From a virus (lineage: Duplodnaviria > Caudoviricetes), in IMG/VR virus record IMGVR_UViG_3300036760_000139, positions 1,685 through 65,684 of that record: a stretch of DNA of 64,000 nt; one strand, written 5' to 3'. Positions 1 through 64,000 of this stretch are shown piece by piece. Numbering within the stretch: position 1 is the first letter of the stretch; the number at the start of each line of letters is the position of its first letter. The position numbers were made by a program, and so were the translations under genes. Under the pieces are notes generated by a model. It did not search any database. It was given only the letters and a program-made list of their open reading frames with translations, and was not told where the DNA came from.

Positions 1-366
1 ATCGCCGGAGCCGCCGGCCTCGCAGTCGTAGCCTGGGGTGCGGCCACCGTCAACGGCTGGCGCGTTGAGGCCAAGGCATCCCGACCGATCATCGTCATCC
101 AAGCCGAGAAGATCGTGGACCAGGACCGCCAACTCCGGGGCTACGAGATCACCCACAAGGAATTGCGGGCGGTGGACGCGATCAAGGATAGGGTGATTGC
201 CGAGAGCCGGGAACGGGGCGCCGAACTCGAAAATCGCCTCACCCTGCTCAACCGGAACCTGGCTCAGATCGAGGCGGAGCGGCGCGCCTGGCAGGCGCAG
301 CCGTACCCGGAAGACTGCGAGCAGGTAATGAGAGAACTTGCACGGAGAGGCGGGGCAAAACCATGA
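1..366 (+). CDS. 5'-truncated i-spanin-like (Rz-like) membrane/coiled-coil protein
   Basis: Frame is open from position 1 with a hydrophobic stretch (IAGAAGLAVVAWG) followed by coiled coil; its stop overlaps the start of a lipoprotein gene (ATGA). Confidence 0.5.
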   Translation: MAGAAGLAVVAWGAATVNGWRVEAKASRPIIVIQAEKIVDQDRQLRGYEITHKELRAVDAIKDRVIAESRERGAELENRLTLLNRNLAQIEAERRAWQAQPYPEDCEQVMRELARRGGAKP

Positions 367-656
367 AGTTAGCACTGACCGGCCTTGTTATATTGTTGCT
401 AACATTCGGCTGCGCGTCCACCAGGCCCTGTCCGCCTTGCCCGCCGGCGGAGATCGTCACGGTGCAAGTCCCGGGTCCCGTCGTGCCGTGTCCGGCACCC
501 CCGACGATCACCCCGCCGCAACTCTGGCTCCTGAACCTGAGTGCCAGCGGCGCCACGATTCAGGAGATTGCAACCGCCCTTGAACACGACCGGCAGGAAC
601 TCGCCCGCGTCCTGGCAGAGTACGAGGCGGCACTGGCCGTCTATCGGAACCCCTGA
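363..656 (+). CDS. Proline-rich lipoprotein, o-spanin-like (Rz1-like)
   Basis: Signal peptide ending in a lipobox-like LTFGC, then a Pro-rich segment PCPPCPP...PCPAPP. Confidence 0.6.
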   Translation: MKLALTGLVILLLTFGCASTRPCPPCPPAEIVTVQVPGPVVPCPAPPTITPPQLWLLNLSASGATIQEIATALEHDRQELARVLAEYEAALAVYRNP

Positions 657-782
657 CGTGAAGTACGACGACGACGACCCCGAGAACCCACTTGACGATC
701 AGCAGTGGTTCGGCACGATTGCCGAATGGATAAAAAGGTCGGCACTTGTGGTGATCTGTGTACCTTGCTATCCTCGCTGCGC

Positions 783-860
783 GGGGCTGTAGCTCAGCCT
801 GGATAGAGCGCCAGTTTCCTAAACTGGATGTCGCCGGTTCGATTCCGGTCAGCCCCTCCA
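783..860 (+). tRNA. tRNA-Arg (anticodon CCT)
   Basis: Acceptor GGGGCTG/CAGCCCC, D arm GCTC/GAGC, anticodon arm CCAGT-TTCCTAA-ACTGG, T loop TTCGATT, encoded CCA. Confidence 0.95.
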
Positions 861-1051
861 CGGCCAATTGAGAAACGCGGTCTCACTGAGACGAGACGCA
901 GAGGACGTGCCGGTTTGACGCCGGTCCGAATGTCGCGCCCCGTCGTACCGTGTTGTGCTGCGTGGTGCAAGACGTACACCGAGAACGCAGGTGGCACCGC
1001 GCTAATCAAGTGGCTTAAGAAGTTGCGCGAACAAATAAAGGATAGACCCGG

Positions 1052-1068
1052 GCGGTTTCCTAAGCCGT
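1052..1068 (+). other. Candidate attP core: isolated tRNA-Arg(CCT) anticodon stem-loop
   Basis: GCGGT-TTCCTAA-GCCGT has the same 7-nt loop as the tRNA and lies in the non-coding gap just beyond the integrase 3' end. Confidence 0.55.
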
Positions 1069-1149
1069 GTATCGTTCGGCGCGGAACCTGCGTCCTCCGA
1101 GTCAATTGCGTGTTTCTCAACTGGTCCCGCATCCAACTTGACGCCGGCC

Positions 1150-2238
1150 TCAAAATTGCCCTCGCCCCGTGGAGGCCCCTGGAAGGCTCCAGGACAGGCG
1201 ATCGGTTGTCGCCCGCTCCCCGGTGTCACCCCAGGCCCGATGTCCAGCCAGCGCCCCGAGCAGTACGCGCTCGACCAACTGCGCCATCGGTCTCCTGACC
1301 GGCTCGACGGCCTGCGCCCGGATGTACCCGGGAGTCGCAGTGCCGGATGTCCGATGTCCAAGGGCGTCGGCAACCTGGTCTTGCGTGAATCCCCCGTACC
1401 TCACCGCCCACGTCGAGAACGTCGCGCGCCCGAGTCCGGGTCCGCTCCAGGTCCGCGTTCCGGCGCGCGCCGAGGCACGGACCAGCGCCGACCGGACAGC
1501 CGCCTCGGTGGCCGCCACCAACGACCCCGACAGTGGGAGCAGGGCAGCGAGGGTGTCCACGACCGGGACGACATGCTCATCGTTGGTCTTGCGCTCCCGC
1601 AGGAGCAGTACCTTGTCGCGCAGCGAGAGGTCGCGGGTGTGGGCGCGCATCGCCTCTGAGGCTCGCATTCCGGTGAACAGGCAGAGACCGACCGCTACCC
1701 GTGCGGGGCCTCGCAACTCGTGCCAGAGACGCGCCATCTCCTCGGGTTCTGGCACCTGCCGGTGGCGCTCCACGACGCGCAGCCTCGGCATTCGCCACCC
1801 CGGTACGATCTCGCATTCGAGCGCCTCACCAGCGCGCACCGTCATGCGGTAGAGCAACGCGAGTTCGGCGCGCAGCGTCCGGTTGCCCACGGGACAAGTA
1901 CCCTGGCGGCGGTGTAGGACGTACCCCTGGATGTCGGTGCCAGTAAGTCGGTTGAGGATGGCCACCCCCAAAAAGTGTTCCTCAAGCCGGGCGTACTTGA
2001 CCTTGTAGTAACGGAGGGTGGTCTCAGGGCTCCCGGCGTCGCGCAGTCCGGTCTTGTAGAGGTTCCACGCTTCTTGTAGCGTCACGATGCGGGGCAACGG
2101 GGCAAGTCCCGCCGTCCTCCTGTCCATGTTCCGTTCCCACTCCTCGGCATCCGGCTTCCGCCGGAAACTCGCCCGATACTCCCTCTTGTTGATCTGTCTC
2201 CTGCACCGATACACCCCGCGCTCCACGTCCCACCTCAT
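1150..2238 (-). CDS. int: Tyrosine recombinase / phage integrase
   Basis: Arm-binding-like N-terminus; TGMRASE (R), RERKT (K), GLGR at the HxxR position, LGH, TPGY (Y). Start may lie upstream (to 2319). Confidence 0.9.
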   Translation of the reverse strand: MRWDVERGVYRCRRQINKREYRASFRRKPDAEEWERNMDRRTAGLAPLPRIVTLQEAWNLYKTGLRDAGSPETTLRYYKVKYARLEEHFLGVAILNRLTGTDIQGYVLHRRQGTCPVGNRTLRAELALLYRMTVRAGEALECEIVPGWRMPRLRVVERHRQVPEPEEMARLWHELRGPARVAVGLCLFTGMRASEAMRAHTRDLSLRDKVLLLRERKTNDEHVVPVVDTLAALLPLSGSLVAATEAAVRSALVRASARAGTRTWSGPGLGRATFSTWAVRYGGFTQDQVADALGHRTSGTATPGYIRAQAVEPVRRPMAQLVERVLLGALAGHRAWGDTGERATTDRLSWSLPGASTGRGQF

Positions 2239-2353
2239 TGAGGTTTTGTCCCTCTGCGCTTTCGTAGTTGGGTCAATAGGAAAATCCAGAGGAGTGCGCC
2301 CATCACATACGGCACCCAAAGGAAGATCCAGAGGAGCGTTCTCATCTCAACCC

Positions 2354-3040
2354 CTACTTCGTGTTGATCTCCATTTTGACCACCTGCCCGAGTACAGCCA
2401 GGTTGTCAGCGTCCTTGTCGATCACAACGTCGGGGTATGGGGCCCGGTTCATGGACTGGAGAATGACGTGTCGGCGCTCAAGTACGACGTTGCGCACCAT
2501 CCCCGCCTTGTCGAGGGTTAGGGCATAGGTGCGCCTGCTTTTGAGGGCCGTCGCCTTGGTGTCAACCAGGAACCGGGTACGCCCGGCAATCCCCGTACAC
2601 TCCATTGAGTCGTCGTTGGACACGACCACGACCATCCCATCCCCACCTCGCGGCAGGGCGAAGCGGGGGGCCGCCTCGGGGCCGAACTTTGCTGCTTTGG
2701 GGTCTTCCCACCCCTTGACCGGCACGCCAAGAAAGGCTGGCATCATGATCGTGTCCCCTGCCGTGTAGTTTACGTCTTTCACCGAGATCGTGGCAAAGTC
2801 CGCCAGCTGGACTCCCGGGCCGAGCCAGAACGCGACCCTCTGCTGATAGGGGTCTTTCCCCGGAATGTCGAGTGCCTTGAAAATCGCCCCTTGCGTCTCG
2901 TCCGTGGGTGATGCCTCGCCCCTCTCCCAGGCTCCCACTGCGTTCCCTCCACTGTGCTTGAGCCGCAACCCAAGGTCGCGCTGACTCATCTTCCGGTAGC
3001 CTCGCCACTCTTCAAGTCGGTGTGCAAATGGTTCGGACAT
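2354..3040 (-). CDS. CI-like repressor (XRE HTH plus S24-like C-terminal domain)
   Basis: MSQRDLG...AVGAWERGEASP HTH; DDSM and LQSMN...YP S24-like motifs; divergent from the Cro/Xis-like gene. Confidence 0.85.
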   Translation of the reverse strand: MSEPFAHRLEEWRGYRKMSQRDLGLRLKHSGGNAVGAWERGEASPTDETQGAIFKALDIPGKDPYQQRVAFWLGPGVQLADFATISVKDVNYTAGDTIMMPAFLGVPVKGWEDPKAAKFGPEAAPRFALPRGGDGMVVVVSNDDSMECTGIAGRTRFLVDTKATALKSRRTYALTLDKAGMVRNVVLERRHVILQSMNRAPYPDVVIDKDADNLAVLGQVVKMEINTK

Positions 3041-3120
3041 GGCCCCCCCCTTTCGCCTGGTCAGTGTATCACAAGCCATTGTTGGCACACGGGTTATTCC
3101 TCTTTCCTGGTCCTACATCA

Positions 3121-3176
3121 CAATGCACACCCAAGGGGGGTTGACAAGTGTTCATTGGGGCACTATATTGAGGGTG
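3121..3176 (+). promoter_or_regulatory. Sigma70 promoter (PR-like) with a flanking inverted repeat; likely leaderless
   Basis: TTGACA (3141-3146), 17 bp, TATATT (3164-3169), GTG at 3176; CAATGCACAC...GTGTTCATTG inverted repeat straddles the -35. Confidence 0.8.
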
Positions 3177-3577
3177 TGAGCACTTCTCCTGAGTCCGCGG
3201 CACCCGAAGGTCGGCGCCGGATTATCGCCGAGGTCGATGCCGGAGTCGCCCGTAGCCTCAGAGTGTTTGCGGCCGAGCACGACACCACGATTAGCGATGT
3301 CCTGCGCGACCTGCTCAAGAACTGGCTCCATTTCAACTTCCCGTCTGTCTTACCCACAATATCGGTCCCTGATCCACCCATTGTCAAGGGCCCTTCCCAC
3401 CTACTGTGCCTGAAAGAGGTGGCCAACTACTTCCAGGTGTCACAAGAAACAGTGCGCCGGTGGGTACGTGATCGTCTGATGGTGGCGATCCGCGGTGGTC
3501 GGCGCGGCGGGTACCTGTTTGACCCTGCGGACATCCTCAAATTCCGTAGCAAGCGTACCACCGGGGGGCGCCCGTGA
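3176..3577 (+). CDS. Ribbon-helix-helix plus excisionase-type HTH fusion (Cro/Xis-like)
   Basis: N-terminal RRIIAEVD...LRVFAAEHDTTISDVLRDLL (RHH-like); C-terminal LKEVANYFQVSQETVRRWVR...YLFD (MerR/Xis-type HTH). Confidence 0.75.
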   Translation: MSTSPESAAPEGRRRIIAEVDAGVARSLRVFAAEHDTTISDVLRDLLKNWLHFNFPSVLPTISVPDPPIVKGPSHLLCLKEVANYFQVSQETVRRWVRDRLMVAIRGGRRGGYLFDPADILKFRSKRTTGGRP

Positions 3578-4029
3578 CGACCCCCCGCGCTCTCTCCTCC
3601 TTCCCCCGGCCGGAGCCTTCGGGCATACGACCCGTTGGCCTACCGGAGAACCGGGATTTTCAAATTATGGGCGCTGCGGGCACCCCGCGAGGTGACTCTG
3701 TGGCAGAGCGACGGAAGCCACTCAACGTCGCGGACGGTCGGAGACAGCCGGCCAGCGCCCTTCAACCTTCAAGTGTGTGTGCTGCGGCGTGGCGAGATGA
3801 CACGCACCGAGCCGAACACCTGTTGTCCGTTCAGTCCGGCGGATGGGTGAGTCGGGTCTCGACCTTACGAGGTCGCCTCAGCGGCACGGTCAACCGAGAA
3901 GCCGGGGCAGGACCGGCCAGCACACTTCCTCTTCTTTCGAGGCCGCGATGACGACGACTGCGGTACTGCTCATCATCGTTGCCGCCGCCCTGACCTGCGT
4001 GGCACTTACACCACCGAGGAGGCCACCTT

Positions 4030-4251
4030 ATGTCTGAGGCTTACCGGCTGGGTTGCCAGGAGTGCGGCGAGCGCCATGGGTGCCGGTGCAACGACATGGT
4101 GACGTGTGAGGACTGCGGAGCCGACTACTTCCCGGCCAAGGACGACACCGGCCTGTGCCTAGAGTGTGAACAGACACAAGCCATTCTCGACGCTGAAGAT
4201 GAGGAAGCTCAAGTTGAATTAGACGAGTTTGGTTTCGGTGCGAACTACTAA
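4030..4251 (+). CDS. Small Cys-rich zinc-binding protein
   Basis: Three CxxC motifs, acidic tail, SD GAGGAGG. Confidence 0.6.
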   Translation: MSEAYRLGCQECGERHGCRCNDMVTCEDCGADYFPAKDDTGLCLECEQTQAILDAEDEEAQVELDEFGFGANY

Positions 4252-4267
4252 ATGAAAGGAGAACACC

Positions 4268-4627
4268 ATGAAGTTAGGTCAGGTACATCGGTACGGTGAG
4301 TGGCACGCATTGCGTGGGGGGTTCGGTTGGTGGCTGATCGGGCTTCTCGGGTTCGGGCGTCCGGTATGCCACATGCGTGGCCGGCAGACGATCGGCGTTT
4401 TCGCGGGCGTGGAGGAATCGGCCACCTGCAACTGGTGTCGCCAGAAGCTCGGGCTGGTGACATACCGCAAGGGACCCAAGGCGATCCCACCCCCGGGCGA
4501 GCCGTTGCCAGTCACATTCGAGAGCGCCGTACATGAGGGGCTACTAGCAGGAACCCTCCCGAAGTCGTCCAACGACTTCCCCGGTTACACGCCGAGCATC
4601 CTGTTTGATAAGCCGGACGGGGGATGA
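4268..4627 (+). CDS. Hypothetical protein
   Basis: SD AAGGAG; one CxxC. Confidence 0.55.
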   Translation: MKLGQVHRYGEWHALRGGFGWWLIGLLGFGRPVCHMRGRQTIGVFAGVEESATCNWCRQKLGLVTYRKGPKAIPPPGEPLPVTFESAVHEGLLAGTLPKSSNDFPGYTPSILFDKPDGG

Positions 4628-4694
4628 TCTGGTGGCTGAGTGGGTCGTATACGACTGCTTTCAACGGATTCTTGACAACCTGTGGAAGGAGACA

Positions 4695-4982
4695 ATGGCG
4701 ATGGATGGATTGAGACGGTGCCCATTTTGCGGTGGCTCTCCCGTAGAAGCAAGGGTGTCGTGGGGATACTACGTGCGGTGCCGTGCATGTATTGCAACTG
4801 GCGGCGTTGAAGACAGTCCCCAAAAGGCTCGCGACAAATGGAACTGCCGCGCCCCCAAGCCTGAGCAGACAGAGGCGCAGCAGGATCTGGAAAAGTTGAA
4901 AGCCGCGTTGACCGACGCGGATGCGTGGGATGACAACGCGATTCTTCGCACCGTCATCCGTCTCGCAGAGAAGGAGGAGTGA
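4695..4982 (+). CDS. Lar-family restriction-alleviation-like zinc finger protein
   Basis: LRRCPFCGG...YYVRCRAC...ARDKWN pattern; SD AAGGAG. Confidence 0.7.
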   Translation: MAMDGLRRCPFCGGSPVEARVSWGYYVRCRACIATGGVEDSPQKARDKWNCRAPKPEQTEAQQDLEKLKAALTDADAWDDNAILRTVIRLAEKEE

Positions 4983-4983
4983 G

Positions 4984-5790
4984 ATGCCCGACAAAGACAA
5001 GGTCACGGTCCTGGTCCCGGGACTCGTCGCCAAACTGACCAAGATCCTCGGCCAAGTCGGCGGCATCCCCAAGGACCAGAAACATCAGCAGGGGTGGATG
5101 TATCGGTCGGAGGACGCACTCATGGAGCGCCTGCGCCCGTTACTCGCTGGCGAGGCCATCCTTTGCCTGCCGTCCGAGGAGTCGGTAACGACTCTCGCGC
5201 CCGTGCGATCGAACGAGGGCAAGGAAGCCTCGCACTTCGTCGTTCGCGTCGGCTACACGTTCATCGACGCGGCCACTGGAGAAACCCTTGGTCCCTGTTA
5301 CATGAGCGGCGAGGCCGCCGACTGGGGCGACAGGGCTCTGCAAAAGGCGCAGACATTCGCCGGCAAGGCGTTCCTCTCCAAGGTATTTATGATCTCGTGC
5401 GGTGACGATGTGGCCGACGGGAACGGAGAAGGCAAGACGACGCCTAGCGTCCAGGTCCCACGCAAGAGCGATCAGCTGGAGACGACCACGCCGCCGCCGC
5501 AAGGAACGCCGCCCTCAACGCCACCGCCACAAGGGCCGCCGCCCGAACGTGAGCCGGGGGACGACGATAATGTGCTGTTGCCGGTCCTGGTCACCAGCGT
5601 CACCCCAAGGACGTCCAAAACCAAGAAACCGTACTTCGTCATTGAGACCTCGGACAGCCAGAGACTAATCACCTTCGACACCAAACTCGGAGAACTCGCC
5701 AAGAAGGCACTCGCCGAACACAACCCCCTGTTGATCCTCTCCGAGGACCAGAACGGGTTCCCAACTGTCGTGACGATGGAGTGGGCGTGA
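4984..5790 (+). CDS. ERF-family single-strand annealing protein
   Basis: GIPKD...YRSEDAL, GEAADWGDRALQKAQT...FMISCGDD; Pro-rich linker; EREPGDD motif. Confidence 0.8.
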   Translation: MPDKDKVTVLVPGLVAKLTKILGQVGGIPKDQKHQQGWMYRSEDALMERLRPLLAGEAILCLPSEESVTTLAPVRSNEGKEASHFVVRVGYTFIDAATGETLGPCYMSGEAADWGDRALQKAQTFAGKAFLSKVFMISCGDDVADGNGEGKTTPSVQVPRKSDQLETTTPPPQGTPPSTPPPQGPPPEREPGDDDNVLLPVLVTSVTPRTSKTKKPYFVIETSDSQRLITFDTKLGELAKKALAEHNPLLILSEDQNGFPTVVTMEWA

Positions 5791-6380
5791 TCCCAGGCTA
5801 CACCTTCGACCCGGCAACGCACACGCACGCACTCAATGGCGTGGTGTTGCCGGGCGTCACCAGCGTACTCAAGGCCGAGCACTTCGTCGATGACCGCTGG
5901 TGGAATGACAACGCCCGCGACCGCGGCACGTACATCCACCAGTGCATCCAAGCCCTACACGAGAACGACCTCGACGAGTCGCGGTTACTCTCAGAGTACG
6001 CCGGGTACGTCGCTGGCTACAGGGCGTTCCTGGTCGAGAAGGGGTTTGTCGCCATAGAGGTCGAGAGGCCCGTCTGCTCGGTCAGCCGAATGTTTGCCGG
6101 CGTCCTCGACCTCATAGGCGTCTTCCGAGGCAACCCGACCCTAGTGCTGATCGACGCAAAAACCGGAGAACCTGGGGAGGCCGTGAAACTCCAGACCGCC
6201 GCCTACAGACTAGCGTACCACGAGGAAACCAAAACGTACATTCCCGATAGGTACGCGCTGCAACTATCCCGTGAGGGTACCTACAAGCTCCACGGTCCCT
6301 TCCTCGGTCAGTCAGACGAAACCGTTTTCCTGTCGGCCGTCAACTGCTGGTGGTGGAGACAGAATCATGCGCGGAGCTAG
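5787..6380 (+). CDS. PD-(D/E)XK exonuclease, recombination partner of ERF
   Basis: PGVTSVL, RGTYIH, FAGVLDL, LIDAKTG, QTAAY motifs. Confidence 0.85.
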   Translation: MIPGYTFDPATHTHALNGVVLPGVTSVLKAEHFVDDRWWNDNARDRGTYIHQCIQALHENDLDESRLLSEYAGYVAGYRAFLVEKGFVAIEVERPVCSVSRMFAGVLDLIGVFRGNPTLVLIDAKTGEPGEAVKLQTAAYRLAYHEETKTYIPDRYALQLSREGTYKLHGPFLGQSDETVFLSAVNCWWWRQNHARS

Positions 6381-6843
6381 GAGTTCCCTCCTCGTTCGCT
6401 TTTTCGAGAAGGTTCGTGTGCCATCCGCAGACCCCAATGTTTGTTGGGAGTGGATGGCGGCTATGGATCGAGATGGCTACGGTCGGATCAATGCGGGAGG
6501 TCGCGATGAAGGGGAACTTCGCGCACATCGCATTGCATGGGAAATCGCCAACGGGCCCATTCCCGCCAGCATAATCGTGTGCCACAAGTGCGACAACCCA
6601 TCATGCGTTCGCCCATCACATCTCTACGTCGGAACCATCGCCGACAACCAGCGCGACATGGCCGCACGGCGCAGGGGTAATCGCAGCGGGGTCGGATTGC
6701 CGTATGGGGTGAGTCCCAATGGGCAACGGTGGAAAGTGCAAATCAGGACTGGCGGCCACAACCAGCATTTCGGCACTTACGACACCATCGACGAAGCCGC
6801 TGCCATCGCGCAGCGAGAACGGGAGAGACTTTATGAGCACTGA
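6367..6843 (+). CDS. HNH homing endonuclease with AP2-like DNA-binding domain
   Basis: CWEW, AHRIAW, VCHKCDNPSCVRPSHL, then GV...WKVQI...HFGTYDTIDEAA. Confidence 0.9.
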   Translation: MRGARSSLLVRFFEKVRVPSADPNVCWEWMAAMDRDGYGRINAGGRDEGELRAHRIAWEIANGPIPASIIVCHKCDNPSCVRPSHLYVGTIADNQRDMAARRRGNRSGVGLPYGVSPNGQRWKVQIRTGGHNQHFGTYDTIDEAAAIAQRERERLYEH

Positions 6844-7531
6844 CATCGTGGCGCGAGAGAAACCCGAGCTGGCGACCAAGAGCTCGTCGCTGTTGGTCAC
6901 CGCCAACGCCATCCAGATCCAAACGGATGAGCACTACATGCTGGCCGACGACTTCTTGGGCAACATCAAGGCGTTGCAAAAAGAAATCGACGCCGGCTAT
7001 AACGAAATCATCGCTGGAGCCTACGCGAACCACAAGCTCGCGGTCGCCACGAAGAAGCGGTACTCCGACCCGGTAGACGAAGCGGAGAAGGTCGTCAAGC
7101 GGAAGATGGGCGACTACCAGGCGCAGAGGGAAGCGGAAGCCCGCAGGGAACAGGTGGCGGCCGAGGCCGTAGCGCGCAAGGCCGCCGACGATGCCCAGCT
7201 CGCGCAGGCGGTAGCACTCGAGGCCGCCGGCCACAAGGAGGCCGCACAAGCTGTACTCAGCGCGCCTCCGGCACCTGCCGCCATCCTTCCGATGGCTGTT
7301 GGGGTCCCCGTCCTCGAGGGTACGTCGTTCCGCAAACTGTACTCGTGCCGCGTGACGGACCTGCACAAGCTCGCGGTATTCGCGGTCGCCAACCCCGCGA
7401 TCCTCGCCTCGTGCTTACTCCCCAATGAGAAGTCGCTTGATGCGATGGCGCGGGCGCAGAAGGACTCGTTTTGCATCCCCGGGTGCGAGGTCGTGGTGGA
7501 GAACTGCATCGCAAAGCGGGCGACGCCATGA
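6833..7531 (+). CDS. Coiled-coil phage protein of the recombination module
   Basis: Ala-rich coiled coil; C-terminal FRK...VTD...IPGCEVV pattern typical of proteins beside SSAPs. Confidence 0.65.
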   Translation: MSTDIVAREKPELATKSSSLLVTANAIQIQTDEHYMLADDFLGNIKALQKEIDAGYNEIIAGAYANHKLAVATKKRYSDPVDEAEKVVKRKMGDYQAQREAEARREQVAAEAVARKAADDAQLAQAVALEAAGHKEAAQAVLSAPPAPAAILPMAVGVPVLEGTSFRKLYSCRVTDLHKLAVFAVANPAILASCLLPNEKSLDAMARAQKDSFCIPGCEVVVENCIAKRATP

Positions 7532-8481
7532 GCAACGGGACCGGAATGCTCTTTTCTGACTGGCTGCCCCGCTATCAACACATCGAGCGCCTCGGGCATG
7601 CCGACGTTGAGGGCCTGCTCGACGGCGAGGTGATCGTCCAGGAGAAACTCGATGGGGCGAATGCGACGGTCGCCATCGAGCCGGAGACCGGACGCCTGGT
7701 GATCGCCAGCCGAAGCAGTGTCAAGTCGGTGGCTGGAGACCCGCCGAACGGGTTTCGCGGGCTCGTCGAGTACGTGCTCGGAAACGATCCGCTACAGGAA
7801 CTCGCGGCGTACTACATCGTCCGCGGCGAGTGGCTGGTACCGCACTCGGTCAAGGACTACGCGCCCGATACCTACAAACTCTTCTACGTGTTCGATTGCC
7901 AGGAATACGACGACGGAAGATATGTCCATCCTGACGAGTGGAGAAAAATGGCCGAGGCGCTCGGCTGCTTTTGCGTCCCGACGATCGCCCGGCTTCTCAA
8001 TCCGACCGCCGCCCAGATCGCCGAACTGTCGGTGGGGTCGAGTGCCCTTGGTGCTCCGAAACGCGAAGGCGTGGTCGCCAAGCGGTACGGGTTCGTCAAC
8101 CGGTTCGGACGGGTCACTTGGGGCAAGGTGGTGGGCGAGGACTTCCAGCAGCGCCACAAGCTCTCGATGGGCGCTAGCAGATGGGACGCCCCCGAACTGC
8201 GGTTCGTCGCCGATGTCGTGACAGACGGCGCGGTGCTCAAGGTCGTCGGCAAGGTCTCTGACCTGCACGGGGAACCCGCTGACGTTCGGGCGATGGAAGA
8301 GGTTCTGGGCCGGCTCTGGCATGAGTGCGCGTACGAAGAACTAATCGATTGGTGGATCGAAAAGAAGGTGGACATCCTGTCGTTGCGCCAACTCAAAAAG
8401 GCTGTGTACCAGCGTGGGCGAGAGACGGCGCTTGCTTTCTTCAACGGCGTAGTTGGGAGAGGGGCCGAGAATGCCACGTGA
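7528..8481 (+). CDS. ATP-dependent RNA ligase (Rnl2-like)
   Basis: Nucleotidyltransferase motifs EKLDGAN, RGEW, FYVFD, REGVVAK, WGKVV. Confidence 0.85.
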   Translation: MSNGTGMLFSDWLPRYQHIERLGHADVEGLLDGEVIVQEKLDGANATVAIEPETGRLVIASRSSVKSVAGDPPNGFRGLVEYVLGNDPLQELAAYYIVRGEWLVPHSVKDYAPDTYKLFYVFDCQEYDDGRYVHPDEWRKMAEALGCFCVPTIARLLNPTAAQIAELSVGSSALGAPKREGVVAKRYGFVNRFGRVTWGKVVGEDFQQRHKLSMGASRWDAPELRFVADVVTDGAVLKVVGKVSDLHGEPADVRAMEEVLGRLWHECAYEELIDWWIEKKVDILSLRQLKKAVYQRGRETALAFFNGVVGRGAENAT

Positions 8482-9001
8482 TCTAGAGAAGAAGCGCGAG
8501 TACCAGCGCAAGCACCACGCAGCCAACCTGGAGAAGTACCGCGAGTCCAACCGCAAGTACAGGGCGGCGCACCGCGAGGAACTCAACGCGCTCCACCGCA
8601 AGCGGTATGCGGAGAATCCCGAGAAAGCGCTCGTGCGCACCCGAGAGTACAGCCGCCGGCGCCGAGTGGAGCATCCCGACAAAACGCGCAGGGCCGCGCG
8701 CAAGTGGAGAGAAGGCAACCCCGAGAGGGTACGTGAATACCAACGCAAAGCCGACCTTCGTCGCAAGTATGGCCTTGCTGTCGAGGAATACGATGCAATG
8801 GTGGCCGCGCAAGATGGTCGTTGTGCGATCTGCGGAGAGATTCCAAGTGGGAGTCGGTCGGTGCTCGATGTGGACCATGACCATGCCACCGGAACTGTCC
8901 GTGGCCTGCTCTGCCATGGGTGCAACAAGGCCACTGGGTTCTTGCACGACAACCCGGACCTCCTCCAAAAGGCAATCAACTATCTGCGGAGAACTGCGTG
9001 A
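8471..9001 (+). CDS. Endonuclease VII-type HNH endonuclease
   Basis: KYGL...QDGRCAIC...VDHDHATGTVRGLLCHGCN; Arg-rich helical repeats. Confidence 0.9.
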   Translation: MPRDLEKKREYQRKHHAANLEKYRESNRKYRAAHREELNALHRKRYAENPEKALVRTREYSRRRRVEHPDKTRRAARKWREGNPERVREYQRKADLRRKYGLAVEEYDAMVAAQDGRCAICGEIPSGSRSVLDVDHDHATGTVRGLLCHGCNKATGFLHDNPDLLQKAINYLRRTA

Positions 9002-9771
9002 GCACCCTCTACCAGATCCGCGATTGGGATCTGCACTTCGAGAACAACAAGAGCCGCGAGCGCGAGCTCTGCGCCTGGTGCCCGATCCCCAACAAGCAGG
9101 ACGGTCTCGGCTACGGCCGGGTGATGCGAGCAAGGGACGGCGAGGCGATCTATGGGGCGTTCATGGCGGTGGTCCTGGTGGCGTCCAAACAGAACCGCCC
9201 GCGCGCCGGGTACTTGACGGACACCGGGCGGGCTGACGGCGTGCCCTACGACTCGGACGCCTTGTCCATCAAGACCAAGGCGCGAGCCTCGATTCTCGCT
9301 AGGATGTTGGCGCTCTGCTCAGACGAAAGTATTGGATGGATAGATACTTTCGATACAAGTGCCTCCGGAGTGCCCGCCAAGTGCCCGCCAGGTGCCATAG
9401 AAGTGAAGAGAAGAGAAGAGAAAGAAGAGAAGAGAAGAGAAGGGAAGGGGGAACATTTCACGCCCCCCACGATCGAGGAAGCACGAGTCTACATCCAAGA
9501 AAAGGGCTACCACTTCACGGCCGAGGAGTTCATCGGCAAGGGTGAGGCGGTGGGATGGGTGACTGGCAAGAACCGGGCACCCCTGAAATCCTGGAAGGGC
9601 TGGATGGCCACCTGGGAAGCCAATTGGCGGGAGAACCATCCCGAGAGGGCGACCAGCTGGCAAACCCTCTGCACCCGCTGTGGGAAGGAACCCCGCCGGC
9701 CGGACTCGGAGATGGGCGAGAAGTGTTTCAAGGAACTCAGGCTTGGACTAGAAGGAGACGGAGATGAATAA
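8998..9771 (+). CDS. Phage replication initiator-like protein
   Basis: KRREEKEEKRRE linker, FTPPTIEE...GW...LKSWK...TWE C-terminal domain. Confidence 0.7.
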   Translation: MSTLYQIRDWDLHFENNKSRERELCAWCPIPNKQDGLGYGRVMRARDGEAIYGAFMAVVLVASKQNRPRAGYLTDTGRADGVPYDSDALSIKTKARASILARMLALCSDESIGWIDTFDTSASGVPAKCPPGAIEVKRREEKEEKRREGKGEHFTPPTIEEARVYIQEKGYHFTAEEFIGKGEAVGWVTGKNRAPLKSWKGWMATWEANWRENHPERATSWQTLCTRCGKEPRRPDSEMGEKCFKELRLGLEGDGDE

Positions 9772-10033
9772 GAGAGTGAGTAGCCAACGTGCCCGACTAA
9801 TTTCGGAGATGAGTGCTGGAAGTCTTCTTCTCGTCCCAGAGGATGCAATCACACTTGCTCTTGATCTCCTCGACGCGCGGAACGTTATAGAAAGCATCCG
9901 CAAATTGATTGATGGTGTTGATGTAAACGATCCCTATATCTACGTGAATGCGGCGCAGATCCGCAGTCTTTTGCCGAAAGGCGCGGGCGGCAACGCTGCT
10001 CGTGCTGCCGCGAAGGAGGTCGGGGATGAGTGA
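9764..10033 (+). CDS. Hypothetical cassette protein (DLLDAR motif)
   Basis: Translationally coupled; shares motifs with neighbouring genes. Confidence 0.65.
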   Translation: MNKRVSSQRARLISEMSAGSLLLVPEDAITLALDLLDARNVIESIRKLIDGVDVNDPYIYVNAAQIRSLLPKGAGGNAARAAAKEVGDE

Positions 10034-10418
10034 CGAGAAGGTAACCGAGGAAGACTGCTTCAACGTCTATTGGAATGGTGAGGGGGCGATGCCGCCTCAT
10101 CTCTGTCTCGGAGATTTTGCTCGTGAACTCTCGATTGCCCGTGCCAATCTCCTCGACGTAAGCACAAAGGCAGAAGATCGGGCCACAGAACACCGCAAGG
10201 AATACTGTCAGGTTGTATCTGAGAACATTGGGCACCGACAGCGCATCGCGGAACTGGAGCGAGAGCGGGATGAGGCGAGGCCCGTGCTGGAGGCGGCGCG
10301 TTATCAGGCGATGATTCATGGTTCAAAGATAGCCTACCGCGAAGCTTGTTACCAAACGGAATTGGCGATCAGCAGTTTTGACGCTGCTCGTGCTGCCGGG
10401 GGAGGCGAGGATGAGTGA
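10026..10418 (+). CDS. Hypothetical cassette protein (ERERDEA motif)
   Basis: ATGAGTGA coupling; SD GGAGG. Confidence 0.65.
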   Translation: MSDEKVTEEDCFNVYWNGEGAMPPHLCLGDFARELSIARANLLDVSTKAEDRATEHRKEYCQVVSENIGHRQRIAELERERDEARPVLEAARYQAMIHGSKIAYREACYQTELAISSFDAARAAGGGEDE

Positions 10419-10710
10419 GCCGAAGATTCTCTACGTCCACTTTGGCCTACTCCCGGCGAATGGCCGATCGCACAATCACCTCACTGGATTGGATGAGGAT
10501 GGCGTATCCGTCTATGAGGCCATCGAGCGGGATGACCGTCTCGATGTCATCCTTCCGAGTCTCACCGAGTCGGCCTGCGTCAGTCTGTCCGGCTGCTTGC
10601 GTAGGCCCATCTATATCGTGACCGGGAGGCAAATCGGCAGAGGCAGCGACGGCGAGTCTCTGTTAAGTGATGTGGAGATAGTGGGGAGGCGAGGATGCCC
10701 GAGAGAATGA
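10411..10710 (+). CDS. Hypothetical protein (EDGVSVY motif)
   Basis: Coupled start with SD GGAGG. Confidence 0.6.
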   Translation: MSEPKILYVHFGLLPANGRSHNHLTGLDEDGVSVYEAIERDDRLDVILPSLTESACVSLSGCLRRPIYIVTGRQIGRGSDGESLLSDVEIVGRRGCPRE

Positions 10711-11108
10711 ACGGTGAGCGGCTGTGTTACCTAGCCTCGATGGCACGATGGACGGAGGTGAAGGAAATGGCCCTTGATCTCCTCGACGCACGCCGAGAGC
10801 GGGATGAGGCGCACGAGACGATCGCGTGGATCACCGGCACCGACGATGTAGAGAGTGTGATCGCCGGGGCAATGGCTGCTCTTGCTGCCAAGGGAGGCGG
10901 AGATGGTGAATCCAGACTTGAGCGGATTCGCCGACTCATCGAGGAGCAGTACATAGAATGCCCGACGGGCTGCGGTGCGAGTTTCGAGGAGTTGCTTTGC
11001 TACGAGTTACACGATGGCGGCCTAACGTTTCGGGCGCTGGCGCAAAAGTGGAACATCGGCCTCCCGACATTGGGCTCCCTGATCGCTGACCACTGCGAAC
11101 GGCTATGA
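10695..11108 (+). CDS. Hypothetical cassette protein, apparent fusion of two modules
   Basis: DLLDARRERDEA, internal end motif AALAAKGGGDGE, then a C-terminal HTH-like part. Confidence 0.6.
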   Translation: MPERMNGERLCYLASMARWTEVKEMALDLLDARRERDEAHETIAWITGTDDVESVIAGAMAALAAKGGGDGESRLERIRRLIEEQYIECPTGCGASFEELLCYELHDGGLTFRALAQKWNIGLPTLGSLIADHCERL

Positions 11109-11119
11109 GGGAGGTGGGG

Positions 11120-11785
11120 ATGAATGACGAACGAATGTCAACTGCATCAGTAGAGTTAGCCTTACGTGACTTAGTTGACCATCCGACCGGAGTTCTGACC
11201 GCCGTTGGGCAGGAATGCGTGATGCGTGATCTTCTCGACGCACGGGCGCAAGAGGAAAGCTGGAAGATCCTCGCAAACAAGGCGAACGAGCGGGCGGATT
11301 ACTTTGAGCGAGAGCGGGATGAGGCGCTAGATGATAAGTGGAAACTCCTCAAGATTGTTACTGACAAGAATGTGGAGCTTCTGACTTTGCAGCGAGAGCT
11401 GATCGCATGGCGTGCTGCCATTCAGCGCATTACTCCTGGCGGTTCTGAGTTCATGGACCCCGAGAGTGTTGAGCGATGGGCGCAGAAGCAAAATCGTGAA
11501 CTTGGGCAGGCAAAGATGGACGTTGTGAAGCTGCGCCGAGAGCGGGATGAGGCGGGGGTCTTGGCGGCGGTTCTTGCCAAATGGCTTCATCGTGAGTGTG
11601 TGATGTCGGGGTTCGACCTAGACGGCGGCTCCGTCCAAGAAAAACTTCTCAGCCTCGGTTTCGCTGAGATGCACTTGCCGGAGCCAGGATCACCCGAGGA
11701 GGAAGAGTTTGGACAAGACCAAGTGCTTTGCTACCTCAAACCGGAGTGGGCTGCTCGTACTGCCGGGGGAGGCGGGGATGAGTGA
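11120..11785 (+). CDS. Hypothetical cassette protein (Ea22-like mosaic)
   Basis: DLLDAR, two RERDEA, TPGGSEF motif. Confidence 0.65.
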   Translation: MNDERMSTASVELALRDLVDHPTGVLTAVGQECVMRDLLDARAQEESWKILANKANERADYFERERDEALDDKWKLLKIVTDKNVELLTLQRELIAWRAAIQRITPGGSEFMDPESVERWAQKQNRELGQAKMDVVKLRRERDEAGVLAAVLAKWLHRECVMSGFDLDGGSVQEKLLSLGFAEMHLPEPGSPEEEEFGQDQVLCYLKPEWAARTAGGGGDE

Positions 11786-12050
11786 GAGAGTAAGTAGTCA
11801 CGCCTGCACGCGGATTGCAAAACTACTCTCCGGGCACACAAAACTGGAACGTGATCTTGCTGCCGATCTCCTCGACGCACGTACCCGCGCGAAGGAGCTG
11901 GAGGAGGCGCTGCGGGAAATCGAAGTACAGACCGCACTATCGAAGGGCTTGGCAACTCGTGCCCTGCGCGGGGAGAACCGCCCACTTGACGTTTCTGGCC
12001 CCAATGGGGGAGAAAACTCCCCATTGGAACGCGGGGAGGAGAAGGGATGA
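11778..12050 (+). CDS. Hypothetical cassette protein (DLLDAR motif)
   Basis: Start resembles the 9764 gene (RVSS). Confidence 0.6.
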   Translation: MSERVSSHACTRIAKLLSGHTKLERDLAADLLDARTRAKELEEALREIEVQTALSKGLATRALRGENRPLDVSGPNGGENSPLERGEEKG

Positions 12051-12580
12051 GCCTGGACAAGCCGAGGCGCACGACGAGTGAGGCGTTCAGGGAGTGGTTG
12101 CGGCCAGCCGGCTGCATCATCCAAAGCGGTTCGTGCTGGGGTCGCCTTGAGTTTCACCACGAGAAGAGGCGCGGGGCCAGGGGCAGCGATCCGCTACTCG
12201 GCGGCTCCGACTTCTGCGGATTCTGGACTTGTGTGTTCCACCACAACATCGCGCAGAGTCACCGTGCCCAATTCGAGCTAGAACTCGGCATGCCGATCTG
12301 GCAATGGCTGTTCCGCCAGCTCTATCTCTACGCGATGGAGCGCGGGTTGCTTGAGGTGGACGGCGAGAAGGTCGTCGCGGAGCAACAGTGGCCCGAATCG
12401 CTGCAAGAGATTGCGGCAGGAGCCTTGAGGCAAATTTACGCACAGCGCGAAGAAATCCTGCGGGCTTTCGTCGCCAAGTATGGGTGCCAACCAGACGAGA
12501 TCGTTCAGGTCGAGCAGGAGACAGCAAACGGAACGGCATGGCACGTAGAACCTCGTGCTGCTATCGGGGAGTCGGCGTGA
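12047..12580 (+). CDS. HNH-like/DUF968-like protein
   Basis: FREWLR..GC...C...HH...C..HH...H pattern. Confidence 0.5.
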   Translation: MSLDKPRRTTSEAFREWLRPAGCIIQSGSCWGRLEFHHEKRRGARGSDPLLGGSDFCGFWTCVFHHNIAQSHRAQFELELGMPIWQWLFRQLYLYAMERGLLEVDGEKVVAEQQWPESLQEIAAGALRQIYAQREEILRAFVAKYGCQPDEIVQVEQETANGTAWHVEPRAAIGESA

Positions 12581-12951
12581 CCCCGAACCCGGCATGGGCA
12601 ATGCCCGGTCTCCGGACGGCCCGCCCCGGGCGAATCAAGAGACCCGGCGAGATGAACAAACTTGAGGAAGCCTACTCATGGGTTCTCGAAGCCCGGAAGC
12701 GGGCAGGCGAGATTCAGTGGTGGGGGTACGAGCAGATGACCCTCAAGCTCGCGGACGGCGTGCGTTATACCCCCGACTTCGCTGTACTCACCCTTGGGAT
12801 CAATACCACCGGCCAACTCGAATTTCACGAGGTCAAAGGCTACATGCGCGATGACGCCCGCGTAAAACTCAAGGTTGCCGCGGCGATGTTCCCGTTCAAG
12901 TTCCTCCTCGTCCGCAAGAGCGGGCAGGGGTGGGAGATCACGGAGGCTTGA
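12577..12951 (+). CDS. PD-(D/E)XK endonuclease (DUF1064-like, possible resolvase)
   Basis: MNKLEEAY, RYTPDF, FHEVKG, DARVKLKVAA. Confidence 0.8.
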   Translation: MTPNPAWAMPGLRTARPGRIKRPGEMNKLEEAYSWVLEARKRAGEIQWWGYEQMTLKLADGVRYTPDFAVLTLGINTTGQLEFHEVKGYMRDDARVKLKVAAAMFPFKFLLVRKSGQGWEITEA

Positions 12952-13058
12952 ATGCTGGCTCGAATACTAACGGCGATCGTCGGGACGTACCTGTTTGTGA
13001 TCCTCGTCGAGATCGACAACCGTGCAATCGCGCGCAACATGCAGAAGAGGACGGGACG

Positions 13059-13307
13059 ATGACGGACCTGGTTGCAGTGGTCGAGCTCCTCGCCCTGCTC
13101 GTGGTCGCCGTGGTCTGGTGGCGTCGGGAACGCAAATGGAAGGCGATCGCCGGTCTGCGTACTGGTCTGGCCAGCGAGTTCACGGACAGGCTGTGCGCCG
13201 GGATTCAGCGCAAACTCGGGCGGCGCAAGGGCATGAGGATCATCAACGAGGCGATGCGCACGGCGCGCGAGGCGTGGAACACGAAGGTCATGGGAATCGC
13301 AAAATGA
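13059..13307 (+). CDS. Small membrane-anchored protein
   Basis: N-terminal hydrophobic helix followed by WWRR. Confidence 0.55.
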   Translation: MTDLVAVVELLALLVVAVVWWRRERKWKAIAGLRTGLASEFTDRLCAGIQRKLGRRKGMRIINEAMRTAREAWNTKVMGIAK

Positions 13308-13531
13308 GGTGCCCGGAATGCGGTGCCGACCTGGACCGAGGCGCGGAGGGCACCAAGGATGACAGGCGAAACGCCTATCTGCGGACCCAGGACTGCGAGA
13401 AGTGTGGGTCAAGGCGGGTGTCAGTTGACCATCTGTTTCCAGAGGATCGCCAGGCCGAAGAGTTGCATTACCTGTACGCCCTGCGGTACGCCAGGCGTGC
13501 AAAGAAGGTCCGTTCCACCCAACACACGTAA
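13304..13531 (+). CDS. Zinc-ribbon protein, Ogr/Delta- or NrdR-N-like; candidate transcription regulator
   Basis: MRCPECG...T...R..CEKCGSR; 75 aa; basic C-terminus. Confidence 0.6.
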   Translation: MRCPECGADLDRGAEGTKDDRRNAYLRTQDCEKCGSRRVSVDHLFPEDRQAEELHYLYALRYARRAKKVRSTQHT

Positions 13532-13581
13532 TCTAGTGTGACACCCTTGACATGCGGCGGCACCTGCGCCAGATTGTCAGA
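13523..13581 (+). promoter_or_regulatory. Palindrome-linked promoter (CACAC-N8-GTGTG, TTGACA-17-CAGATT)
   Basis: 29 bp identical to 61732-61760; GTG start 6 nt after the -10 implies a leaderless mRNA. Confidence 0.75.
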
Positions 13582-14889
13582 GTGACCATCCGTCTCCTCT
13601 GCGGCGACGCGCTCGAACAGCTCCGGCTGCTCCCGGATGAAAGCGTGCAGTCCTGCATCACGTCGCCGCCGTATTGGGGCCTGCGCGACTACGGCATCGC
13701 GGGGCAACTCGGTCTTGAGCGCACGCCGGAGGAGTACGTCGAAAAACTGGTCGAGGTGTTCCGCGAGGTGCGGCGGGTGCTGCGCGGGGACGGGACACTG
13801 TGGCTCAATCTCGGCGACTGCTACAACGCCTACAACGGGGGGGCTGGTCCCGGTTCAAAACTCTCCGATACTCAGACCAGCGAGCGCCCGCACCTTGAAA
13901 CTGGATACGGTCTTCGGACGCCCAGCCTCAAGCCCAAGGATCTCGTCGGCATCCCCTGGCGCGTGGCCTTCGCGCTCCAGGCTGATGGATGGTGGCTGCG
14001 CCGCGACATTATCTGGCACAAACCCAACCCGATGCCGGAGAGCGTGACTGACCGACCGACATCTTCGCACGAGTACGTATTCTTGCTCACGAAGTCGGCG
14101 CGGTACTACTACGACGGGGAGGCGATCAAGGAGCCGGCCGATGGTCGAACATGGCATGACCTAACCGGGCCACCGCGATTGGACGTGCCTGGACAGACGA
14201 AACAGGACGGCCACGGGCGCCGACACTCCGGTTTCAATGCACGATATTTTCAGGAACCGCCGCCAGCGTCACGTAATCGCCGCTCCGTCTGGACAATCCC
14301 CACGCAATCTTTCCCCGAGGCGCACTTCGCCACCTTTCCGGAGGCCCTTGTCGAGCCGTGCATCGCGGCGGGGAGCCGTGGACCTGGAAAACGGTGCGAT
14401 TGCGACAGGTTGGTTCTGACGCCTACCGGTAGTGGTCCGGTGAACGATCCGACCCTGTCCACGGGGCGAGCTGGCATGAATCGTCCGCGCCGACCGGATG
14501 AGGGAACGCGACCAATCACAAGGAGGGAACAGCGCCACCACGCGGAGGAGATGAAGAGGAGTCCCGTTCGGGATCAAATTGCCGCTGCGTGTGGATCGGC
14601 CTTTACCCATTACATCCGAACTGACGACAGCGGTGCGCGGCCTCTTCCAGAAGAATTTCGGCGCCGGTTCTTGGCGGCAGGATGGCTCACCGAAGCGCCA
14701 CCGTGCTCCTGTCCAATGGCGGAGGGTGACACTGTTCTCGACCCGTTCTGTGGCTCGGGGACCGTGGGCGTCGTGGCACTGCGAGCTGGGCGGGACTTCA
14801 TTGGCATTGACCTGAGCCCGAGATACGTAGAGATGGCGCGCCGCAGGATCGAGGGGACGGCTCCGCTGTTCGCGGAGGTGAAGACGTAA
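13582..14889 (+). CDS. Beta-class N4-C/N6-A DNA methyltransferase with a Cys-bracketed insertion
   Basis: ITSPPY, IIWHKPNPMPES, HFATFP, VLDPFCGSGT; ~110-aa insert between CDC and CSC. Confidence 0.92.
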   Translation: MTIRLLCGDALEQLRLLPDESVQSCITSPPYWGLRDYGIAGQLGLERTPEEYVEKLVEVFREVRRVLRGDGTLWLNLGDCYNAYNGGAGPGSKLSDTQTSERPHLETGYGLRTPSLKPKDLVGIPWRVAFALQADGWWLRRDIIWHKPNPMPESVTDRPTSSHEYVFLLTKSARYYYDGEAIKEPADGRTWHDLTGPPRLDVPGQTKQDGHGRRHSGFNARYFQEPPPASRNRRSVWTIPTQSFPEAHFATFPEALVEPCIAAGSRGPGKRCDCDRLVLTPTGSGPVNDPTLSTGRAGMNRPRRPDEGTRPITRREQRHHAEEMKRSPVRDQIAAACGSAFTHYIRTDDSGARPLPEEFRRRFLAAGWLTEAPPCSCPMAEGDTVLDPFCGSGTVGVVALRAGRDFIGIDLSPRYVEMARRRIEGTAPLFAEVKT

Positions 14890-15542
14890 TGGGGCAGCTA
14901 TTCGAGCGCGTGTTCGATCCCGAGCAGGTGCTTGATGGAATCGAGCGATGGGCCTCCGGCTACGAGATGTTGCGCGAGTTCGGAGGCCAAGACTTGCCAG
15001 GGAGATTCGATGGTCTACTCGTCCCGACTGGGAGGGACTGCAACCAGGCGAAGCAGACCGACCGCTGGTGGTGGGAGCGGTTCGGCCTCGCGGTGGTCGA
15101 GGTGAAGGTCGAGCGAGCTGATTTCTTGGCCGCGCTCAAGAACGGACAGCTCGAGAAGTACCGGGACTTCGGCGCGATCGCGGGCGTCTATCTGGCTTCG
15201 TGGCGCGGCGTCGCGAAGACCTCCGAGTTGCCAGAAGGTATCGGTCATCTGATCGTCGGATGGGGGGAACCAAATCCTGCGCTCCGTTACCGGGAGCGCG
15301 TCCCGCGTTGTGTCTGCAAGCGGAAGCCCGAGTGGAGGGCCACGACTCCGACAGTCGCGCTCATGTGGCGGATCATCTTCGCGCTGGAGCAGAAGCACCT
15401 AGACGAACAGCATGAGAGACAAAGACTTGAGCAGAAGTACAGCGAACAGTTGCACTCCCGTCTGGCGGAGAAGTTGTGGAAACCGTTGCATCGACTTGAG
15501 GTTGAAGCGGAAGCCGCGATGGGAGAGAAGGTGAAGCGGTGA
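14889..15542 (+). CDS. MmcB-like PD-(D/E)XK nuclease-fold protein
   Basis: RFDG...VEVKVERADF...ELPEGIG. Confidence 0.6.
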   Translation: MGQLFERVFDPEQVLDGIERWASGYEMLREFGGQDLPGRFDGLLVPTGRDCNQAKQTDRWWWERFGLAVVEVKVERADFLAALKNGQLEKYRDFGAIAGVYLASWRGVAKTSELPEGIGHLIVGWGEPNPALRYRERVPRCVCKRKPEWRATTPTVALMWRIIFALEQKHLDEQHERQRLEQKYSEQLHSRLAEKLWKPLHRLEVEAEAAMGEKVKR

Positions 15543-15751
15543 GACAACATCCTAAGTCACGGGCTTTGTGGAGGTGAAGACATGAAACGGATTGATGATC
15601 TTGTAGGGGCGACTGTCAGGCGGATCGAGGTTGGACGCTACGGCACGATGCACCTGTATTTCAAACCAACGGACGGGACCTTCTGTCCTCGGGACTGGGA
15701 CCCAATGATCGTGCAGATCCCCAAGGAGCCGAAGAAGCGGAAGGTCAAACG

Positions 15752-16525
15752 ATGAAGAGAGGGCAGGTGCGCCCGCTGTTGATGGTCGGCCGCGGCATCC
15801 GACTCCCGGGTTGGATGCTCGATGCCATCCTTGATCGGTGGCTGGAGCGCGCCGACGGACGGGGGGCACCGGCCCTACGCCTCGACGGGGAACCTCTCGT
15901 GGACCGGCAGGGGTACACCGAACCCTCGGAACTGCTGTGGATCTGCACCGTGGGCTGCAAACTCGCGCGGTGTCCATCACAGCCAGTTGACCCCCAAAAC
16001 CCGAACTCCACTCGGATGCCGGTGGTCGAACAGGTGGTGCGCCTGAACGCCGCCATCGCCGAACGCAACAACAAGCTCGAACACCTGCGCTCGGACATCA
16101 AGCGGCTCGGTCCACCCCCAGGGAAGAAGGCACCCAAGTCCACGGCGGGCATCCTCTCCGAACTCAAGGAGGACGAGACGCTGATGGATGCGGAACTCAA
16201 GTGGGCCGCAGGCCGAGTCGCGCAACTTGCTGGTAGCCGCGACTACCGGGACGGTCGCAGGTATCTGACGCAGGCGTTCACCGGGGCGATACTCGATGAC
16301 CCCACGTTCCTGGCCTGGAGTGAGTATGCCTGCTGGCTGGTGTCACCCAACCTGCTGCTGAGGCCGGCGATGGAGCGAGCCGGGATCACGCCCACACAGC
16401 TTGCCGAGCGCCTGGGCGTGACCTACGAGACCGTAAGTCGCTGGCTTGCCGACCGCAGCTCGCGGCGATGGGTCCTCATCCCGATACATCACGCTCCGGC
16501 GCTCAGAGAACTGTTGACTGCTTGA
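15752..16525 (+). CDS. Protein with coiled coil and C-terminal XRE HTH
   Basis: GITPTQLAERLGVTYETVSRWL. Confidence 0.65.
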   Translation: MKRGQVRPLLMVGRGIRLPGWMLDAILDRWLERADGRGAPALRLDGEPLVDRQGYTEPSELLWICTVGCKLARCPSQPVDPQNPNSTRMPVVEQVVRLNAAIAERNNKLEHLRSDIKRLGPPPGKKAPKSTAGILSELKEDETLMDAELKWAAGRVAQLAGSRDYRDGRRYLTQAFTGAILDDPTFLAWSEYACWLVSPNLLLRPAMERAGITPTQLAERLGVTYETVSRWLADRSSRRWVLIPIHHAPALRELLTA

Positions 16526-16537
16526 GAGGAGACGACC

Positions 16538-16840
16538 ATGCGGGTCCTGGACTTTGACCCCGAGTTTACCTGGGACGCGGGCGAGCCGTTCCCCGTCGCG
16601 CTGATCGGGCGAGCTCGCGAACACGCGAGACGCAACGATCACCGCCAACTTGAGGCCCCCATCGCTTTCGAGGGGGCCGCTTCTTGCTGGAACCCACTGG
16701 GCGATTGGCGGGGGATCTCCTTTGTGGTGCTGGCGTGCGCGGCCTGCGGCCAAGAGATCGGACGGGGCATCGTGTGGCGCACACCGCCCTCGGACGACGC
16801 CTACCCTTGGCAGGCGGGGTACTGGTCGAGGGTTGGGTGA
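16538..16840 (+). CDS. Hypothetical protein
   Basis: SD GAGGAG; coupled to the next gene. Confidence 0.55.
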   Translation: MRVLDFDPEFTWDAGEPFPVALIGRAREHARRNDHRQLEAPIAFEGAASCWNPLGDWRGISFVVLACAACGQEIGRGIVWRTPPSDDAYPWQAGYWSRVG

Positions 16841-17043
16841 ATGTCCTCCACCTCTTCGCGGGAGCCGGGGGCGGGGTCCTTGCCGACAGACTCCTTGGAT
16901 TCAGGAGCGTCGGCTACGTCGAAATCGAACCGTACTGTCAGGCGGTCCTCAAGGCGAGGATTGCGGACGGCAGCATTGATCCTGCCCCCATCTTCGGGGA
17001 CGTGCGGGAGTTCATTCGCGTCGGCGCTTTTCGCGTAACATAA
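16837..17043 (+). pseudogene. Truncated C5-cytosine methyltransferase
   Basis: Motif I LHLFAGAGGG, VEI, GDV, then TAA after 68 codons. Confidence 0.75.
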
Positions 17044-17184
17044 GGAAGCGCCCGAGCCTGCGGAGGGTTCTCAGTGCAGTCACCACTGAACATCCTGTGG
17101 CGCCCGCCAATTCCTCCGCCGTCACCCCTTGTGAGCGAAGGGCGAGACAGGTAGCCACCGCCGCGAGTTCGCGGGTCCGGGTGC

Positions 17185-17796
17185 TCATGGCATCACTCCT
17201 TTCTGTAACAACAAGTTCCCCGACATCTCTCTTTCGCGTGTTTCCAAGTCATCGAGAAATCTGGCCGCCTCGGCCAGGTCGCCCGCGACCTTAACAGTGA
17301 GTGGGCCGAACCACTGTTCGACTACATTCCAAGGGCGGGCAATGAGGATACCGGTACCCTGGGGGTTCGTGGCCATCCATGTGACAAGGTTCTGCGGGCG
17401 GTCGTCGATGAGTGCGTCGGCAAAAAGTAACTCTTTGTGCTTGATGCAGATAAGGCGCTCAATGTCGAACCACGGGGCAGTCCTTTTGAGCCATGCCACC
17501 TTGCCGGGCACCGCGATGTCGGGGCGAGGTCCGGGTTGCGTAGCAATGTAGGTGTCATGTGTCAAACAGAGTTCGCGCAAGGCCACAATCGCCCCCGGGT
17601 AGGCGGTACCCTCGGTCCACAGCCGAGACGACTTGGTGATCGCAGACTTGGCCTTGGTGTTCGGGAGTTGCCTCATGAAGTGCCACTCCCAGCGGAAGTC
17701 CGGCGGCAATTCTTCGCCGCTCAACTCGTGGTACAGACGGAGGTAGATCCCCGTCCAATCGTAAACGACTCCGTCAAGATCGACTAGGACGCGCAT
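17185..17796 (-). CDS. 5'(3')-deoxyribonucleotidase (HAD, NT5C-like)
   Basis: VDLDGV, YIATQP, K..WL, LIDDRPQN, RPWN. Confidence 0.88.
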   Translation of the reverse strand: MRVLVDLDGVVYDWTGIYLRLYHELSGEELPPDFRWEWHFMRQLPNTKAKSAITKSSRLWTEGTAYPGAIVALRELCLTHDTYIATQPGPRPDIAVPGKVAWLKRTAPWFDIERLICIKHKELLFADALIDDRPQNLVTWMATNPQGTGILIARPWNVVEQWFGPLTVKVAGDLAEAARFLDDLETREREMSGNLLLQKGVMP

Positions 17797-17920
17797 CACG
17801 CCCCCAGTCGGTCGAACAGCCAATTCGCAGCCCGACAGAACCATCGGGGCGGAGGGATGAGGATGCCGAGCACCAGACCCACGAAACTGCCTACCAGCAC
17901 TCCCACTAGGATGCTGAGGG

Positions 17921-18133
17921 TCATGCTGCCTCCTTTCCCTGCCGCCCGCCTGTGAGTCGCGCGGCCAGCATCGCCCGTTCGCGGACGTGTTGGGTGCGGA
18001 CCTCGCTGATGTTCTTGTTGTTGACCTGGCACCAACAGGGGACGCAAAGCGAGTAGTTGCCGCCGTCGATGCGCCCGGGCTTGTGGCAGGCGGTACACTC
18101 CTCGTCATTGACCCAGATGATCGGTCTAGTCAT
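17921..18133 (-). CDS. Small zinc-finger early protein
   Basis: CTAC...CVPC. Confidence 0.5.
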   Translation of the reverse strand: MTRPIIWVNDEECTACHKPGRIDGGNYSLCVPCWCQVNNKNISEVRTQHVRERAMLAARLTGGRQGKEAA

Positions 18134-18494
18134 CACTTCCTCCGCAGGTCGGACACCGCTTGCCTTCTGGTCTTCCGCAAGTCGGGCACTTTCTCTGGAT
18201 TTCCAATGTGAACGTGTCGGTGGGGCCAAGCGAAGTCGCCCGCATTGGCGGCTCGGTTGCAAGTTCACCAATGCAGTGGCCACCCACCTCCTGATCCCAA
18301 ACGCCAATCCAGGCAAAGGGCTGAAACGACAAGTGTGTCCATTCCACCCTGAATGGCCCGGAGAACTCCTCTGAGGTTATCGGCATCCGACGATACCCGT
18401 CTCGCTTTTTCTTGTTCACGAGTTCCGTGCCGCGGGGACCATGGCGCGAACCGGAATGGAGTGCCAGCCACAATGTAATCGGTCCAATGCTCAT
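18126..18494 (-). CDS. Hypothetical early protein with tandem CPTCG repeats
   Basis: KCPTCG and RCPTCG at the C-terminus. Confidence 0.55.
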   Translation of the reverse strand: MSIGPITLWLALHSGSRHGPRGTELVNKKKRDGYRRMPITSEEFSGPFRVEWTHLSFQPFAWIGVWDQEVGGHCIGELATEPPMRATSLGPTDTFTLEIQRKCPTCGRPEGKRCPTCGGSDD

Positions 18495-18722
18495 AATCCC
18501 TCCTCCATCGCGGCCTCTCGATCTCGGAGAGGACCAATTGCCTCGCTCGGCCGCATACTCTCAGATGCAATGACGTAGAACTCGGTCATGGCGTCACCCG
18601 CACCACCCAACAGCACCACATCAGCAGCACGAATCCCATGAGAATCAGCGGAGCGAGCCAACCGCCACCTTCGGAAATGCCGAGTTCGCTGTTGACCTTG
18701 CGTGCTGCCCATTCCACGTTGG

Positions 18723-19016
18723 TCATGCGTGGCCCCTGTCGAACACGGCTCGTATGTCCACCGGGCCGAGCCTCAGTTCCTCCTCGGACTCGGGACAGGA
18801 GACGGCTTGCAGGGAGCTAATGGCGCTCGTGGCGCGGTCATCGAGGAAAAGGTTGAGCGTTAGAACCTGGCCGTCCCTGGCTTCAACGAACATCTTCATG
18901 ATCGAGTAGGGCGGGCAAACAAAGCCCTTCCCGTCAAGGGTTGCCCCGCGAGGCATGGGGTTGTGCTCGGTGACAAGCTGTACGTTGCGAACGCCGTGAA
19001 CCGTGATGTCTGACAT
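18723..19016 (-). CDS. Hypothetical early protein
   Basis: SD AAGGAG. Confidence 0.55.
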   Translation of the reverse strand: MSDITVHGVRNVQLVTEHNPMPRGATLDGKGFVCPPYSIMKMFVEARDGQVLTLNLFLDDRATSAISSLQAVSCPESEEELRLGPVDIRAVFDRGHA

Positions 19017-19030
19017 GGCCTCTCCTTTCG

Positions 19031-19276
19031 TTACGCAGCCTTGCGGCGGCTCAGGCCGAGGAAGCCGGCGAGCTTGGCCATCACCCGCGAGATCATCGGC
19101 TTGAACGGTAGCGGCTCGGCCTGTTTGGCCGGGTGCTGCTCGTACGTCCGTGGGCCGCGGGAACTCCGGCTCCGGCCCCTGGTCCCGGGTGTGGATGCGG
19201 CACGGCGCGTCGCCGGCCGGTGCTCGAGCAGCCACTTTCCTTTTCGGCCTAATCCCTGCTTGATGGGCACGAGCAT
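19031..19276 (-). CDS. Basic hypothetical early protein
   Basis: Tightly packed in the operon. Confidence 0.5.
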   Translation of the reverse strand: MLVPIKQGLGRKGKWLLEHRPATRRAASTPGTRGRSRSSRGPRTYEQHPAKQAEPLPFKPMISRVMAKLAGFLGLSRRKAA

Positions 19277-19277
19277 C

Positions 19278-19604
19278 TCAGTAGTCCTCCGGGTCCTGAA
19301 GCGGGGGGATCTCGCCGATGGCCTTGGTTATGAAGTCGCGCGCCGCCTGCACCCAGCTCGGTTCTATGGCGTCGAAATGCCGGGGGTAACGGTGCCACCA
19401 GATCAGTGCGTTTTTCGCGACGGAAAGGCCGTCTGGCGCTGCGGCGATGAGGTAGGCGTCTGCCTGGTAGAAATCACCTCGTCCGAAGGGTGTTTCTGGT
19501 CCTATCACTTCCCACTGAAGAAATTCTTCCTTGGACCATTCACCGCCCTTGTAAGAAGCAGAGCGGCAGTCTGCTGTCCACGGTCCAGGTGTGTGTTTAT
19601 CCAT
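19278..19604 (-). CDS. Phage HTPGPW-type early protein
   Basis: KHTPGPW...ADAYLIAAAPD. Confidence 0.75.
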   Translation of the reverse strand: MDKHTPGPWTADCRSASYKGGEWSKEEFLQWEVIGPETPFGRGDFYQADAYLIAAAPDGLSVAKNALIWWHRYPRHFDAIEPSWVQAARDFITKAIGEIPPLQDPEDY

Positions 19605-19605
19605 G

Positions 19606-20004
19606 TTAGAAATCCTCCGGCAATCCGATTGTCAGGACTGGCTCAGGGGTGTCGCCCGGCCCGCAGTGCAGCCAAAGCGTGACCAGCCACTTGCGCGTGC
19701 CATTGGTCGGCAGCCTGAGCTGGTAGGGCACAAGGTCGGTGCCCATGGGGGCGTCGTGGGCGGCGCATCTCGCCATCCACACCACGTCCCACAGTCGCCC
19801 CTTGACATCCTGGCAACTGCCACGCAGACCCGCCGGGATGTCCTCGATCATCGCCCAAACGGCAGCCGTTACCACCGTGGGCCACTTGAGTCCCGCCTCG
19901 CGGGCGACCTCACTCACGTCAATGAGCTGGCCGTCCTCGATGGCCTGGACCCGGGTGTATGAGCTGATGATTTCACCAAAGATGTCGTCGATGAGCGTGT
20001 CCAT
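19606..20004 (-). CDS. DUF6573-like protein
   Basis: YTRVQAIEDGQLIDVS, QDVKGRLWDV, GPGD..EPVLTI.LPED. Confidence 0.7.
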   Translation of the reverse strand: MDTLIDDIFGEIISSYTRVQAIEDGQLIDVSEVAREAGLKWPTVVTAAVWAMIEDIPAGLRGSCQDVKGRLWDVVWMARCAAHDAPMGTDLVPYQLRLPTNGTRKWLVTLWLHCGPGDTPEPVLTIGLPEDF

Positions 20005-20005
20005 C

Positions 20006-20191
20006 TCACTCCTCCTCGCCGCACCAGCGGCGCGCTTCTTGGGTGGCCTCAACCTCGGTGTGTCCGAAGTGTTCCGACCCGTCGGAGCAGACAGCGATCC
20101 AGTCATTGCAACCCTGCTCGATCTGCTCATCTAGAGGCAGGTTTGGTGTGTAGGTGTTGGGGGCTTCGTAGACCTCAACGATGTGCGGCAT
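20006..20191 (-). CDS. Hypothetical early protein
   Basis: SD GAGGAGGAG. Confidence 0.6.
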   Translation of the reverse strand: MPHIVEVYEAPNTYTPNLPLDEQIEQGCNDWIAVCSDGSEHFGHTEVEATQEARRWCGEEE

Positions 20192-20192
20192 C

Positions 20193-20408
20193 TCACTCCT
20201 CCTCTCGGTCGGCACATGAGTTGCACTGGTAGCCACGGTGGACATCTTCGGGGGTGAGCCGGTTCTCGCCGCCGCACGTCGGGCACGGACGGTTGCGAGG
20301 GTTGCGCCTTGAGGCTGCCCGTAGCGCGGAGCGGCCACCTGGGTCAGCGAACTGCGGGCCGCCGTCGTACTCACCGTGGTATTCCTCTTCCCTGTAGGAC
20401 CTGGCCAT
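20193..20408 (-). CDS. Small zinc-finger early protein
   Basis: FADPGGRSALRA, CPTC...CNSCAD; first gene after a strong promoter. Confidence 0.65.
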   Translation of the reverse strand: MARSYREEEYHGEYDGGPQFADPGGRSALRAASRRNPRNRPCPTCGGENRLTPEDVHRGYQCNSCADREEE

Positions 20409-20431
20409 GGTGTCCCTCCCTCTCACCACTC

Positions 20432-20460
20432 AATATAAGTCCTGGTACACACTTTGTCAA
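20432..20460 (-). promoter_or_regulatory. Strong sigma70 promoter of the inverted early operon
   Basis: TTGACA-17-TATATT on the minus strand. Confidence 0.85.
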
Positions 20461-20563
20461 GGGGGCCAGAGATCGAGGGTACCACGGAGGCCATGTTACC
20501 CCCCTGGGCCGATGCGTTGCCCCCTTTCTGACCGGTTCAGAGGCGGACACCACGGATCGCTAA

Positions 20564-20615
20564 CACACGACATCTAGTGTGGCGTACAAAATCGGGGGGG
20601 GTGATGTGGTAAGAT
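20564..20615 (+). promoter_or_regulatory. Candidate late promoter: CACAC-N8-GTGTG palindrome plus extended -10 TGGTAAGAT
   Basis: Third copy of the palindrome, directly upstream of the packaging/structural operon. Confidence 0.6.
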
Positions 20616-20661
20616 GGGTATGTGGACTAGAGGCAGTGGACTTTAACCCGGGGAGGGGATA

Positions 20662-20946
20662 GTGCCAGTGACTATCACCTTCGCGGCCTCGATCAGCGAT
20701 AGAAAGACAGCAATCCAACGCTCTGGCCTGCTCGAGGGCGGGGGGGCCGTGACGTTCGACCTGCCCGAGACCGAACTCGGCGCACTGGCCGCACTCCTGC
20801 CACTCGCCCGGGTCCCACTGCGGATCACAGTCGAAGTAGACACCGAGACGGCCATCATCCCGCAGCAGGAGGAGCCAGCAGACACCGGCGAGGAGCCGAG
20901 ACCAACATGGGCAGGGCAACGAAAGGCGCACAAGAGGCGGGATTAA
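20662..20946 (+). CDS. Hypothetical protein
   Basis: SD GGAGGGG; precedes TerS. Confidence 0.55.
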   Translation: MPVTITFAASISDRKTAIQRSGLLEGGGAVTFDLPETELGALAALLPLARVPLRITVEVDTETAIIPQQEEPADTGEEPRPTWAGQRKAHKRRD

Positions 20947-21485
20947 GCAATGACCGCCAGGAAATGTTCTGTCATGCGTATCTTGCCAATGGGCTGAATG
21001 CGAAGGCCGCTTGTATTGCAGTTGGTTACAGCGCCAAGGGCGCAGAGGTGCAGGCGGCAAGACTGTTAGGCAGTGCTAGGGTGCAGGCTCGCATAGCTCA
21101 GTTGCAGGCGCCCATCATCGAAAAGCTGGAGATCAGCACCGAACGTGTCCTCGACGAGGTCGCGGCTTGCGCCTTTGGTCGCGCTGACCGCATCTTCAAG
21201 TGGGGACCCGGCGGCGTGCTGATCGTAGACATGGACCAGGTGCCAGAGGACCAGAGGGCTGCGGTCGCCGAGGTTTCGCAGACGTTCAGCGAGAGTAGCA
21301 GCACTGTGCGCCTAAAGATGCACGACAAACTCTCGGCCCTCAGACTCTTGGGCCAATACCTCAAATTGTGGGGCGACAACAAGATTGAACTTACGGTACC
21401 TTGGGCCAAGGAGTTGGCGGCCATGACCGCTGACGAACTCCGGGCCCGGGCAGACGCCTTGCGGGCGGCGCGGGAGAAGGGATGA
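20907..21485 (+). CDS. terS: Terminase small subunit
   Basis: RQEMFCHAYL..GLNAKAACIAVGYS...AARLL; KMHDKLSALRLLGQYL. Confidence 0.9.
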   Translation: MGRATKGAQEAGLSNDRQEMFCHAYLANGLNAKAACIAVGYSAKGAEVQAARLLGSARVQARIAQLQAPIIEKLEISTERVLDEVAACAFGRADRIFKWGPGGVLIVDMDQVPEDQRAAVAEVSQTFSESSSTVRLKMHDKLSALRLLGQYLKLWGDNKIELTVPWAKELAAMTADELRARADALRAAREKG

Positions 21486-21676
21486 GGCGCGTGTCGGCAG
21501 CGTTGCGCCAGGCTCAGGCTCGGCAGATGAAACTCGAGCAGTGGAGCATCGTGGACGCGGGCCGTCGGCAGCGGCTCCAGGACGCCCTGTGGGAGTTGGT
21601 GTGGGCCGTGGAATCGGGCATCCAGGGCAGAGTCGAATCAGCAATGACCGCCGCCCGCGTGCGGCTCGAGGAGTGA
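21482..21676 (+). CDS. Hypothetical protein
   Basis: ATGA coupling. Confidence 0.5.
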   Translation: MRRVSAALRQAQARQMKLEQWSIVDAGRRQRLQDALWELVWAVESGIQGRVESAMTAARVRLEE

Positions 21677-21678
21677 AC

Positions 21679-21864
21679 ATGACCCTCCGCCGTGGTTTCG
21701 AGGTCACGGGTGGCTGTGCCGTGATCGCTGGCGCCGCACTCTTCTTCTACACGATACAGGACGCGCTACTCCGGCTGGCGCGCGCCACTCACCCGGAGCA
21801 CTTTGACGCCGGCCTGGTGCTGGCCTTCGTCGGGGCGTTGCTCCTGTACCTCGGGAGGGAATAG
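21679..21864 (+). CDS. Small two-TM membrane protein
   Basis: Two hydrophobic helices. Confidence 0.55.
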   Translation: MTLRRGFEVTGGCAVIAGAALFFYTIQDALLRLARATHPEHFDAGLVLAFVGALLLYLGRE

Positions 21865-22151
21865 TGAGAGACCAAGGGTGTCGGCAGTGCCAGCAACTCA
21901 CGTGCGGCGATTGCGGGATGCACGACGGCTACTACCTGGATGGCGTCTATCACTGGGCGGATATCGGAAATGCCCAGTTCACGACCAACCAACGTCCATT
22001 CGCATGTCCCGTTTGCAACGGTGGCGGCACGGTCTCGCGTCCGCCTTTCGTAGCTGGTGATTGTCCGCAGTGGGTGCAAGGTGGTGGACCATACGTATAC
22101 CCATGCGAGGCTTGCAATGGCTCCGGGATTGTGTGGGGTCCTCTGCGGTGA
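21864..22151 (+). CDS. Cys-rich protein with DnaJ-type CxxCxGxG motifs
   Basis: CPVCNGGG, CEACNGSG. Confidence 0.6.
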   Translation: MRDQGCRQCQQLTCGDCGMHDGYYLDGVYHWADIGNAQFTTNQRPFACPVCNGGGTVSRPPFVAGDCPQWVQGGGPYVYPCEACNGSGIVWGPLR

Positions 22152-22831
22152 GCCGTGACCACGAGTTGCAGCGGTACTTGACCGAACTGGCCATCGACGA
22201 GCAGCGGTACAAGGCAGACTGCTGGACGTGGCTGGTCGAGCAAGTTGTGACGATCGACGAGGCGACCAAGTCCGAGCGCCGGTGGCCCGCGCATCTCGAC
22301 TACCTGCACGACTTCGTTGACGTGCTCAGCGACCCGGACGAGCATTACATCGCCGTCCCCAAGAGTCGCCGGATGATGGTCTCCTGGTGCCTGGCCGCCT
22401 GGTGCGCACACCTGGCCCGGTACCACGAGAACGTCCTTGTACTCTGGCAGTCCGAGACCGAGGCCAAGGCCGCCGAGGCCGTAGACCGGCGCATGGTGTT
22501 CATCGAGGACCACCTGATCGAACCCGTTCTCCGGCGACCCTACAAGGGACAGCGGACCAAGGACGGACTGATCGGCCGGCTGACGTACCTGCCTACTGGC
22601 AGTCGGGTGATTGCCGTTGCCCAGGGCGCTGATGTGTTCAGGTTCTACACGCCTAGCGTGGTTGTTCTCGACGAGGCGGACTTCCAGGACGAGGGGCACG
22701 ATGCGCTGGTGGCGGCTATCCCGTTCGGCGAAAAGGGCGGCAAGGTCATCCTCGTTTCCTCGAGTAACGGCCCCGGGCGGCCAGTGGCAACGATCTGCAA
22801 GGGCGTGGGTTTCGTTCGGTATCGATCCTAA
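22148..22831 (+). CDS. terL: Terminase large subunit, ATPase domain only
   Basis: Walker A variant PKSRRMMVS, Walker B VVVLDEAD, coupling motif VSSSNG, then a stop. Confidence 0.85.
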   Translation: MSRDHELQRYLTELAIDEQRYKADCWTWLVEQVVTIDEATKSERRWPAHLDYLHDFVDVLSDPDEHYIAVPKSRRMMVSWCLAAWCAHLARYHENVLVLWQSETEAKAAEAVDRRMVFIEDHLIEPVLRRPYKGQRTKDGLIGRLTYLPTGSRVIAVAQGADVFRFYTPSVVVLDEADFQDEGHDALVAAIPFGEKGGKVILVSSSNGPGRPVATICKGVGFVRYRS

Positions 22832-22844
22832 CATTGGAGAAATT

Positions 22845-23135
22845 ATGCGAGTAAGTGACAAACAGATCGAGAAGATGGCTCAATCAGGGGCAGATGACAT
22901 GCTCGAATTGATAGCACAAGAATGCAGGGACGCTCGTTACGAACTGAAAATCTCTATGAATGAACACAAAAAGACCATCACTGAATTAAAACACGCCGAG
23001 GCACTGACTGAGAAAAAAGAGGCAGAACTGACCGCGTTGCGTGCGTATATCGCTACGCATAACGCGCCTGTCCATGACCCGCTGAGACAGTATCGGGTAC
23101 ATCGAGGGCCGTGCGGCGAAGATGGTTGTCACTAA
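22845..23135 (+). CDS. Coiled-coil hypothetical protein (AT-richer than surroundings)
   Basis: SD GGAG; A-rich codons. Confidence 0.55.
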   Translation: MRVSDKQIEKMAQSGADDMLELIAQECRDARYELKISMNEHKKTITELKHAEALTEKKEAELTALRAYIATHNAPVHDPLRQYRVHRGPCGEDGCH

Positions 23136-23206
23136 GTAAGCGGGCGTCGTGCGGTCGGCATCGCGTTCCGACCAGCCGGATGATCCGGTCGGCGCCCTGA
23201 TTTTGT

Positions 23207-23277
23207 CGCGGGGTCTCTGGTGAGGAGCGCGGGCCCATAACCCGGGCAGGAGAGTTCAACTCTCTCCCCCGCAACCA
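23207..23277 (+). tRNA. Atypical initiator-like tRNA-Met (CAT) with a reduced D arm
   Basis: CGCGGGG/CCCCGCA with C1xA72, GGG-CCCATAA-CCC, GAGAG-TTCAACT-CTCTC, ACCA end. Confidence 0.75.
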
Positions 23278-23347
23278 CCTTGAGGCTCGCGCCTGCATTG
23301 TATTTCACGCGGATGGTTTCAGCGGCCATCCAGGAGAAATAAACGTG

Positions 23348-23725
23348 GATCTGAACCCTCGCTCGTCGGGGCAGTAGGATCCCTCCGAGCCCCACAGAGC
23401 TGGTGCTGATTCATGCCGGCCAGGGGCTCCCTTGCCCGGAGGTGTCAGGGTTTAATGAAGACACCTGGCGCGTCACCTGCGCCAATGCGTGTCCGGAACA
23501 CGCGGGAGTCGGATTGGCTATAGAGCTCAAGCCGACGACAGTGGTGAGCTAGGCGGGAGGCAGTCCCGCCAATCTTGCTACGCAATGCCGCGCAAAACAG
23601 GATTGCGCAGGATGAATGACACGTCGCCGCCCTCTGACGAGCGGGTGGATAGGGTAAAGCCCAAGGTCTAGACCAAGGATGACGGCCCCCAGGTGGATCT
23701 AAAGGCCACCCGGCGACTCCAGATC
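23348..23725 (+). ncRNA. Candidate large structured non-coding RNA
   Basis: No credible ORF; many nested helices, closed by GATCTG/CAGATC; abuts tRNA-Trp. Confidence 0.6.
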
Positions 23726-23801
23726 GCGCTGATAGCTCAATTGGTAGAGTCCCGGTCTCCAAAACCGGTGGCTGGGGGTTCGAGTCCCTCTCGGCGCGCC
23801 A
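23726..23801 (+). tRNA. tRNA-Trp (CCA)
   Basis: GCGCTGA/TCGGCGC, CCGGT-CTCCAAA-ACCGG, TTCGAGT, CCA. Confidence 0.93.
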
Positions 23802-23906
23802 ATCGTATACGCCCGCCTGACGCGCAGGGCGTACAACTGGTCCAGGGTGACACCTAGAGGCGGCCGACTACCCATCGCCTGTCTCAGAGGCAAGGAGAGG
23901 CACGCA

Positions 23907-24125
23907 ATGGCAAGGACGAAGAAGAAAGCGCGCCCGGTCAACCCCCGCTTCCTCCGGGACCTGACCTGTGACCGCGTAATCGTCGGCCGCAACCCTCGGG
24001 TGTGCGAGACGTGCCTTGGGGCCAGTGTTTTGTTCAACATACCCGGCAAGATATACGACTGTCCGGCGTGCTTCGGGATGGCGATTGAGTGGAACGGCAG
24101 TCTGGATGGAGGCGATGGGCAGTAA
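23907..24125 (+). CDS. Small zinc-finger protein
   Basis: CETCLG...CPACFG; SD AAGGAG. Confidence 0.55.
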   Translation: MARTKKKARPVNPRFLRDLTCDRVIVGRNPRVCETCLGASVLFNIPGKIYDCPACFGMAIEWNGSLDGGDGQ

Positions 24126-24278
24126 CCAGAATGTGAAGGCCAAGCGTAACAAGCGTGGCGCGACCGGCCTGAAGAAGGTCAGGCATCACAAGGGCAACCC
24201 GCCCGGCAGAATTGGGGACGGCTCGGCAAAGTTCCCAGCACGGCAACCACAGGGCGCGAAACAGAAGAGGGGGCAGCC

Positions 24279-25184
24279 ATGAAGTCCTTCACCGAGATCC
24301 TGGCCGCTGTCTACGACCCGGGGTTCTGGCAGGTCATTGACGAGTGGGGCGATTACTGCATCTTCTGTGGGGCGTCCGATGGCAGGGACCAGTTCGAGCG
24401 GGGTGAGATCCACCACTACGGCTCCTGCCTGTTGCGCGAGATACGGGTTCACCTGATGCAGCAGGTTGCCATGCCCCGCCGGTTCAGGGAGGCAGCCATC
24501 GAGCAACTCGCGGCGTTTCAGGCGATCAAGGCCGAGAGGGCCGAGGCCGACCCGTCGTACCCGGACTACGGGAGTGGCGGACTGTCGCCGACTGCCGCCG
24601 AGGCCGAAGCGATGCCAGCGGCAGAAGTAGTGCCCGAGGCGGAGGTCTACCGCACTGCGCGCGCCGAACCCGAGGTGGTGCCTGTAGTCCAACCTGAGCG
24701 TTTGCACAGTTGGCAGTCAATGAAGAACGGCAAGGCCGCGCGCTGCACGAACTGTGGCCTGGTCGCGCTCAATGGCGCTCCGGCCCTCAACGTCGGTGTG
24801 GTCCGATGTCAAGCTCCCCACCATCCAGAACCAAGCCAGTCTGATGTGTGTCCCGGCCGCAACCCAGACTTGCCAGCGCCCGCTGAGGTCAAGGCCGTTC
24901 AGCCAGCGGTCCCCTTGGTCCAGGTCATGTGCCCGCGGTGCCACGCCACCGAGGTCGTTCCGGCAACCGGCGGCGTTCTACCGGACCTGCCGCAGATCAC
25001 ACTAGGCAACGGCCCGTTCATGGTCGTCTCATGGGTACAGCCTGCCCTCGGCAGGCAGACAGGGGTTTACTGCAAGACGTGTTGGTCGGACACCATTGCC
25101 TCGTTCATCACGGCGACTCTCCCGCCCGCCGTCATCTGCCATCCGGCACAGACCAGTGATCCCGGTCCCGGCCAACCGGCCTGA
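24279..25184 (+). CDS. Multi-zinc-finger hypothetical protein
   Basis: CIFC, CTNC, CPRC, CKTC motifs with Pro/Ala/Glu linkers. Confidence 0.6.
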   Translation: MKSFTEILAAVYDPGFWQVIDEWGDYCIFCGASDGRDQFERGEIHHYGSCLLREIRVHLMQQVAMPRRFREAAIEQLAAFQAIKAERAEADPSYPDYGSGGLSPTAAEAEAMPAAEVVPEAEVYRTARAEPEVVPVVQPERLHSWQSMKNGKAARCTNCGLVALNGAPALNVGVVRCQAPHHPEPSQSDVCPGRNPDLPAPAEVKAVQPAVPLVQVMCPRCHATEVVPATGGVLPDLPQITLGNGPFMVVSWVQPALGRQTGVYCKTCWSDTIASFITATLPPAVICHPAQTSDPGPGQPA

Positions 25185-25185
25185 T

Positions 25186-25524
25186 ATGCCAAGAGACATC
25201 AAGAAGAGGCGCGAGAACAACCGGAGGTATCAGGCAAGGCTTCGTAAGGAGAATCCCGAGAGAGAACACGCGAACACACGTAGGCGTTTTCTCATGCGTG
25301 CGTATGGTCTCACCCCCGGAGAGTACGACGCGCTGGTGGTTACTCAAAATGGACGGTGTTCCATCTGTGGGTGTGGAGATGAACGCCTATGTGTTGACCA
25401 TGACCACGTAACCGGAATTGTCCGTGGCCTGCTCTGCCGTAACTGCAATGGCGGTATCGGACTCTTGCAAGATAATCCAGACCTGACCGAGAAGGCAACC
25501 GCCTACCTGCGGGGGGGTGCGTGA
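25186..25524 (+). CDS. Endonuclease VII-type HNH endonuclease
   Basis: YGL...QNGRCSIC...VDHDHVTGIVRGLLCRNCN. Confidence 0.9.
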   Translation: MPRDIKKRRENNRRYQARLRKENPEREHANTRRRFLMRAYGLTPGEYDALVVTQNGRCSICGCGDERLCVDHDHVTGIVRGLLCRNCNGGIGLLQDNPDLTEKATAYLRGGA

Positions 25525-26387
25525 GTGTTTCTTTGCGCGTCTTGCGGCCCATTAAGACTGCTGGCGGGTGGACGGTTTTGCCTATTCATTATTCTCACGA
25601 TCCAGCCAAGACTCGCGAATGGGCAGCCGAGGCCAAGATGACGTATCCCCAAGAGGCGGACTGGGATCGAGAGTTAGAGATTGATTTCGGCGCCCTGAGT
25701 GGCGTGAGAGCTTATCCAAAATTCGCTCGCCCGCTGCACCTTCGCCATGCTGCCGATGTCATCTATAACCCCATGCTCCCACTTTGTTTGTGCATCGACT
25801 TCAATGTCGGGTTCATGAGTTGGCCGGTCGCGCAGATCGTCAACAACGAGCCGGTGGCCATTACCGAGATCACGTTGGAGCCAGCAGACATCCCGAGCAT
25901 GGCCAGGGCTTTCCGCAACAGGTTCCCGGCGCACCCCGCCGAACTCTGGATCTTCGGCGACGCCTCGGGTCACGCGCGCTCAGTCCAGAGCCAGCAGAGC
26001 AACTACGACCTACTGCGCCTGGCGCTTTCCGACTACTCGGCGCCCGTGGTGATGATGGTCCCGGAGGTCAACCCTCCGATCCACACCCGCCTGAACAGCG
26101 TCAACACGAAACTGATGACGCCGGCGGGCAAGCCGGGATGCGTGATCTCGGATGCCTGCCTGAATCTGATTGCGGACTTCGAGGAAGTGCTCCTCGATCC
26201 GAAGGGCCACGGCGTAGTCAAAGTGTCGGACCCCCGGCACCCCTACTTCAAGCGCACCCACAGTTCGGACGGATGGGGGTACTTCTGCGCCAGGGAATGG
26301 CCAGTGGTCGAGGAACTGTTCCGTAGCGAGACCAAACCCGAGAAGATGCCCGAGTTGGTGTACGGGCGCCTCGCGGGAGACCTGTAA
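25521..26387 (+). CDS. terL: Terminase large subunit, RNase H-like nuclease domain
   Basis: HYSHDP, WDRELEIDF, IDFN, GDASG, HSSDGWGY. Confidence 0.82.
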   Translation: MSVSLRVLRPIKTAGGWTVLPIHYSHDPAKTREWAAEAKMTYPQEADWDRELEIDFGALSGVRAYPKFARPLHLRHAADVIYNPMLPLCLCIDFNVGFMSWPVAQIVNNEPVAITEITLEPADIPSMARAFRNRFPAHPAELWIFGDASGHARSVQSQQSNYDLLRLALSDYSAPVVMMVPEVNPPIHTRLNSVNTKLMTPAGKPGCVISDACLNLIADFEEVLLDPKGHGVVKVSDPRHPYFKRTHSSDGWGYFCAREWPVVEELFRSETKPEKMPELVYGRLAGDL

Positions 26388-26396
26388 GGAGACCCG

Positions 26397-27089
26397 ATGA
26401 TCTACTACCCCATTATCCACCAGGATGTCTACGCAATCGGCGGCATCACGTGTGTCGCCAAGGCCAACCTGATTGACGGCGAGACACTCATCATCAGCGA
26501 CGGCACAACTGCCTACGTCTTCGAGTTCGACGTTGCTGGAGACGGGGTTGCTGGCACGAATGTACAGGTCAACGTCTCGACCGACACCTCGGCAATCCAG
26601 GTTGCGGCGCGCCTGAACACGGCCATCAACGGTACGGCAATCGGTGTCACCTCAACCGCCGTCGGTGACGGAACGCTCGCCCTGGCGAACGACGCCTACG
26701 GTGAGGCGGCCAACGTCGCGATCACCGACACCGTGTTCGACCCCAACTTCGCGCACACCGGAATGGCGGGTGGCGATGCCGGACTCGGCAAGCAGTCGGA
26801 TGTCGTCGAACTTGGCTTCGAGGCGCCCATCACCATCTACATGCCAGCTGCGTGGACGGCTGCCGACATCTCGTTCCTCGCCAGTTTCGACGGTATCACG
26901 TACGGCACACTGAAGTACGAGGGCGCCGAGGTTCACCACACGGCAGTTGCCGGTGACTGTCTCGTACTCGACCACTTCAGGTTCAAGGCCGTCCGCTATC
27001 TCAAACTTCGGTCGGGGGTGGCAACAACCGAGGTCGAGCAGGCGGCCACGCGCACCTTCACCCTTGTCTCCAGTCCCGTTGCCTGGTAG
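26397..27089 (+). CDS. Virion structural protein
   Basis: Thr/Ala/Gly-rich beta-type sequence between terminase and portal. Confidence 0.55.
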   Translation: MIYYPIIHQDVYAIGGITCVAKANLIDGETLIISDGTTAYVFEFDVAGDGVAGTNVQVNVSTDTSAIQVAARLNTAINGTAIGVTSTAVGDGTLALANDAYGEAANVAITDTVFDPNFAHTGMAGGDAGLGKQSDVVELGFEAPITIYMPAAWTAADISFLASFDGITYGTLKYEGAEVHHTAVAGDCLVLDHFRFKAVRYLKLRSGVATTEVEQAATRTFTLVSSPVAW

Positions 27090-27096
27090 TTGACCC

Positions 27097-36926: not shown

Positions 36927-36934
36927 AGTAACCA

Positions 36935-37882
36935 ATGCAGATATACCGTGCCTTCCTTGGGAATGTCCCGGGCGGCCCGTATACCAAGTATTTGTATCCA
37001 ACCGGGTACGCGGACCCTGATGCGTTCGGCGCCCCGGTCGTCACTCGCGGGCACGTGGACCTGGCCCCGACCGGGTACGTGGACCCGGATGCCTTTGGCA
37101 GTCCGGCCGTCACCGCCCATGCGCACCTAGCCCCGACGGGATACACGGACCCGGATCTTTTCGGCGCCGTGAATGTGGGGCGGGGCATCCGCCCGACAGG
37201 GTACGCGGATGCCGATGCGTTCGGAGTGCCTGCGGTCACGGCGCACGCGCACCTTGCGCCCACGGGCTACTCGGATGCGGATGGCTTCGGAAGTCCGAGT
37301 CTGGCATGGCACTCGCACCTCGCGCCAGGCGGCTTCGCCGACGCCGACGGATTTGGGTCGCCTGCGGTCACTTGGCACAATGACCTGACGCCCACGGGGT
37401 ACGCGGACCCCGACTTGTTTGGGACGCCCGCGATCTCGGCTCATGCGCACTTGGCACCCACAGGGTACGCAGATCCGGATGGATTTGGGGCACCGGCGGT
37501 CACAGCCCATTACCACCTTGCGCCCACGGGTTACGTTGACGAGGACGCCTTCGGCACCCCGATCGTCACTCCTGGTCCCGTGGGTCTGTTCCCGGCGGGG
37601 TACAACGACCCGGATACCTTTGGTGCCCCGACGGTCACGGTCAAGAACTACCTGATCCAAGGTCACACCAGGGACAACGCCGGAGCGCCACTCGGCGGTT
37701 GTTCCTTCAACCTGTTCTACTCGGATACCGACATTCTGGCCGACAGTATGGTGTCGGGCGGGGACGGTTGGTACTCGTTCATCGTTGACCCGACCAAAGA
37801 CTACTACGGGGTGGCGTACAAGGACGGCACGCCGCCGGTCGCCGGGACCACGGTGAGAACGCTGAGGGGTATCCGCGAATGA
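36935..37882 (+). CDS. Second rope protein: ten ~22-aa repeats plus carboxypeptidase-regulatory-like domain
   Basis: LAPTGYxDxDxFGxPxV repeated 10 times; G.TRD..GAPLGG...SGGDG.YSF. Confidence 0.8.
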   Translation: MQIYRAFLGNVPGGPYTKYLYPTGYADPDAFGAPVVTRGHVDLAPTGYVDPDAFGSPAVTAHAHLAPTGYTDPDLFGAVNVGRGIRPTGYADADAFGVPAVTAHAHLAPTGYSDADGFGSPSLAWHSHLAPGGFADADGFGSPAVTWHNDLTPTGYADPDLFGTPAISAHAHLAPTGYADPDGFGAPAVTAHYHLAPTGYVDEDAFGTPIVTPGPVGLFPAGYNDPDTFGAPTVTVKNYLIQGHTRDNAGAPLGGCSFNLFYSDTDILADSMVSGGDGWYSFIVDPTKDYYGVAYKDGTPPVAGTTVRTLRGIRE

Positions 37883-38022
37883 TCGACGTGTACCTGTACC
37901 CCGGCGAACCGAACCCGATGGATGTAAGGCTCTCGGACCCCACGCAGCTCCGGGACCTTGAGTTGCCTCATGAGGAGGAGAGGCGTCGCACTCGTCAGCG
38001 TCCTCGCTGTCGTCGTCGTTAA
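37879..38022 (+). CDS. 47-aa peptide with an Arg-rich tail (not in the ORF track)
   Basis: ATGA overlap; MIDVYLYPGEPNPMDVRLSDPT...RRRTRQRPRCRRR. Confidence 0.6.
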   Translation: MIDVYLYPGEPNPMDVRLSDPTQLRDLELPHEEERRRTRQRPRCRRR

Positions 38023-38169
38023 GCACCAGTAACGCCACACAGTACGCATCGACCGTTGGGCGCGCCAACGACCTGACGGTTTTTGTTTTCGGGGCCCACC
38101 CATCCCGGGAGCCCCAATGACCCGCTGCCAACCCGTGTAACGGGAGCAGCAAGAAAGGAAGCAGCCATC

Positions 38170-39249
38170 ATGGCCAAGCGCCAAAGTGTCACCTCCGAGT
38201 CCACTCCCGAGCCGACCTCGGCCTACGAGATGGCGGACTCGCCGGCAGCTTTGTTTGCCCGCCCCGCACCCGCGGCAACCTCCACCGAGAAGCCCACTGA
38301 GGCCAACCTCGACGAGGAGCCCGGGAAGACGGACGACCAGAGTACCAAGGAGCCGGATGGCACCACCGAACCCGAAGTAGAACCGGAGTCACCAGAAGAG
38401 GGCAAAGAGAAGCCCCCGGATGCCAAGGTCGAGACCGTCGCGCCCAAGAAGTTCAAGCTGTGGACCGGGCGCGAGATCACGGCTGCGGAACTCGCCACCA
38501 ACCCCGAGTTGGTGGAGGACATCATCCAGACTGCGAACCAGTTCCCCAACCTCCAACGGAAGCACGTTGAGATGCTGGAGGCACTGGCCAAGCAGACAAC
38601 CGCCAAGCCGGACGGGAAACCGGCGGAGCGGCCGACGACCGAGCCAGAACCCAAGGCCATGTCCATTGACGAGGCGCGTGAAGCCTTCGTCAAGGAGATG
38701 ACGCCGAAGGTCGGAATCCTGGTCGAGCGCGGCCTGCTCACGCAGGACACGGTCGATGTGAACCCCGATCTCGCAACGCTGGCCGCCTACCTGATTCAAC
38801 AGGATCAGCGCAGGCAGGCGTTCGAGGCCGAGGTGAACAAGGCGTGGACCAACCTGTTCGTGCCGATGTTCAAGGCGGCCGAGGAAGCATACGGGAGCCA
38901 GCAGCAGCGGGAAAAGGACGTGAAGCTCGAAACACGGCTGACCGCCCTTGCCTCGTCGCACAGCGCGCTCAAGCCCCTGGGCGACACCGAAGTACGCAGT
39001 TCGTACATTCGCCACCTGCGCGAGACGGTAAAGGCAGAGGACGAAGCGATGGACGACCGCTTCCTGATGGGTCAGTTCCTCGCGTTCCAGGCAGATCCGA
39101 TGTTACAGGCGTTGGCGACCGTCGCCGAGGCCAGGGACAAGCAAGTTGCTCGTGACACGAAACGCGCCACGGGAGACGGCGGCGGCCCTGCCAAGACGAA
39201 GGTGCCGGGAAAGAACGCCGACATCAAGGACCTGTTCTCGGGCGGCTGA
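38170..39249 (+). CDS. Capsid scaffolding protein
   Basis: Acidic Pro-rich N-terminus, helical body, directly before the major capsid gene. Confidence 0.7.
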   Translation: MAKRQSVTSESTPEPTSAYEMADSPAALFARPAPAATSTEKPTEANLDEEPGKTDDQSTKEPDGTTEPEVEPESPEEGKEKPPDAKVETVAPKKFKLWTGREITAAELATNPELVEDIIQTANQFPNLQRKHVEMLEALAKQTTAKPDGKPAERPTTEPEPKAMSIDEAREAFVKEMTPKVGILVERGLLTQDTVDVNPDLATLAAYLIQQDQRRQAFEAEVNKAWTNLFVPMFKAAEEAYGSQQQREKDVKLETRLTALASSHSALKPLGDTEVRSSYIRHLRETVKAEDEAMDDRFLMGQFLAFQADPMLQALATVAEARDKQVARDTKRATGDGGGPAKTKVPGKNADIKDLFSGG

Positions 39250-39294
39250 GCCCGAACCTAACTCGCGCCGGGAGGCCAAACAGGAGTAACGAAC

Positions 39295-40470
39295 ATGGCT
39301 TTTCTCGGAATGCAACACTACGGAACCCTCGAGGAGCTGGAGCGCCCGAAGGCATGGCGCCAGGGCATCTACGAGGAGTACCCCAACGCAACTCCACTCT
39401 GCCACCTCACCTACCGGACCGGCAAGGAGAAGACCTCCGATGTCGAGTTCTTCTGGTATGAGCGCCGGTTCCCGACCCGTATCATGACGGTCGCCACCGC
39501 GCCCGGCACCGGCAGTGCCGGTGACACCGACGCGCTGGTTGTCGATGCGGGCGAGGCGTACAACTCCAAGAAGGACAGCCTCCTCATCTCGCTCTCGACG
39601 TATGAGCGCGCGTTGGTGTTGGCTGATACGGCCGACGGCATCACGCTGAGCATCAAGCGCGGCGTGGGCATCACCGGGGCGGTCGCCGACTGGGCCATCG
39701 ACACCAAGGTAGCGGTCTTTTCAACGGCCATCGCCTCGGGTGCCGACGTTGGCACGGCGATCAACTTCGCACCGGTCAAGAAGCAGGGCGCGTGCCAGAT
39801 TTTCAGGAACGTCGCTGACGTAACCCGTACCCTCAACAAGACCCTCACCCGCACCGGCAACAAGTTCAAGGATGCGCAGAAGAACTCCCTGCTCCTCCAT
39901 GAACTTGACAAGGAAGGCGTGGCTCTGTGGGGAATCAGGTCTGAGGATCTCACCGCAAGTCCCGGCCCCCGGTATACCTCTGACGGCCTGTTTGCGAAGA
40001 TCGAAACCAACATCGTTGACTTCACGGCCGGCCTGACCCTCAAGGGTTGGAACACGTACATCGCCAATGTCCTGTCCAAGGGCAGCGACGAGAAGATTCT
40101 GTACGCCGGCTCTGACCTGATCGGCGCCATCAACGACATGGCGCGGATGTACACGTTCCAGTGGGAGCAGATGTCCAAGCAGGACACCTTCGGCCAGGAC
40201 ATCACCGTGCTGCGGTCTCCGGGCGGAAAGCGCCTGGCGATCCAGGAGCACAGGCTCATGACCGAGAACCCCACGTTCAAGTCCTGGGGGTTTGTCGTGG
40301 ACCCCGACGCGATCTACTACCGCGTCGTGGACGATACCGAGTGGCTGCCGAACCGTGAGGACAACGGTGCCGACCGGATCATCGGCGAGTACCTGGCTGA
40401 GGTCGGATTCGAGATCCAGCAGGAGTACCGCCACGGCGTCATCAAGAACTGCTCCACGTTCCTCGGCTAA
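39295..40470 (+). CDS. Major capsid protein (SU10/DUF5309-like)
   Basis: F.W.E, QIFR...VT.T, E...LWG, E.GFE......HG. Confidence 0.8.
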   Translation: MAFLGMQHYGTLEELERPKAWRQGIYEEYPNATPLCHLTYRTGKEKTSDVEFFWYERRFPTRIMTVATAPGTGSAGDTDALVVDAGEAYNSKKDSLLISLSTYERALVLADTADGITLSIKRGVGITGAVADWAIDTKVAVFSTAIASGADVGTAINFAPVKKQGACQIFRNVADVTRTLNKTLTRTGNKFKDAQKNSLLLHELDKEGVALWGIRSEDLTASPGPRYTSDGLFAKIETNIVDFTAGLTLKGWNTYIANVLSKGSDEKILYAGSDLIGAINDMARMYTFQWEQMSKQDTFGQDITVLRSPGGKRLAIQEHRLMTENPTFKSWGFVVDPDAIYYRVVDDTEWLPNREDNGADRIIGEYLAEVGFEIQQEYRHGVIKNCSTFLG

Positions 40471-40544
40471 ACACCCGTCAACGCAGCACTAGTGCGAGGG
40501 GGGCGGCTTAACCGCTCCCCTCGCTGCACCAAAGGAGGATTCAA

Positions 40545-41246
40545 ATGGCTAAGGGTAACACTACTTTCGGAACCCCTGTCTTCGCAAAGCCGGAGTGGGG
40601 GGGGCTCAAGAAGGTGTACGGCAAGGTCACGCTCGTCGATAACTACGAGACGGGCGGCTACGACTTTGCGCTCGACACCATCCTCAACCTCGGCGACGTT
40701 CTGTTCGTGGGCCTGCCGCCAACCGTACTCGGGTATATCCCGGAAGCAAACCTCACCACCGACAAGCTCCTGTTCTACATGGCCGGAGTCGGGGCGGGGG
40801 CAAACATCATCGACCGTAAGGCCGTCGAGGCCGCCAAGGCTGCGGTTGCCATTTCGCAGACGGCCGCCGAGGTCTTCCAGTACACCGTACCAGAGAACGC
40901 ATCTCTGGTCAGCGTACGGGTCTACTGCACGGCCACTGCCGCAACCGCATCCGTGGATGTCAAGAAGCAGGGCACCACTGTTCTGACTGGCACGGTGACC
41001 CCGGTTGCGGGTAGCGACGTAGCAGGCACCCTCACCGGCGGTGCTGCGGCACTTACGGCCGCCGACGTACTGACCGTACTCGTCACCACGAACGGGTCCG
41101 GCACGATCACTGACCTCCAGGTGGTACTCGAAATCGAGACCCTGCGGGCAGTGTCCTTGGCTGGTGGACTGACGCAGCTCACCGACAACAGTGCAGTCCT
41201 CGCGGGACAGGTTGTGTCCTTCGAGGTAATCCACAGGGGAGTCTAA
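40545..41246 (+). CDS. Capsid decoration/cement-like protein
   Basis: Y.TGG motif; follows the capsid gene after a GC hairpin. Confidence 0.55.
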   Translation: MAKGNTTFGTPVFAKPEWGGLKKVYGKVTLVDNYETGGYDFALDTILNLGDVLFVGLPPTVLGYIPEANLTTDKLLFYMAGVGAGANIIDRKAVEAAKAAVAISQTAAEVFQYTVPENASLVSVRVYCTATAATASVDVKKQGTTVLTGTVTPVAGSDVAGTLTGGAAALTAADVLTVLVTTNGSGTITDLQVVLEIETLRAVSLAGGLTQLTDNSAVLAGQVVSFEVIHRGV

Positions 41247-41247
41247 C

Positions 41248-41892
41248 ATGACGGCCCCCAAAACCTACCGCTGTCTTTCCTACCCCTCACTCCAGCTCGG
41301 CGAGCTCAAGTTCGAGAACGGCACCTTCACTACCGCCGAACCCCGAGAGCAACGCTTCGTCGAGCGGCACCCGGAGTTCATCCGGGGCGCGATCAAGGTT
41401 GCTGACGGGTTCCAGGTGGCGGGGGCCGCTTTTTCTACCGAGATGCGACTGGACCCGGCGGTGCGCAACAACGAATTTCCGAACTTCGTCCCCGAACCCA
41501 TTCCCCCGCCTGATCCCAGGTTGCTAAAGATGCACGGCCTACTTCCTCCAGAACCTATCCCAGAACCCGTCCCGGAACTTCCCCCGGAACCCACGTTGAC
41601 CTCTGAAGAGAAAGTGGCCCTCGACAAGATCATCAACGGAGAACTGCCGCCCGTGATCCAGCCGGAGGACATCCCGCCGGACGGTCCCGTGTTGAGCGAT
41701 GAGGAATTCGACAAGATCACGGCAGAGACGCAAGCCGCCGTGGTGCAGCCCGGGAAGTTGCCCTACCCGTCGATCGCCCGCCGGTGGGGAATCGCGCGTC
41801 TCATCAAGTTCGCCAAGGACCGCGGGATTGCACTCCCCGAGACCGTGACCAAGGACATGATGATCGACCTGCTGTACCCGGACGCGGAGTAA
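41248..41892 (+). CDS. Hypothetical Pro-rich protein with a C-terminal HeH-like motif
   Basis: LIKFAKDRGI.L....TKD.MI..L. Confidence 0.55.
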   Translation: MTAPKTYRCLSYPSLQLGELKFENGTFTTAEPREQRFVERHPEFIRGAIKVADGFQVAGAAFSTEMRLDPAVRNNEFPNFVPEPIPPPDPRLLKMHGLLPPEPIPEPVPELPPEPTLTSEEKVALDKIINGELPPVIQPEDIPPDGPVLSDEEFDKITAETQAAVVQPGKLPYPSIARRWGIARLIKFAKDRGIALPETVTKDMMIDLLYPDAE

Positions 41893-41895
41893 CCC

Positions 41896-42546
41896 ATGAC
41901 TCGCGGCGAGATCAAGGCTCACGTCCGAGGGTGGCTCGGCATCCCATCTAACGACACCCGGCGCCTGCCCGAGACCACACTCCACAACTGCATCACCGAC
42001 GCAATCGAGAGCATCTGCGTCCGTCGCAACTGGCCTTTCCTGCTCACTCAAATTACGCCCACCGAAACCCTCACCGCAGGCGAGTGGCAGGTGGAACTTC
42101 CAGACGACTTTGCGCGACCGTTTCTCGTCCTCATCAAGTCGGGTGCGGAGGAACCGTTTGAACCCGAGGCCGCCACCTACGAAGAGTTGCTTGCGGCGTA
42201 TCCCGACCCGACCAACTCGGCAACATGGGGGGAACCCAGCGTCGCGGCGCTCGTCGGCCGGACCATATTGGCCTTCGGACCTCCGGCGCAGAGCACCGTT
42301 ACCGTGCTGTGCCACTACTACAAGTTCCCCGAGGTACTCGCCGACGACGACGAGGACAACGAGGTCACGACCAACCTGGCGCGCGCCGTCAAGTGGTTTG
42401 CGACCGCCGAGGCCGCCGACTACATCTTTGAGTCGCAGCGCGGCGAACTCGCCAGGGCTAAGGGCGAAATGGCACTTGCCGAGGTGGAGATCGACTTGAC
42501 CGACGCCGCGCGCCTCAACCAGACACCACAGATCGAAGAACCCTAG
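41896..42546 (+). CDS. Head-tail adaptor (tail tubular protein A-like)
   Basis: MTRGEI, WPFL, LP.DF, G.P, F.PP pattern. Confidence 0.7.
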   Translation: MTRGEIKAHVRGWLGIPSNDTRRLPETTLHNCITDAIESICVRRNWPFLLTQITPTETLTAGEWQVELPDDFARPFLVLIKSGAEEPFEPEAATYEELLAAYPDPTNSATWGEPSVAALVGRTILAFGPPAQSTVTVLCHYYKFPEVLADDDEDNEVTTNLARAVKWFATAEAADYIFESQRGELARAKGEMALAEVEIDLTDAARLNQTPQIEEP

Positions 42547-42555
42547 GAGACGCAG

Positions 42556-43395
42556 ATGGTCTACCGCCTCAAGACAGCCCGACTCGACGACCAGGACATC
42601 GGCGACCTCATTGACAATGCACTCGGCGAAGCCGAGGTCAATGCGGCAGGCTTGATCGGGGTCAACCCGGATCAGGACTATGCGAGTGCGCACGACCATG
42701 GTGCCGTGGGAGGTGTTCAGGTTTCCCACGTTGACCTCGCCAGCAAGGGTACGGCCACCCACGCGCAGATCGACTCCCACATTGCGAGTACCAGCAACCC
42801 GCACGTGGTCACGGCGGCACAGGCCGGAGCTGACCCGGCCGGCACCGGGCACACGGAGGCCGGGGCGCACGTCGCGGCACACGAGGCCGCAGGCGATCCG
42901 CACACCGGATACCAGAAGGAGTCTGAGAAGGGTACTGCCGGAGGTTACGCCGGACTCAACGCAAGCAGTCAACTTGCGTACAACATGCTGCTGAATGCGG
43001 ACCCCGGAACCGGAGCGGCGTCGGGGGTCGTAGATCCCGGGGTTGCAGGGGAAACCCTCGCGTTCGGTGATGCGGCCTACTACGAGGTTACTACCTCCCG
43101 ATGGTGGAAGACGGACGCAGACGCGGCGGCCACCGCTGGGCCGGTTCGGGTCGCTATCTGCCTGACTGCGGCATCGGCCGCCGGGGCCATCGTCCTCCTC
43201 GATCTTGGCTACATCGAACTCTCAAGTTGGTCGTGGGCCACGGTCGGGGCACCCGTTTACCTGTCGGGCACGGCCGGTGCCCTGACGCTGACCGCGCCGA
43301 CCGGCACCGGGAAGATCGTGCGGCCCGTGGGGACCGTCCACGATGCGACGACCCTGTTCATCAATGCGCCGCTGGTGTGGGTGGAGTTGGCGTAA
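42556..43395 (+). CDS. Fibre/spike protein with a cement-like C-terminal domain
   Basis: His-rich HIA..SNPH.VT; AGE.L..G, G.PVYLS...G.LT.TAP. Confidence 0.6.
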   Translation: MVYRLKTARLDDQDIGDLIDNALGEAEVNAAGLIGVNPDQDYASAHDHGAVGGVQVSHVDLASKGTATHAQIDSHIASTSNPHVVTAAQAGADPAGTGHTEAGAHVAAHEAAGDPHTGYQKESEKGTAGGYAGLNASSQLAYNMLLNADPGTGAASGVVDPGVAGETLAFGDAAYYEVTTSRWWKTDADAAATAGPVRVAICLTAASAAGAIVLLDLGYIELSSWSWATVGAPVYLSGTAGALTLTAPTGTGKIVRPVGTVHDATTLFINAPLVWVELA

Positions 43396-44009
43396 TGGCG
43401 AGCCAGGGCCCGCTAATGCCCGCTACCTACACTACGGTCTATGACTACAGCAGGCCGTGGGTCAACCACGAGAACATCCAAGTTGAGGACGGCATTTTTT
43501 CAACAAATCAACACGCCCTTCCGTACGGATGGTCCGCGGATGCCGTTCGTCTAACGAATTTCGGCTTTTCAATCCCCACCGATGCAACGATTGGCGGCAT
43601 TCTTCTTGAGGTCAAGGCGAAGTGCAATTACTATGCCGACTATCCAAATTACCAACACGCGTCACATTCAGCGTGGCTTTGGTGGGGCGGGGCGCTGCAC
43701 GGAAACAATCAATACTCTGCCGCCTGGGGAACCACACTCTCGGTGATTTCCATCGGGGGGACAAACAACAAATGGGGGGCCTCTCCCACTCCCGCGAATT
43801 TTAACGATTCGGGGTTTGGCATCTACTTCAATTCGGGGTATGAGTCTTTTGCAACCGATGATGCGATCCTTTCGATTGATGTCGTCAAGATGACCGTCTA
43901 CTACACGTTGGCCGGCTACAAGCACAAGGTTTCCGGTGTTCCCGCCGCCAACATCGCCAAGATCATGGGTATCCCCATCGCCAACGTCGGCAAGTTCTGT
44001 GGAGTCTAG
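43395..44009 (+). CDS. Minor virion protein
   Basis: TNFGFSIP..ATI.GI..EV, GG....WG; C-terminal GVPAANIAKIMG repeats. Confidence 0.6.
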   Translation: MASQGPLMPATYTTVYDYSRPWVNHENIQVEDGIFSTNQHALPYGWSADAVRLTNFGFSIPTDATIGGILLEVKAKCNYYADYPNYQHASHSAWLWWGGALHGNNQYSAAWGTTLSVISIGGTNNKWGASPTPANFNDSGFGIYFNSGYESFATDDAILSIDVVKMTVYYTLAGYKHKVSGVPAANIAKIMGIPIANVGKFCGV

Positions 44010-44012
44010 CCC

Positions 44013-45545
44013 GTGCCTACCTCTCTCCCCCTGGTCCCGTGCCTCCCGAGCAAGGGCGGCATCCGCCGTGACCTGTCACGCCTCGAGGCTGCGTGGGATT
44101 TCTACTCCGACTGCGAGAACGTCATCTACCACCGGGGAGAGTCCCGTGTGCGCCACGGACTTGCGAAGTTCGGGGACGCGCTCGGCCAGCGCCCCGTCGG
44201 GATGGTCTCGTACCCTTGCGAGGATGAGCAGGCGCGACTTGTGGTCCTAACCGACACCGGGATGGCCCACTACGACATCGGTGATGGTACTTGGACCGAC
44301 CTGACGGACCCGGACAACCTACTCACCGGGGGAGCAGGGAACCTCGGTGTGTTCCGCGTTTTCCTAGGTAGTGTGTCTCTGCTGACGATCGCCGTCAATG
44401 GCAAGGATGAGCCGGTTGTCTGGGAGAACGAGGACGCCGCCCACTACCGGAAACTCGACTGCGAGACGCCGCGCACCGCGCTGTGCCAGGTCGTGTGCGG
44501 CGACCGCCTGGTGTTCGGGAACATCCGCGAACTGGCCGCCAACGGCATTGACTTCTCGGCGTTCAACGACCCGGATCATGGGTGGGGGAGCAACGAACTG
44601 CTCCTCGGCGACACGCCTGGGGACATCGTTGCGATGCGCGAGTTCGGCAATCTCGCGTTTGTGGTCTACAAGTCTGACGCCACCTACATCGGGAAAGCCA
44701 CCGGTGGTCCCGAGACCTTCGCCTTCGAACTCAAGAGTGCATACAACGTCGGCCCCGTAGGGCCGAATGCCGTGCTGTCGATGGGCGAGGGGCTTCACCT
44801 GTACCTCGGGTCTGATGGTGGAGTCTACAAATTCGACGGCGTGCAGCCCGTGGTACTCAGCGAACCCCTGCGCGTCTACATCGCGCAACGTCTCGACCCC
44901 GCACGAATGGGCCGCTCATTTGCGTTCATGGACCCCGAGACCAACCTTGCGTGGTTCTTGTTTCCGGTCAAGGGCAGTGACGAGATCAACTCGGCGGTGA
45001 TCGTGGACCTGGCTGGCGGCGCGGCGTGGCCGATGCGCTGGCCCGATCGCGGTCTGTCGTGTGGCATCGCGGCGCAGGCGCAGTCCGGTATCCGAATCGG
45101 CGACCTTCCGCGCATCTGCGACATGACCATGACCTTCGCCGAGCTGGTGTCGGCGGTTCCCGCAGTGATTCTTGGGGGCGTGGGCGGGCAGTGTTACCGG
45201 GAGTCGGGGTACACCGACGACAGCGATGCGATCCCGTTCTTCTTCGAGACCGGCGACAAGCCCCTCGGCAACATGACCGCGCTCAACCCCGTGACCCACT
45301 CGACCCACCGATTCAAGCCTACTGCGTCCGCTCAGGTAGTTGGATTTGAGATCGGCGTGTCGGTGGATGGCGAGTCCCTGGAGTGGGAAGGTGAGCAGAC
45401 GTTCGACCTGTCCGAGTCGGGGGCACACGAGCTCGGGCACCGGGTCTCGGGTCTCACCTATGCCCTGAGATTCAGCGGGCAGGCCACGCAGCCGGTGACC
45501 TGGCTCATTTCGCAGATCGGCGCCTATGAGGGAGGAATCCGGTGA
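44013..45545 (+). CDS. Tail nozzle/stabilization protein (beta-propeller)
   Basis: 510 aa, propeller-like repeats, podoviral position. Confidence 0.7.
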   Translation: MPTSLPLVPCLPSKGGIRRDLSRLEAAWDFYSDCENVIYHRGESRVRHGLAKFGDALGQRPVGMVSYPCEDEQARLVVLTDTGMAHYDIGDGTWTDLTDPDNLLTGGAGNLGVFRVFLGSVSLLTIAVNGKDEPVVWENEDAAHYRKLDCETPRTALCQVVCGDRLVFGNIRELAANGIDFSAFNDPDHGWGSNELLLGDTPGDIVAMREFGNLAFVVYKSDATYIGKATGGPETFAFELKSAYNVGPVGPNAVLSMGEGLHLYLGSDGGVYKFDGVQPVVLSEPLRVYIAQRLDPARMGRSFAFMDPETNLAWFLFPVKGSDEINSAVIVDLAGGAAWPMRWPDRGLSCGIAAQAQSGIRIGDLPRICDMTMTFAELVSAVPAVILGGVGGQCYRESGYTDDSDAIPFFFETGDKPLGNMTALNPVTHSTHRFKPTASAQVVGFEIGVSVDGESLEWEGEQTFDLSESGAHELGHRVSGLTYALRFSGQATQPVTWLISQIGAYEGGIR

Positions 45546-45736
45546 CACTTCCCCTTTTCCTGCCGCAGCCACCGGCCAACGTGTTGCAGATCCCCGACTA
45601 TCTTCGGCGACTCAACGTGGCCATCCAATCACTCTACACGCAACTTGCGGGGGCGACGGCGAGTTACAACCTCGACGGCGGGATGGCCGCCTCGGTATAC
45701 ACCCCGGGGCAGTTCATTGATGGCGGGGGGGCGTAG

Positions 45737-48667
45737 ATGGCGATTCAGATTCAACTCAGGCGCGATACCGCAACACAGTGGACCGCGCTCAATCCTACGC
45801 TTGCCCAAGGCGAACTCGCGGTCGAGATCGACACCCTGAAGTTCAAAATCGGTGACGGGACGACCGTATGGGCTTCGCTGGGCTATTTCACTCAAGGCAC
45901 ACAGGGTAGTCAGGGGTCCGTCTGGTACAGCGGTGCGGGTGTCCCGGGTGCCGGTCTCGGGGTCCTCGGTGATTGGTACCTCGATACGACGAACGCAGCC
46001 TATTACGAGAAAACGGGCACTAGCACCTGGACTCAGAGGGGAACCCTCGGGCAGGATCACGGGTCCCTGGTCGGACTCGGTGACAACGACCACCCACAGT
46101 ACATCAAGCATTCGCTGGCGGAGGCGATCAGCGACTTCCTGGTGGCGTCCGGCGCCGGGGCGTTCATCAAGAAGACGCTTGCGGAAGTGAAGACGATCCT
46201 CGGACTCGGGAGCGCGGCCTACACCGCGTCCACCGACTACGCGGTAGCGGCGAAGGGCGTCACCGGCGGTGACTCGCACGATCACGCAGGTGGAGACGGT
46301 GGGCAGATTGACCACGGTGGCCTGGCCGGACTGGCCGATGATGACCACCCACAGTACATCAAACACTCACTGGCGACAGCGATCAGTGACTTCCTAGTTG
46401 CGAGTGGGGCTGGAGCGTTTGTCAAGAAGACGCTGGCCGAGGTCAAGACGATTCTTGGACTTAGGAGTGCGGCCTACACTCCATCCACCGATTATGCCGT
46501 GGCAGCCAAGGGCGTCACTGGCGGCGACTCGCACGATCACGCAGGCGGAGACGGGGCGCAGATCGACCACGGCGGACTTGCGGGACTTGCCGACGACGAC
46601 CACAGCCAATACCACACGGACGGCCGTGCCGACGCTCGCTACATCCAACTTCCCGCGACCCCGGAGCAGGGCGATGTTCTGTACCGCAGCGGTTCAACGT
46701 GGGCCCGCCTGGCGCATGGCAATTCCGGCCAGGTTCTCATTACGGGAGGCCATGCGGCCAATCCAGCATGGGGGAATGCCTCATCTGATGACGCGGTATT
46801 TGATGTAGTCACCGACTATGGGGCGGACCCAACTGGAGTAAATGACTCCACAACGGAAATTGGAAACGCAATTGCAGCAGCCGCAGGCGTCAGCCCCCGC
46901 GGTACCGTGCGCTTTCCCCGTGGGACATTCAAGACAACAGGAGGGTATTCACTTAACGGTCTAGATGGTCTGAAAATTGACGGGGCCGGACCGGGCTCGA
47001 CAATTATCGACCTGAATCATGCCACCAATACTCTTTTTGCAATTGGCGCAGCCACAACTTCAAACCTGTATATCGGCAAGATGTTAATCACAAGTCTTTC
47101 GGCCGCCAGAACGGGCGGGTGGGTGCTCAGTGTGACAAGCACTTATAACAGCGGCACGGGCATCCTCAAAAAGAGCCACCTTGAAAACATAGAAATACGC
47201 AAACAACTAAATGGAATTTGGATTGGGAAATATGAGTTTGTGTGGCTTGACAATGTTTTGGGGTGGGACTGGGTGCAAAGCGGCGGAGTTGGCGGCATTG
47301 GAATATACCTTGGGCAGCCAACCGCCACTTACTATAACCAGGGCTCAGAACTGTATCTGAAGAATTGTCAAATCTATGGATCGGACCTTGCTGGCGGTGG
47401 AGTAAAACTTGACATCGCATACAAACTTGAGAACTGCGATGCGGCATATTTTGTTGCAACAGGCGCCGATCAAGTAGTGAACAACAACCTTTTGATCAAG
47501 GTGGACCAGTACTTAGGGAACCACTTCTTTGAGGGGTCGGTTTTTGATTCAACCAAGAGTGGGCATTCCGTTTATGTCACCGGGAACGGGGAAGCGTGGA
47601 GATTGGCGTTCACGGACTGCTGGATGTGTAGCGCTGGACGGGATGCGGGCGGAACCAATGTAAATGGCATGCGAATTGACGCGGCGTCCGTTGGTGAATT
47701 GAAAGTAGTCGGTTGTACGGTCTACAATTCGCGCGGGACCGGATTGTATATTGCGCCGACCAATGGTGTTTGCACTGGAGTAATATCAAATAACGTATTT
47801 GCTGAAAACGGAATCGGCGCTGCCGCGAACAATAATGACGGACTTTATGTGGATCTTGATGTAGATGAGTCTGGACTGTTAGTTAGTGGGAACTTGGGAT
47901 ACTCTAATGACGGCGTTGACATTCGAACCAGCGCCACCTCCAACAAGTTGACCGTGGGTGCGAATCTTTGGACAACTGGAACTAGTTATGGGGTTGCTCC
48001 GTGCAGTCCCGAGGACCTCGCAGTCAACATGGGGATCGTGCCGGACACGCACATGGTATCCACGTCCATCCCCGCCGGGTACACGTGGGTCACTACGTCC
48101 GGCATCTTCTACGGGACACCAAGCAACGCCACCTACGGCTATCGGGGGGATTACTTCGCTGGCGCACCGAATGGCGCTTCCTATGCTCACTTCTTGCAAC
48201 GGGCCGTGACGAACGCAGCCGCGAACTGGCAGAACAAGCTCCTCCAGGCACGATGCGCGGCCGGCGGCTCGATGATCGCAGGACTGCGGGTTGACGACGG
48301 AAGCGATCTCTCGACACACCCATTCTTCGAACTCGTGTGTGACGGGACAGCGAATAACGGAACATTCACCGTCAAAATGCGGCACCAGGATACCGTCGGG
48401 GGCGGAATCACCACCACGGCGTCAAGTATTGTTTTGCCTGTTACGAATTTCGTCATCCTTTCCCTCAACATCTACTACTCGGGCGGCCAGTATTACATCA
48501 GTGGCTACCTATGGGGTGAGGTCAAGAACAACTTCGGCATCGGACTCGGCATCGGGCCGGTGTCGTGGATGCCGTGCGCGGGCCGGGCGGGAATCTTCTT
48601 GAAGGCTGATGCTGCTGGCAGCGCCTTCAATGGGTACTGGGACTTCCTCTACAACGAGTTCGTCTAA
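45737..48667 (+). CDS. Tail fibre/tailspike with a pectate-lyase-like beta-helix
   Basis: IQLRRDT...W...NP.LA.GE N-terminus; 85-aa tandem repeat; DYGADPTGVNDST...FP.G. Confidence 0.85.
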   Translation: MAIQIQLRRDTATQWTALNPTLAQGELAVEIDTLKFKIGDGTTVWASLGYFTQGTQGSQGSVWYSGAGVPGAGLGVLGDWYLDTTNAAYYEKTGTSTWTQRGTLGQDHGSLVGLGDNDHPQYIKHSLAEAISDFLVASGAGAFIKKTLAEVKTILGLGSAAYTASTDYAVAAKGVTGGDSHDHAGGDGGQIDHGGLAGLADDDHPQYIKHSLATAISDFLVASGAGAFVKKTLAEVKTILGLRSAAYTPSTDYAVAAKGVTGGDSHDHAGGDGAQIDHGGLAGLADDDHSQYHTDGRADARYIQLPATPEQGDVLYRSGSTWARLAHGNSGQVLITGGHAANPAWGNASSDDAVFDVVTDYGADPTGVNDSTTEIGNAIAAAAGVSPRGTVRFPRGTFKTTGGYSLNGLDGLKIDGAGPGSTIIDLNHATNTLFAIGAATTSNLYIGKMLITSLSAARTGGWVLSVTSTYNSGTGILKKSHLENIEIRKQLNGIWIGKYEFVWLDNVLGWDWVQSGGVGGIGIYLGQPTATYYNQGSELYLKNCQIYGSDLAGGGVKLDIAYKLENCDAAYFVATGADQVVNNNLLIKVDQYLGNHFFEGSVFDSTKSGHSVYVTGNGEAWRLAFTDCWMCSAGRDAGGTNVNGMRIDAASVGELKVVGCTVYNSRGTGLYIAPTNGVCTGVISNNVFAENGIGAAANNNDGLYVDLDVDESGLLVSGNLGYSNDGVDIRTSATSNKLTVGANLWTTGTSYGVAPCSPEDLAVNMGIVPDTHMVSTSIPAGYTWVTTSGIFYGTPSNATYGYRGDYFAGAPNGASYAHFLQRAVTNAAANWQNKLLQARCAAGGSMIAGLRVDDGSDLSTHPFFELVCDGTANNGTFTVKMRHQDTVGGGITTTASSIVLPVTNFVILSLNIYYSGGQYYISGYLWGEVKNNFGIGLGIGPVSWMPCAGRAGIFLKADAAGSAFNGYWDFLYNEFV
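46055..46610 (+). repeat. 255-bp tandem duplication in the tail-fibre shaft
   Basis: DHG..GL.D.DH units start at 46055, 46310 and 46565. Confidence 0.9.
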
Positions 48668-48677
48668 GGAGAAGCAT

Positions 48678-49118
48678 ATGAATGGCGGCATTTCGGACAC
48701 AAATACAACCTCCCCGCTCAACACATTGCTGACATCCGCAGACATGGGAAACGCCGATCTCCAGGGCGGCACGGCCGGAGGTGCTGCGGGTGGTGCCACT
48801 GGCGGGCCCGGTCCCGGTCAGAACGGGTATCTCTGGTCGGACGGGACGTTCCACGCTACCCCGGAACCGTCGGCTGGCGGCGGCACGACTGGGGGCGCCG
48901 CGGGTGGCGGGGCGAAGGACAACGAACGCACCAGATACACAGACGTTGTAGAGGAAGTCCCCAACGAGGACGCGCGCAAGCGCGGCGAGATGTTGAGCGC
49001 CTTCTTGGCGAGTTTCCAGGCGGCGTATCGGCGCAACAACCCAAACTTCAACTTCACTCGCAACCCACGGCTCGCAAAGAGTCTGGGTCTGCCGTTTTCC
49101 GGGGATATCGGACGATGA
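48678..49118 (+). CDS. Gly-rich hypothetical (possible ejection) protein
   Basis: SD AAGGAG. Confidence 0.55.
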   Translation: MNGGISDTNTTSPLNTLLTSADMGNADLQGGTAGGAAGGATGGPGPGQNGYLWSDGTFHATPEPSAGGGTTGGAAGGGAKDNERTRYTDVVEEVPNEDARKRGEMLSAFLASFQAAYRRNNPNFNFTRNPRLAKSLGLPFSGDIGR

Positions 49119-49579
49119 CCATTGGCGTGCTGCACCGCCTCGACCCCGGCGCGTGGAGTCTGATGCCTGAACTGCTGGCCAGAGTCCGGGCGCTCAGTGA
49201 ACAGCTTGAGGGGGTCGGCGATCCCGGAATCTTGTGCCGGGCGATCGAACTCAACTTCATGGCGGACGATCCGCAGATCATCGCCATCGTCGCCGTAGAC
49301 GACGGGCAACTCATGGGGCATGCGATTCTCAGCCTCGATCATTGGCTCGGGCACAAGTACGTCATGGTGCAACAGTACCAACTCGACAAGGCACTGTCGC
49401 GCGAGGCCGTGCGCAAGCACATCGCCAAGATCGAGGAGTGGGGCCGCAACCACGGTGCCGTGGAGTTGCGCGCCCTTGTCACGGGCGACACTCTCGAGCG
49501 CGCATACCGCGCCTTCTACGGATTCCAGCGCAAGCAGGTTCTCATGACCAGATCAATTCCACAGCGGCAGGAGGCATAA
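49115..49579 (+). CDS. GNAT-fold-like protein
   Basis: EEWGR.HGA..L......R.Y...YGF pattern; typical position before ejection genes. Confidence 0.6.
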   Translation: MTIGVLHRLDPGAWSLMPELLARVRALSEQLEGVGDPGILCRAIELNFMADDPQIIAIVAVDDGQLMGHAILSLDHWLGHKYVMVQQYQLDKALSREAVRKHIAKIEEWGRNHGAVELRALVTGDTLERAYRAFYGFQRKQVLMTRSIPQRQEA

Positions 49580-49580
49580 C

Positions 49581-50933
49581 ATGGGCGGCGGCGGTTCAAC
49601 CACCAATCCAGTCATCCCACAGGCTCTACTTCAACTCCTCGGGGGGACTGTAAGTAACGTTCTCCCGAATCAGAATGCCGCATGGAAAGGAACATGGCAA
49701 AAGAACGGAACCGATGCCACCCCCCAAGAAGCGGCAAACAACCAAGCTATACAGACGAAAATCGACCAGATGCAGCAGGCGCTTTCCAATCCAAACCTGC
49801 CTCCGGCGACGCGCACCTCGATCGAAGCACAACTCGCTGCGGAAACGGAGAAACTCGCCGGGTGGACGACGAAGCCCAGCGAGTTCATGCAGAAGCAGAA
49901 TTACGGGGATTACTACGGCAATGTCCAGGTACCGGACACCGCGGCCGCCGCCCTCGAACAGGCGCTCGGCGGGCAGGGCATAGAGGGGTTCTCCGCTCCG
50001 TCGGTCTATGAGGGGTTGGCCGCGAGCTCGGCGCTCCAGAATCCGAGTCAGACGCTATTCGGCCAGGAGTTCACGGACCCGAATGCCCGCCAGATCGCGA
50101 ACTTCAACCCGGCCCAGACCGAGATCGCAAGTTACCTCGGCAACTCGTGGCTCCCTCCGACTACCACGGGCGGACGGTCGCAGTATGTCGATGCGCGCCA
50201 GACCGCAGGCGAGAAGGCCGCCCTCACGCAGGCCGGACAGTTGCAGGGCATCGGGGCGAAGACCCCCGACCTCAGCGACTTTGCGAAGAACATCAACACC
50301 AATCCAGCAATCAAGAATGCCCTGTCGGTGTGGTCCGATGTCAAACTCCCCACCATCCAGAACCAGGCCAGTCTCATGGGTCTTGGCCGCTCGTCGTCGC
50401 TACTCAAGGGCATTGACACCTCACAGAATCAGTTCCTCCAGCCGATCATCCAAGACCAACTCAACCGCGAGGAGAACGCGATCAGCCGCGGATTCACGGG
50501 CGCACAGGCCAATGTCGCGGCGCAACAGACCGCAGCACAGGCCCAGGCCCAACGTGAGGCCGAGGACTACGCCCGGAAACTCTCCGCCGGCAATCAGGTT
50601 CAGGCCCAGGACCAGGCCACACTTGATGCCCAGCAGGCAGACTACTTGCGGCGGCAGGGCCTCAACGAGCAGGAAGTCGCCAACGCCATGACCTCCGGTC
50701 AGAACCAGTTCGGCAACCTGTTCAACCTGTCGAATGCCGACACCCAGCGCAAGTTAGCTGCCAGCCAGCAACTCACAAGCATGGCGGGAACCGAGCGCGA
50801 TTGGGCGAAGGAGCAGGGAGACTTCGAACTACAAGATGCGTTGCGTCGCCAGGCACTCGGCGAGAACCTGCTGTTCCAGCCGCTCGGCGGCACGGCGTCG
50901 ATGGTCGGGTCAAAGACCACCGGCGGGAAGTAG
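49581..50933 (+). CDS. Ejection/pilot (DNA transfer) protein
   Basis: MGGGGSTT start, Gln/Ala-rich, GGK end. Confidence 0.7.
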   Translation: MGGGGSTTNPVIPQALLQLLGGTVSNVLPNQNAAWKGTWQKNGTDATPQEAANNQAIQTKIDQMQQALSNPNLPPATRTSIEAQLAAETEKLAGWTTKPSEFMQKQNYGDYYGNVQVPDTAAAALEQALGGQGIEGFSAPSVYEGLAASSALQNPSQTLFGQEFTDPNARQIANFNPAQTEIASYLGNSWLPPTTTGGRSQYVDARQTAGEKAALTQAGQLQGIGAKTPDLSDFAKNINTNPAIKNALSVWSDVKLPTIQNQASLMGLGRSSSLLKGIDTSQNQFLQPIIQDQLNREENAISRGFTGAQANVAAQQTAAQAQAQREAEDYARKLSAGNQVQAQDQATLDAQQADYLRRQGLNEQEVANAMTSGQNQFGNLFNLSNADTQRKLAASQQLTSMAGTERDWAKEQGDFELQDALRRQALGENLLFQPLGGTASMVGSKTTGGK

Positions 50934-50942
50934 GAGGCGGAC

Positions 50943-51464
50943 ATGGACCCGATTACATGGGCCGCCATCATCAGCGCACTCGGCTCGCTCGGTGCCGCAT
51001 ACATGAGTTCCAAGAAGAAGATCCCCGGCCCCACCGGGCAGGGGCAGATGGGCGGGTTTCATCCATCGGCTGAAAACTTCAAGAAGGGAGTCGGTTCCGA
51101 TTCTGCCGATCAACTTGCAGCCATCCTTGGCGGTAGCGGCTCACCGGCGGCTGACGTTGCTCTCCAGCAGCCCGTCGAGACGCCAACTCCGCAGAGGCCG
51201 GACTTCGCGGCCATGCAAGAGAAACAGATACTCGACGCGGCCGGACCCGAAGTCACGGGGGGGCCTGCGGCTCCAGAAGGTTTCGATCTCGCTGCACTGC
51301 TGCCGTACATCAACGCTGCCTCACAGGTCGGCGGGGCGATCTCTGAGGGCAACCGCGGAACCCCGGTCGCACTTCAAAAGGGTCACATGGGCGGGTACAA
51401 CCCGACCGTGCCCGACGCTCAAGAACTTCTCCGCATGATGCTCGCAAAACTGTTCCGGAGGTAG
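50943..51464 (+). CDS. Ejection protein
   Basis: MDP.T.AAII...G hydrophobic start. Confidence 0.6.
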   Translation: MDPITWAAIISALGSLGAAYMSSKKKIPGPTGQGQMGGFHPSAENFKKGVGSDSADQLAAILGGSGSPAADVALQQPVETPTPQRPDFAAMQEKQILDAAGPEVTGGPAAPEGFDLAALLPYINAASQVGGAISEGNRGTPVALQKGHMGGYNPTVPDAQELLRMMLAKLFRR

Positions 51465-51465
51465 T

Positions 51466-52380
51466 ATGCCCAACTTCACACTCCAAGACTTCCTCAAGGT
51501 GCTCATTCCCGTCATTGCTGGTGGGGCCTCTGCCTACTCAGCTCCGGCCGCCCGCGCGATTCACGGTGCCAGCGGATCACTCATGGCTCTCCAGGAGGAC
51601 AAACGGCGCGAGAAGGAACTCGAACAGGAGATGGCGCTGCGTGCGTCCGAAGGCGAACGCAGGGGGCGCACTCTCGGCCTCCAGGAGCAAGAAGCGAAGG
51701 GTGTACTTGAAGACAGGGCGAGCAAGCGGAAGGGCCAGCAGGGCATGTTTGACGCACTTGGGGCGGCCCTCGCCCAGCTCACTGGCGAGGCGCAGGCCCC
51801 GGGAGCATTCGGTGGTGGTGGGCCGTTGTCGCCCGAGACCATCGACCGGCAGACCGCAGCGCGTGAAGTGGCGCCGGACATCCCACTCATCCAGTCGATC
51901 ATGGCCAAGGCCGGTCCAGAGGGGGCTGCGGCGGCCCTAGCACAACTCGGCGAGGCGCAGACTGCGGCCCGTGGCCGGGGCGAGACCCGGGGGAAGGAAG
52001 AGCGCGCGGCCGGACGCGAGGGCGCGCAGTTCGAGAAGACCCTCGGTGTGCGCAAACAGGAAGCTGGGAGTCAGGCGGCCTACTGGAAGGAGATGGGTGC
52101 GGCCCGCACAGAAGAGGCAGAGACGCACAAGAAGGCACAGGCAGCGACGGAGAAAGCAAAGGGCGAACCTGACATCGATGCCCTGTCCAAGGTCAACAAG
52201 CGAATCGCCGAACTAACTGAGAAGGGGGCCTTGCCTGGGGCTGGAGGTCTGACCCCCGGAGAGATGGCCGAACTCAAGCTCCTCCAGTTGAAAGCGGCCA
52301 GACTCGGCGGTCTCAACACCCCCGCCGGATACTTGGCATACCTCGGCCTTGGCCCTGGACCGCAGGCTGGAAGACCCTAA
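51466..52380 (+). CDS. Ejection protein (coiled coil)
   Basis: Ala/Glu-rich; position in the operon. Confidence 0.6.
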   Translation: MPNFTLQDFLKVLIPVIAGGASAYSAPAARAIHGASGSLMALQEDKRREKELEQEMALRASEGERRGRTLGLQEQEAKGVLEDRASKRKGQQGMFDALGAALAQLTGEAQAPGAFGGGGPLSPETIDRQTAAREVAPDIPLIQSIMAKAGPEGAAAALAQLGEAQTAARGRGETRGKEERAAGREGAQFEKTLGVRKQEAGSQAAYWKEMGAARTEEAETHKKAQAATEKAKGEPDIDALSKVNKRIAELTEKGALPGAGGLTPGEMAELKLLQLKAARLGGLNTPAGYLAYLGLGPGPQAGRP

Positions 52381-55300
52381 TGCCCCGTTTTCTCGGAGAA
52401 CTTCCGACCTGGCCCGAGGTCGAGGAGGAGCTGAAAAAGCGCCAGGCTGACCCGGCGACCATCGCCACTGTCCGCACGAAGTATTGGGCTGACTACGCCA
52501 GCACCGAGGAGATCAAGGCGTTACCCCCGATCCATGTGGAGGCGACGCGCTCTCGGTTCTTCCAGCAGCCGGTAACACCGGATGAACCGAGGCTCAGTCT
52601 CATAGAGAAAGCGGCGGCTCTCATCAGTCCGCCGGGTCCGCCCCCTGCGACACCCGTCGCCGCGCTGCCGCCTACGGCCCCGCCACTCGTCGCTGCCCGT
52701 CAACCCATACAGGGGTGGACAGCCGAGCAAATGATGGGCCAACTTGCTGCGGGCCAGGCACCTGCCATCGCACCGCCATCAGAAGTCCCCCCACTCGCTA
52801 CTAGCCATCGTCCCCCGTTGCCGGGTCCCATGAATGTCGCGGAGGCCGTTGTCGCGCCCGGAACCGGGCGAACGATGGCCGAACTCGCCGCACCCCCGGC
52901 GCGCGTCCCCGTGAACCCGGTCAGCGAAGCGGCGACCGTCGCCGAGGATGTTGCGCGGAGTGTTGGAAGCGCCCTCACGTCACTCGCCGCGATTCAACCG
53001 GGCGTCCAGGAGCGGGCGTTTGGCGACCTTCGCCGACTGGTCGGTGCTGGTGCCCCCGCTGCCGAGTACGAGACGGTGAACGTCGAGGGACCGAACGGCA
53101 AGGTGATCTCAGTCCGTCGGCGCAAAGCAGTCATCCGGGGTCCCGAGACCGGGGGCGAGAGAATGCGCGCGACCGCCGAGTCGCTGGAGGCTAACGCCCC
53201 GGTGCCCGAGACCAAGGCCGGGAAGATTGCCGCTGAGACCGGACGGGCAGGCGCCGGGTTCCTCAAGGCGGCCCCGGTGATCGCGCTGGCTTCGGTGCTC
53301 AGCAAGACCCCGGCCGCCGCCTTCGCCCCGGAACTTGCGGGTTTCTTACTCGGATCGCTCGAGGCGTACGGGAGTGGCGCGGGCGCGCGCGAGGTCGGCA
53401 AGACGGGGCTGGGTGGCGCGACGCAGATGGCTTTGTACCGCGCGGGCAGGTGGACCGGCGGCAAGGCAACCGGGGGGTTGATTGCGCAACTTGCGAATCG
53501 CATGCCAGCCGCCACCGCCAAGGCCGCGCCGCTCATTGAGGCTGCGGGGGGCGCACTTGGCGCTGGTGTGACGACCACCGCAGGAGCCGTTGCGGAGGGC
53601 ATGGACTTCGGGCAGTCGATCAAGGAAGTGGGCGTGCCGATGGTCGTGGCGTCTTTCCTCGCTGACATGGCGGGGCTGCCAAACCCCGTCAAGCGCGGTG
53701 CCAAGGTATTGCAACGCATAGGACTGTCGGCGAAAGAGGCGCGTGACGCCTCAGCGACCGTGATAGGTCTCGCCCAGGCGGGCGATGCGGAGGGTGCCGC
53801 CATGACCCTCCAAGACATCCTGGAGTCGGCCGCAAGGCGGAGGCGTGGGGAAGTGAGACCGCCAGAGGGTCCCCCACTCCCCGCAGAGGCCCCCCCACGG
53901 CCCCCCACGGCCCCCCCACAGGCCCCCCAGCAGCCCCCCACGCCACCACAGGAGGTAGTCAATGCCAGCGCAATACGAACACATCAGGGACAGCGAGTAC
54001 CGGAGGCTGCGCAAGAAGGGCCTCAAGCACAAGGCGGCGCTCAAGAAGGCCAAGGAGATCGCGGCGCGCACCTGGAACAAGCGCCACCCCGAGGACCCGA
54101 ACCCGTGGTCGAGGGAGGCAAAGGACCTGTTCAAGAAGTAGCCAAACAACCGTGGGAGATGAGCCGGGACGAGTGGAACGCGGCAACCCGCTTCTACCGT
54201 TCTGGAAAGACAAAGAACGCACAGTTGCCAACCGGGCAGCGCGTGATCTTGACGAACGAATCGACGGCCGGGAACTTCCTTAAGCAAAGCGGGCCGTTCC
54301 TCGAAACCCTCAGAAGGCAGACGGTTGAGGCCGCCCTTCGTCAAGGCAAGCCCGTCCCGTCCGAAGTCCTCACTGAATTGGGTCTCGCCCCCGCCGTAGA
54401 AAAGGTCGGCACTTCCGCAGAAGTGCCGATAGTTTCACCCGTCAAGACAACTGCCGCTACCGAGCAACCGCCCGAGCACGTTGTCCGCGCGCTCCAGAAG
54501 CCCTGGCGGGTGGTATCCGATTCCGTCATCACCAAAACCAAGGAGCAGGCCAAGGAGACCCTACGCGAGGCCATCGCCAACGGCACCGTGACCCGCGACA
54601 CTCCCGTTCGGCTGACCGACACCAGGGAACTGCACAATCTTGCCACGTCCGGCGAACTCGCCGAGGAGAAGTCGGCGCAGATCGTTGTCGGGGAAAACGG
54701 CGAGGTACTACCCATCATGGGCTACGGCCACGGGATCTCGGCTGCCATCATCCTCCCCGAGGGTTACAGCCGCAAGGCTGCGGGTCTCGAACACGCGCAA
54801 CCCAACGAAGTCAAGATCGACCCGAAGGCTCCCGCCGGGGAGATGCAGTTCATTGTGGCCGGTTACAAGCGGCTTTTGACCTACGCCGAGCTCGCGGAGT
54901 TGATCGAGACGGGCAAGCTGGCTGCCCTGGAGCAGGCGGCGGCCTTGCATGGCGAGAAGCCGGAGATTATACTCAAGGGCGGAGAGATACTTCCAGGTGA
55001 ACCAGCCGCCGTCCCCGGACCCGAAGTTGGCACCCCGAAGGCAGCAGGGAGAGAGCCTGGCGGACTACATCCGACGGCTGGAGAGGTTGGGATTCAAGGT
55101 GGCGGGCCTGCGGTGGGTGCCGAAGGAACCATCACCCCCGGCGCCGCTCCCGCGCCTCCTCCTGTTCCGCAGGCCGTCGCAGAAGTAGCACCCGCCGTAC
55201 AGTCCTACACCATCGAACCAGCCAGTTACGCGAAGAACGCCATCATCGTCCGCATCCAGGGCGGTGCGGAAGGCTTCAAGGGTCCGCTGCACGACGCCAT

Positions 55301-58300
55301 CGAGACCCTCAAGGGCCGATACGTCAAGCGCGAGCGCGGCTACATCCTCCCCAAGAGCAAGGAGGCAAAGGTTCGCGCCGCACTGGACGCGGCACTTACA
55401 CCCCCGCCCCCTGCGGCAGCAGCCATCACCCCGGCAGAGGTGCCCGTCAAGCAACCGTGGGAGATGACGCGGGAAGAATGGTTGCGCGAGGTCAATGCGG
55501 CAAAGATTAACTTCACCGGCACTGGCGGTGAGGGGGAATATGGCATGGGCCGGGTTACAAAGGAAGGAAACTTCAACACCGGGGTGGATCGGTTGCGGTT
55601 TCTACGCGACAATTTGCCGGACCATCACGATGTTGAGGGCTTGCAGTATCCAGCGGATCATCAGGAGGTTGTTGCTAAGGCCCTTTCCGAAGGAAAACCT
55701 GTCCCCCCCGAAGTCCTAACCGAGTACCCTGACCTTAAGAATGTTAACAAGAATGTAACAAAACCCGAAATTGCTAACATTCTTCCACCCGCAGTTTCAC
55801 CCATAGTCGAAAAGACAGGCGAGCAAATTCCACCCCCGAAAGTTCCTGCCGTCGAATCCGAGGCCGTCACCGCCGCCATCGCCTCCTACCAGCGCAAGAC
55901 CCCGACTGACGTGTCGGGGGTTCGCGCGCGCCGGGACAAGCTAGAGATTCGGCAGGAAGAGATCAACCGCCCGCTGGAAACGCTCAAGAAGGACTACGAG
56001 GCGCGACGGAGGGGGAGCAAGACCCGGGAGGCGGCACAGAAGCGGTACACGACTGCGGTGACCGCCGCCGACGAGGAGATGCGCGGCATCGGCATGGAGC
56101 TGGGCAGCCTTCGCAAACAAAGTTACGATGCCAGTCTCGAAAACGCGCTTCTCGCCGACCCACAGCGCGAACTCAATGTTGACGACGCAGAGTTGTCGAG
56201 ACTCGGCGCGGCGATGAGACTACTGCCAAAGGGCGCCGCAGACGCGGCCCGGCGCCTTGCAACCGAGAGGCTCCGGGTCGTAGCCGAGAAGGAGTCGGCG
56301 GGCAAGTCCACTCCCGAGGAGATCGAACAGGCTACCGAGGATGGCGTGAGGTCTCTGGAATCGTTGCCCCTCATGTCGGCGGATCAGCACCGAGGGGCCA
56401 TCATCAACAGTCTTGTCGGAGACCGTCGCGAGCGGATCAAGGAAGCGACGAAGGACGACCCTGACCTCGAGGCCGAGGGCCACGGCTATGGCGGCAGGAA
56501 GTGGCAGCAGGATCTCAAGGCCGCTGGCAGCATGAAGGACCTGGACGGAACCGAACTGGAGATCGCGGATGCCCGCCCGCGCGGGGCCGCGATCCTGGTC
56601 AAACAAGAAGCCGACCGCAAGGCCACCGACCTCGCTGAGCAGAAGCGCGTGGAGAACCTGCGCCGTCCGCTGCCCGAGGGGGTCCGGGAGTTCTCCTACA
56701 AGCTCACGAAAGCCGAGCATCAGGCGCTCGACGAAGCGGATCTTGGGGGGGAGCATGCGGCGGTTGTTTTGTATGGAACGAGGGGACACGCACAGCACGA
56801 GAAGGCGGTAGCCCGCCTCCGTTCTCGCGGACTCATCGCCCCCGACTCGCCGTTCTTGACTCCGCGTGGCGAGGATGTCGCCCGCGCCATCCAGCAAGAG
56901 CGCATGGGCCTGCCCTACGACCAGCGCCCCGGCATCAACTGGGTGCCGCCCGATCCCGCCGCAATGACTAAGGGATGGGAGGGAGTTGCTGGCAAGGCCG
57001 TCGGTGGACTCTTCGCAGACAAGAACGGCGATCCCTGGATCACCGACGGGTATTTCCTTGTGCGGGCGAAACCTGGAACGAAGGTCCCCGAGGGACCGGC
57101 ACCCGAGATCGGGCCAATCGTCAACGTCACCAAGGCGGACCTCGATCCTGTTAGCGGGTCGGTTGCATGGTATCGCACGCGGGTCCGCGACAACGTCATC
57201 CTGTCCAACGGGTTGATAGTGAATGCCGATCTCCTAGCCGCCGTCCTCGGTAAGGAAGGCGGAGACCTCTACCATCGGAAGACCGACACGGGCCAGCCGC
57301 TCGAGACCAGCACCGGGCTCTACGTCCTGCGCGGAGATCAGGTCCACGGCGTCATCATGCCGATTCGGGTTGACGGCACGCAAGACCTCCCCGAGAACTA
57401 CCGCTGGATGTGGGAGGACGGCAAGATCCACGAGCGCGACCTGACGAAAGCACCTGCGGGCGAAGTCCCGGCTCTGGAGCCGACCGAGGACGGTGGGGTG
57501 CAGGAGTCGCTTCCCTTCGAGGGCGTCGGGACTGAACCCCTTTTGCGGAAAGCCACTCTACCGACCGAACGCATCCCCGTCGCCCCACTCCCCGGGGGCA
57601 CCGAGGGCGAGACCGGCCAGCTCATCCCGACCCTCGCCAAGTCACTTGCCCGCCGGATTCGCGTCGCCAAGATGAAGCGCGGGCGGCTCGGCCAGTACGA
57701 ACCGTCGAGCACCGCGACCAGCATCCGGTATCAAGGCGACCTTGCGACTACCTCACACGAGATCGGCCACGACCTTGACGATGCCTACGGGATCACCCCG
57801 TTGTTCTCGTCGGGTCAGTACGATGCCGAGCTCAAGCCGTTCTGGAATCTCGGGACCAAGATCCCGGCCAGCAAGCCCAATGCCATCGTCCTCCGCCGTC
57901 AGGAGGGGTGGGCCGAGTTCCTGCGCGCGATGATCGGGAATCCCGACGAGACACGCACGCAGGCCCCGAAGCTGGCGAAGGTCTACGACGAGCGACTTCC
58001 GACGCAGGTCCGTACGATTCTCGGCAACTACTCCGACGGGGTGCGTAGGTTTGCTGGATTGTCGCCCGAGGAGATGGTGCGGAGCAACGTCGAGATGGAG
58101 GCCGCCACCCGCACTCAGCGACTCCGTCAGGATCTCGCGGGCACCGGCTATGAGTTCAACACGATGGGGTGGGCCGACAAGCTCGGCTCCAAGATCATCG
58201 ACGACCTCGGACGAGTGACGAAGGGGATCGAGACGGCGAAGGAGTTGCGTGGTATTGACCGTCTCCTGCCACAGAACGACCCCGCCATCCTCATCCGCAA

Positions 58301-60686
58301 CTGGTTCGGATGGACCGAAGAGCGGTTTGTGGATATACTTGCAAATGGCGTGCCAATCTACGATAAGTACCGGGAGCGGGCCACCGGGCCGTTCGCCGAC
58401 ATCTTCGAGTCCCTGGACAACTCGCATGCCGACAAACTCCAGGCGGACTACCGTGACACGGTGGCCCTGTTGCTCGCCGAGCGGGTTGGCGAGAAAGCCG
58501 GGTTCATCGACGCCGAGACTCAAGCCAAGATCGACCAGTGGGATGAGGCGGTCGCCGATGGCAGGATGAAAGTTGAGCGCCGTGATGCGGCGGTGGCCCG
58601 GCTGAAGAAGATCACCGAAGCCCGCAAGGGGCGGCTCGCCGGGTGGGGTCACGGCGTCTACTCGGATACGGAAATTGCAGCATCGGCCATCGAAAACCTC
58701 AAGCGCGACCCGGAACGGTTTGCCAGGCTCCAGAAGACCGCCGACGCCTACCGCAAGTGGGCCAACGCCACGCTCCGGTACAACGTGGACTCCGGCCGCA
58801 TGTCCGAGGAGTCCTTCGCGCAGATCAAGGCGCGGAACCAGCAGTATGCGGCGATGCACCGCGTCGCCTCGGAGATCGACCCCAATTACCAGACCGGGGG
58901 CCGGGCCGGGGGCCGGAAACTCGGGACACCGACGGAGACCGTCCAGAAGTTCACCGGCTCGACCAAGAAACTCGGGAATCCGATTGTCAACCTCATGATG
59001 CAGACGGCGGCCATCCTCCGCGAGGCCGAGCGCAATGCCGGGGTCCGCGCGTTCACCGACATCCTCACCAGCCCGCGCAAGATGGGCGAGGGCACACCGA
59101 TCCCCTTGGAGCAGATTGGGCGACGGGTCAAGGAGGGGACCAAGGACGCGATCACCGTATGGGTCAATGGGAAGCCCCAGGCGTGGCAGTTTGAGGAAGG
59201 GTTGCACGCAGAGTTACAGGCCCTTGGCAAGTTGCCGATGACCCCGGCGGTCCTCCGGGTGCCTGCCAGTATTCTGCGGTGGTCGGTGGTTCACAGTCCT
59301 CCATTCCAAATCCGCAACGCGATCCGCGACGCCCTTGAGAGGTTCCGGGTGTCGGACGTGAATTCATTGCCGTGGGACACGCTGAAGGGCTACACCAAGG
59401 AGCAACTCTCCGACTACCTGCGGGCCGGCGGCGCTACGGGTTGGTACTTCCACGACCGCACTCGCTACGCACTCAAACTCAAGGAGACACTCGACGACCT
59501 GGCCAAGGACGAGACCACGATTCTCGCCTCCTTCCACAGTCTACGGCGCGGAGCCGAGCGTTTCTACCGGGGGTCGGAGCTCATCGGCCGGATGGCCGAG
59601 TACCGCAGGGCATTCGTCTATGGCAAGGAAAAGCTCGGGTACGACGACTACAATGCCTCGCTGTTTGCTGCGAATAAGGCGCGCGGGCTCATGGACTTCA
59701 ACACTGCGGGCTCGTGGATCAGGTGGGTGAATCAGATCATCCCATTCACCAACCCATCGGTTCGTGGTGTCGTCCGCAACCTCCAGGCAATGCAGCAGCA
59801 TCCAGGAAGGTTCCTGGCTGCGTGGGCCGCCTCCATCCTCATCCCCAAGCTCATCGAGTATCTGTGGAACTCGACGGGCGATGACGCCGAGGAGTACCGA
59901 CAACTCCCGGACTATCAGCGGGACCTGTTCTTCAATTTCAAGATCGCGCCGAATCTCTGGCTCCGCATCCCCCTCGGGTTTGAGGTGGCGGTGTGGGGTG
60001 GGTCAGTGACCCGGGCCATCGACTACGCGCGGGGAAACAAGAACGCATTCGACGGGCACATCGGGCAACTGATGAGAGCTACGTTGCCCCTCGATGAGAC
60101 TGCCCTTGCCGGGCCGTTCCGCGGGATCGTACAGATGGCACTCAACTACGACCTGTTCCGCAACCAGCACATCATCCCGGCATGGGAAGAGGGTAAGGAC
60201 GTTCGGTTGCGGGACACCAGCCGCGGCTCGCGCCTTGGTCAGGCGGTCCAGCAGGTTCTCGGTGTGGATGCCCGGAAAGTGGACTTCCTGCTCGTGGAGT
60301 CCCTTGGCGATCTCGGGCGGTACATCCAGGAGGCGTCGAACGTTGGGCGGGCAGAGAAACGTCCGCACACGACCGCCGACATTCTGCGGCAGGTGGGCGC
60401 GGTGTTCGCCACGTCACCCGCTGGCCAGGCCAAGGACGTGCAGGCGATCTTCGACACTGCACAACGGGCCGGCATGGAACAGGACAAGCAGGTGGCGCAC
60501 CTCCGCGGCCTACTGAAGCAAGCCTATGAATCGCCCACGGACAAGGAGCGCGACGCCCTCTTGAAGCGAGTGCGCGAGTACGCGACCAGAATCCGGCCGT
60601 TGATCGAGAGACGGGCTGAGCAGGCCATACAAACCAAGGGACAGAAGATGCAACGCAAGATGTACGGGGCAGAAGCCACCGACTAG
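52380..60686 (+). CDS. Giant polyvalent/internal virion protein (2768 aa) with an LPD38-like C-terminus
   Basis: HEIGH and EGWAEF zincin-like motif; DF...G, PF.N, RIP.GFE C-terminal pattern; two KQPWEM...GKPVP.EVL repeats. Confidence 0.8.
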   Translation: MPRFLGELPTWPEVEEELKKRQADPATIATVRTKYWADYASTEEIKALPPIHVEATRSRFFQQPVTPDEPRLSLIEKAAALISPPGPPPATPVAALPPTAPPLVAARQPIQGWTAEQMMGQLAAGQAPAIAPPSEVPPLATSHRPPLPGPMNVAEAVVAPGTGRTMAELAAPPARVPVNPVSEAATVAEDVARSVGSALTSLAAIQPGVQERAFGDLRRLVGAGAPAAEYETVNVEGPNGKVISVRRRKAVIRGPETGGERMRATAESLEANAPVPETKAGKIAAETGRAGAGFLKAAPVIALASVLSKTPAAAFAPELAGFLLGSLEAYGSGAGAREVGKTGLGGATQMALYRAGRWTGGKATGGLIAQLANRMPAATAKAAPLIEAAGGALGAGVTTTAGAVAEGMDFGQSIKEVGVPMVVASFLADMAGLPNPVKRGAKVLQRIGLSAKEARDASATVIGLAQAGDAEGAAMTLQDILESAARRRRGEVRPPEGPPLPAEAPPRPPTAPPQAPQQPPTPPQEVVNASAIRTHQGQRVPEAAQEGPQAQGGAQEGQGDRGAHLEQAPPRGPEPVVEGGKGPVQEVAKQPWEMSRDEWNAATRFYRSGKTKNAQLPTGQRVILTNESTAGNFLKQSGPFLETLRRQTVEAALRQGKPVPSEVLTELGLAPAVEKVGTSAEVPIVSPVKTTAATEQPPEHVVRALQKPWRVVSDSVITKTKEQAKETLREAIANGTVTRDTPVRLTDTRELHNLATSGELAEEKSAQIVVGENGEVLPIMGYGHGISAAIILPEGYSRKAAGLEHAQPNEVKIDPKAPAGEMQFIVAGYKRLLTYAELAELIETGKLAALEQAAALHGEKPEIILKGGEILPGEPAAVPGPEVGTPKAAGREPGGLHPTAGEVGIQGGGPAVGAEGTITPGAAPAPPPVPQAVAEVAPAVQSYTIEPASYAKNAIIVRIQGGAEGFKGPLHDAIETLKGRYVKRERGYILPKSKEAKVRAALDAALTPPPPAAAAITPAEVPVKQPWEMTREEWLREVNAAKINFTGTGGEGEYGMGRVTKEGNFNTGVDRLRFLRDNLPDHHDVEGLQYPADHQEVVAKALSEGKPVPPEVLTEYPDLKNVNKNVTKPEIANILPPAVSPIVEKTGEQIPPPKVPAVESEAVTAAIASYQRKTPTDVSGVRARRDKLEIRQEEINRPLETLKKDYEARRRGSKTREAAQKRYTTAVTAADEEMRGIGMELGSLRKQSYDASLENALLADPQRELNVDDAELSRLGAAMRLLPKGAADAARRLATERLRVVAEKESAGKSTPEEIEQATEDGVRSLESLPLMSADQHRGAIINSLVGDRRERIKEATKDDPDLEAEGHGYGGRKWQQDLKAAGSMKDLDGTELEIADARPRGAAILVKQEADRKATDLAEQKRVENLRRPLPEGVREFSYKLTKAEHQALDEADLGGEHAAVVLYGTRGHAQHEKAVARLRSRGLIAPDSPFLTPRGEDVARAIQQERMGLPYDQRPGINWVPPDPAAMTKGWEGVAGKAVGGLFADKNGDPWITDGYFLVRAKPGTKVPEGPAPEIGPIVNVTKADLDPVSGSVAWYRTRVRDNVILSNGLIVNADLLAAVLGKEGGDLYHRKTDTGQPLETSTGLYVLRGDQVHGVIMPIRVDGTQDLPENYRWMWEDGKIHERDLTKAPAGEVPALEPTEDGGVQESLPFEGVGTEPLLRKATLPTERIPVAPLPGGTEGETGQLIPTLAKSLARRIRVAKMKRGRLGQYEPSSTATSIRYQGDLATTSHEIGHDLDDAYGITPLFSSGQYDAELKPFWNLGTKIPASKPNAIVLRRQEGWAEFLRAMIGNPDETRTQAPKLAKVYDERLPTQVRTILGNYSDGVRRFAGLSPEEMVRSNVEMEAATRTQRLRQDLAGTGYEFNTMGWADKLGSKIIDDLGRVTKGIETAKELRGIDRLLPQNDPAILIRNWFGWTEERFVDILANGVPIYDKYRERATGPFADIFESLDNSHADKLQADYRDTVALLLAERVGEKAGFIDAETQAKIDQWDEAVADGRMKVERRDAAVARLKKITEARKGRLAGWGHGVYSDTEIAASAIENLKRDPERFARLQKTADAYRKWANATLRYNVDSGRMSEESFAQIKARNQQYAAMHRVASEIDPNYQTGGRAGGRKLGTPTETVQKFTGSTKKLGNPIVNLMMQTAAILREAERNAGVRAFTDILTSPRKMGEGTPIPLEQIGRRVKEGTKDAITVWVNGKPQAWQFEEGLHAELQALGKLPMTPAVLRVPASILRWSVVHSPPFQIRNAIRDALERFRVSDVNSLPWDTLKGYTKEQLSDYLRAGGATGWYFHDRTRYALKLKETLDDLAKDETTILASFHSLRRGAERFYRGSELIGRMAEYRRAFVYGKEKLGYDDYNASLFAANKARGLMDFNTAGSWIRWVNQIIPFTNPSVRGVVRNLQAMQQHPGRFLAAWAASILIPKLIEYLWNSTGDDAEEYRQLPDYQRDLFFNFKIAPNLWLRIPLGFEVAVWGGSVTRAIDYARGNKNAFDGHIGQLMRATLPLDETALAGPFRGIVQMALNYDLFRNQHIIPAWEEGKDVRLRDTSRGSRLGQAVQQVLGVDARKVDFLLVESLGDLGRYIQEASNVGRAEKRPHTTADILRQVGAVFATSPAGQAKDVQAIFDTAQRAGMEQDKQVAHLRGLLKQAYESPTDKERDALLKRVREYATRIRPLIERRAEQAIQTKGQKMQRKMYGAEATD
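53962..54141 (+). CDS. Overprinted 59-aa basic protein (QYEHI...AKEIAART.NK, ChaB-like) nested in the +1 frame
   Basis: SD AGGAGG 6 nt before the ATG; family-like motif; host frame is low-complexity here. Confidence 0.7.
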   Translation: MPAQYEHIRDSEYRRLRKKGLKHKAALKKAKEIAARTWNKRHPEDPNPWSREAKDLFKK

Positions 60687-60707
60687 GCGCCGTACACAGA
60701 GGGGAAC

Positions 60708-60983
60708 ATGGCAGAAAACAACAAACTGAACGGCTGGCTCAAACTCCTGGGAATGCTTGTGTCCTTGTTCGTTTCCATACTCGCGATGTTCTTCACGATG
60801 GTCAAACCTGCCGTCGGGACCGCCGTTGCCGAACAGGTCAAGGTTGAAACCGTTCGGCGGGAGGATGCCATATCGAAAACCGTGGCCTGGGGCACTGAAG
60901 AACACAAGCAGATAGAGAACCGCCTGGACAGGCGGTTAGATCGCATGGAGTCCAAGATGGACCGCTTGCTGGAGCGGCGATGA
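60708..60983 (+). CDS. Holin/antiholin-like membrane protein
   Basis: One TM helix plus coiled coil, coupled to the endolysin gene. Confidence 0.55.
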   Translation: MAENNKLNGWLKLLGMLVSLFVSILAMFFTMVKPAVGTAVAEQVKVETVRREDAISKTVAWGTEEHKQIENRLDRRLDRMESKMDRLLERR

Positions 60984-61519
60984 GGCCGGTCCTCGACTTC
61001 AAGAACGCATCCAACCGCGAGCAGGTGAAGGCGTCCGCGCTGCGCTTCGGGCTTGAGCCGGAGCTGGTTGCCGCCCTCGTCATGCAGGAGTCCGGGGGCA
61101 AGTCCGACGCCTGGAACCCCGAGCCCCGCTATCAGTGGTTTTGGGATGTGAAAGCCCAAAGGCCCTTTCGGAGGGTCACGCAGGCAGAGGTCGCGTCGAA
61201 GTTCCCGCCGGCCGACTTCCCGTGCCGGGCCGGGGACCGCGATCAAGAATGGTGGGGCCAGCAGGCGTCATGGGGACTCCTTCAGATCATGGGGGCTTGC
61301 GCCCGCGAGGCTGGCTGCCATCTTGAGTACCTGCCGGGCCTGTGCGATCCGACCGAGGGCCTGGAGTGGGGCTGCCGGTGGCTTGCCAAGCTGGTGAGCC
61401 GGTTCGCGGCGGGTGCCGTGAGTGCCTACAACGCCGGTCATCCACAACCCGGAAGTGTATACGAGCAGGGTGTTTTGGCCTGGAGAGACAAACTTCGTCC
61501 GCTGTTCGTTTCCACCTGA
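60980..61519 (+). CDS. Lytic transglycosylase (SLT) endolysin
   Basis: LVAALVMQESGG, SWGLLQIMG, AYNAG. Confidence 0.9.
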   Translation: MRPVLDFKNASNREQVKASALRFGLEPELVAALVMQESGGKSDAWNPEPRYQWFWDVKAQRPFRRVTQAEVASKFPPADFPCRAGDRDQEWWGQQASWGLLQIMGACAREAGCHLEYLPGLCDPTEGLEWGCRWLAKLVSRFAAGAVSAYNAGHPQPGSVYEQGVLAWRDKLRPLFVST

Positions 61520-61566
61520 GTAACGTAACGCCGGGTGTTCGTTTTCCTCGGCGATTCCGTCCAAGT

Positions 61567-61642
61567 GTGGCCGTAGCTCAATTGGTAGAGCGGCAGACTG
61601 TGGCTCTGCTGGTTCGGGATTCGAGGTCCCGCGGCCACCCCA
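61567..61642 (+). tRNA. tRNA-His (GTG)
   Basis: GTGGCCG/CGGCCAC, C73, GCAGA-CTGTGGC-TCTGC, CCA. Confidence 0.9.
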
Positions 61643-61731
61643 AAACACGGGCAAACAGCCCCCGGGCGAGTAACCCGGGCCCGGCGACCCCGTAGACGCC
61701 TCGGACCCGTAGGCGGGAGTCGTCCTCTTCT

Positions 61732-61784
61732 CACACGTAATCTAGTGTGACACCCTTGACGTGTGCCCCTCTCGGCCCCATTGT
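61732..61784 (+). promoter_or_regulatory. Palindrome-linked promoter, second identical copy
   Basis: CACACGTAATCTAGTGTGACACCCTTGAC, then TTGACG-17-CATTGT. Confidence 0.7.
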
Positions 61785-61826
61785 TAGCGGTGGGCGAGAG
61801 GCATGACGTTGGCCCAAGGAGGCTAC

Positions 61827-62978
61827 GTGGCGAGACCCTGGATGACTCCAGAGGTAGTTGAGAAAGCACGGCAGTTGGTTCGCGGGGGAGATGGGCGGTA
61901 CAGGCTGATGAAAAACCTCGGTCTCAGCGAGGACAAGGTTAGGACATTGCTCGCCGAGGTGAAACGGGGGGGCGAACCGATCACCGAGACGGCTCCCATC
62001 GTCCCGCCCACCAGCGAACTTGCGACGGCGATCAGCGATTCGATCCGGGCGCTTCCCGCGCTCCAGGTGAAGCGCATTGTGCGGAAGGTGGACCCCGAGC
62101 TCGACGAGGAGGATGTGATTCTCCACGTCTCTGATTGTCACGTCGGGTCTCTTGTCTCCGCGACCCAAACCGGAGGACTCGGCCATTACGACTTCGAGGT
62201 GTTCACCGAGCGCATGGAGCGACTGTGTTCCGGTGTCGCCAAGATCCTGCGCTATACCCCGAACCCGGTCAAGCGGGTCCACCTGGTACTCGGCGGGGAC
62301 ATCATCGACGGCTCGACCATCTTTTGCGGTCAGCAGCGCCAGATCGACTTGCCGGTGGTGCAACAGGTGATCCACGCATACGAGGCGTTCGTCCGCCTGA
62401 TTCTCGACTTGCGCGCGATGTTCGATGAGGTGGTGGTGTCCGGGGTGCCCGGCAATCACGCGCGGATCGGACTCAAGGGCGAACTGGCACCCAACGACAA
62501 TCTCGATTACCTGATGATGCACTTCCTCCGGGAACGTTTCCAGCTCTCCGAAATTGAGGGTGTTCGCTTCAACCTGCCCGAAACCTGGTGGATGCTGCTC
62601 GAGGCCCAGGGGTGGCGGTTCCTGGTCGCGCACGGCGACGAGTTTCGGTCATGGCTACGGATTCCGTTCTACGGGGCGCTCGGGTTCAAGGCGCGAATGC
62701 GCGAGGTACTCAAGCAGGCGTTCAAAAAGGTGTCGGGCGAGAGTGTTGACTTCGACTACGTGATGGTCGCTCACCACCATGAGCCGGCCAGCTTCTCGGA
62801 CATCTTTATGAACGGTAGCTTTGTCGGCGGCTCGGAGTTTTCGCTCAAACGACTCCAGGCCGGCGGCCTTCCGTTCCAAAGGATTCTCGGCGTTCATCGC
62901 AACATTGGCGTGAGCTGGGATCGCAAACTGATTCTGGCCGACCGCCGCGAACTTCCGGAACCGACCATCTACCAGTAG
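61827..62978 (+). CDS. Calcineurin-like metallophosphoesterase with an N-terminal HTH-like region
   Basis: SDCHVG, GDIIDG, GNH, HGD, AHHH, NGS; SD GGAGG. Confidence 0.85.
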   Translation: MARPWMTPEVVEKARQLVRGGDGRYRLMKNLGLSEDKVRTLLAEVKRGGEPITETAPIVPPTSELATAISDSIRALPALQVKRIVRKVDPELDEEDVILHVSDCHVGSLVSATQTGGLGHYDFEVFTERMERLCSGVAKILRYTPNPVKRVHLVLGGDIIDGSTIFCGQQRQIDLPVVQQVIHAYEAFVRLILDLRAMFDEVVVSGVPGNHARIGLKGELAPNDNLDYLMMHFLRERFQLSEIEGVRFNLPETWWMLLEAQGWRFLVAHGDEFRSWLRIPFYGALGFKARMREVLKQAFKKVSGESVDFDYVMVAHHHEPASFSDIFMNGSFVGGSEFSLKRLQAGGLPFQRILGVHRNIGVSWDRKLILADRRELPEPTIYQ

Positions 62979-62986
62979 GGGGGTGC

Positions 62987-63202
62987 ATGGCAATCATCTC
63001 GACGTACTCGGAGATCACCGACGAGACCTTCTGTAACGTGACGTTGTTCGAGGACGAGGCCCCGGTGATGGTTCACGTCTCAGTGAGCGGCTCGGAACCG
63101 CTCAGGCTGACCGTGTTCGAGGCGGTTGCCGTGCGTGAGGCGCTTGACGAAGCCCTGGACCTGTTCCTAGACGAGGGCGACGAAGAGGAGACGGTGCATT
63201 GA
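62987..63202 (+). CDS. Acidic hypothetical protein
   Basis: Operon spacing. Confidence 0.55.
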   Translation: MAIISTYSEITDETFCNVTLFEDEAPVMVHVSVSGSEPLRLTVFEAVAVREALDEALDLFLDEGDEEETVH

Positions 63203-63549
63203 GTCACAAGTTGTGGAACCCCCGCAAGTGGCTTGACGCTCACGGCAAAAAGGTCCGGGTATGTTTTGTCGATGGGAGCAAGGACAAGGACCTGGAGTTC
63301 GGCAAACTCGGCGGATGCTGTCTGCATACCATCGGCGGCCGGCCCAGGTGGACCATCAAGATCGACACGAGTGAATCCAAGGCGAATCAACGGCTCTGGC
63401 TTTTGCACGAGTTAGAACACATCGCGGACGACATTGCGGGGGACCTGATGCCGGAAGAAGTGATCCGGGTCGAGTCACAAATCCTGTTCGACATCCTCGA
63501 TGCCAACCGCGGGGTCGCTTCATGGATCGCGGGGGACGGTGATCCATGA
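63199..63549 (+). CDS. Minimal HExxH zincin-like protein
   Basis: LLHELEH...EE. Confidence 0.65.
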   Translation: MSHKLWNPRKWLDAHGKKVRVCFVDGSKDKDLEFGKLGGCCLHTIGGRPRWTIKIDTSESKANQRLWLLHELEHIADDIAGDLMPEEVIRVESQILFDILDANRGVASWIAGDGDP

Positions 63550-63977
63550 AGATGAAGATGCTGATACTCGTGCTTGTCGGGGTCGCCCTCGTGGCGGCCT
63601 CTTCGTTTAAGTGTGGCGCCCCAAAGACTCCCGTGCGCCCGATCTCGCCACCGGAGTCCGTTTTCGGGTTCCGGCCCGGTGACGCCAGGATCGACCCCGC
63701 CTTTGTGGACCTCGATGGCGATGGGCGACCGGAGTACATCCTCGTCCTCAAGTATGAGAAGACCAGGAGCGGCGAGGGTTACACGCAGGGAAACTGCAAC
63801 ACCGCCTACACCGTCGAGGCGGCCCTGGTTGTGCCTGGCTCCAATGGGAACAGGGGGCGATCCTGGTTCTGGTGCGCGACAGAACTTCCCCATGACTGGC
63901 CGGGAACCGCGTCGGTGATTCGGGTTGAGGGTGGCAAGGTCTACATCAAAGACAACCTCTTGCGGTGGCTCCCGTGA
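63546..63977 (+). CDS. Exported/membrane-anchored protein
   Basis: Signal peptide; DLDGDGRPE calcium-loop-like motif. Confidence 0.6.
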   Translation: MKMKMLILVLVGVALVAASSFKCGAPKTPVRPISPPESVFGFRPGDARIDPAFVDLDGDGRPEYILVLKYEKTRSGEGYTQGNCNTAYTVEAALVVPGSNGNRGRSWFWCATELPHDWPGTASVIRVEGGKVYIKDNLLRWLP

Positions 63978-64000
63978 GAGTCGTTCGCGTTGTTCTGCTG

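What the first reader, a model, noticed from the sequence alone, without database searches (positions are those of the whole stretch)
783..1068. attP candidate reduced to an anticodon stem-loop, with a complete replacement tRNA alongside
Seen: a second TTCCTAA loop in a different stem (GCGGT/GCCGT, 1052-1068), preceded by a GGATAGA D-loop-like remnant and with no intact T arm or acceptor downstream. It lies between the integrase 3' end and a full tRNA-Arg(CCT). Known: many tyrosine integrases cross over in the 7-nt anticodon loop and restore the tRNA with a 3' half carried in attP. Inference: this phage destroys the host tRNA-Arg(CCT) on integration and compensates with its own diverged copy, whose altered stem would avoid self-targeting.
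Basis: partly seen in the sequence, partly recalled or inferred. Interest (0 to 1): 0.72.

Follow-up and report, generated by a model that had tools for sequence, protein, structure and literature searches.

The report
Phage attP that splits host tRNA-Arg
An uncultured temperate phage of Acidobacteria appears to insert into the anticodon loop of its host's tRNA-Arg(CCU) gene without rebuilding it and carries its own copy of that tRNA beside the site, which is a new example of the already described "tRNA-dependent lysogeny".

Summary
Window 783-860 is a complete tRNA-Arg(CCT). Window 1040-1074 is a decayed 35-nt copy of the middle of a tRNA-Arg(CCT). Its anticodon stem-loop (1052-1068) lies about 85 nt from the 3' end of a tyrosine integrase.

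In one MAG of Thermoanaerobaculaceae (L017) the host tRNA-Arg(CCT) gene runs up to the anticodon loop and then continues into sequence homologous to window 1064-1315. The 3' part of that tRNA starts another contig of the same MAG. Sixteen other genomes of the family carry this tRNA unbroken, with stem GCGGT/ACCGC as predicted.

attP and attB share only 12 exact bases (window 1052-1063), so the crossover lies there. Neither junction gives a tRNA by ARAGORN. The phage tRNA has the host's acceptor and D stems, but its anticodon stem has been rewritten by compensatory changes.

Two claims remain inferred: that the phage tRNA compensates for the loss, and that its rewritten stem avoids self-recombination. 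No attR and no lysogen of this exact phage was found.

The mechanism is already in print for actinobacteriophages (Guerrero-Bustamante and Hatfull 2024). I file this as a new member of a known kind.

The parts
363..656 (+). Last late gene before the module: a small protein with a lipoprotein-type N-terminus. A spanin-like role is my inference.
   Evidence: ORF and translation. No Pfam family. The same gene precedes the tRNA in L002, L006, L007 and L008.
766..774 (+). TGCTATCCT, an extended -10-like motif that ends 8 nt before the tRNA. Weak candidate promoter.
   Evidence: Identical in the window and L002. Host tRNA loci carry TAGCAT-type hexamers at about the same distance. The consensus scan found no sigma-70 site in 600-1300.
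783..860 (+). Complete phage-borne tRNA-Arg(CCT), 78 nt, CCA encoded.
   Evidence: ARAGORN. Rfam 66.4 bits. Cloverleaf is the minimum-energy fold. It matches host-type tRNAs at 64 of 78 (L043) and 67 of 78 (L062) positions. Acceptor and D stems are identical to the host's; the anticodon stem is CCAGT/ACTGG.
861..1051 (.). P arm of attP (inferred), with candidate arm-type motifs TTGAGAAAC (868-876) and TTGACGCCGG (915-924).
   Evidence: Repeat search: TTGACGCCGG recurs at 1138, and both copies are kept in L002. TTGAGAAAC recurs inverted at 1112. Stretches of 27 and 36 nt are identical between phages that are 89% alike overall.
1040..1074 (+). Decayed copy of host tRNA-Arg(CCT) positions 19-51 (D loop to start of T stem).
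   Evidence: 30 of 33 matched bases plus a 2-nt insertion; score 34 against a shuffle maximum of 24.
1052..1063 (.). Common core shared exactly by attP and attB (GCGGTTTCCTAA). The crossover lies within it. The anticodon-loop equivalent is 1057-1063.
   Evidence: The attL of L017 carries the host base at tRNA position 26 and the phage base at position 39. The core was located in both partners.
1064..1149 (.). P' arm of attP. It holds relics of the tRNA 3' half (V loop 1069-1073; hairpin GTTC/GAAC 1074-1087) and the motifs GTTTCTCAA (1112-1120) and TTGACGCCGG (1138-1147).
   Evidence: Three-way alignment of window, L002 and the L017 attL. Homologous to L017 at 74-80%.
1150..2238 (-). Tyrosine integrase, 362 aa.
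   Evidence: PF00589 at E=1.7e-10. 23 homologues, all from metagenomes, 340-378 aa apart from one of 293.
2354..3088 (-). CI/LexA-like repressor (HTH plus S24 peptidase).
   Evidence: PF00717 at 1.2e-08 and PF01381 at 0.002.
2954..3577 (+). ORF with an excisionase-type HTH_17 domain at its C-terminus. Candidate Xis or Cro; the true start is uncertain.
   Evidence: PF12728 at 1.5e-08, residues 153-201.

Best explanation
The 290 nt between the phage tRNA and the integrase (about 861-1149) is the phage attachment site attP.

Its core is a 12-bp stretch (1052-1063). This stretch is identical to the 5' strand of the anticodon stem plus the anticodon loop of the single tRNA-Arg(CCU) gene of Thermoanaerobaculaceae-like Acidobacteria.

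The tyrosine integrase (1150-2238, minus strand) exchanges strands within that core. Beyond the core attP holds only a decayed relic of the tRNA, so integration splits the host gene and rebuilds it at neither junction.

The phage carries a complete tRNA-Arg(CCU) 190 nt to the left of the core, in the same orientation. After integration this copy would sit just upstream of the displaced host 3' half and could decode AGG in the lysogen. This is the arrangement published as tRNA-dependent lysogeny.

Shown here:
- the anatomy of the region;
- a host/phage junction in a relative;
- the short common core;
- the loss of a recognisable tRNA at both junctions.

Inferred:
- that this phage itself integrates there;
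- that its tRNA is expressed and compensates;
- that its rewritten anticodon stem protects it from the integrase.
For: 1. Junction. A scan of genome contigs for the element's arm gave 15 stretches. One, L017 (a 6453-bp contig of a Thermoanaerobaculaceae MAG), reads host tRNA 5' half, then loop, then sequence homologous to window 1064-1315 (74% over 300 columns). ARAGORN finds no tRNA there. Rfam tRNA scores 24.7 bits, below the gathering score of 29.

2. Same locus as in relatives. The host side of L017 is about 90% identical in translation to the upstream flank of the intact tRNA in L043, L040 and L042. Contig G001:C133 starts at tRNA position 40 and continues into the downstream flank seen in those relatives.

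3. attB. 17 of 42 family genomes carry the tRNA 5' half. Of these, 15 are intact 78-nt tRNA-Arg(CCT), 1 is cut by a contig end, and 1 is the junction. The stem 5' strand is GCGGT in 16 of 17. Position 39 is A in all 16 loci without the junction and G only at the junction, as in attP.

4. In-silico recombination at the core gives no tRNA at attL. At attR the only tRNA is the phage's own.

5. The element and its left flank are the best conserved part of the intergenic region between two phages that are 89% alike. The P' arm motifs are shared with L017.

6. Phage tRNA. Both phage variants keep the cloverleaf through compensatory changes. The anticodon stem differs from the host type at 4 positions (window) or 8 positions (L002), whereas two host-type tRNAs that differ at 10 positions have none there.

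7. AGG makes up about 8 per 1000 codons in a crude host ORF sample. The pattern scan finds one tRNA-Arg(CCT) in each of 4 intact family genomes and none in G001.

8. Precedent: PMC10865867 (abstract and sections 5, 6, 10 and 11 read).
Against: - Only one junction was found, and it belongs to a relative, not to this phage.
- In L017, homology to the phage stops after the last 53 integrase codons. The remaining 318 nt match neither the phage nor the 41 other family genomes. The locus may therefore be a remnant or a mosaic.
- attR was never seen: 0 hits in viral contigs for the predicted junction, and no P-arm homologue in 401 class genomes or 42 family genomes.
- All 5 contigs that hold this region are in the attP form: the window, the IMG/VR relative, L006, L007 and L008.
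- The host has a tRNA-Arg(TCT) that could read AGG, so the host gene may not be essential.
- No sigma-70 consensus promoter was found for the phage tRNA.
- Phage AGG use (8.9 per 1000) is about the same as the host's, which does not separate compensation from simple translational use.
Confidence: 0.75

Rival explanations
1. The element is only a fossil. An ancestor integrated into tRNA-Arg(CCT), but this phage no longer uses the site, or no longer integrates. The L017 junction would then be an old scar.
For: The L017 locus keeps only about 275 nt of phage-like DNA. Every contig with the region is in the attP form. No attR was found.
Against: The integrase ORF is intact. A 36-nt block around the core is identical between phages that are 89% alike overall. 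Repeated motifs flank it in both arms. The 12-bp core still matches the host gene exactly.
Confidence: 0.1
2. The complete tRNA at 783-860 is itself the attachment site, in the canonical manner: the crossover falls inside it and the host tRNA is rebuilt.
For: The arrangement, with the tRNA 3' end pointing at the 3' end of int, is the usual one. Three homologous integrases in the host class sit this way beside intact tRNAs. One of them has a 32-nt repeat of the tRNA 3' end 14 kb away.
Against: The one junction found is not in this tRNA. The best full-length match among 401 Acidobacteriota genomes is 86%, and the family tRNAs are 81-82% identical, with differences in both halves. The two phage variants differ from each other in the stem and the loop. 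This reading leaves the second tRNA-like element unexplained.
Confidence: 0.05
3. Integration does occur at the core, but the phage tRNA mainly serves phage translation or escape from host tRNA-cleaving defences. Its stem and loop changes would then reflect that role, not compensation or protection from Int.
For: The phage carries two further tRNAs, Trp and His. The L002 variant has a change in the anticodon loop at position 32. A paper on phage tRNAs that evade anticodon nucleases is cited in PMC10865867; I saw only its title in the reference list. The host has tRNA-Arg(TCT).
Against: The tRNA has exactly the isotype and anticodon of the gene that integration splits, and it lies directly beside attP, as in the published cases. 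Phage AGG use is not raised over the host's. The two roles do not exclude each other.
Confidence: 0.25
4. The L017 junction is an assembly chimera between a host tRNA contig and a free phage genome.
For: It is a MAG contig, and the locus is split over two contigs.
Against: The two partners share only 12 exact bases (16 with one mismatch), which is shorter than the usual assembly word lengths (my inference). The phage part differs by 20-26% from the phages found here, so it is not one of them.
Confidence: 0.03

Closest known systems
tRNA-dependent lysogeny of actinobacteriophages, e.g. Fionnbharth (K4), LeBron (L1), Gaia (X); Guerrero-Bustamante and Hatfull, mBio 2024, PMC10865867 (abstract and sections 5, 6, 10, 11 read)
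   Same: A tyrosine integrase; attB inside a tRNA gene; a common core of only 8-17 bp (12 bp here), so no tRNA is rebuilt; the phage carries a tRNA of the same anticodon; close relatives of the integrase use canonical, restoring sites.
   Different: The host is from another phylum (Acidobacteriota) and the phage is uncultured. The target is tRNA-Arg(CCU), not Lys, Ile2 or Leu, and it may be dispensable because a tRNA-Arg(UCU) exists. The phage tRNA lies directly against attP rather than elsewhere in the genome. It resembles host-type tRNAs in its acceptor and D stems. attP still shows a decayed relic of the whole tRNA 3' half. Requirement of the tRNA for lysogeny is untested here.
Canonical anticodon-loop attP sites that restore the tRNA, e.g. 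Boilgate attP with a 43-bp core (PMC10865867, section 5). The sublocation classes of Williams 2002 are recalled, not read.
   Same: The crossover is at the anticodon stem-loop. The tRNA points at the 3' end of int. Candidate arm-type repeats flank the core.
   Different: The identity block ends after the loop, so the 3' half is not supplied.
Integrated element at tRNA-Lys(TTT) in family genome G034, whose integrase is 54% identical to the window's
   Same: The same integrase family, the same host family, and the same tRNA-to-int geometry.
   Different: A 32-nt direct repeat of the tRNA 3' end lies 14 kb away, and the tRNA is intact. This is the ordinary restoring type.
Lj965 prophage of Lactobacillus johnsonii, and prophage-related sequences of Sinorhizobium meliloti that replace a host tRNA (passages in PMC10865867 section 11, PMC11476347 and PMC12429752)
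   Same: The host tRNA is not rebuilt, and the element brings a cognate tRNA.
   Different: Other hosts and other tRNAs. I read only the passages that mention them, so the details were not compared.

Membership tests
tRNA-dependent lysogeny (PMC10865867) | Phage-encoded tyrosine integrase next to attP | tested here: met
   PF00589 at E=1.7e-10 on the ORF at 1150-2319 minus. Conserved non-coding DNA with repeats lies beside it.
tRNA-dependent lysogeny (PMC10865867) | attB overlaps a host tRNA gene | tested here: met
   Junction in L017 within tRNA-Arg(CCT). The same locus is intact in 15 family genomes, with matching flanks. It was shown for a relative of the phage, not for the phage itself.
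tRNA-dependent lysogeny (PMC10865867) | Short common core, so that no functional tRNA is rebuilt at attL or attR | tested here: met
   12 exact bases. ARAGORN finds no tRNA at the natural attL, at the in-silico attL or at the attR junction. Rfam scores 24.7 bits, below 29. Function was not assayed.
tRNA-dependent lysogeny (PMC10865867) | [quoted passage not shown] | tested here: met
   tRNA-Arg(CCT) at 783-860. It is also present in the relative L002.
tRNA-dependent lysogeny (PMC10865867) | The host tRNA is needed, and the phage tRNA is required for viable lysogens | not testable with these tools
   Partial only. The pattern scan finds one copy in each of 4 intact family genomes and none in G001. 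AGG is about 8 per 1000 codons. A tRNA-Arg(TCT) exists.
Canonical tRNA-restoring attP (anticodon-loop type) | attP carries the tRNA from the crossover to the 3' end, so attL holds a working tRNA | tested here: not met
   Only a decayed relic follows the loop. No tRNA is called at attL.
Whole phage tRNA gene acting as attP | Junctions inside 783-860, and a host tRNA identical to the phage copy over the exchanged part | tested here: not met
   The junction lies in the other element. The best host-type identity is 86% in 401 phylum genomes.

The most novel reading that the evidence does not exclude
This locus may be a caught-in-the-act intermediate in how tRNA-dependent lysogeny evolves.

On this reading the phage first took up a copy of the very tRNA it targets. 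Selection on the restoring 3' half of attP then lapsed, and the half decayed in place; its V loop, a shortened T hairpin and an acceptor-like strand are still visible.

The captured tRNA then had its anticodon stem rewritten by compensatory changes, differently in two sister phages. As a result the integrase no longer recognises it as a second att site 240 bp from the real one.

Integration would then amount to an in-place replacement of the host gene by a phage allele that the integrase cannot attack.
Probability: 0.3. Interest if true: 0.55.

Novelty: new member of a known kind. Interest (0 to 1): 0.42.

Why it matters
- It extends tRNA-dependent lysogeny to an uncultured podovirus-like phage of Acidobacteriota. 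The 2024 paper asked how common the phenomenon is outside actinobacteriophages.
- It assigns a host family to this viral contig.
- The decayed tRNA relic in attP bears on an open point in that paper's discussion: whether uptake of a cognate tRNA preceded the shrinking of the core.
- The rewritten anticodon stem suggests a simple, testable rule for how a phage can keep a copy of its own target next to attP.

Tried and rejected
- Single-protein integrase search in genome contigs: no relative.
- Integrase search in viral contigs, by protein and by a 23-row alignment: only one related contig.
- Three element or P-arm patterns in viral contigs: only that contig, plus two unrelated phage tRNA arrays.
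- The one metagenome scan gave 3 contigs, all in the attP form.
- Logan contigs of 4 sediment runs were laid on 300-1800. One run holds the whole stretch and may be the source. The loose ends listed at 787-849 belong to other organisms' tRNA genes. None of the 20 listed lies at 1040-1075, and 5 more were not shown. Contigs cannot show rare junctions, so this says nothing either way.
- P arm by BLAST in 401 class genomes: only 19-33-nt chance-level hits in 8 genomes. In 42 family genomes, only L017 itself matched.
- Predicted attR junction in viral contigs: 0 hits.
- No cultured relative useful for host inference: portal hits are at 23-26% identity, and the integrase has no hit among 50,697 phage records.
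- Reading the conserved 950-1075 stretch as a protein was rejected, because the differences between the two phages fall in all three codon positions (by eye).
- Supplementary figures of PMC10865867 (arm-type sites) could not be seen.

Full report
**What the window is.** The window is bases 1685-65684 of a 65,684-bp linear IMG/VR virus record estimated 73% complete. It encodes a portal, a major head protein, tail fibre-like proteins and DNA methyltransferases. Its G+C content is about 62%. At its left end lie two small late genes; the second (363-656) has a lipoprotein-type N-terminus. Then follow:
- a tRNA-Arg(CCT) at 783-860;
- 290 nt of non-coding DNA;
- a tyrosine integrase on the minus strand, 1150-2238 (PF00589);
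- an S24/HTH repressor;
- an ORF with an excisionase-type HTH.

This is the usual lysogeny module of a temperate phage.

**The observation.** No second tRNA is called. The 9-mer GTTTCCTAA occurs only at 814 and 1055 in 64 kb; the expectation is 0.17, and 1 of 100 shuffles gave two or more. The arm with its loop is identical over 17 nt to genuine tRNA-Arg(CCT) genes in unrelated phage tRNA arrays. The stretch does not fold better than shuffles as RNA.

**Relatives of the phage.** One IMG/VR contig (L002, L004 and L009 are the same record) has an integrase 86-90% identical. Three metagenome contigs (L006-L008) carry the region. All show the same order: late genes, tRNA, non-coding DNA, integrase.

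The window and L002 are 89% identical across 640-1200. The tRNA differs at 7 of 78 positions. These include two base pairs of the anticodon stem that are fully compensated (CCAGT/ACTGG against CCACA/TGTGG) and loop position 32. The longest identical runs (27 and 36 nt) lie at 988-1014 and 1033-1068, over the tRNA-like element and its left flank. So the tRNA evolves under selection for structure, and the element evolves under selection for sequence.

**The host site.** A scan of one genome per species for the element's arm followed by TTCR at 7-12 nt gave 15 stretches. By ARAGORN and by eye they sort as follows:
- 5 lie inside intact tRNA-Arg(CCT) genes of various phyla;
- 5 are 3' halves of such genes without a 5' half (the ordinary displaced fragments of other elements);
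- 4 are not in a tRNA context;
- 1, L017, is different.

L017 is a 6453-bp contig of a MAG titled Thermoanaerobaculaceae bacterium. It reads a tRNA-Arg(CCT) from its first base through the D arm, the stem strand GCGGT and the loop. It then continues into sequence homologous to window 1064-1315, that is, the flank toward the integrase and the last 53 integrase codons (74% over 300 columns). ARAGORN calls no tRNA there. The Rfam tRNA model scores 24.7 bits, below the gathering score of 29.

**Is it the real chromosomal locus?** In the family of that MAG, 17 of 42 genomes hold the same tRNA 5' half. Of these, 15 are intact 78-nt tRNA-Arg(CCT), one is cut by a contig end, and one is the junction itself.

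The DNA upstream of the L017 half-gene is about 90% identical in translation to the upstream flank of the intact gene in L043, L040 and L042. A second contig of the same MAG (G001:C133) begins at tRNA position 40, runs to the CCA, and continues into the downstream flank seen in those relatives. The gene is therefore split in this MAG exactly as an insertion would split it.

**Where the crossover lies.** The intact genes read GCGGT in 16 of 17 loci and have A at position 39 in all 16 loci without the junction. attP has G at the position before the stem and G after the loop. The L017 junction has the host base (A) before the stem and the phage base (G) after the loop. Exchange therefore took place within the 12 bases GCGGTTTCCTAA, window 1052-1063. 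These are the only exact identity between the partners.

**No tRNA is rebuilt.** Joining the window and a host locus at the core in a script gives no tRNA at attL. At attR the only tRNA is the phage's own. This agrees with the natural attL of L017.

attP is nevertheless clearly derived from the tRNA. Window 1040-1074 aligns to host positions 19-51 with score 34, against a shuffle maximum of 24. Further right, all three phage-type sequences keep three relics at about the right spacing:
- a V-loop-like GTATC;
- a short hairpin (GTTC/GAAC, with differing loops) where the T arm should be;
- an acceptor-like strand.

I read this as a canonical restoring attP that has decayed.

**The phage tRNA.** It shares with the host-type genes the acceptor stem, the D stem, the loop and the length of 78 nt. 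It matches 64 of 78 positions of the family gene (L043) and 67 of 78 of the best gene found in 401 Acidobacteriota genomes (L062). L062 also shares its T stem 5' strand and its U73.

Two host-type genes that differ at 10 positions have no difference in the anticodon arm. The phage copies differ from them there at 4 positions (window) or at 8 plus one loop position (L002). So the copy sitting 240 bp from attP no longer contains the core: 2 of its 12 positions differ in the window and 5 of 12 in L002.

That this protects the tRNA from the integrase is an inference. Escape from tRNA-targeting defences is an alternative.

**Would the host miss the gene?**
- The pattern scan finds one tRNA-Arg(CCT) in each of four intact family genomes and none in the MAG with the junction. 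That MAG is incomplete, so absence is not shown.
- AGG is about 8 per 1000 codons in a crude ORF sample of a family genome and 8.9 per 1000 in the phage.
- A tRNA-Arg(TCT) is present in the MAG.

The loss is therefore likely to be costly but may not be lethal. Necessity of the phage tRNA is untested.

**attP anatomy.** TTGACGCCGG occurs at 915 and 1138, and both copies are kept in L002. TTGAGAAAC occurs at 868 and inverted at 1112. The P' arm motif TTCTCAACTGG is shared by the window, L002 and L017. These are candidate arm-type sites. If so, attP fills the whole interval from just after the tRNA to the integrase stop. This is inference.

**The integrase family.** There are 23 homologues, all from metagenomes. 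In 401 genomes of the host class, 3 have a homologue at E<=1e-20, and each lies beside an intact tRNA that points at its 3' end: Lys-TTT, Leu-CAA and Leu-TAA. The best of them, 54% identical, bounds a 14-kb element with a 32-nt repeat of the tRNA-Lys 3' end. The family is thus ordinarily of the restoring type.

**Weak points.**
- The junction is from a relative.
- Beyond the 53 integrase codons the L017 contig runs 318 nt into DNA that matches neither the phage nor the other 41 family genomes. The insert may be a remnant or a mosaic.
- No attR was found.
- No lysogen of this phage was found.
- Run contigs gave no junction information.

**Comparison with the literature.** Guerrero-Bustamante and Hatfull (mBio 2024, PMC10865867; abstract and sections 5, 6, 10, 11 read) define tRNA-dependent lysogeny by:
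- a tyrosine integrase;
- an attB in a tRNA gene;
- a common core of about 10 bp that does not rebuild the tRNA;
- a phage tRNA of the same isotype that is required for lysogeny.

They list cores of 8-17 bp at tRNA-Lys, Ile2 and Leu genes in actinobacteriophages. They note that close relatives restore the tRNA, and they ask how common this is elsewhere. Passages in two Sinorhizobium papers describe similar replacement by prophage-borne tRNAs. A full-text search for the term found 23 papers, of which 20 were listed. None of the listed titles concerns Acidobacteria or metagenomic phages; I did not read them beyond the listing.

Four of the five defining features are met here, and the fifth cannot be tested. 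I therefore file this as a new member of a known kind. It has three particular points:
- another phylum and another tRNA;
- the tRNA sits directly against attP;
- attP carries a visible relic of the lost 3' half.

Noticed in passing
L060 1-300 (IMG/VR contig of 18,984 bp): At the contig start a tRNA-Arg(CCT) gene runs through the same GCGGT stem and loop, then breaks off after the V loop. About 110 nt further on, a complete tRNA-Arg(CCT) with a different anticodon stem lies on the opposite strand. No PF00589 integrase was found in the 19-kb fragment. This may be a second, independent case of split-and-replace.
   Followed up: partly
L011, L012, L016, L019, L020, L021 (genome-contig hits): Five MAGs or genomes of other phyla hold the 3' half of a tRNA-Arg(CCT), starting at this same stem-loop, without a 5' half. 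L011 and L019 share the same non-tRNA left flank (GGGTTCGG). The anticodon loop of tRNA-Arg(CCT) seems to be a widely used insertion point.
   Followed up: no
G034:C5:66497-80508 (L048, L049): A 14-kb integrated element beside tRNA-Lys(TTT), with an integrase 54% identical to the window's and a 32-nt direct repeat of the tRNA 3' end.
   Followed up: partly
window 679-765: The stretch just upstream of the phage tRNA is prone to indels. L002 lacks 37 nt here, and contigs of two sediment runs join 678 to 766, skipping 87 nt.
   Followed up: no
L006 against window 1-660: In L006 the two late genes before the tRNA have diverged, while the sequence from the end of the second gene through the tRNA and attP into the integrase looks identical to the window by eye. 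This suggests a mosaic joint just left of the module.
   Followed up: no
window 13523-13554 and 61732-61763: A 32-nt repeat (97% identical) containing TTGAC, 48 kb apart. The second copy lies just after tRNA-His. It may be a repeated regulatory site.
   Followed up: no
window 36998-37623 and 52380-60686: Nine copies of a repeat unit spaced about 66 nt apart, inside an ORF, and a single ORF of 2768 aa. Neither was examined.
   Followed up: no
L017 1-318: The DNA that follows the truncated integrase end in the MAG contig matches neither the phage nor any of the 41 other family genomes. Its origin is unknown.
   Followed up: partly

What the first reader, a model, noticed from the sequence alone, without database searches (positions are those of the whole stretch)
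23304..23725. Candidate large, ornate non-coding RNA between tRNA-Met and tRNA-Trp
Seen: nested helices GATCTG(23348)/CAGATC(23720), TCGGGGCA(23366)/TGCCCGGA(23433), GAGCCCC(23387)/GGGGCTC(23423), AGGTGTC(23440)/GACACCT(23460), GGCGC/GCGCC, GCGTGT(23487)/ACACGC(23498), GGAGTCG(23505)/CGACTCC(23714), AGCTCA/TGAGCT, GGCGGGA/TCCCGCC (with an alternative GATTGGC/GCCAATC), GCGCAA/TTGCGC and GGTGG/CCACC, plus an upstream GGATGG/CCATCC hairpin. The closing helix ends at the base before tRNA-Trp, so tRNA processing would release the RNA. I could not see tmRNA, RNase P or intron signatures. Known: GOLLD and ROOL RNAs occur beside phage tRNAs. Inference: a member of those classes or a new one.
Basis: partly seen in the sequence, partly recalled or inferred. 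Interest (0 to 1): 0.78.

Follow-up and report, generated by a model that had tools for sequence, protein, structure and literature searches.

The report
Modular structured RNAs beside phage tRNAs
The stretch is real, conserved, non-coding structured RNA of no described family, but it is a string of separately shuffled RNA modules (one conserved 225-base core, tRNA look-alikes, a true tRNA) inside a split phage packaging gene, not one large closed RNA.

Summary
No Rfam family other than tRNA matches it or its relatives.

Comparison with 12 related phage loci shows a mosaic in the gap of a terminase-large gene split in two:
- A: three-way junction, 23142-23199.
- B: initiator-tRNA-like cloverleaf, 23207-23277.
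- C: lineage-specific insert, 23278-23386.
- D: conserved core, 23387-23611.
- E: cloverleaf-shaped tRNA mimic ending UCCA, 23621-23721.
- tRNA-Trp, then leader F.

Modules come and go, and E even changes place.

Compensatory changes support A, B, D and E. D's 3' half is more conserved than the flanking genes.

Best reading: a co-transcribed, tRNA-punctuated array that releases a new structured RNA (D). Its function is unknown. The family was found only in one uncultured sediment-phage clade.

The parts
22061..22831 (+). Context: N-terminal piece of the terminase large subunit (ATPase part), ending in its own stop codon
   Evidence: phrog_2 'terminase large subunit' E 1.8e-7. Weak Pfam GpA_ATPase hit. 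The stop is at the same place in 12 related loci.
23142..23199 (+). Module A: 58-nt three-way junction. An 8-bp closing stem encloses two hairpins. It ends 9 nt before module B.
   Evidence: MFE -31.8, z -2.45. nhmmer finds it in the window and 12 locus rows, 11 distinct contigs. The three A helices hold 4 pairs with compensatory change and 98.6-100% of cells paired.
23207..23277 (+). Module B: 71-nt tRNA-like cloverleaf with anticodon CAU. It has a C1.A72 mismatch, GGG/CCC next to the anticodon loop, a 4-nt D loop, a 2-nt variable region and an encoded ACCA end.
   Evidence: Cloverleaf MFE -34.1, z -2.63. tRNA-Sec model 23.4 bits (gathering 47) and Tymo_tRNA-like 23.1 bits (gathering 40). ARAGORN does not call it. 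Compensatory changes occur in the acceptor, anticodon and T stems.
23278..23386 (+). Module C: lineage-specific insert. It holds hairpin GGATGG 23311-23316 / CCATCC 23326-23331, then AGGAG 23332-23336 and a GTG mini-ORF 23345-23377 (10 codons). A second local hairpin is GGATC 23347-23351 / GATCC 23378-23382.
   Evidence: nhmmer finds it only in the window, L007 and L014. DNA runs X9 and X14 hold a form that joins 23277 to 23345. Hairpins and the mini-ORF were read.
23387..23519 (+). Module D, 5' domain. It comprises D1 (23387-23429), an H-type pseudoknot (GCCCG 23434-23438 with AGGGT 23447-23451, crossing GGTGTC 23441-23446 / GACACC 23460-23465), hairpin D3 (23466-23484, invariant loop GTCACCT) and variable hairpin D4 (23487-23503).
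   Evidence: Alignment A3 of 8 loci. 96.4% of cells paired, 12 pairs with change on both sides, 0 of 500 shuffles, slid controls 35-44%. Identity to the window is only 73-89%.
23520..23611 (+). Module D, 3' domain: nearly invariant 92 nt. It holds hairpin GGCGGGA/TCCCGCC (23552-23570) inside either GTGGTGAG/CTTGCTAC or AGCTCA/TGAGCT, followed by a last hairpin (23582-23606).
   Evidence: 93.5-96.7% identical in 6 relatives whose TerL-N DNA is 77-94% identical. All changes keep pairing in one or other model. No open frame is kept and substitutions fall 33/32/30 over the codon positions.
23621..23721 (+). Module E: ~100-nt cloverleaf-shaped four-way junction. It has a 7-bp closing stem (GTCGCCG 23623-23629 / CGGCGAC 23711-23717), a first hairpin, a long middle arm with a variable tip, and a 5-bp hairpin abutting the closing stem, then T-CCA.
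   Evidence: and alignment A5. 97% of cells paired, 5 pairs with change on both sides, 0 of 500 shuffles. The model built from it (R1) scores the two tRNA-Cys genes of L009/L010 at 18.9 bits. A second-locus copy in L028 sits 7 nt before tRNA-His.
23726..23801 (+). tRNA-Trp (CCA)
   Evidence: ARAGORN. Rfam tRNA 66.2 bits. In the gap only in the window, L007 and L014.
23802..23906 (+). Leader F: conserved 105-nt 5' region with AAGGAG before the ATG at 23907. It has a ~70-nt paralog at 1185-1257 (-).
   Evidence: 90-99% identical in 6 relatives. nhmmer finds it in all loci that reach this point, plus the paralogs. No convincing shared fold.
25096..25524 (+). Context: endonuclease VII / HNH-type gene whose end overlaps the start of the C-terminal terminase piece
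   Evidence: PF02945 E 1.1e-20. phrog_2914 E 1.5e-32.
25521..26387 (+). Context: C-terminal piece of the terminase large subunit
   Evidence: phrog_10250 'terminase large subunit' E 1.7e-9.

Best explanation
The interval is part of a ~590-nt array (23142-23725) of separate structured-RNA modules on the + strand. The array lies in the 2.7-kb gap between the two pieces of a fractured terminase-large gene and follows the order A - B - C - D - E - tRNA-Trp - leader F.

Shown: the modules are conserved, non-coding, single-copy, and assort independently between close relatives. A, B, D and E keep their helices through compensatory changes. None belongs to an Rfam family.

Inferred: the array is transcribed with the late packaging operon. 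The tRNA and tRNA-shaped modules (B, E, tRNA-Trp, perhaps A) act as punctuation for the host's tRNA-processing enzymes, with RNase P cutting at their 5' sides and 3' trimming back to the encoded CCA. This cuts the TerL-N message from the downstream message and releases D as a discrete stable RNA. With C, as in this window, D is about 340 nt. Where D follows B directly, it is about 230 nt.

D is then a new structured RNA. Its variable, pseudoknotted 5' domain is held by structure. Its invariant 3' domain is held by sequence, most likely as a binding surface for a protein or another nucleic acid, acting in trans. What it binds is not known.
For: No known family.

Modularity. At least 7 architectures occur among 11 informative loci:
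- C only in the window, L007, L014.
- E after D in the window, L007, L014, L018; before D in L017; absent in L009, L013, L015.
- tRNA-Trp in 3 loci.
- tRNA-Cys in L009 and L010.
- Endonuclease gene inserted after TerL-N in L018.
 DNA runs add further joints.

Structure:
- D: 96.4% of cells paired, 12 pairs changed on both sides, 0 of 500 shuffles, slid controls 35-44%.
- E: 97%, 5 pairs, 0 of 500.
- A+B: 97.4%, 7 pairs, 0 of 500.
- G-U-preserving changes fit the + strand only.

Non-coding: no frame stays open across all 8 sequences, indels of 1, 2, 8 and 10 nt occur, and substitutions fall 33/32/30 by codon position.

Constraint: the D 3' domain is 93-97% identical against 77-94% for TerL-N DNA.

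tRNA likeness:
- B folds as a cloverleaf ending ACCA.
- E has a 7-bp stem plus an abutting 5-bp hairpin plus U-CCA.
- The E model weakly hits true tRNA-Cys genes.
- E ends 8 nt before tRNA-Trp, and its paralog ends 7 nt before tRNA-His.

Independence from F: D is equally conserved where E and tRNA-Trp separate it from F.

Transcription hint: an 802-nt contig of metatranscriptome run X24 (depth 13.4) covers 23148-23277 and 23459-23623 of an L018-like relative.
Against: - No RNA ends were seen. The only RNA data are assembled contigs, which show neither ends nor strand, and DNA carry-over in that library is not excluded.
- That contig is continuous across A-B-D. This fits an unprocessed precursor as well as DNA.
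- Covariation rests on 8 (D), 5 (E) and 9 (A/B) closely related sequences from one clade. The shuffle control ignores relatedness.
- In 4 D-bearing loci (L009, L013, L015, L017) D runs straight into leader F with no tRNA-like module at its 3' side. There it would be a 5' leader, not a free RNA.
- B is below threshold for every tRNA model and has C instead of U before the anticodon in the window.
- B's acceptor stem is damaged in L015.
- E occurs without a downstream tRNA in L017 and L018.
- The high identity of D's 3' half and of F could come from DNA-level causes.
Confidence: 0.55

Rival explanations
1. Cis-acting leader. D's conserved 3' domain together with F forms a long structured 5' untranslated region. 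It controls stability, processing or translation of the downstream genes (ORF 23907-24125 onwards, including the second terminase piece). It is not a free RNA.
For: D abuts F directly in L009, L013, L015 and L017. Conservation runs without a break from D's 3' domain through F to the Shine-Dalgarno sequence and start codon. F keeps its place even where the downstream gene differs, as in L017.
Against: In the window, L007, L014 and L018, 105-190 nt (E, with or without a real tRNA that would be cut out) separate D from F. D is no less conserved there. F has a paralog elsewhere without D.
Confidence: 0.22
2. One reading: one large ornate RNA (~380-420 nt) closed by GATCTG/CAGATC and GGAGTCG/CGACTCC, released whole by tRNA processing, of the GOLLD/ROOL kind.
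For: Both helices exist in the window and in L007 and L014. The interval folds better than shuffles. GGGAGTCG occurs in 5 of 5 loci that carry E in the gap and is altered in 3 of 3 without E.
Against: The outer helix needs C, which 3 of 8 D-bearing loci have. It is not in the MFE. It competes with a local hairpin (GGATC 23347 / GATCC 23378). Helices of 6-7 bp are expected by chance. E stands before D in L017 and next to tRNA-His without D in L028, and there its own closing stem changes on both sides. No GOLLD or ROOL match.
Confidence: 0.08
3. DNA-level element. The near-invariance of D's 3' half and of F reflects a DNA site or recent gene conversion, and the RNA fold there is incidental. Candidates are a homing-endonuclease target with co-conversion tracts, a recombination hot spot, or a terminase recognition site.
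For: Endonuclease VII/HNH-type genes sit in the same gap at three different places (window 25096-25524; L018 after TerL-N; L017 after F). The region is a mosaic with discordant identities between neighbouring segments. Many metagenome contigs break here. F has a paralog with two invariant cores but no shared fold.
Against: The 5' domain of D, and A, B and E, show compensatory and G-U-preserving changes that only an RNA on the + strand explains. The few changes in D's 3' half also keep pairing. Contig breaks lie at different points.
Confidence: 0.1
4. New self-cleaving ribozymes that mature the neighbouring tRNAs, in the manner of theta (HDV-like) ribozymes. D1 would cut just after B. A and E would cut just before B, tRNA-Trp or tRNA-His.
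For: D starts 5 nt after B's CCA in L009, L015 and L018. A and E end 7-9 nt before a tRNA(-like) 5' end in three cases. Theta ribozymes lie within 5 nt of phage tRNA 3' ends, often tRNA-Met (PMC10879173, passages read).
Against: No ribozyme family matched at E up to 10. Threading the HDV-like fold on D1 by hand finds no second-pseudoknot partner strand. The CTGACGA string in E is not kept in the L028 copy. E also stands alone in L017 and L018.
Confidence: 0.04

Closest known systems
GOLLD and ROOL RNAs (large ornate RNAs of phages and prophages)
   Same: Large structured non-coding RNA of unknown function in a phage, beside tRNA genes. [quoted passage not shown] D has the same layout in small.
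   Different: No match to either Rfam model, even at E up to 10. D is ~225 nt (~340 with C) against more than 800 nt for many GOLLD RNAs (same passages). It was found in one phage clade only. Multimer formation was not tested.
Phage T4 RNAC and RNAD (small RNAs of the T4 tRNA region)
   Same: Small RNAs transcribed from a phage tRNA gene region, with roles still unknown (PMC3014915, passage read). T4's tRNA region also holds a homing endonuclease gene, segB (PMC2330249, abstract and passages). This matches the mix of tRNAs, extra RNAs and endonuclease genes seen here.
   Different: No sequence or structure comparison was possible because I held no T4 RNA sequences. That these RNAs have tRNA-like ends and are cut by RNase P is my recollection and is not in the texts I read. 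Here the array sits inside a split terminase gene.
Theta (minimal HDV-like) ribozymes next to phage tRNAs
   Same: Small structured RNAs that abut phage tRNA ends and are proposed to mature them, often beside tRNA-Met (PMC10879173). D begins 5 nt after the tRNA-like B in three loci.
   Different: No HDV-like fold or Rfam ribozyme hit. A and E lie upstream, not downstream, of tRNAs. Self-cleavage was not tested.
Fractured genes / genes broken by free-standing homing endonucleases
   Same: A conserved phage gene is broken into two ORFs kept in order, with an endonuclease gene between them whose end overlaps the start of the second piece. This is as in the model of PMC2677866 (passages), which includes a terminase and notes intein-less cases.
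   Different: By reading, I see no intein-sized extra sequence at the break. The gap has grown to 2.7 kb and carries RNA genes. This concerns the setting, not the RNA.
Bacterial initiator tRNA (for module B)
   Same: CAU anticodon, mismatch at the top of the acceptor stem (C.A), three G-C pairs next to the anticodon loop, and a discriminator A plus CCA. These are the hallmarks as I recall them; the features themselves were read.
   Different: 71 nt, with a 4-nt D loop and a 2-nt variable region. C instead of U before the anticodon in the window. Below threshold in all tRNA models.

Membership tests
GOLLD RNA (Rfam) | Match to the family covariance model at or above its gathering score | tested here: not met
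   No GOLLD row at gathering, nor at E up to 10 on 23100-23900, on 22700-25650, or at E up to 5 on five relatives.
ROOL RNA (Rfam) | Match to the family covariance model at or above its gathering score | tested here: not met
   No ROOL row.
GOLLD/ROOL kind | Assembly into RNA-only multimeric cages | not testable with these tools
   Needs biophysics or cryo-EM. Known for GOLLD and ROOL from 10.1101/2024.12.08.627333.
tRNA (module B) | Detected by tRNA finders or models | tested here: not met
   ARAGORN made no call. RF00005 gave no row. The best hit is tRNA-Sec at 23.4 bits against a gathering score of 47.
tRNA (module B) | Cloverleaf with a 7-nt anticodon loop and a 3' CCA, kept by compensatory change | tested here: met
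   Cloverleaf MFE. The four B helices are 89-100% paired, with changes on both sides in three of them. Exception: the acceptor stem of L015 has a mismatch and an extra base.
tRNA (module E) | Anticodon arm with a 7-nt loop, and a canonical T loop | tested here: not met
   The middle arm is long, with a variable tip, and the last hairpin has an 8-9-nt loop. No Rfam tRNA row on E. Only the four-way shape, the 7+5 bp stack and the U-CCA tail are tRNA-like.
tmRNA | tRNA-like domain plus a tag reading frame, detected by ARAGORN or Rfam | tested here: not met
   No tmRNA or in the ARAGORN runs on the relatives. No tmRNA row.
RNase P RNA | Match to the bacterial or archaeal RNase P models | tested here: not met
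   No row.
Group I / group II intron (would splice the two terminase pieces) | Match to the intron core models anywhere in the gap | tested here: not met
   No intron row at E up to 10 over 22700-25650. The TerL-N stop codon is kept in all relatives.
Small self-cleaving ribozymes (hammerhead, HDV-like, twister, pistol, hatchet) | Match to a family model; conserved catalytic core | tested here: not met
   No row. The hammerhead-like CTGACGA string in E is not conserved in the L028 copy. Actual cleavage is not testable here.
Stable RNAs of phage tRNA clusters (T4 RNAC/RNAD type) | Co-transcribed with tRNAs and processed to a discrete stable species | not testable with these tools
   Only assembled RNA contigs were available. 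They show neither ends nor abundance.

The most novel reading that the evidence does not exclude
D is the founding member of a new class of trans-acting phage RNA. A and E would be a new family of tRNA-shaped 'handle' modules that travel with tRNA genes as exchangeable RNA cassettes. The handles would recruit the host's tRNA-processing enzymes, so that a phage can insert, move and release RNA cargo inside an operon. Because the array sits exactly in the break of the packaging ATPase gene, D's invariant 3' domain could bind the terminase pieces or the small basic zinc-ribbon proteins encoded next to it, and so take part in packaging.
Probability: 0.15. Interest if true: 0.8.

Novelty: new variant of a known kind. 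Interest (0 to 1): 0.55.

Why it matters
Phage tRNA islands are where the largest unexplained bacterial RNAs (GOLLD, ROOL) and the still unexplained T4 RNAC/RNAD live.

This locus offers a small, tractable case. It has a 225-nt core with a well-supported pseudoknotted fold and an almost invariant 3' domain. tRNA look-alikes flank it, and natural variants have already added, removed or swapped them.

That natural 'deletion series' makes two questions directly testable:
- Do tRNA-shaped modules serve as processing handles for neighbouring RNAs?
- Does the core work free or as an mRNA leader?

The locus also shows a terminase gene split without an intein that has become a landing pad for tRNAs, endonucleases and RNA genes.

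The limits are a narrow distribution (one uncultured sediment-phage clade), no known host and no direct expression data.

Tried and rejected
Known families. Rfam at gathering and at permissive E-values gave only tRNA rows and sub-threshold tRNA-like hits on B. This held for the window, the whole gap and five relatives. tmRNA: ARAGORN found none.

Intron joining the terminase pieces: rejected (stop codon conserved).

Split intein at the break. By reading, only 11 residues follow the last Cys of TerL-N. The C-piece matches a terminase profile from residue 50, with no intein-sized surplus. I did not run an intein profile.

Hammerhead in E: the core string is not conserved. HDV-like fold on D1: threading by hand failed.

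Other readings dropped:
- A CRISPR-repeat-mimic reading of E's 5' part rested only on a recalled resemblance and could not be tested.
- The alternative helix GATTGGC/GCCAATC is not kept in L017, L009 or L007 (read).
- A closing helix CTCCC/GGGAG around D2-D4 conflicts with D1 and is not kept in L009 or L013.
- Coding: rejected.

Searches for more copies or relatives:
- nhmmer and the E model found one copy per locus.
- The E model does not hit module A, so the likeness of A's and E's 3' halves is by eye only.
- Cultured phages: only the tRNA-Trp part matches (358 records, none covering 80%). The portal protein has 5 distant hits of at most 25.8% identity.
- Bacterial and archaeal genomes: no relative by protein pattern or by a 23-nt core pattern.
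- IMG/VR pattern scans gave L002 and L028 as true relatives. L004, L005, L020-L027, L029-L037 and L040-L045 are chance or unrelated matches. L040/L044 lie in a Pro/Gly-rich reading frame.
- No sigma-70-type promoter or terminator pattern was found by the scan in 23136-23906, or before the L028 E copy.

Sequencing runs. All 24 listed runs are sediment metagenomes by their labels. The parts of the stretch without RNA-contig cover in X24 (23361-23447, 23651-23708, 23825-23882) are no evidence of absence.

Structure hits in PDB: TerL-N against T4 gp17 only at E 0.49, and TerL-C none.

Not available or not used:
- Supplementary files were not consulted. Those of PMC10879173 may hold ribozyme descriptors that could be run on D1.
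Full report
WHAT IS THERE. The window is 64 kb of a 65.7-kb IMG/VR virus record. ARAGORN finds three tRNAs: Arg 783-860, Trp 23726-23801 and His 61567-61642. Rfam at gathering thresholds returns only these three tRNAs. At E up to 10 on 23100-23900 it adds only sub-threshold tRNA-like hits at 23205-23277 (tRNA-Sec model 23.4 bits, Tymovirus tRNA-like 23.1 bits). Nothing falls on 23279-23725. The same holds for the whole 22700-25650 gap and for five relatives. The interval 23304-23725 folds at -180.9 kcal/mol against -161.7 +/- 6.6 for 100 dinucleotide shuffles (z -2.92). Perfect 6- and 7-base complementary pairs are common in shuffles too: 39 against 26.3 +/- 6.2, and 12 against 7.4 +/- 3.4. 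A single long-range helix of that size therefore carries no weight by itself.

SETTING. The terminase small subunit is at 20907-21485 (PF03592). ORF 22061-22831 is the ATPase part of the large subunit (phrog_2; weak match to T4 gp17 residues 141-290, E 0.49). ORF 25521-26387 is a terminase-large C-terminal piece (phrog_10250), and the portal gene follows. Between the two pieces lie:
- a 96-codon ORF (22845-23135);
- the RNA region;
- ORFs 23907-24125 and 24279-25184;
- an endonuclease VII/HNH-type gene (25096-25524, PF02945 E 1e-20), whose end overlaps the start of the C-piece.
This is the 'fractured gene' layout described for phage genes invaded by free-standing endonucleases (PMC2677866, passages). 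By reading, there is no intein-sized surplus here.

RELATIVES AND MODULARITY. TerL-N brought in two IMG/VR loci and 14 metagenome loci (L013 is the same contig as L002). blastn, ARAGORN and direct reading of the DNA downstream of TerL-N show that the region is built of modules that come and go:
- Window (and L008 as far as it reaches): ORF96 - A - B - C - D - E - tRNA-Trp - F.
- L007 and L014: A - B - C - D - E - tRNA-Trp - F.
- L009 (L010 partial): tRNA-Cys - A - B - D - F.
- L015: A - B (variant) - D - F.
- L018: endonuclease VII gene (PF02945) - A - B - D - E - F.
- L017: A - B - E - about 140 unrelated bases - D - F, then other genes.
- L002/L013: A - a stub of B - D without the 5' strand of its first helix - F.
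- L012: A, then D from its second hairpin.
- L016 (83% TerL-N identity): none of the modules.
DNA runs add forms that join 23277 to 23345, 23438 to 23520 and 23611 to 23802. In those three, both arms of GATCTG/CAGATC are invariant. The 3' arm of TCGGGGCA/TGCCCGGA is changed without compensation in L007 and L014 (5 of 8 pairs in L014, by reading).

THE CORE, D (23387-23611). Eight sequences align over 246 columns. RNAalifold and my curation give the following elements:
- D1, a long hairpin.
- An H-type pseudoknot: GCCCG 23434-23438 with AGGGT 23447-23451, crossing GGTGTC 23441-23446 / GACACC 23460-23465.
- D3, a hairpin with the invariant loop GTCACCT.
- D4, a variable hairpin.
- A 3' domain made of helices P5-P8.
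On this structure 96.4% of 474 cells are standard pairs and 12 of 60 pairs change on both sides. None of 500 column shuffles reaches the observed values for percentage paired, number of pairs changed on both sides, number of cells changed on both sides, or covariation score. The count of further pair types is reached by 385 of 500. Sliding the partners by 1-3 columns drops pairing to 35-44%. The strongest helices are GGTGTC/GACACC (5 of 6 pairs compensatory) and D3 (3 of 7). The pseudoknot stem has two covarying pairs. The 3' domain (23520-23611) hardly varies. L015 breaks 3 of 6 pairs of AGCTCA/TGAGCT. No reading frame stays open in all eight sequences, indels are 1, 2, 8 and 10 nt, and variable columns fall 33/32/30 on the three codon positions. 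D's 3' domain is 93.5-96.7% identical to the window in six relatives, and F is 90-99%. TerL-N DNA is 77-94% identical, ORF 23907-24125 is 80-99%, and D's own 5' domain is 73-89%.

THE tRNA LOOK-ALIKES. B (23207-23277) folds as a cloverleaf. It has anticodon CAU, a C.A mismatch at the top of the acceptor stem, GGG/CCC next to the anticodon loop and an encoded ACCA end. As I recall them, these are the hallmarks of a bacterial initiator tRNA. B also has a 4-nt D loop and a 2-nt variable region, and in the window a C before the anticodon. Its stems change in a compensatory way between lineages. L015's copy has a damaged acceptor stem.

E (23621-23721) is a four-way junction. A 7-bp closing stem is followed at once by a hairpin, then by a long middle arm with a variable tip (a GAAA-capped stub in L028, an extra hairpin in the window), then by a 5-bp hairpin that abuts the 3' strand of the closing stem, then by U-CCA. 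Five pairs change on both sides, among them the closing stem (U-A, U-G, G-C) and the last hairpin (U-A to C-G). 97% of cells pair and 0 of 500 shuffles reach this. A covariance model of E scores the true tRNA-Cys genes of L009 and L010 at 18.9 bits (E 0.077) and nothing else convincing.

A second-locus copy of E lies in L028, a contig of a related phage. It sits 7 nt upstream of tRNA-His, where the window has no E. E therefore stands before tRNA-Trp, before tRNA-His, or alone.

A (23142-23199) is a three-way junction with compensatory changes in all three helices. It is found in the window and in every one of 11 distinct related contigs that reach that point, and it ends 9 nt before B.

EXPRESSION. 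One metatranscriptome run (X24) holds an 802-nt contig of depth 13.4 that covers 23148-23277 and 23459-23623, with 86 other letters between. Its differences match the L018-type relative. This fits transcription of A-B-D as one precursor. However, contigs show neither strand nor ends, and DNA in the library is not excluded.

HOW IT MOST LIKELY WORKS. Shown: the anatomy, the conservation, the non-coding nature, and the independent assortment of the modules. Inferred: the array is transcribed with the late operon. tRNA-Trp, B and E (perhaps A) are recognised by the host's tRNA-processing enzymes, which separates the upstream and downstream messages and frees D. One argument favours a role for D that does not depend on being joined to leader F: D is just as conserved in the four loci where E, and in three of them a real tRNA that must be cut out, stand between D and F. 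One argument points the other way: in four other loci D runs straight into F, so there it would be the 5' leader of the next message. I put 0.55 on the processed-array reading, with D as a new RNA acting mainly in trans.

COMPARISON WITH WHAT IS KNOWN. In kind, this resembles GOLLD and ROOL. These are phage RNAs near tRNA islands. GOLLD has a conserved 3' and a variable 5' region, sometimes has tRNAs in its linker, and one member lies downstream of a Met-tRNA (10.1101/2024.12.08.627333, passages). It also resembles T4's RNAC and RNAD, small RNAs from the tRNA region with unknown roles (PMC3014915, passage). Membership in GOLLD, ROOL, tmRNA, RNase P, introns and the small ribozymes was tested with Rfam and not met. 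Theta ribozymes (PMC10879173, passages) are the nearest known case of small structured RNAs abutting phage tRNA ends. D1 starts 5 nt after B in three loci, but it does not thread onto the HDV-like fold.

DISTRIBUTION AND LIMITS. Cultured phages match only the tRNA-Trp part. The portal protein has five hits of at most 25.8% identity. One genome per species of bacteria and archaea gave nothing. Eight IMG/VR scans gave two true related contigs. All 24 listed runs that hold the stretch are labelled sediment metagenomes. The host is unknown.

VERDICT. This is a real set of structured RNAs that is new to the catalogues. It is best described as a modular, tRNA-punctuated RNA array with one conserved core, not as a single ornate giant. 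Interest 0.55.

Noticed in passing
window 22061-22831 and 25521-26387 (with 25096-25524): The terminase large subunit is encoded in two ORFs 2.7 kb apart. An endonuclease VII/HNH-type gene overlaps the start of the second piece, and no intein-sized surplus is visible. The break seems to lie inside the ATPase domain (weak gp17 alignment to residues 141-290).
   Followed up: partly
window 23207-23277: A miniature initiator-like tRNA: 71 nt, CAU anticodon, C.A top pair, GGG/CCC, tiny D loop, ACCA encoded. tRNA finders miss it, but it is conserved with compensatory changes in 6 relatives. Whether it is charged or used is unknown.
   Followed up: partly
window 23802-23906 and 1185-1257 (-); L028 1087-1158 (+): Leader F has a ~70-nt paralog inside the 3' tail of the integrase ORF, next to tRNA-Arg, in both the window and a relative. 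The invariant cores are GGGTGACACC and ATCGCCTGTC. In F the matching frame holds a stop. No shared fold was found.
   Followed up: partly
window 1150-2319 (-) and 783-860 (+): A tyrosine integrase (PF00589, 41 bits) lies next to tRNA-Arg(CCT), which suggests a temperate phage that integrates at a tRNA gene. att sites were not looked for.
   Followed up: no
L028 7089-7181 (-) versus window 61490-61566: A copy of module E lies just upstream of tRNA-His in a related phage. It is absent at the same place in the window, where the spacer is unrelated.
   Followed up: yes
L009 1938-2012, L010: A tRNA-Cys gene starts at the very stop codon (TGA) of TerL-N in two relatives, so the tRNA's first bases supply the stop.
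   Followed up: no
window 23332-23377: A Shine-Dalgarno-like AGGAG sits 8 nt before a GTG that opens a 10-codon mini-ORF inside module C. The mini-ORF is 8 codons in L007 and L014. It could be a leader peptide or chance.
   Followed up: no
window 23907-24125 and 24106-24282: Two small overlapping ORFs follow F: a 72-residue protein with two CxxC pairs and a basic N-terminus, and a very basic 58-residue protein. Neither has a Pfam or PHROG hit. They are candidates for nucleic-acid binders.
   Followed up: no
window 23504-23511 versus relatives (alignment A3 columns 139-146): GGGAGTCG is present in 5 of 5 loci that carry E in the gap. It is AAGAGTCG or GGATGTCG in 3 of 3 loci without E. This could reflect a D-E contact or shared ancestry.
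   Followed up: partly
L017 623-764: About 140 nt of unrelated, hairpin-rich sequence lie between E and D in this relative only. It was not analysed.
   Followed up: no
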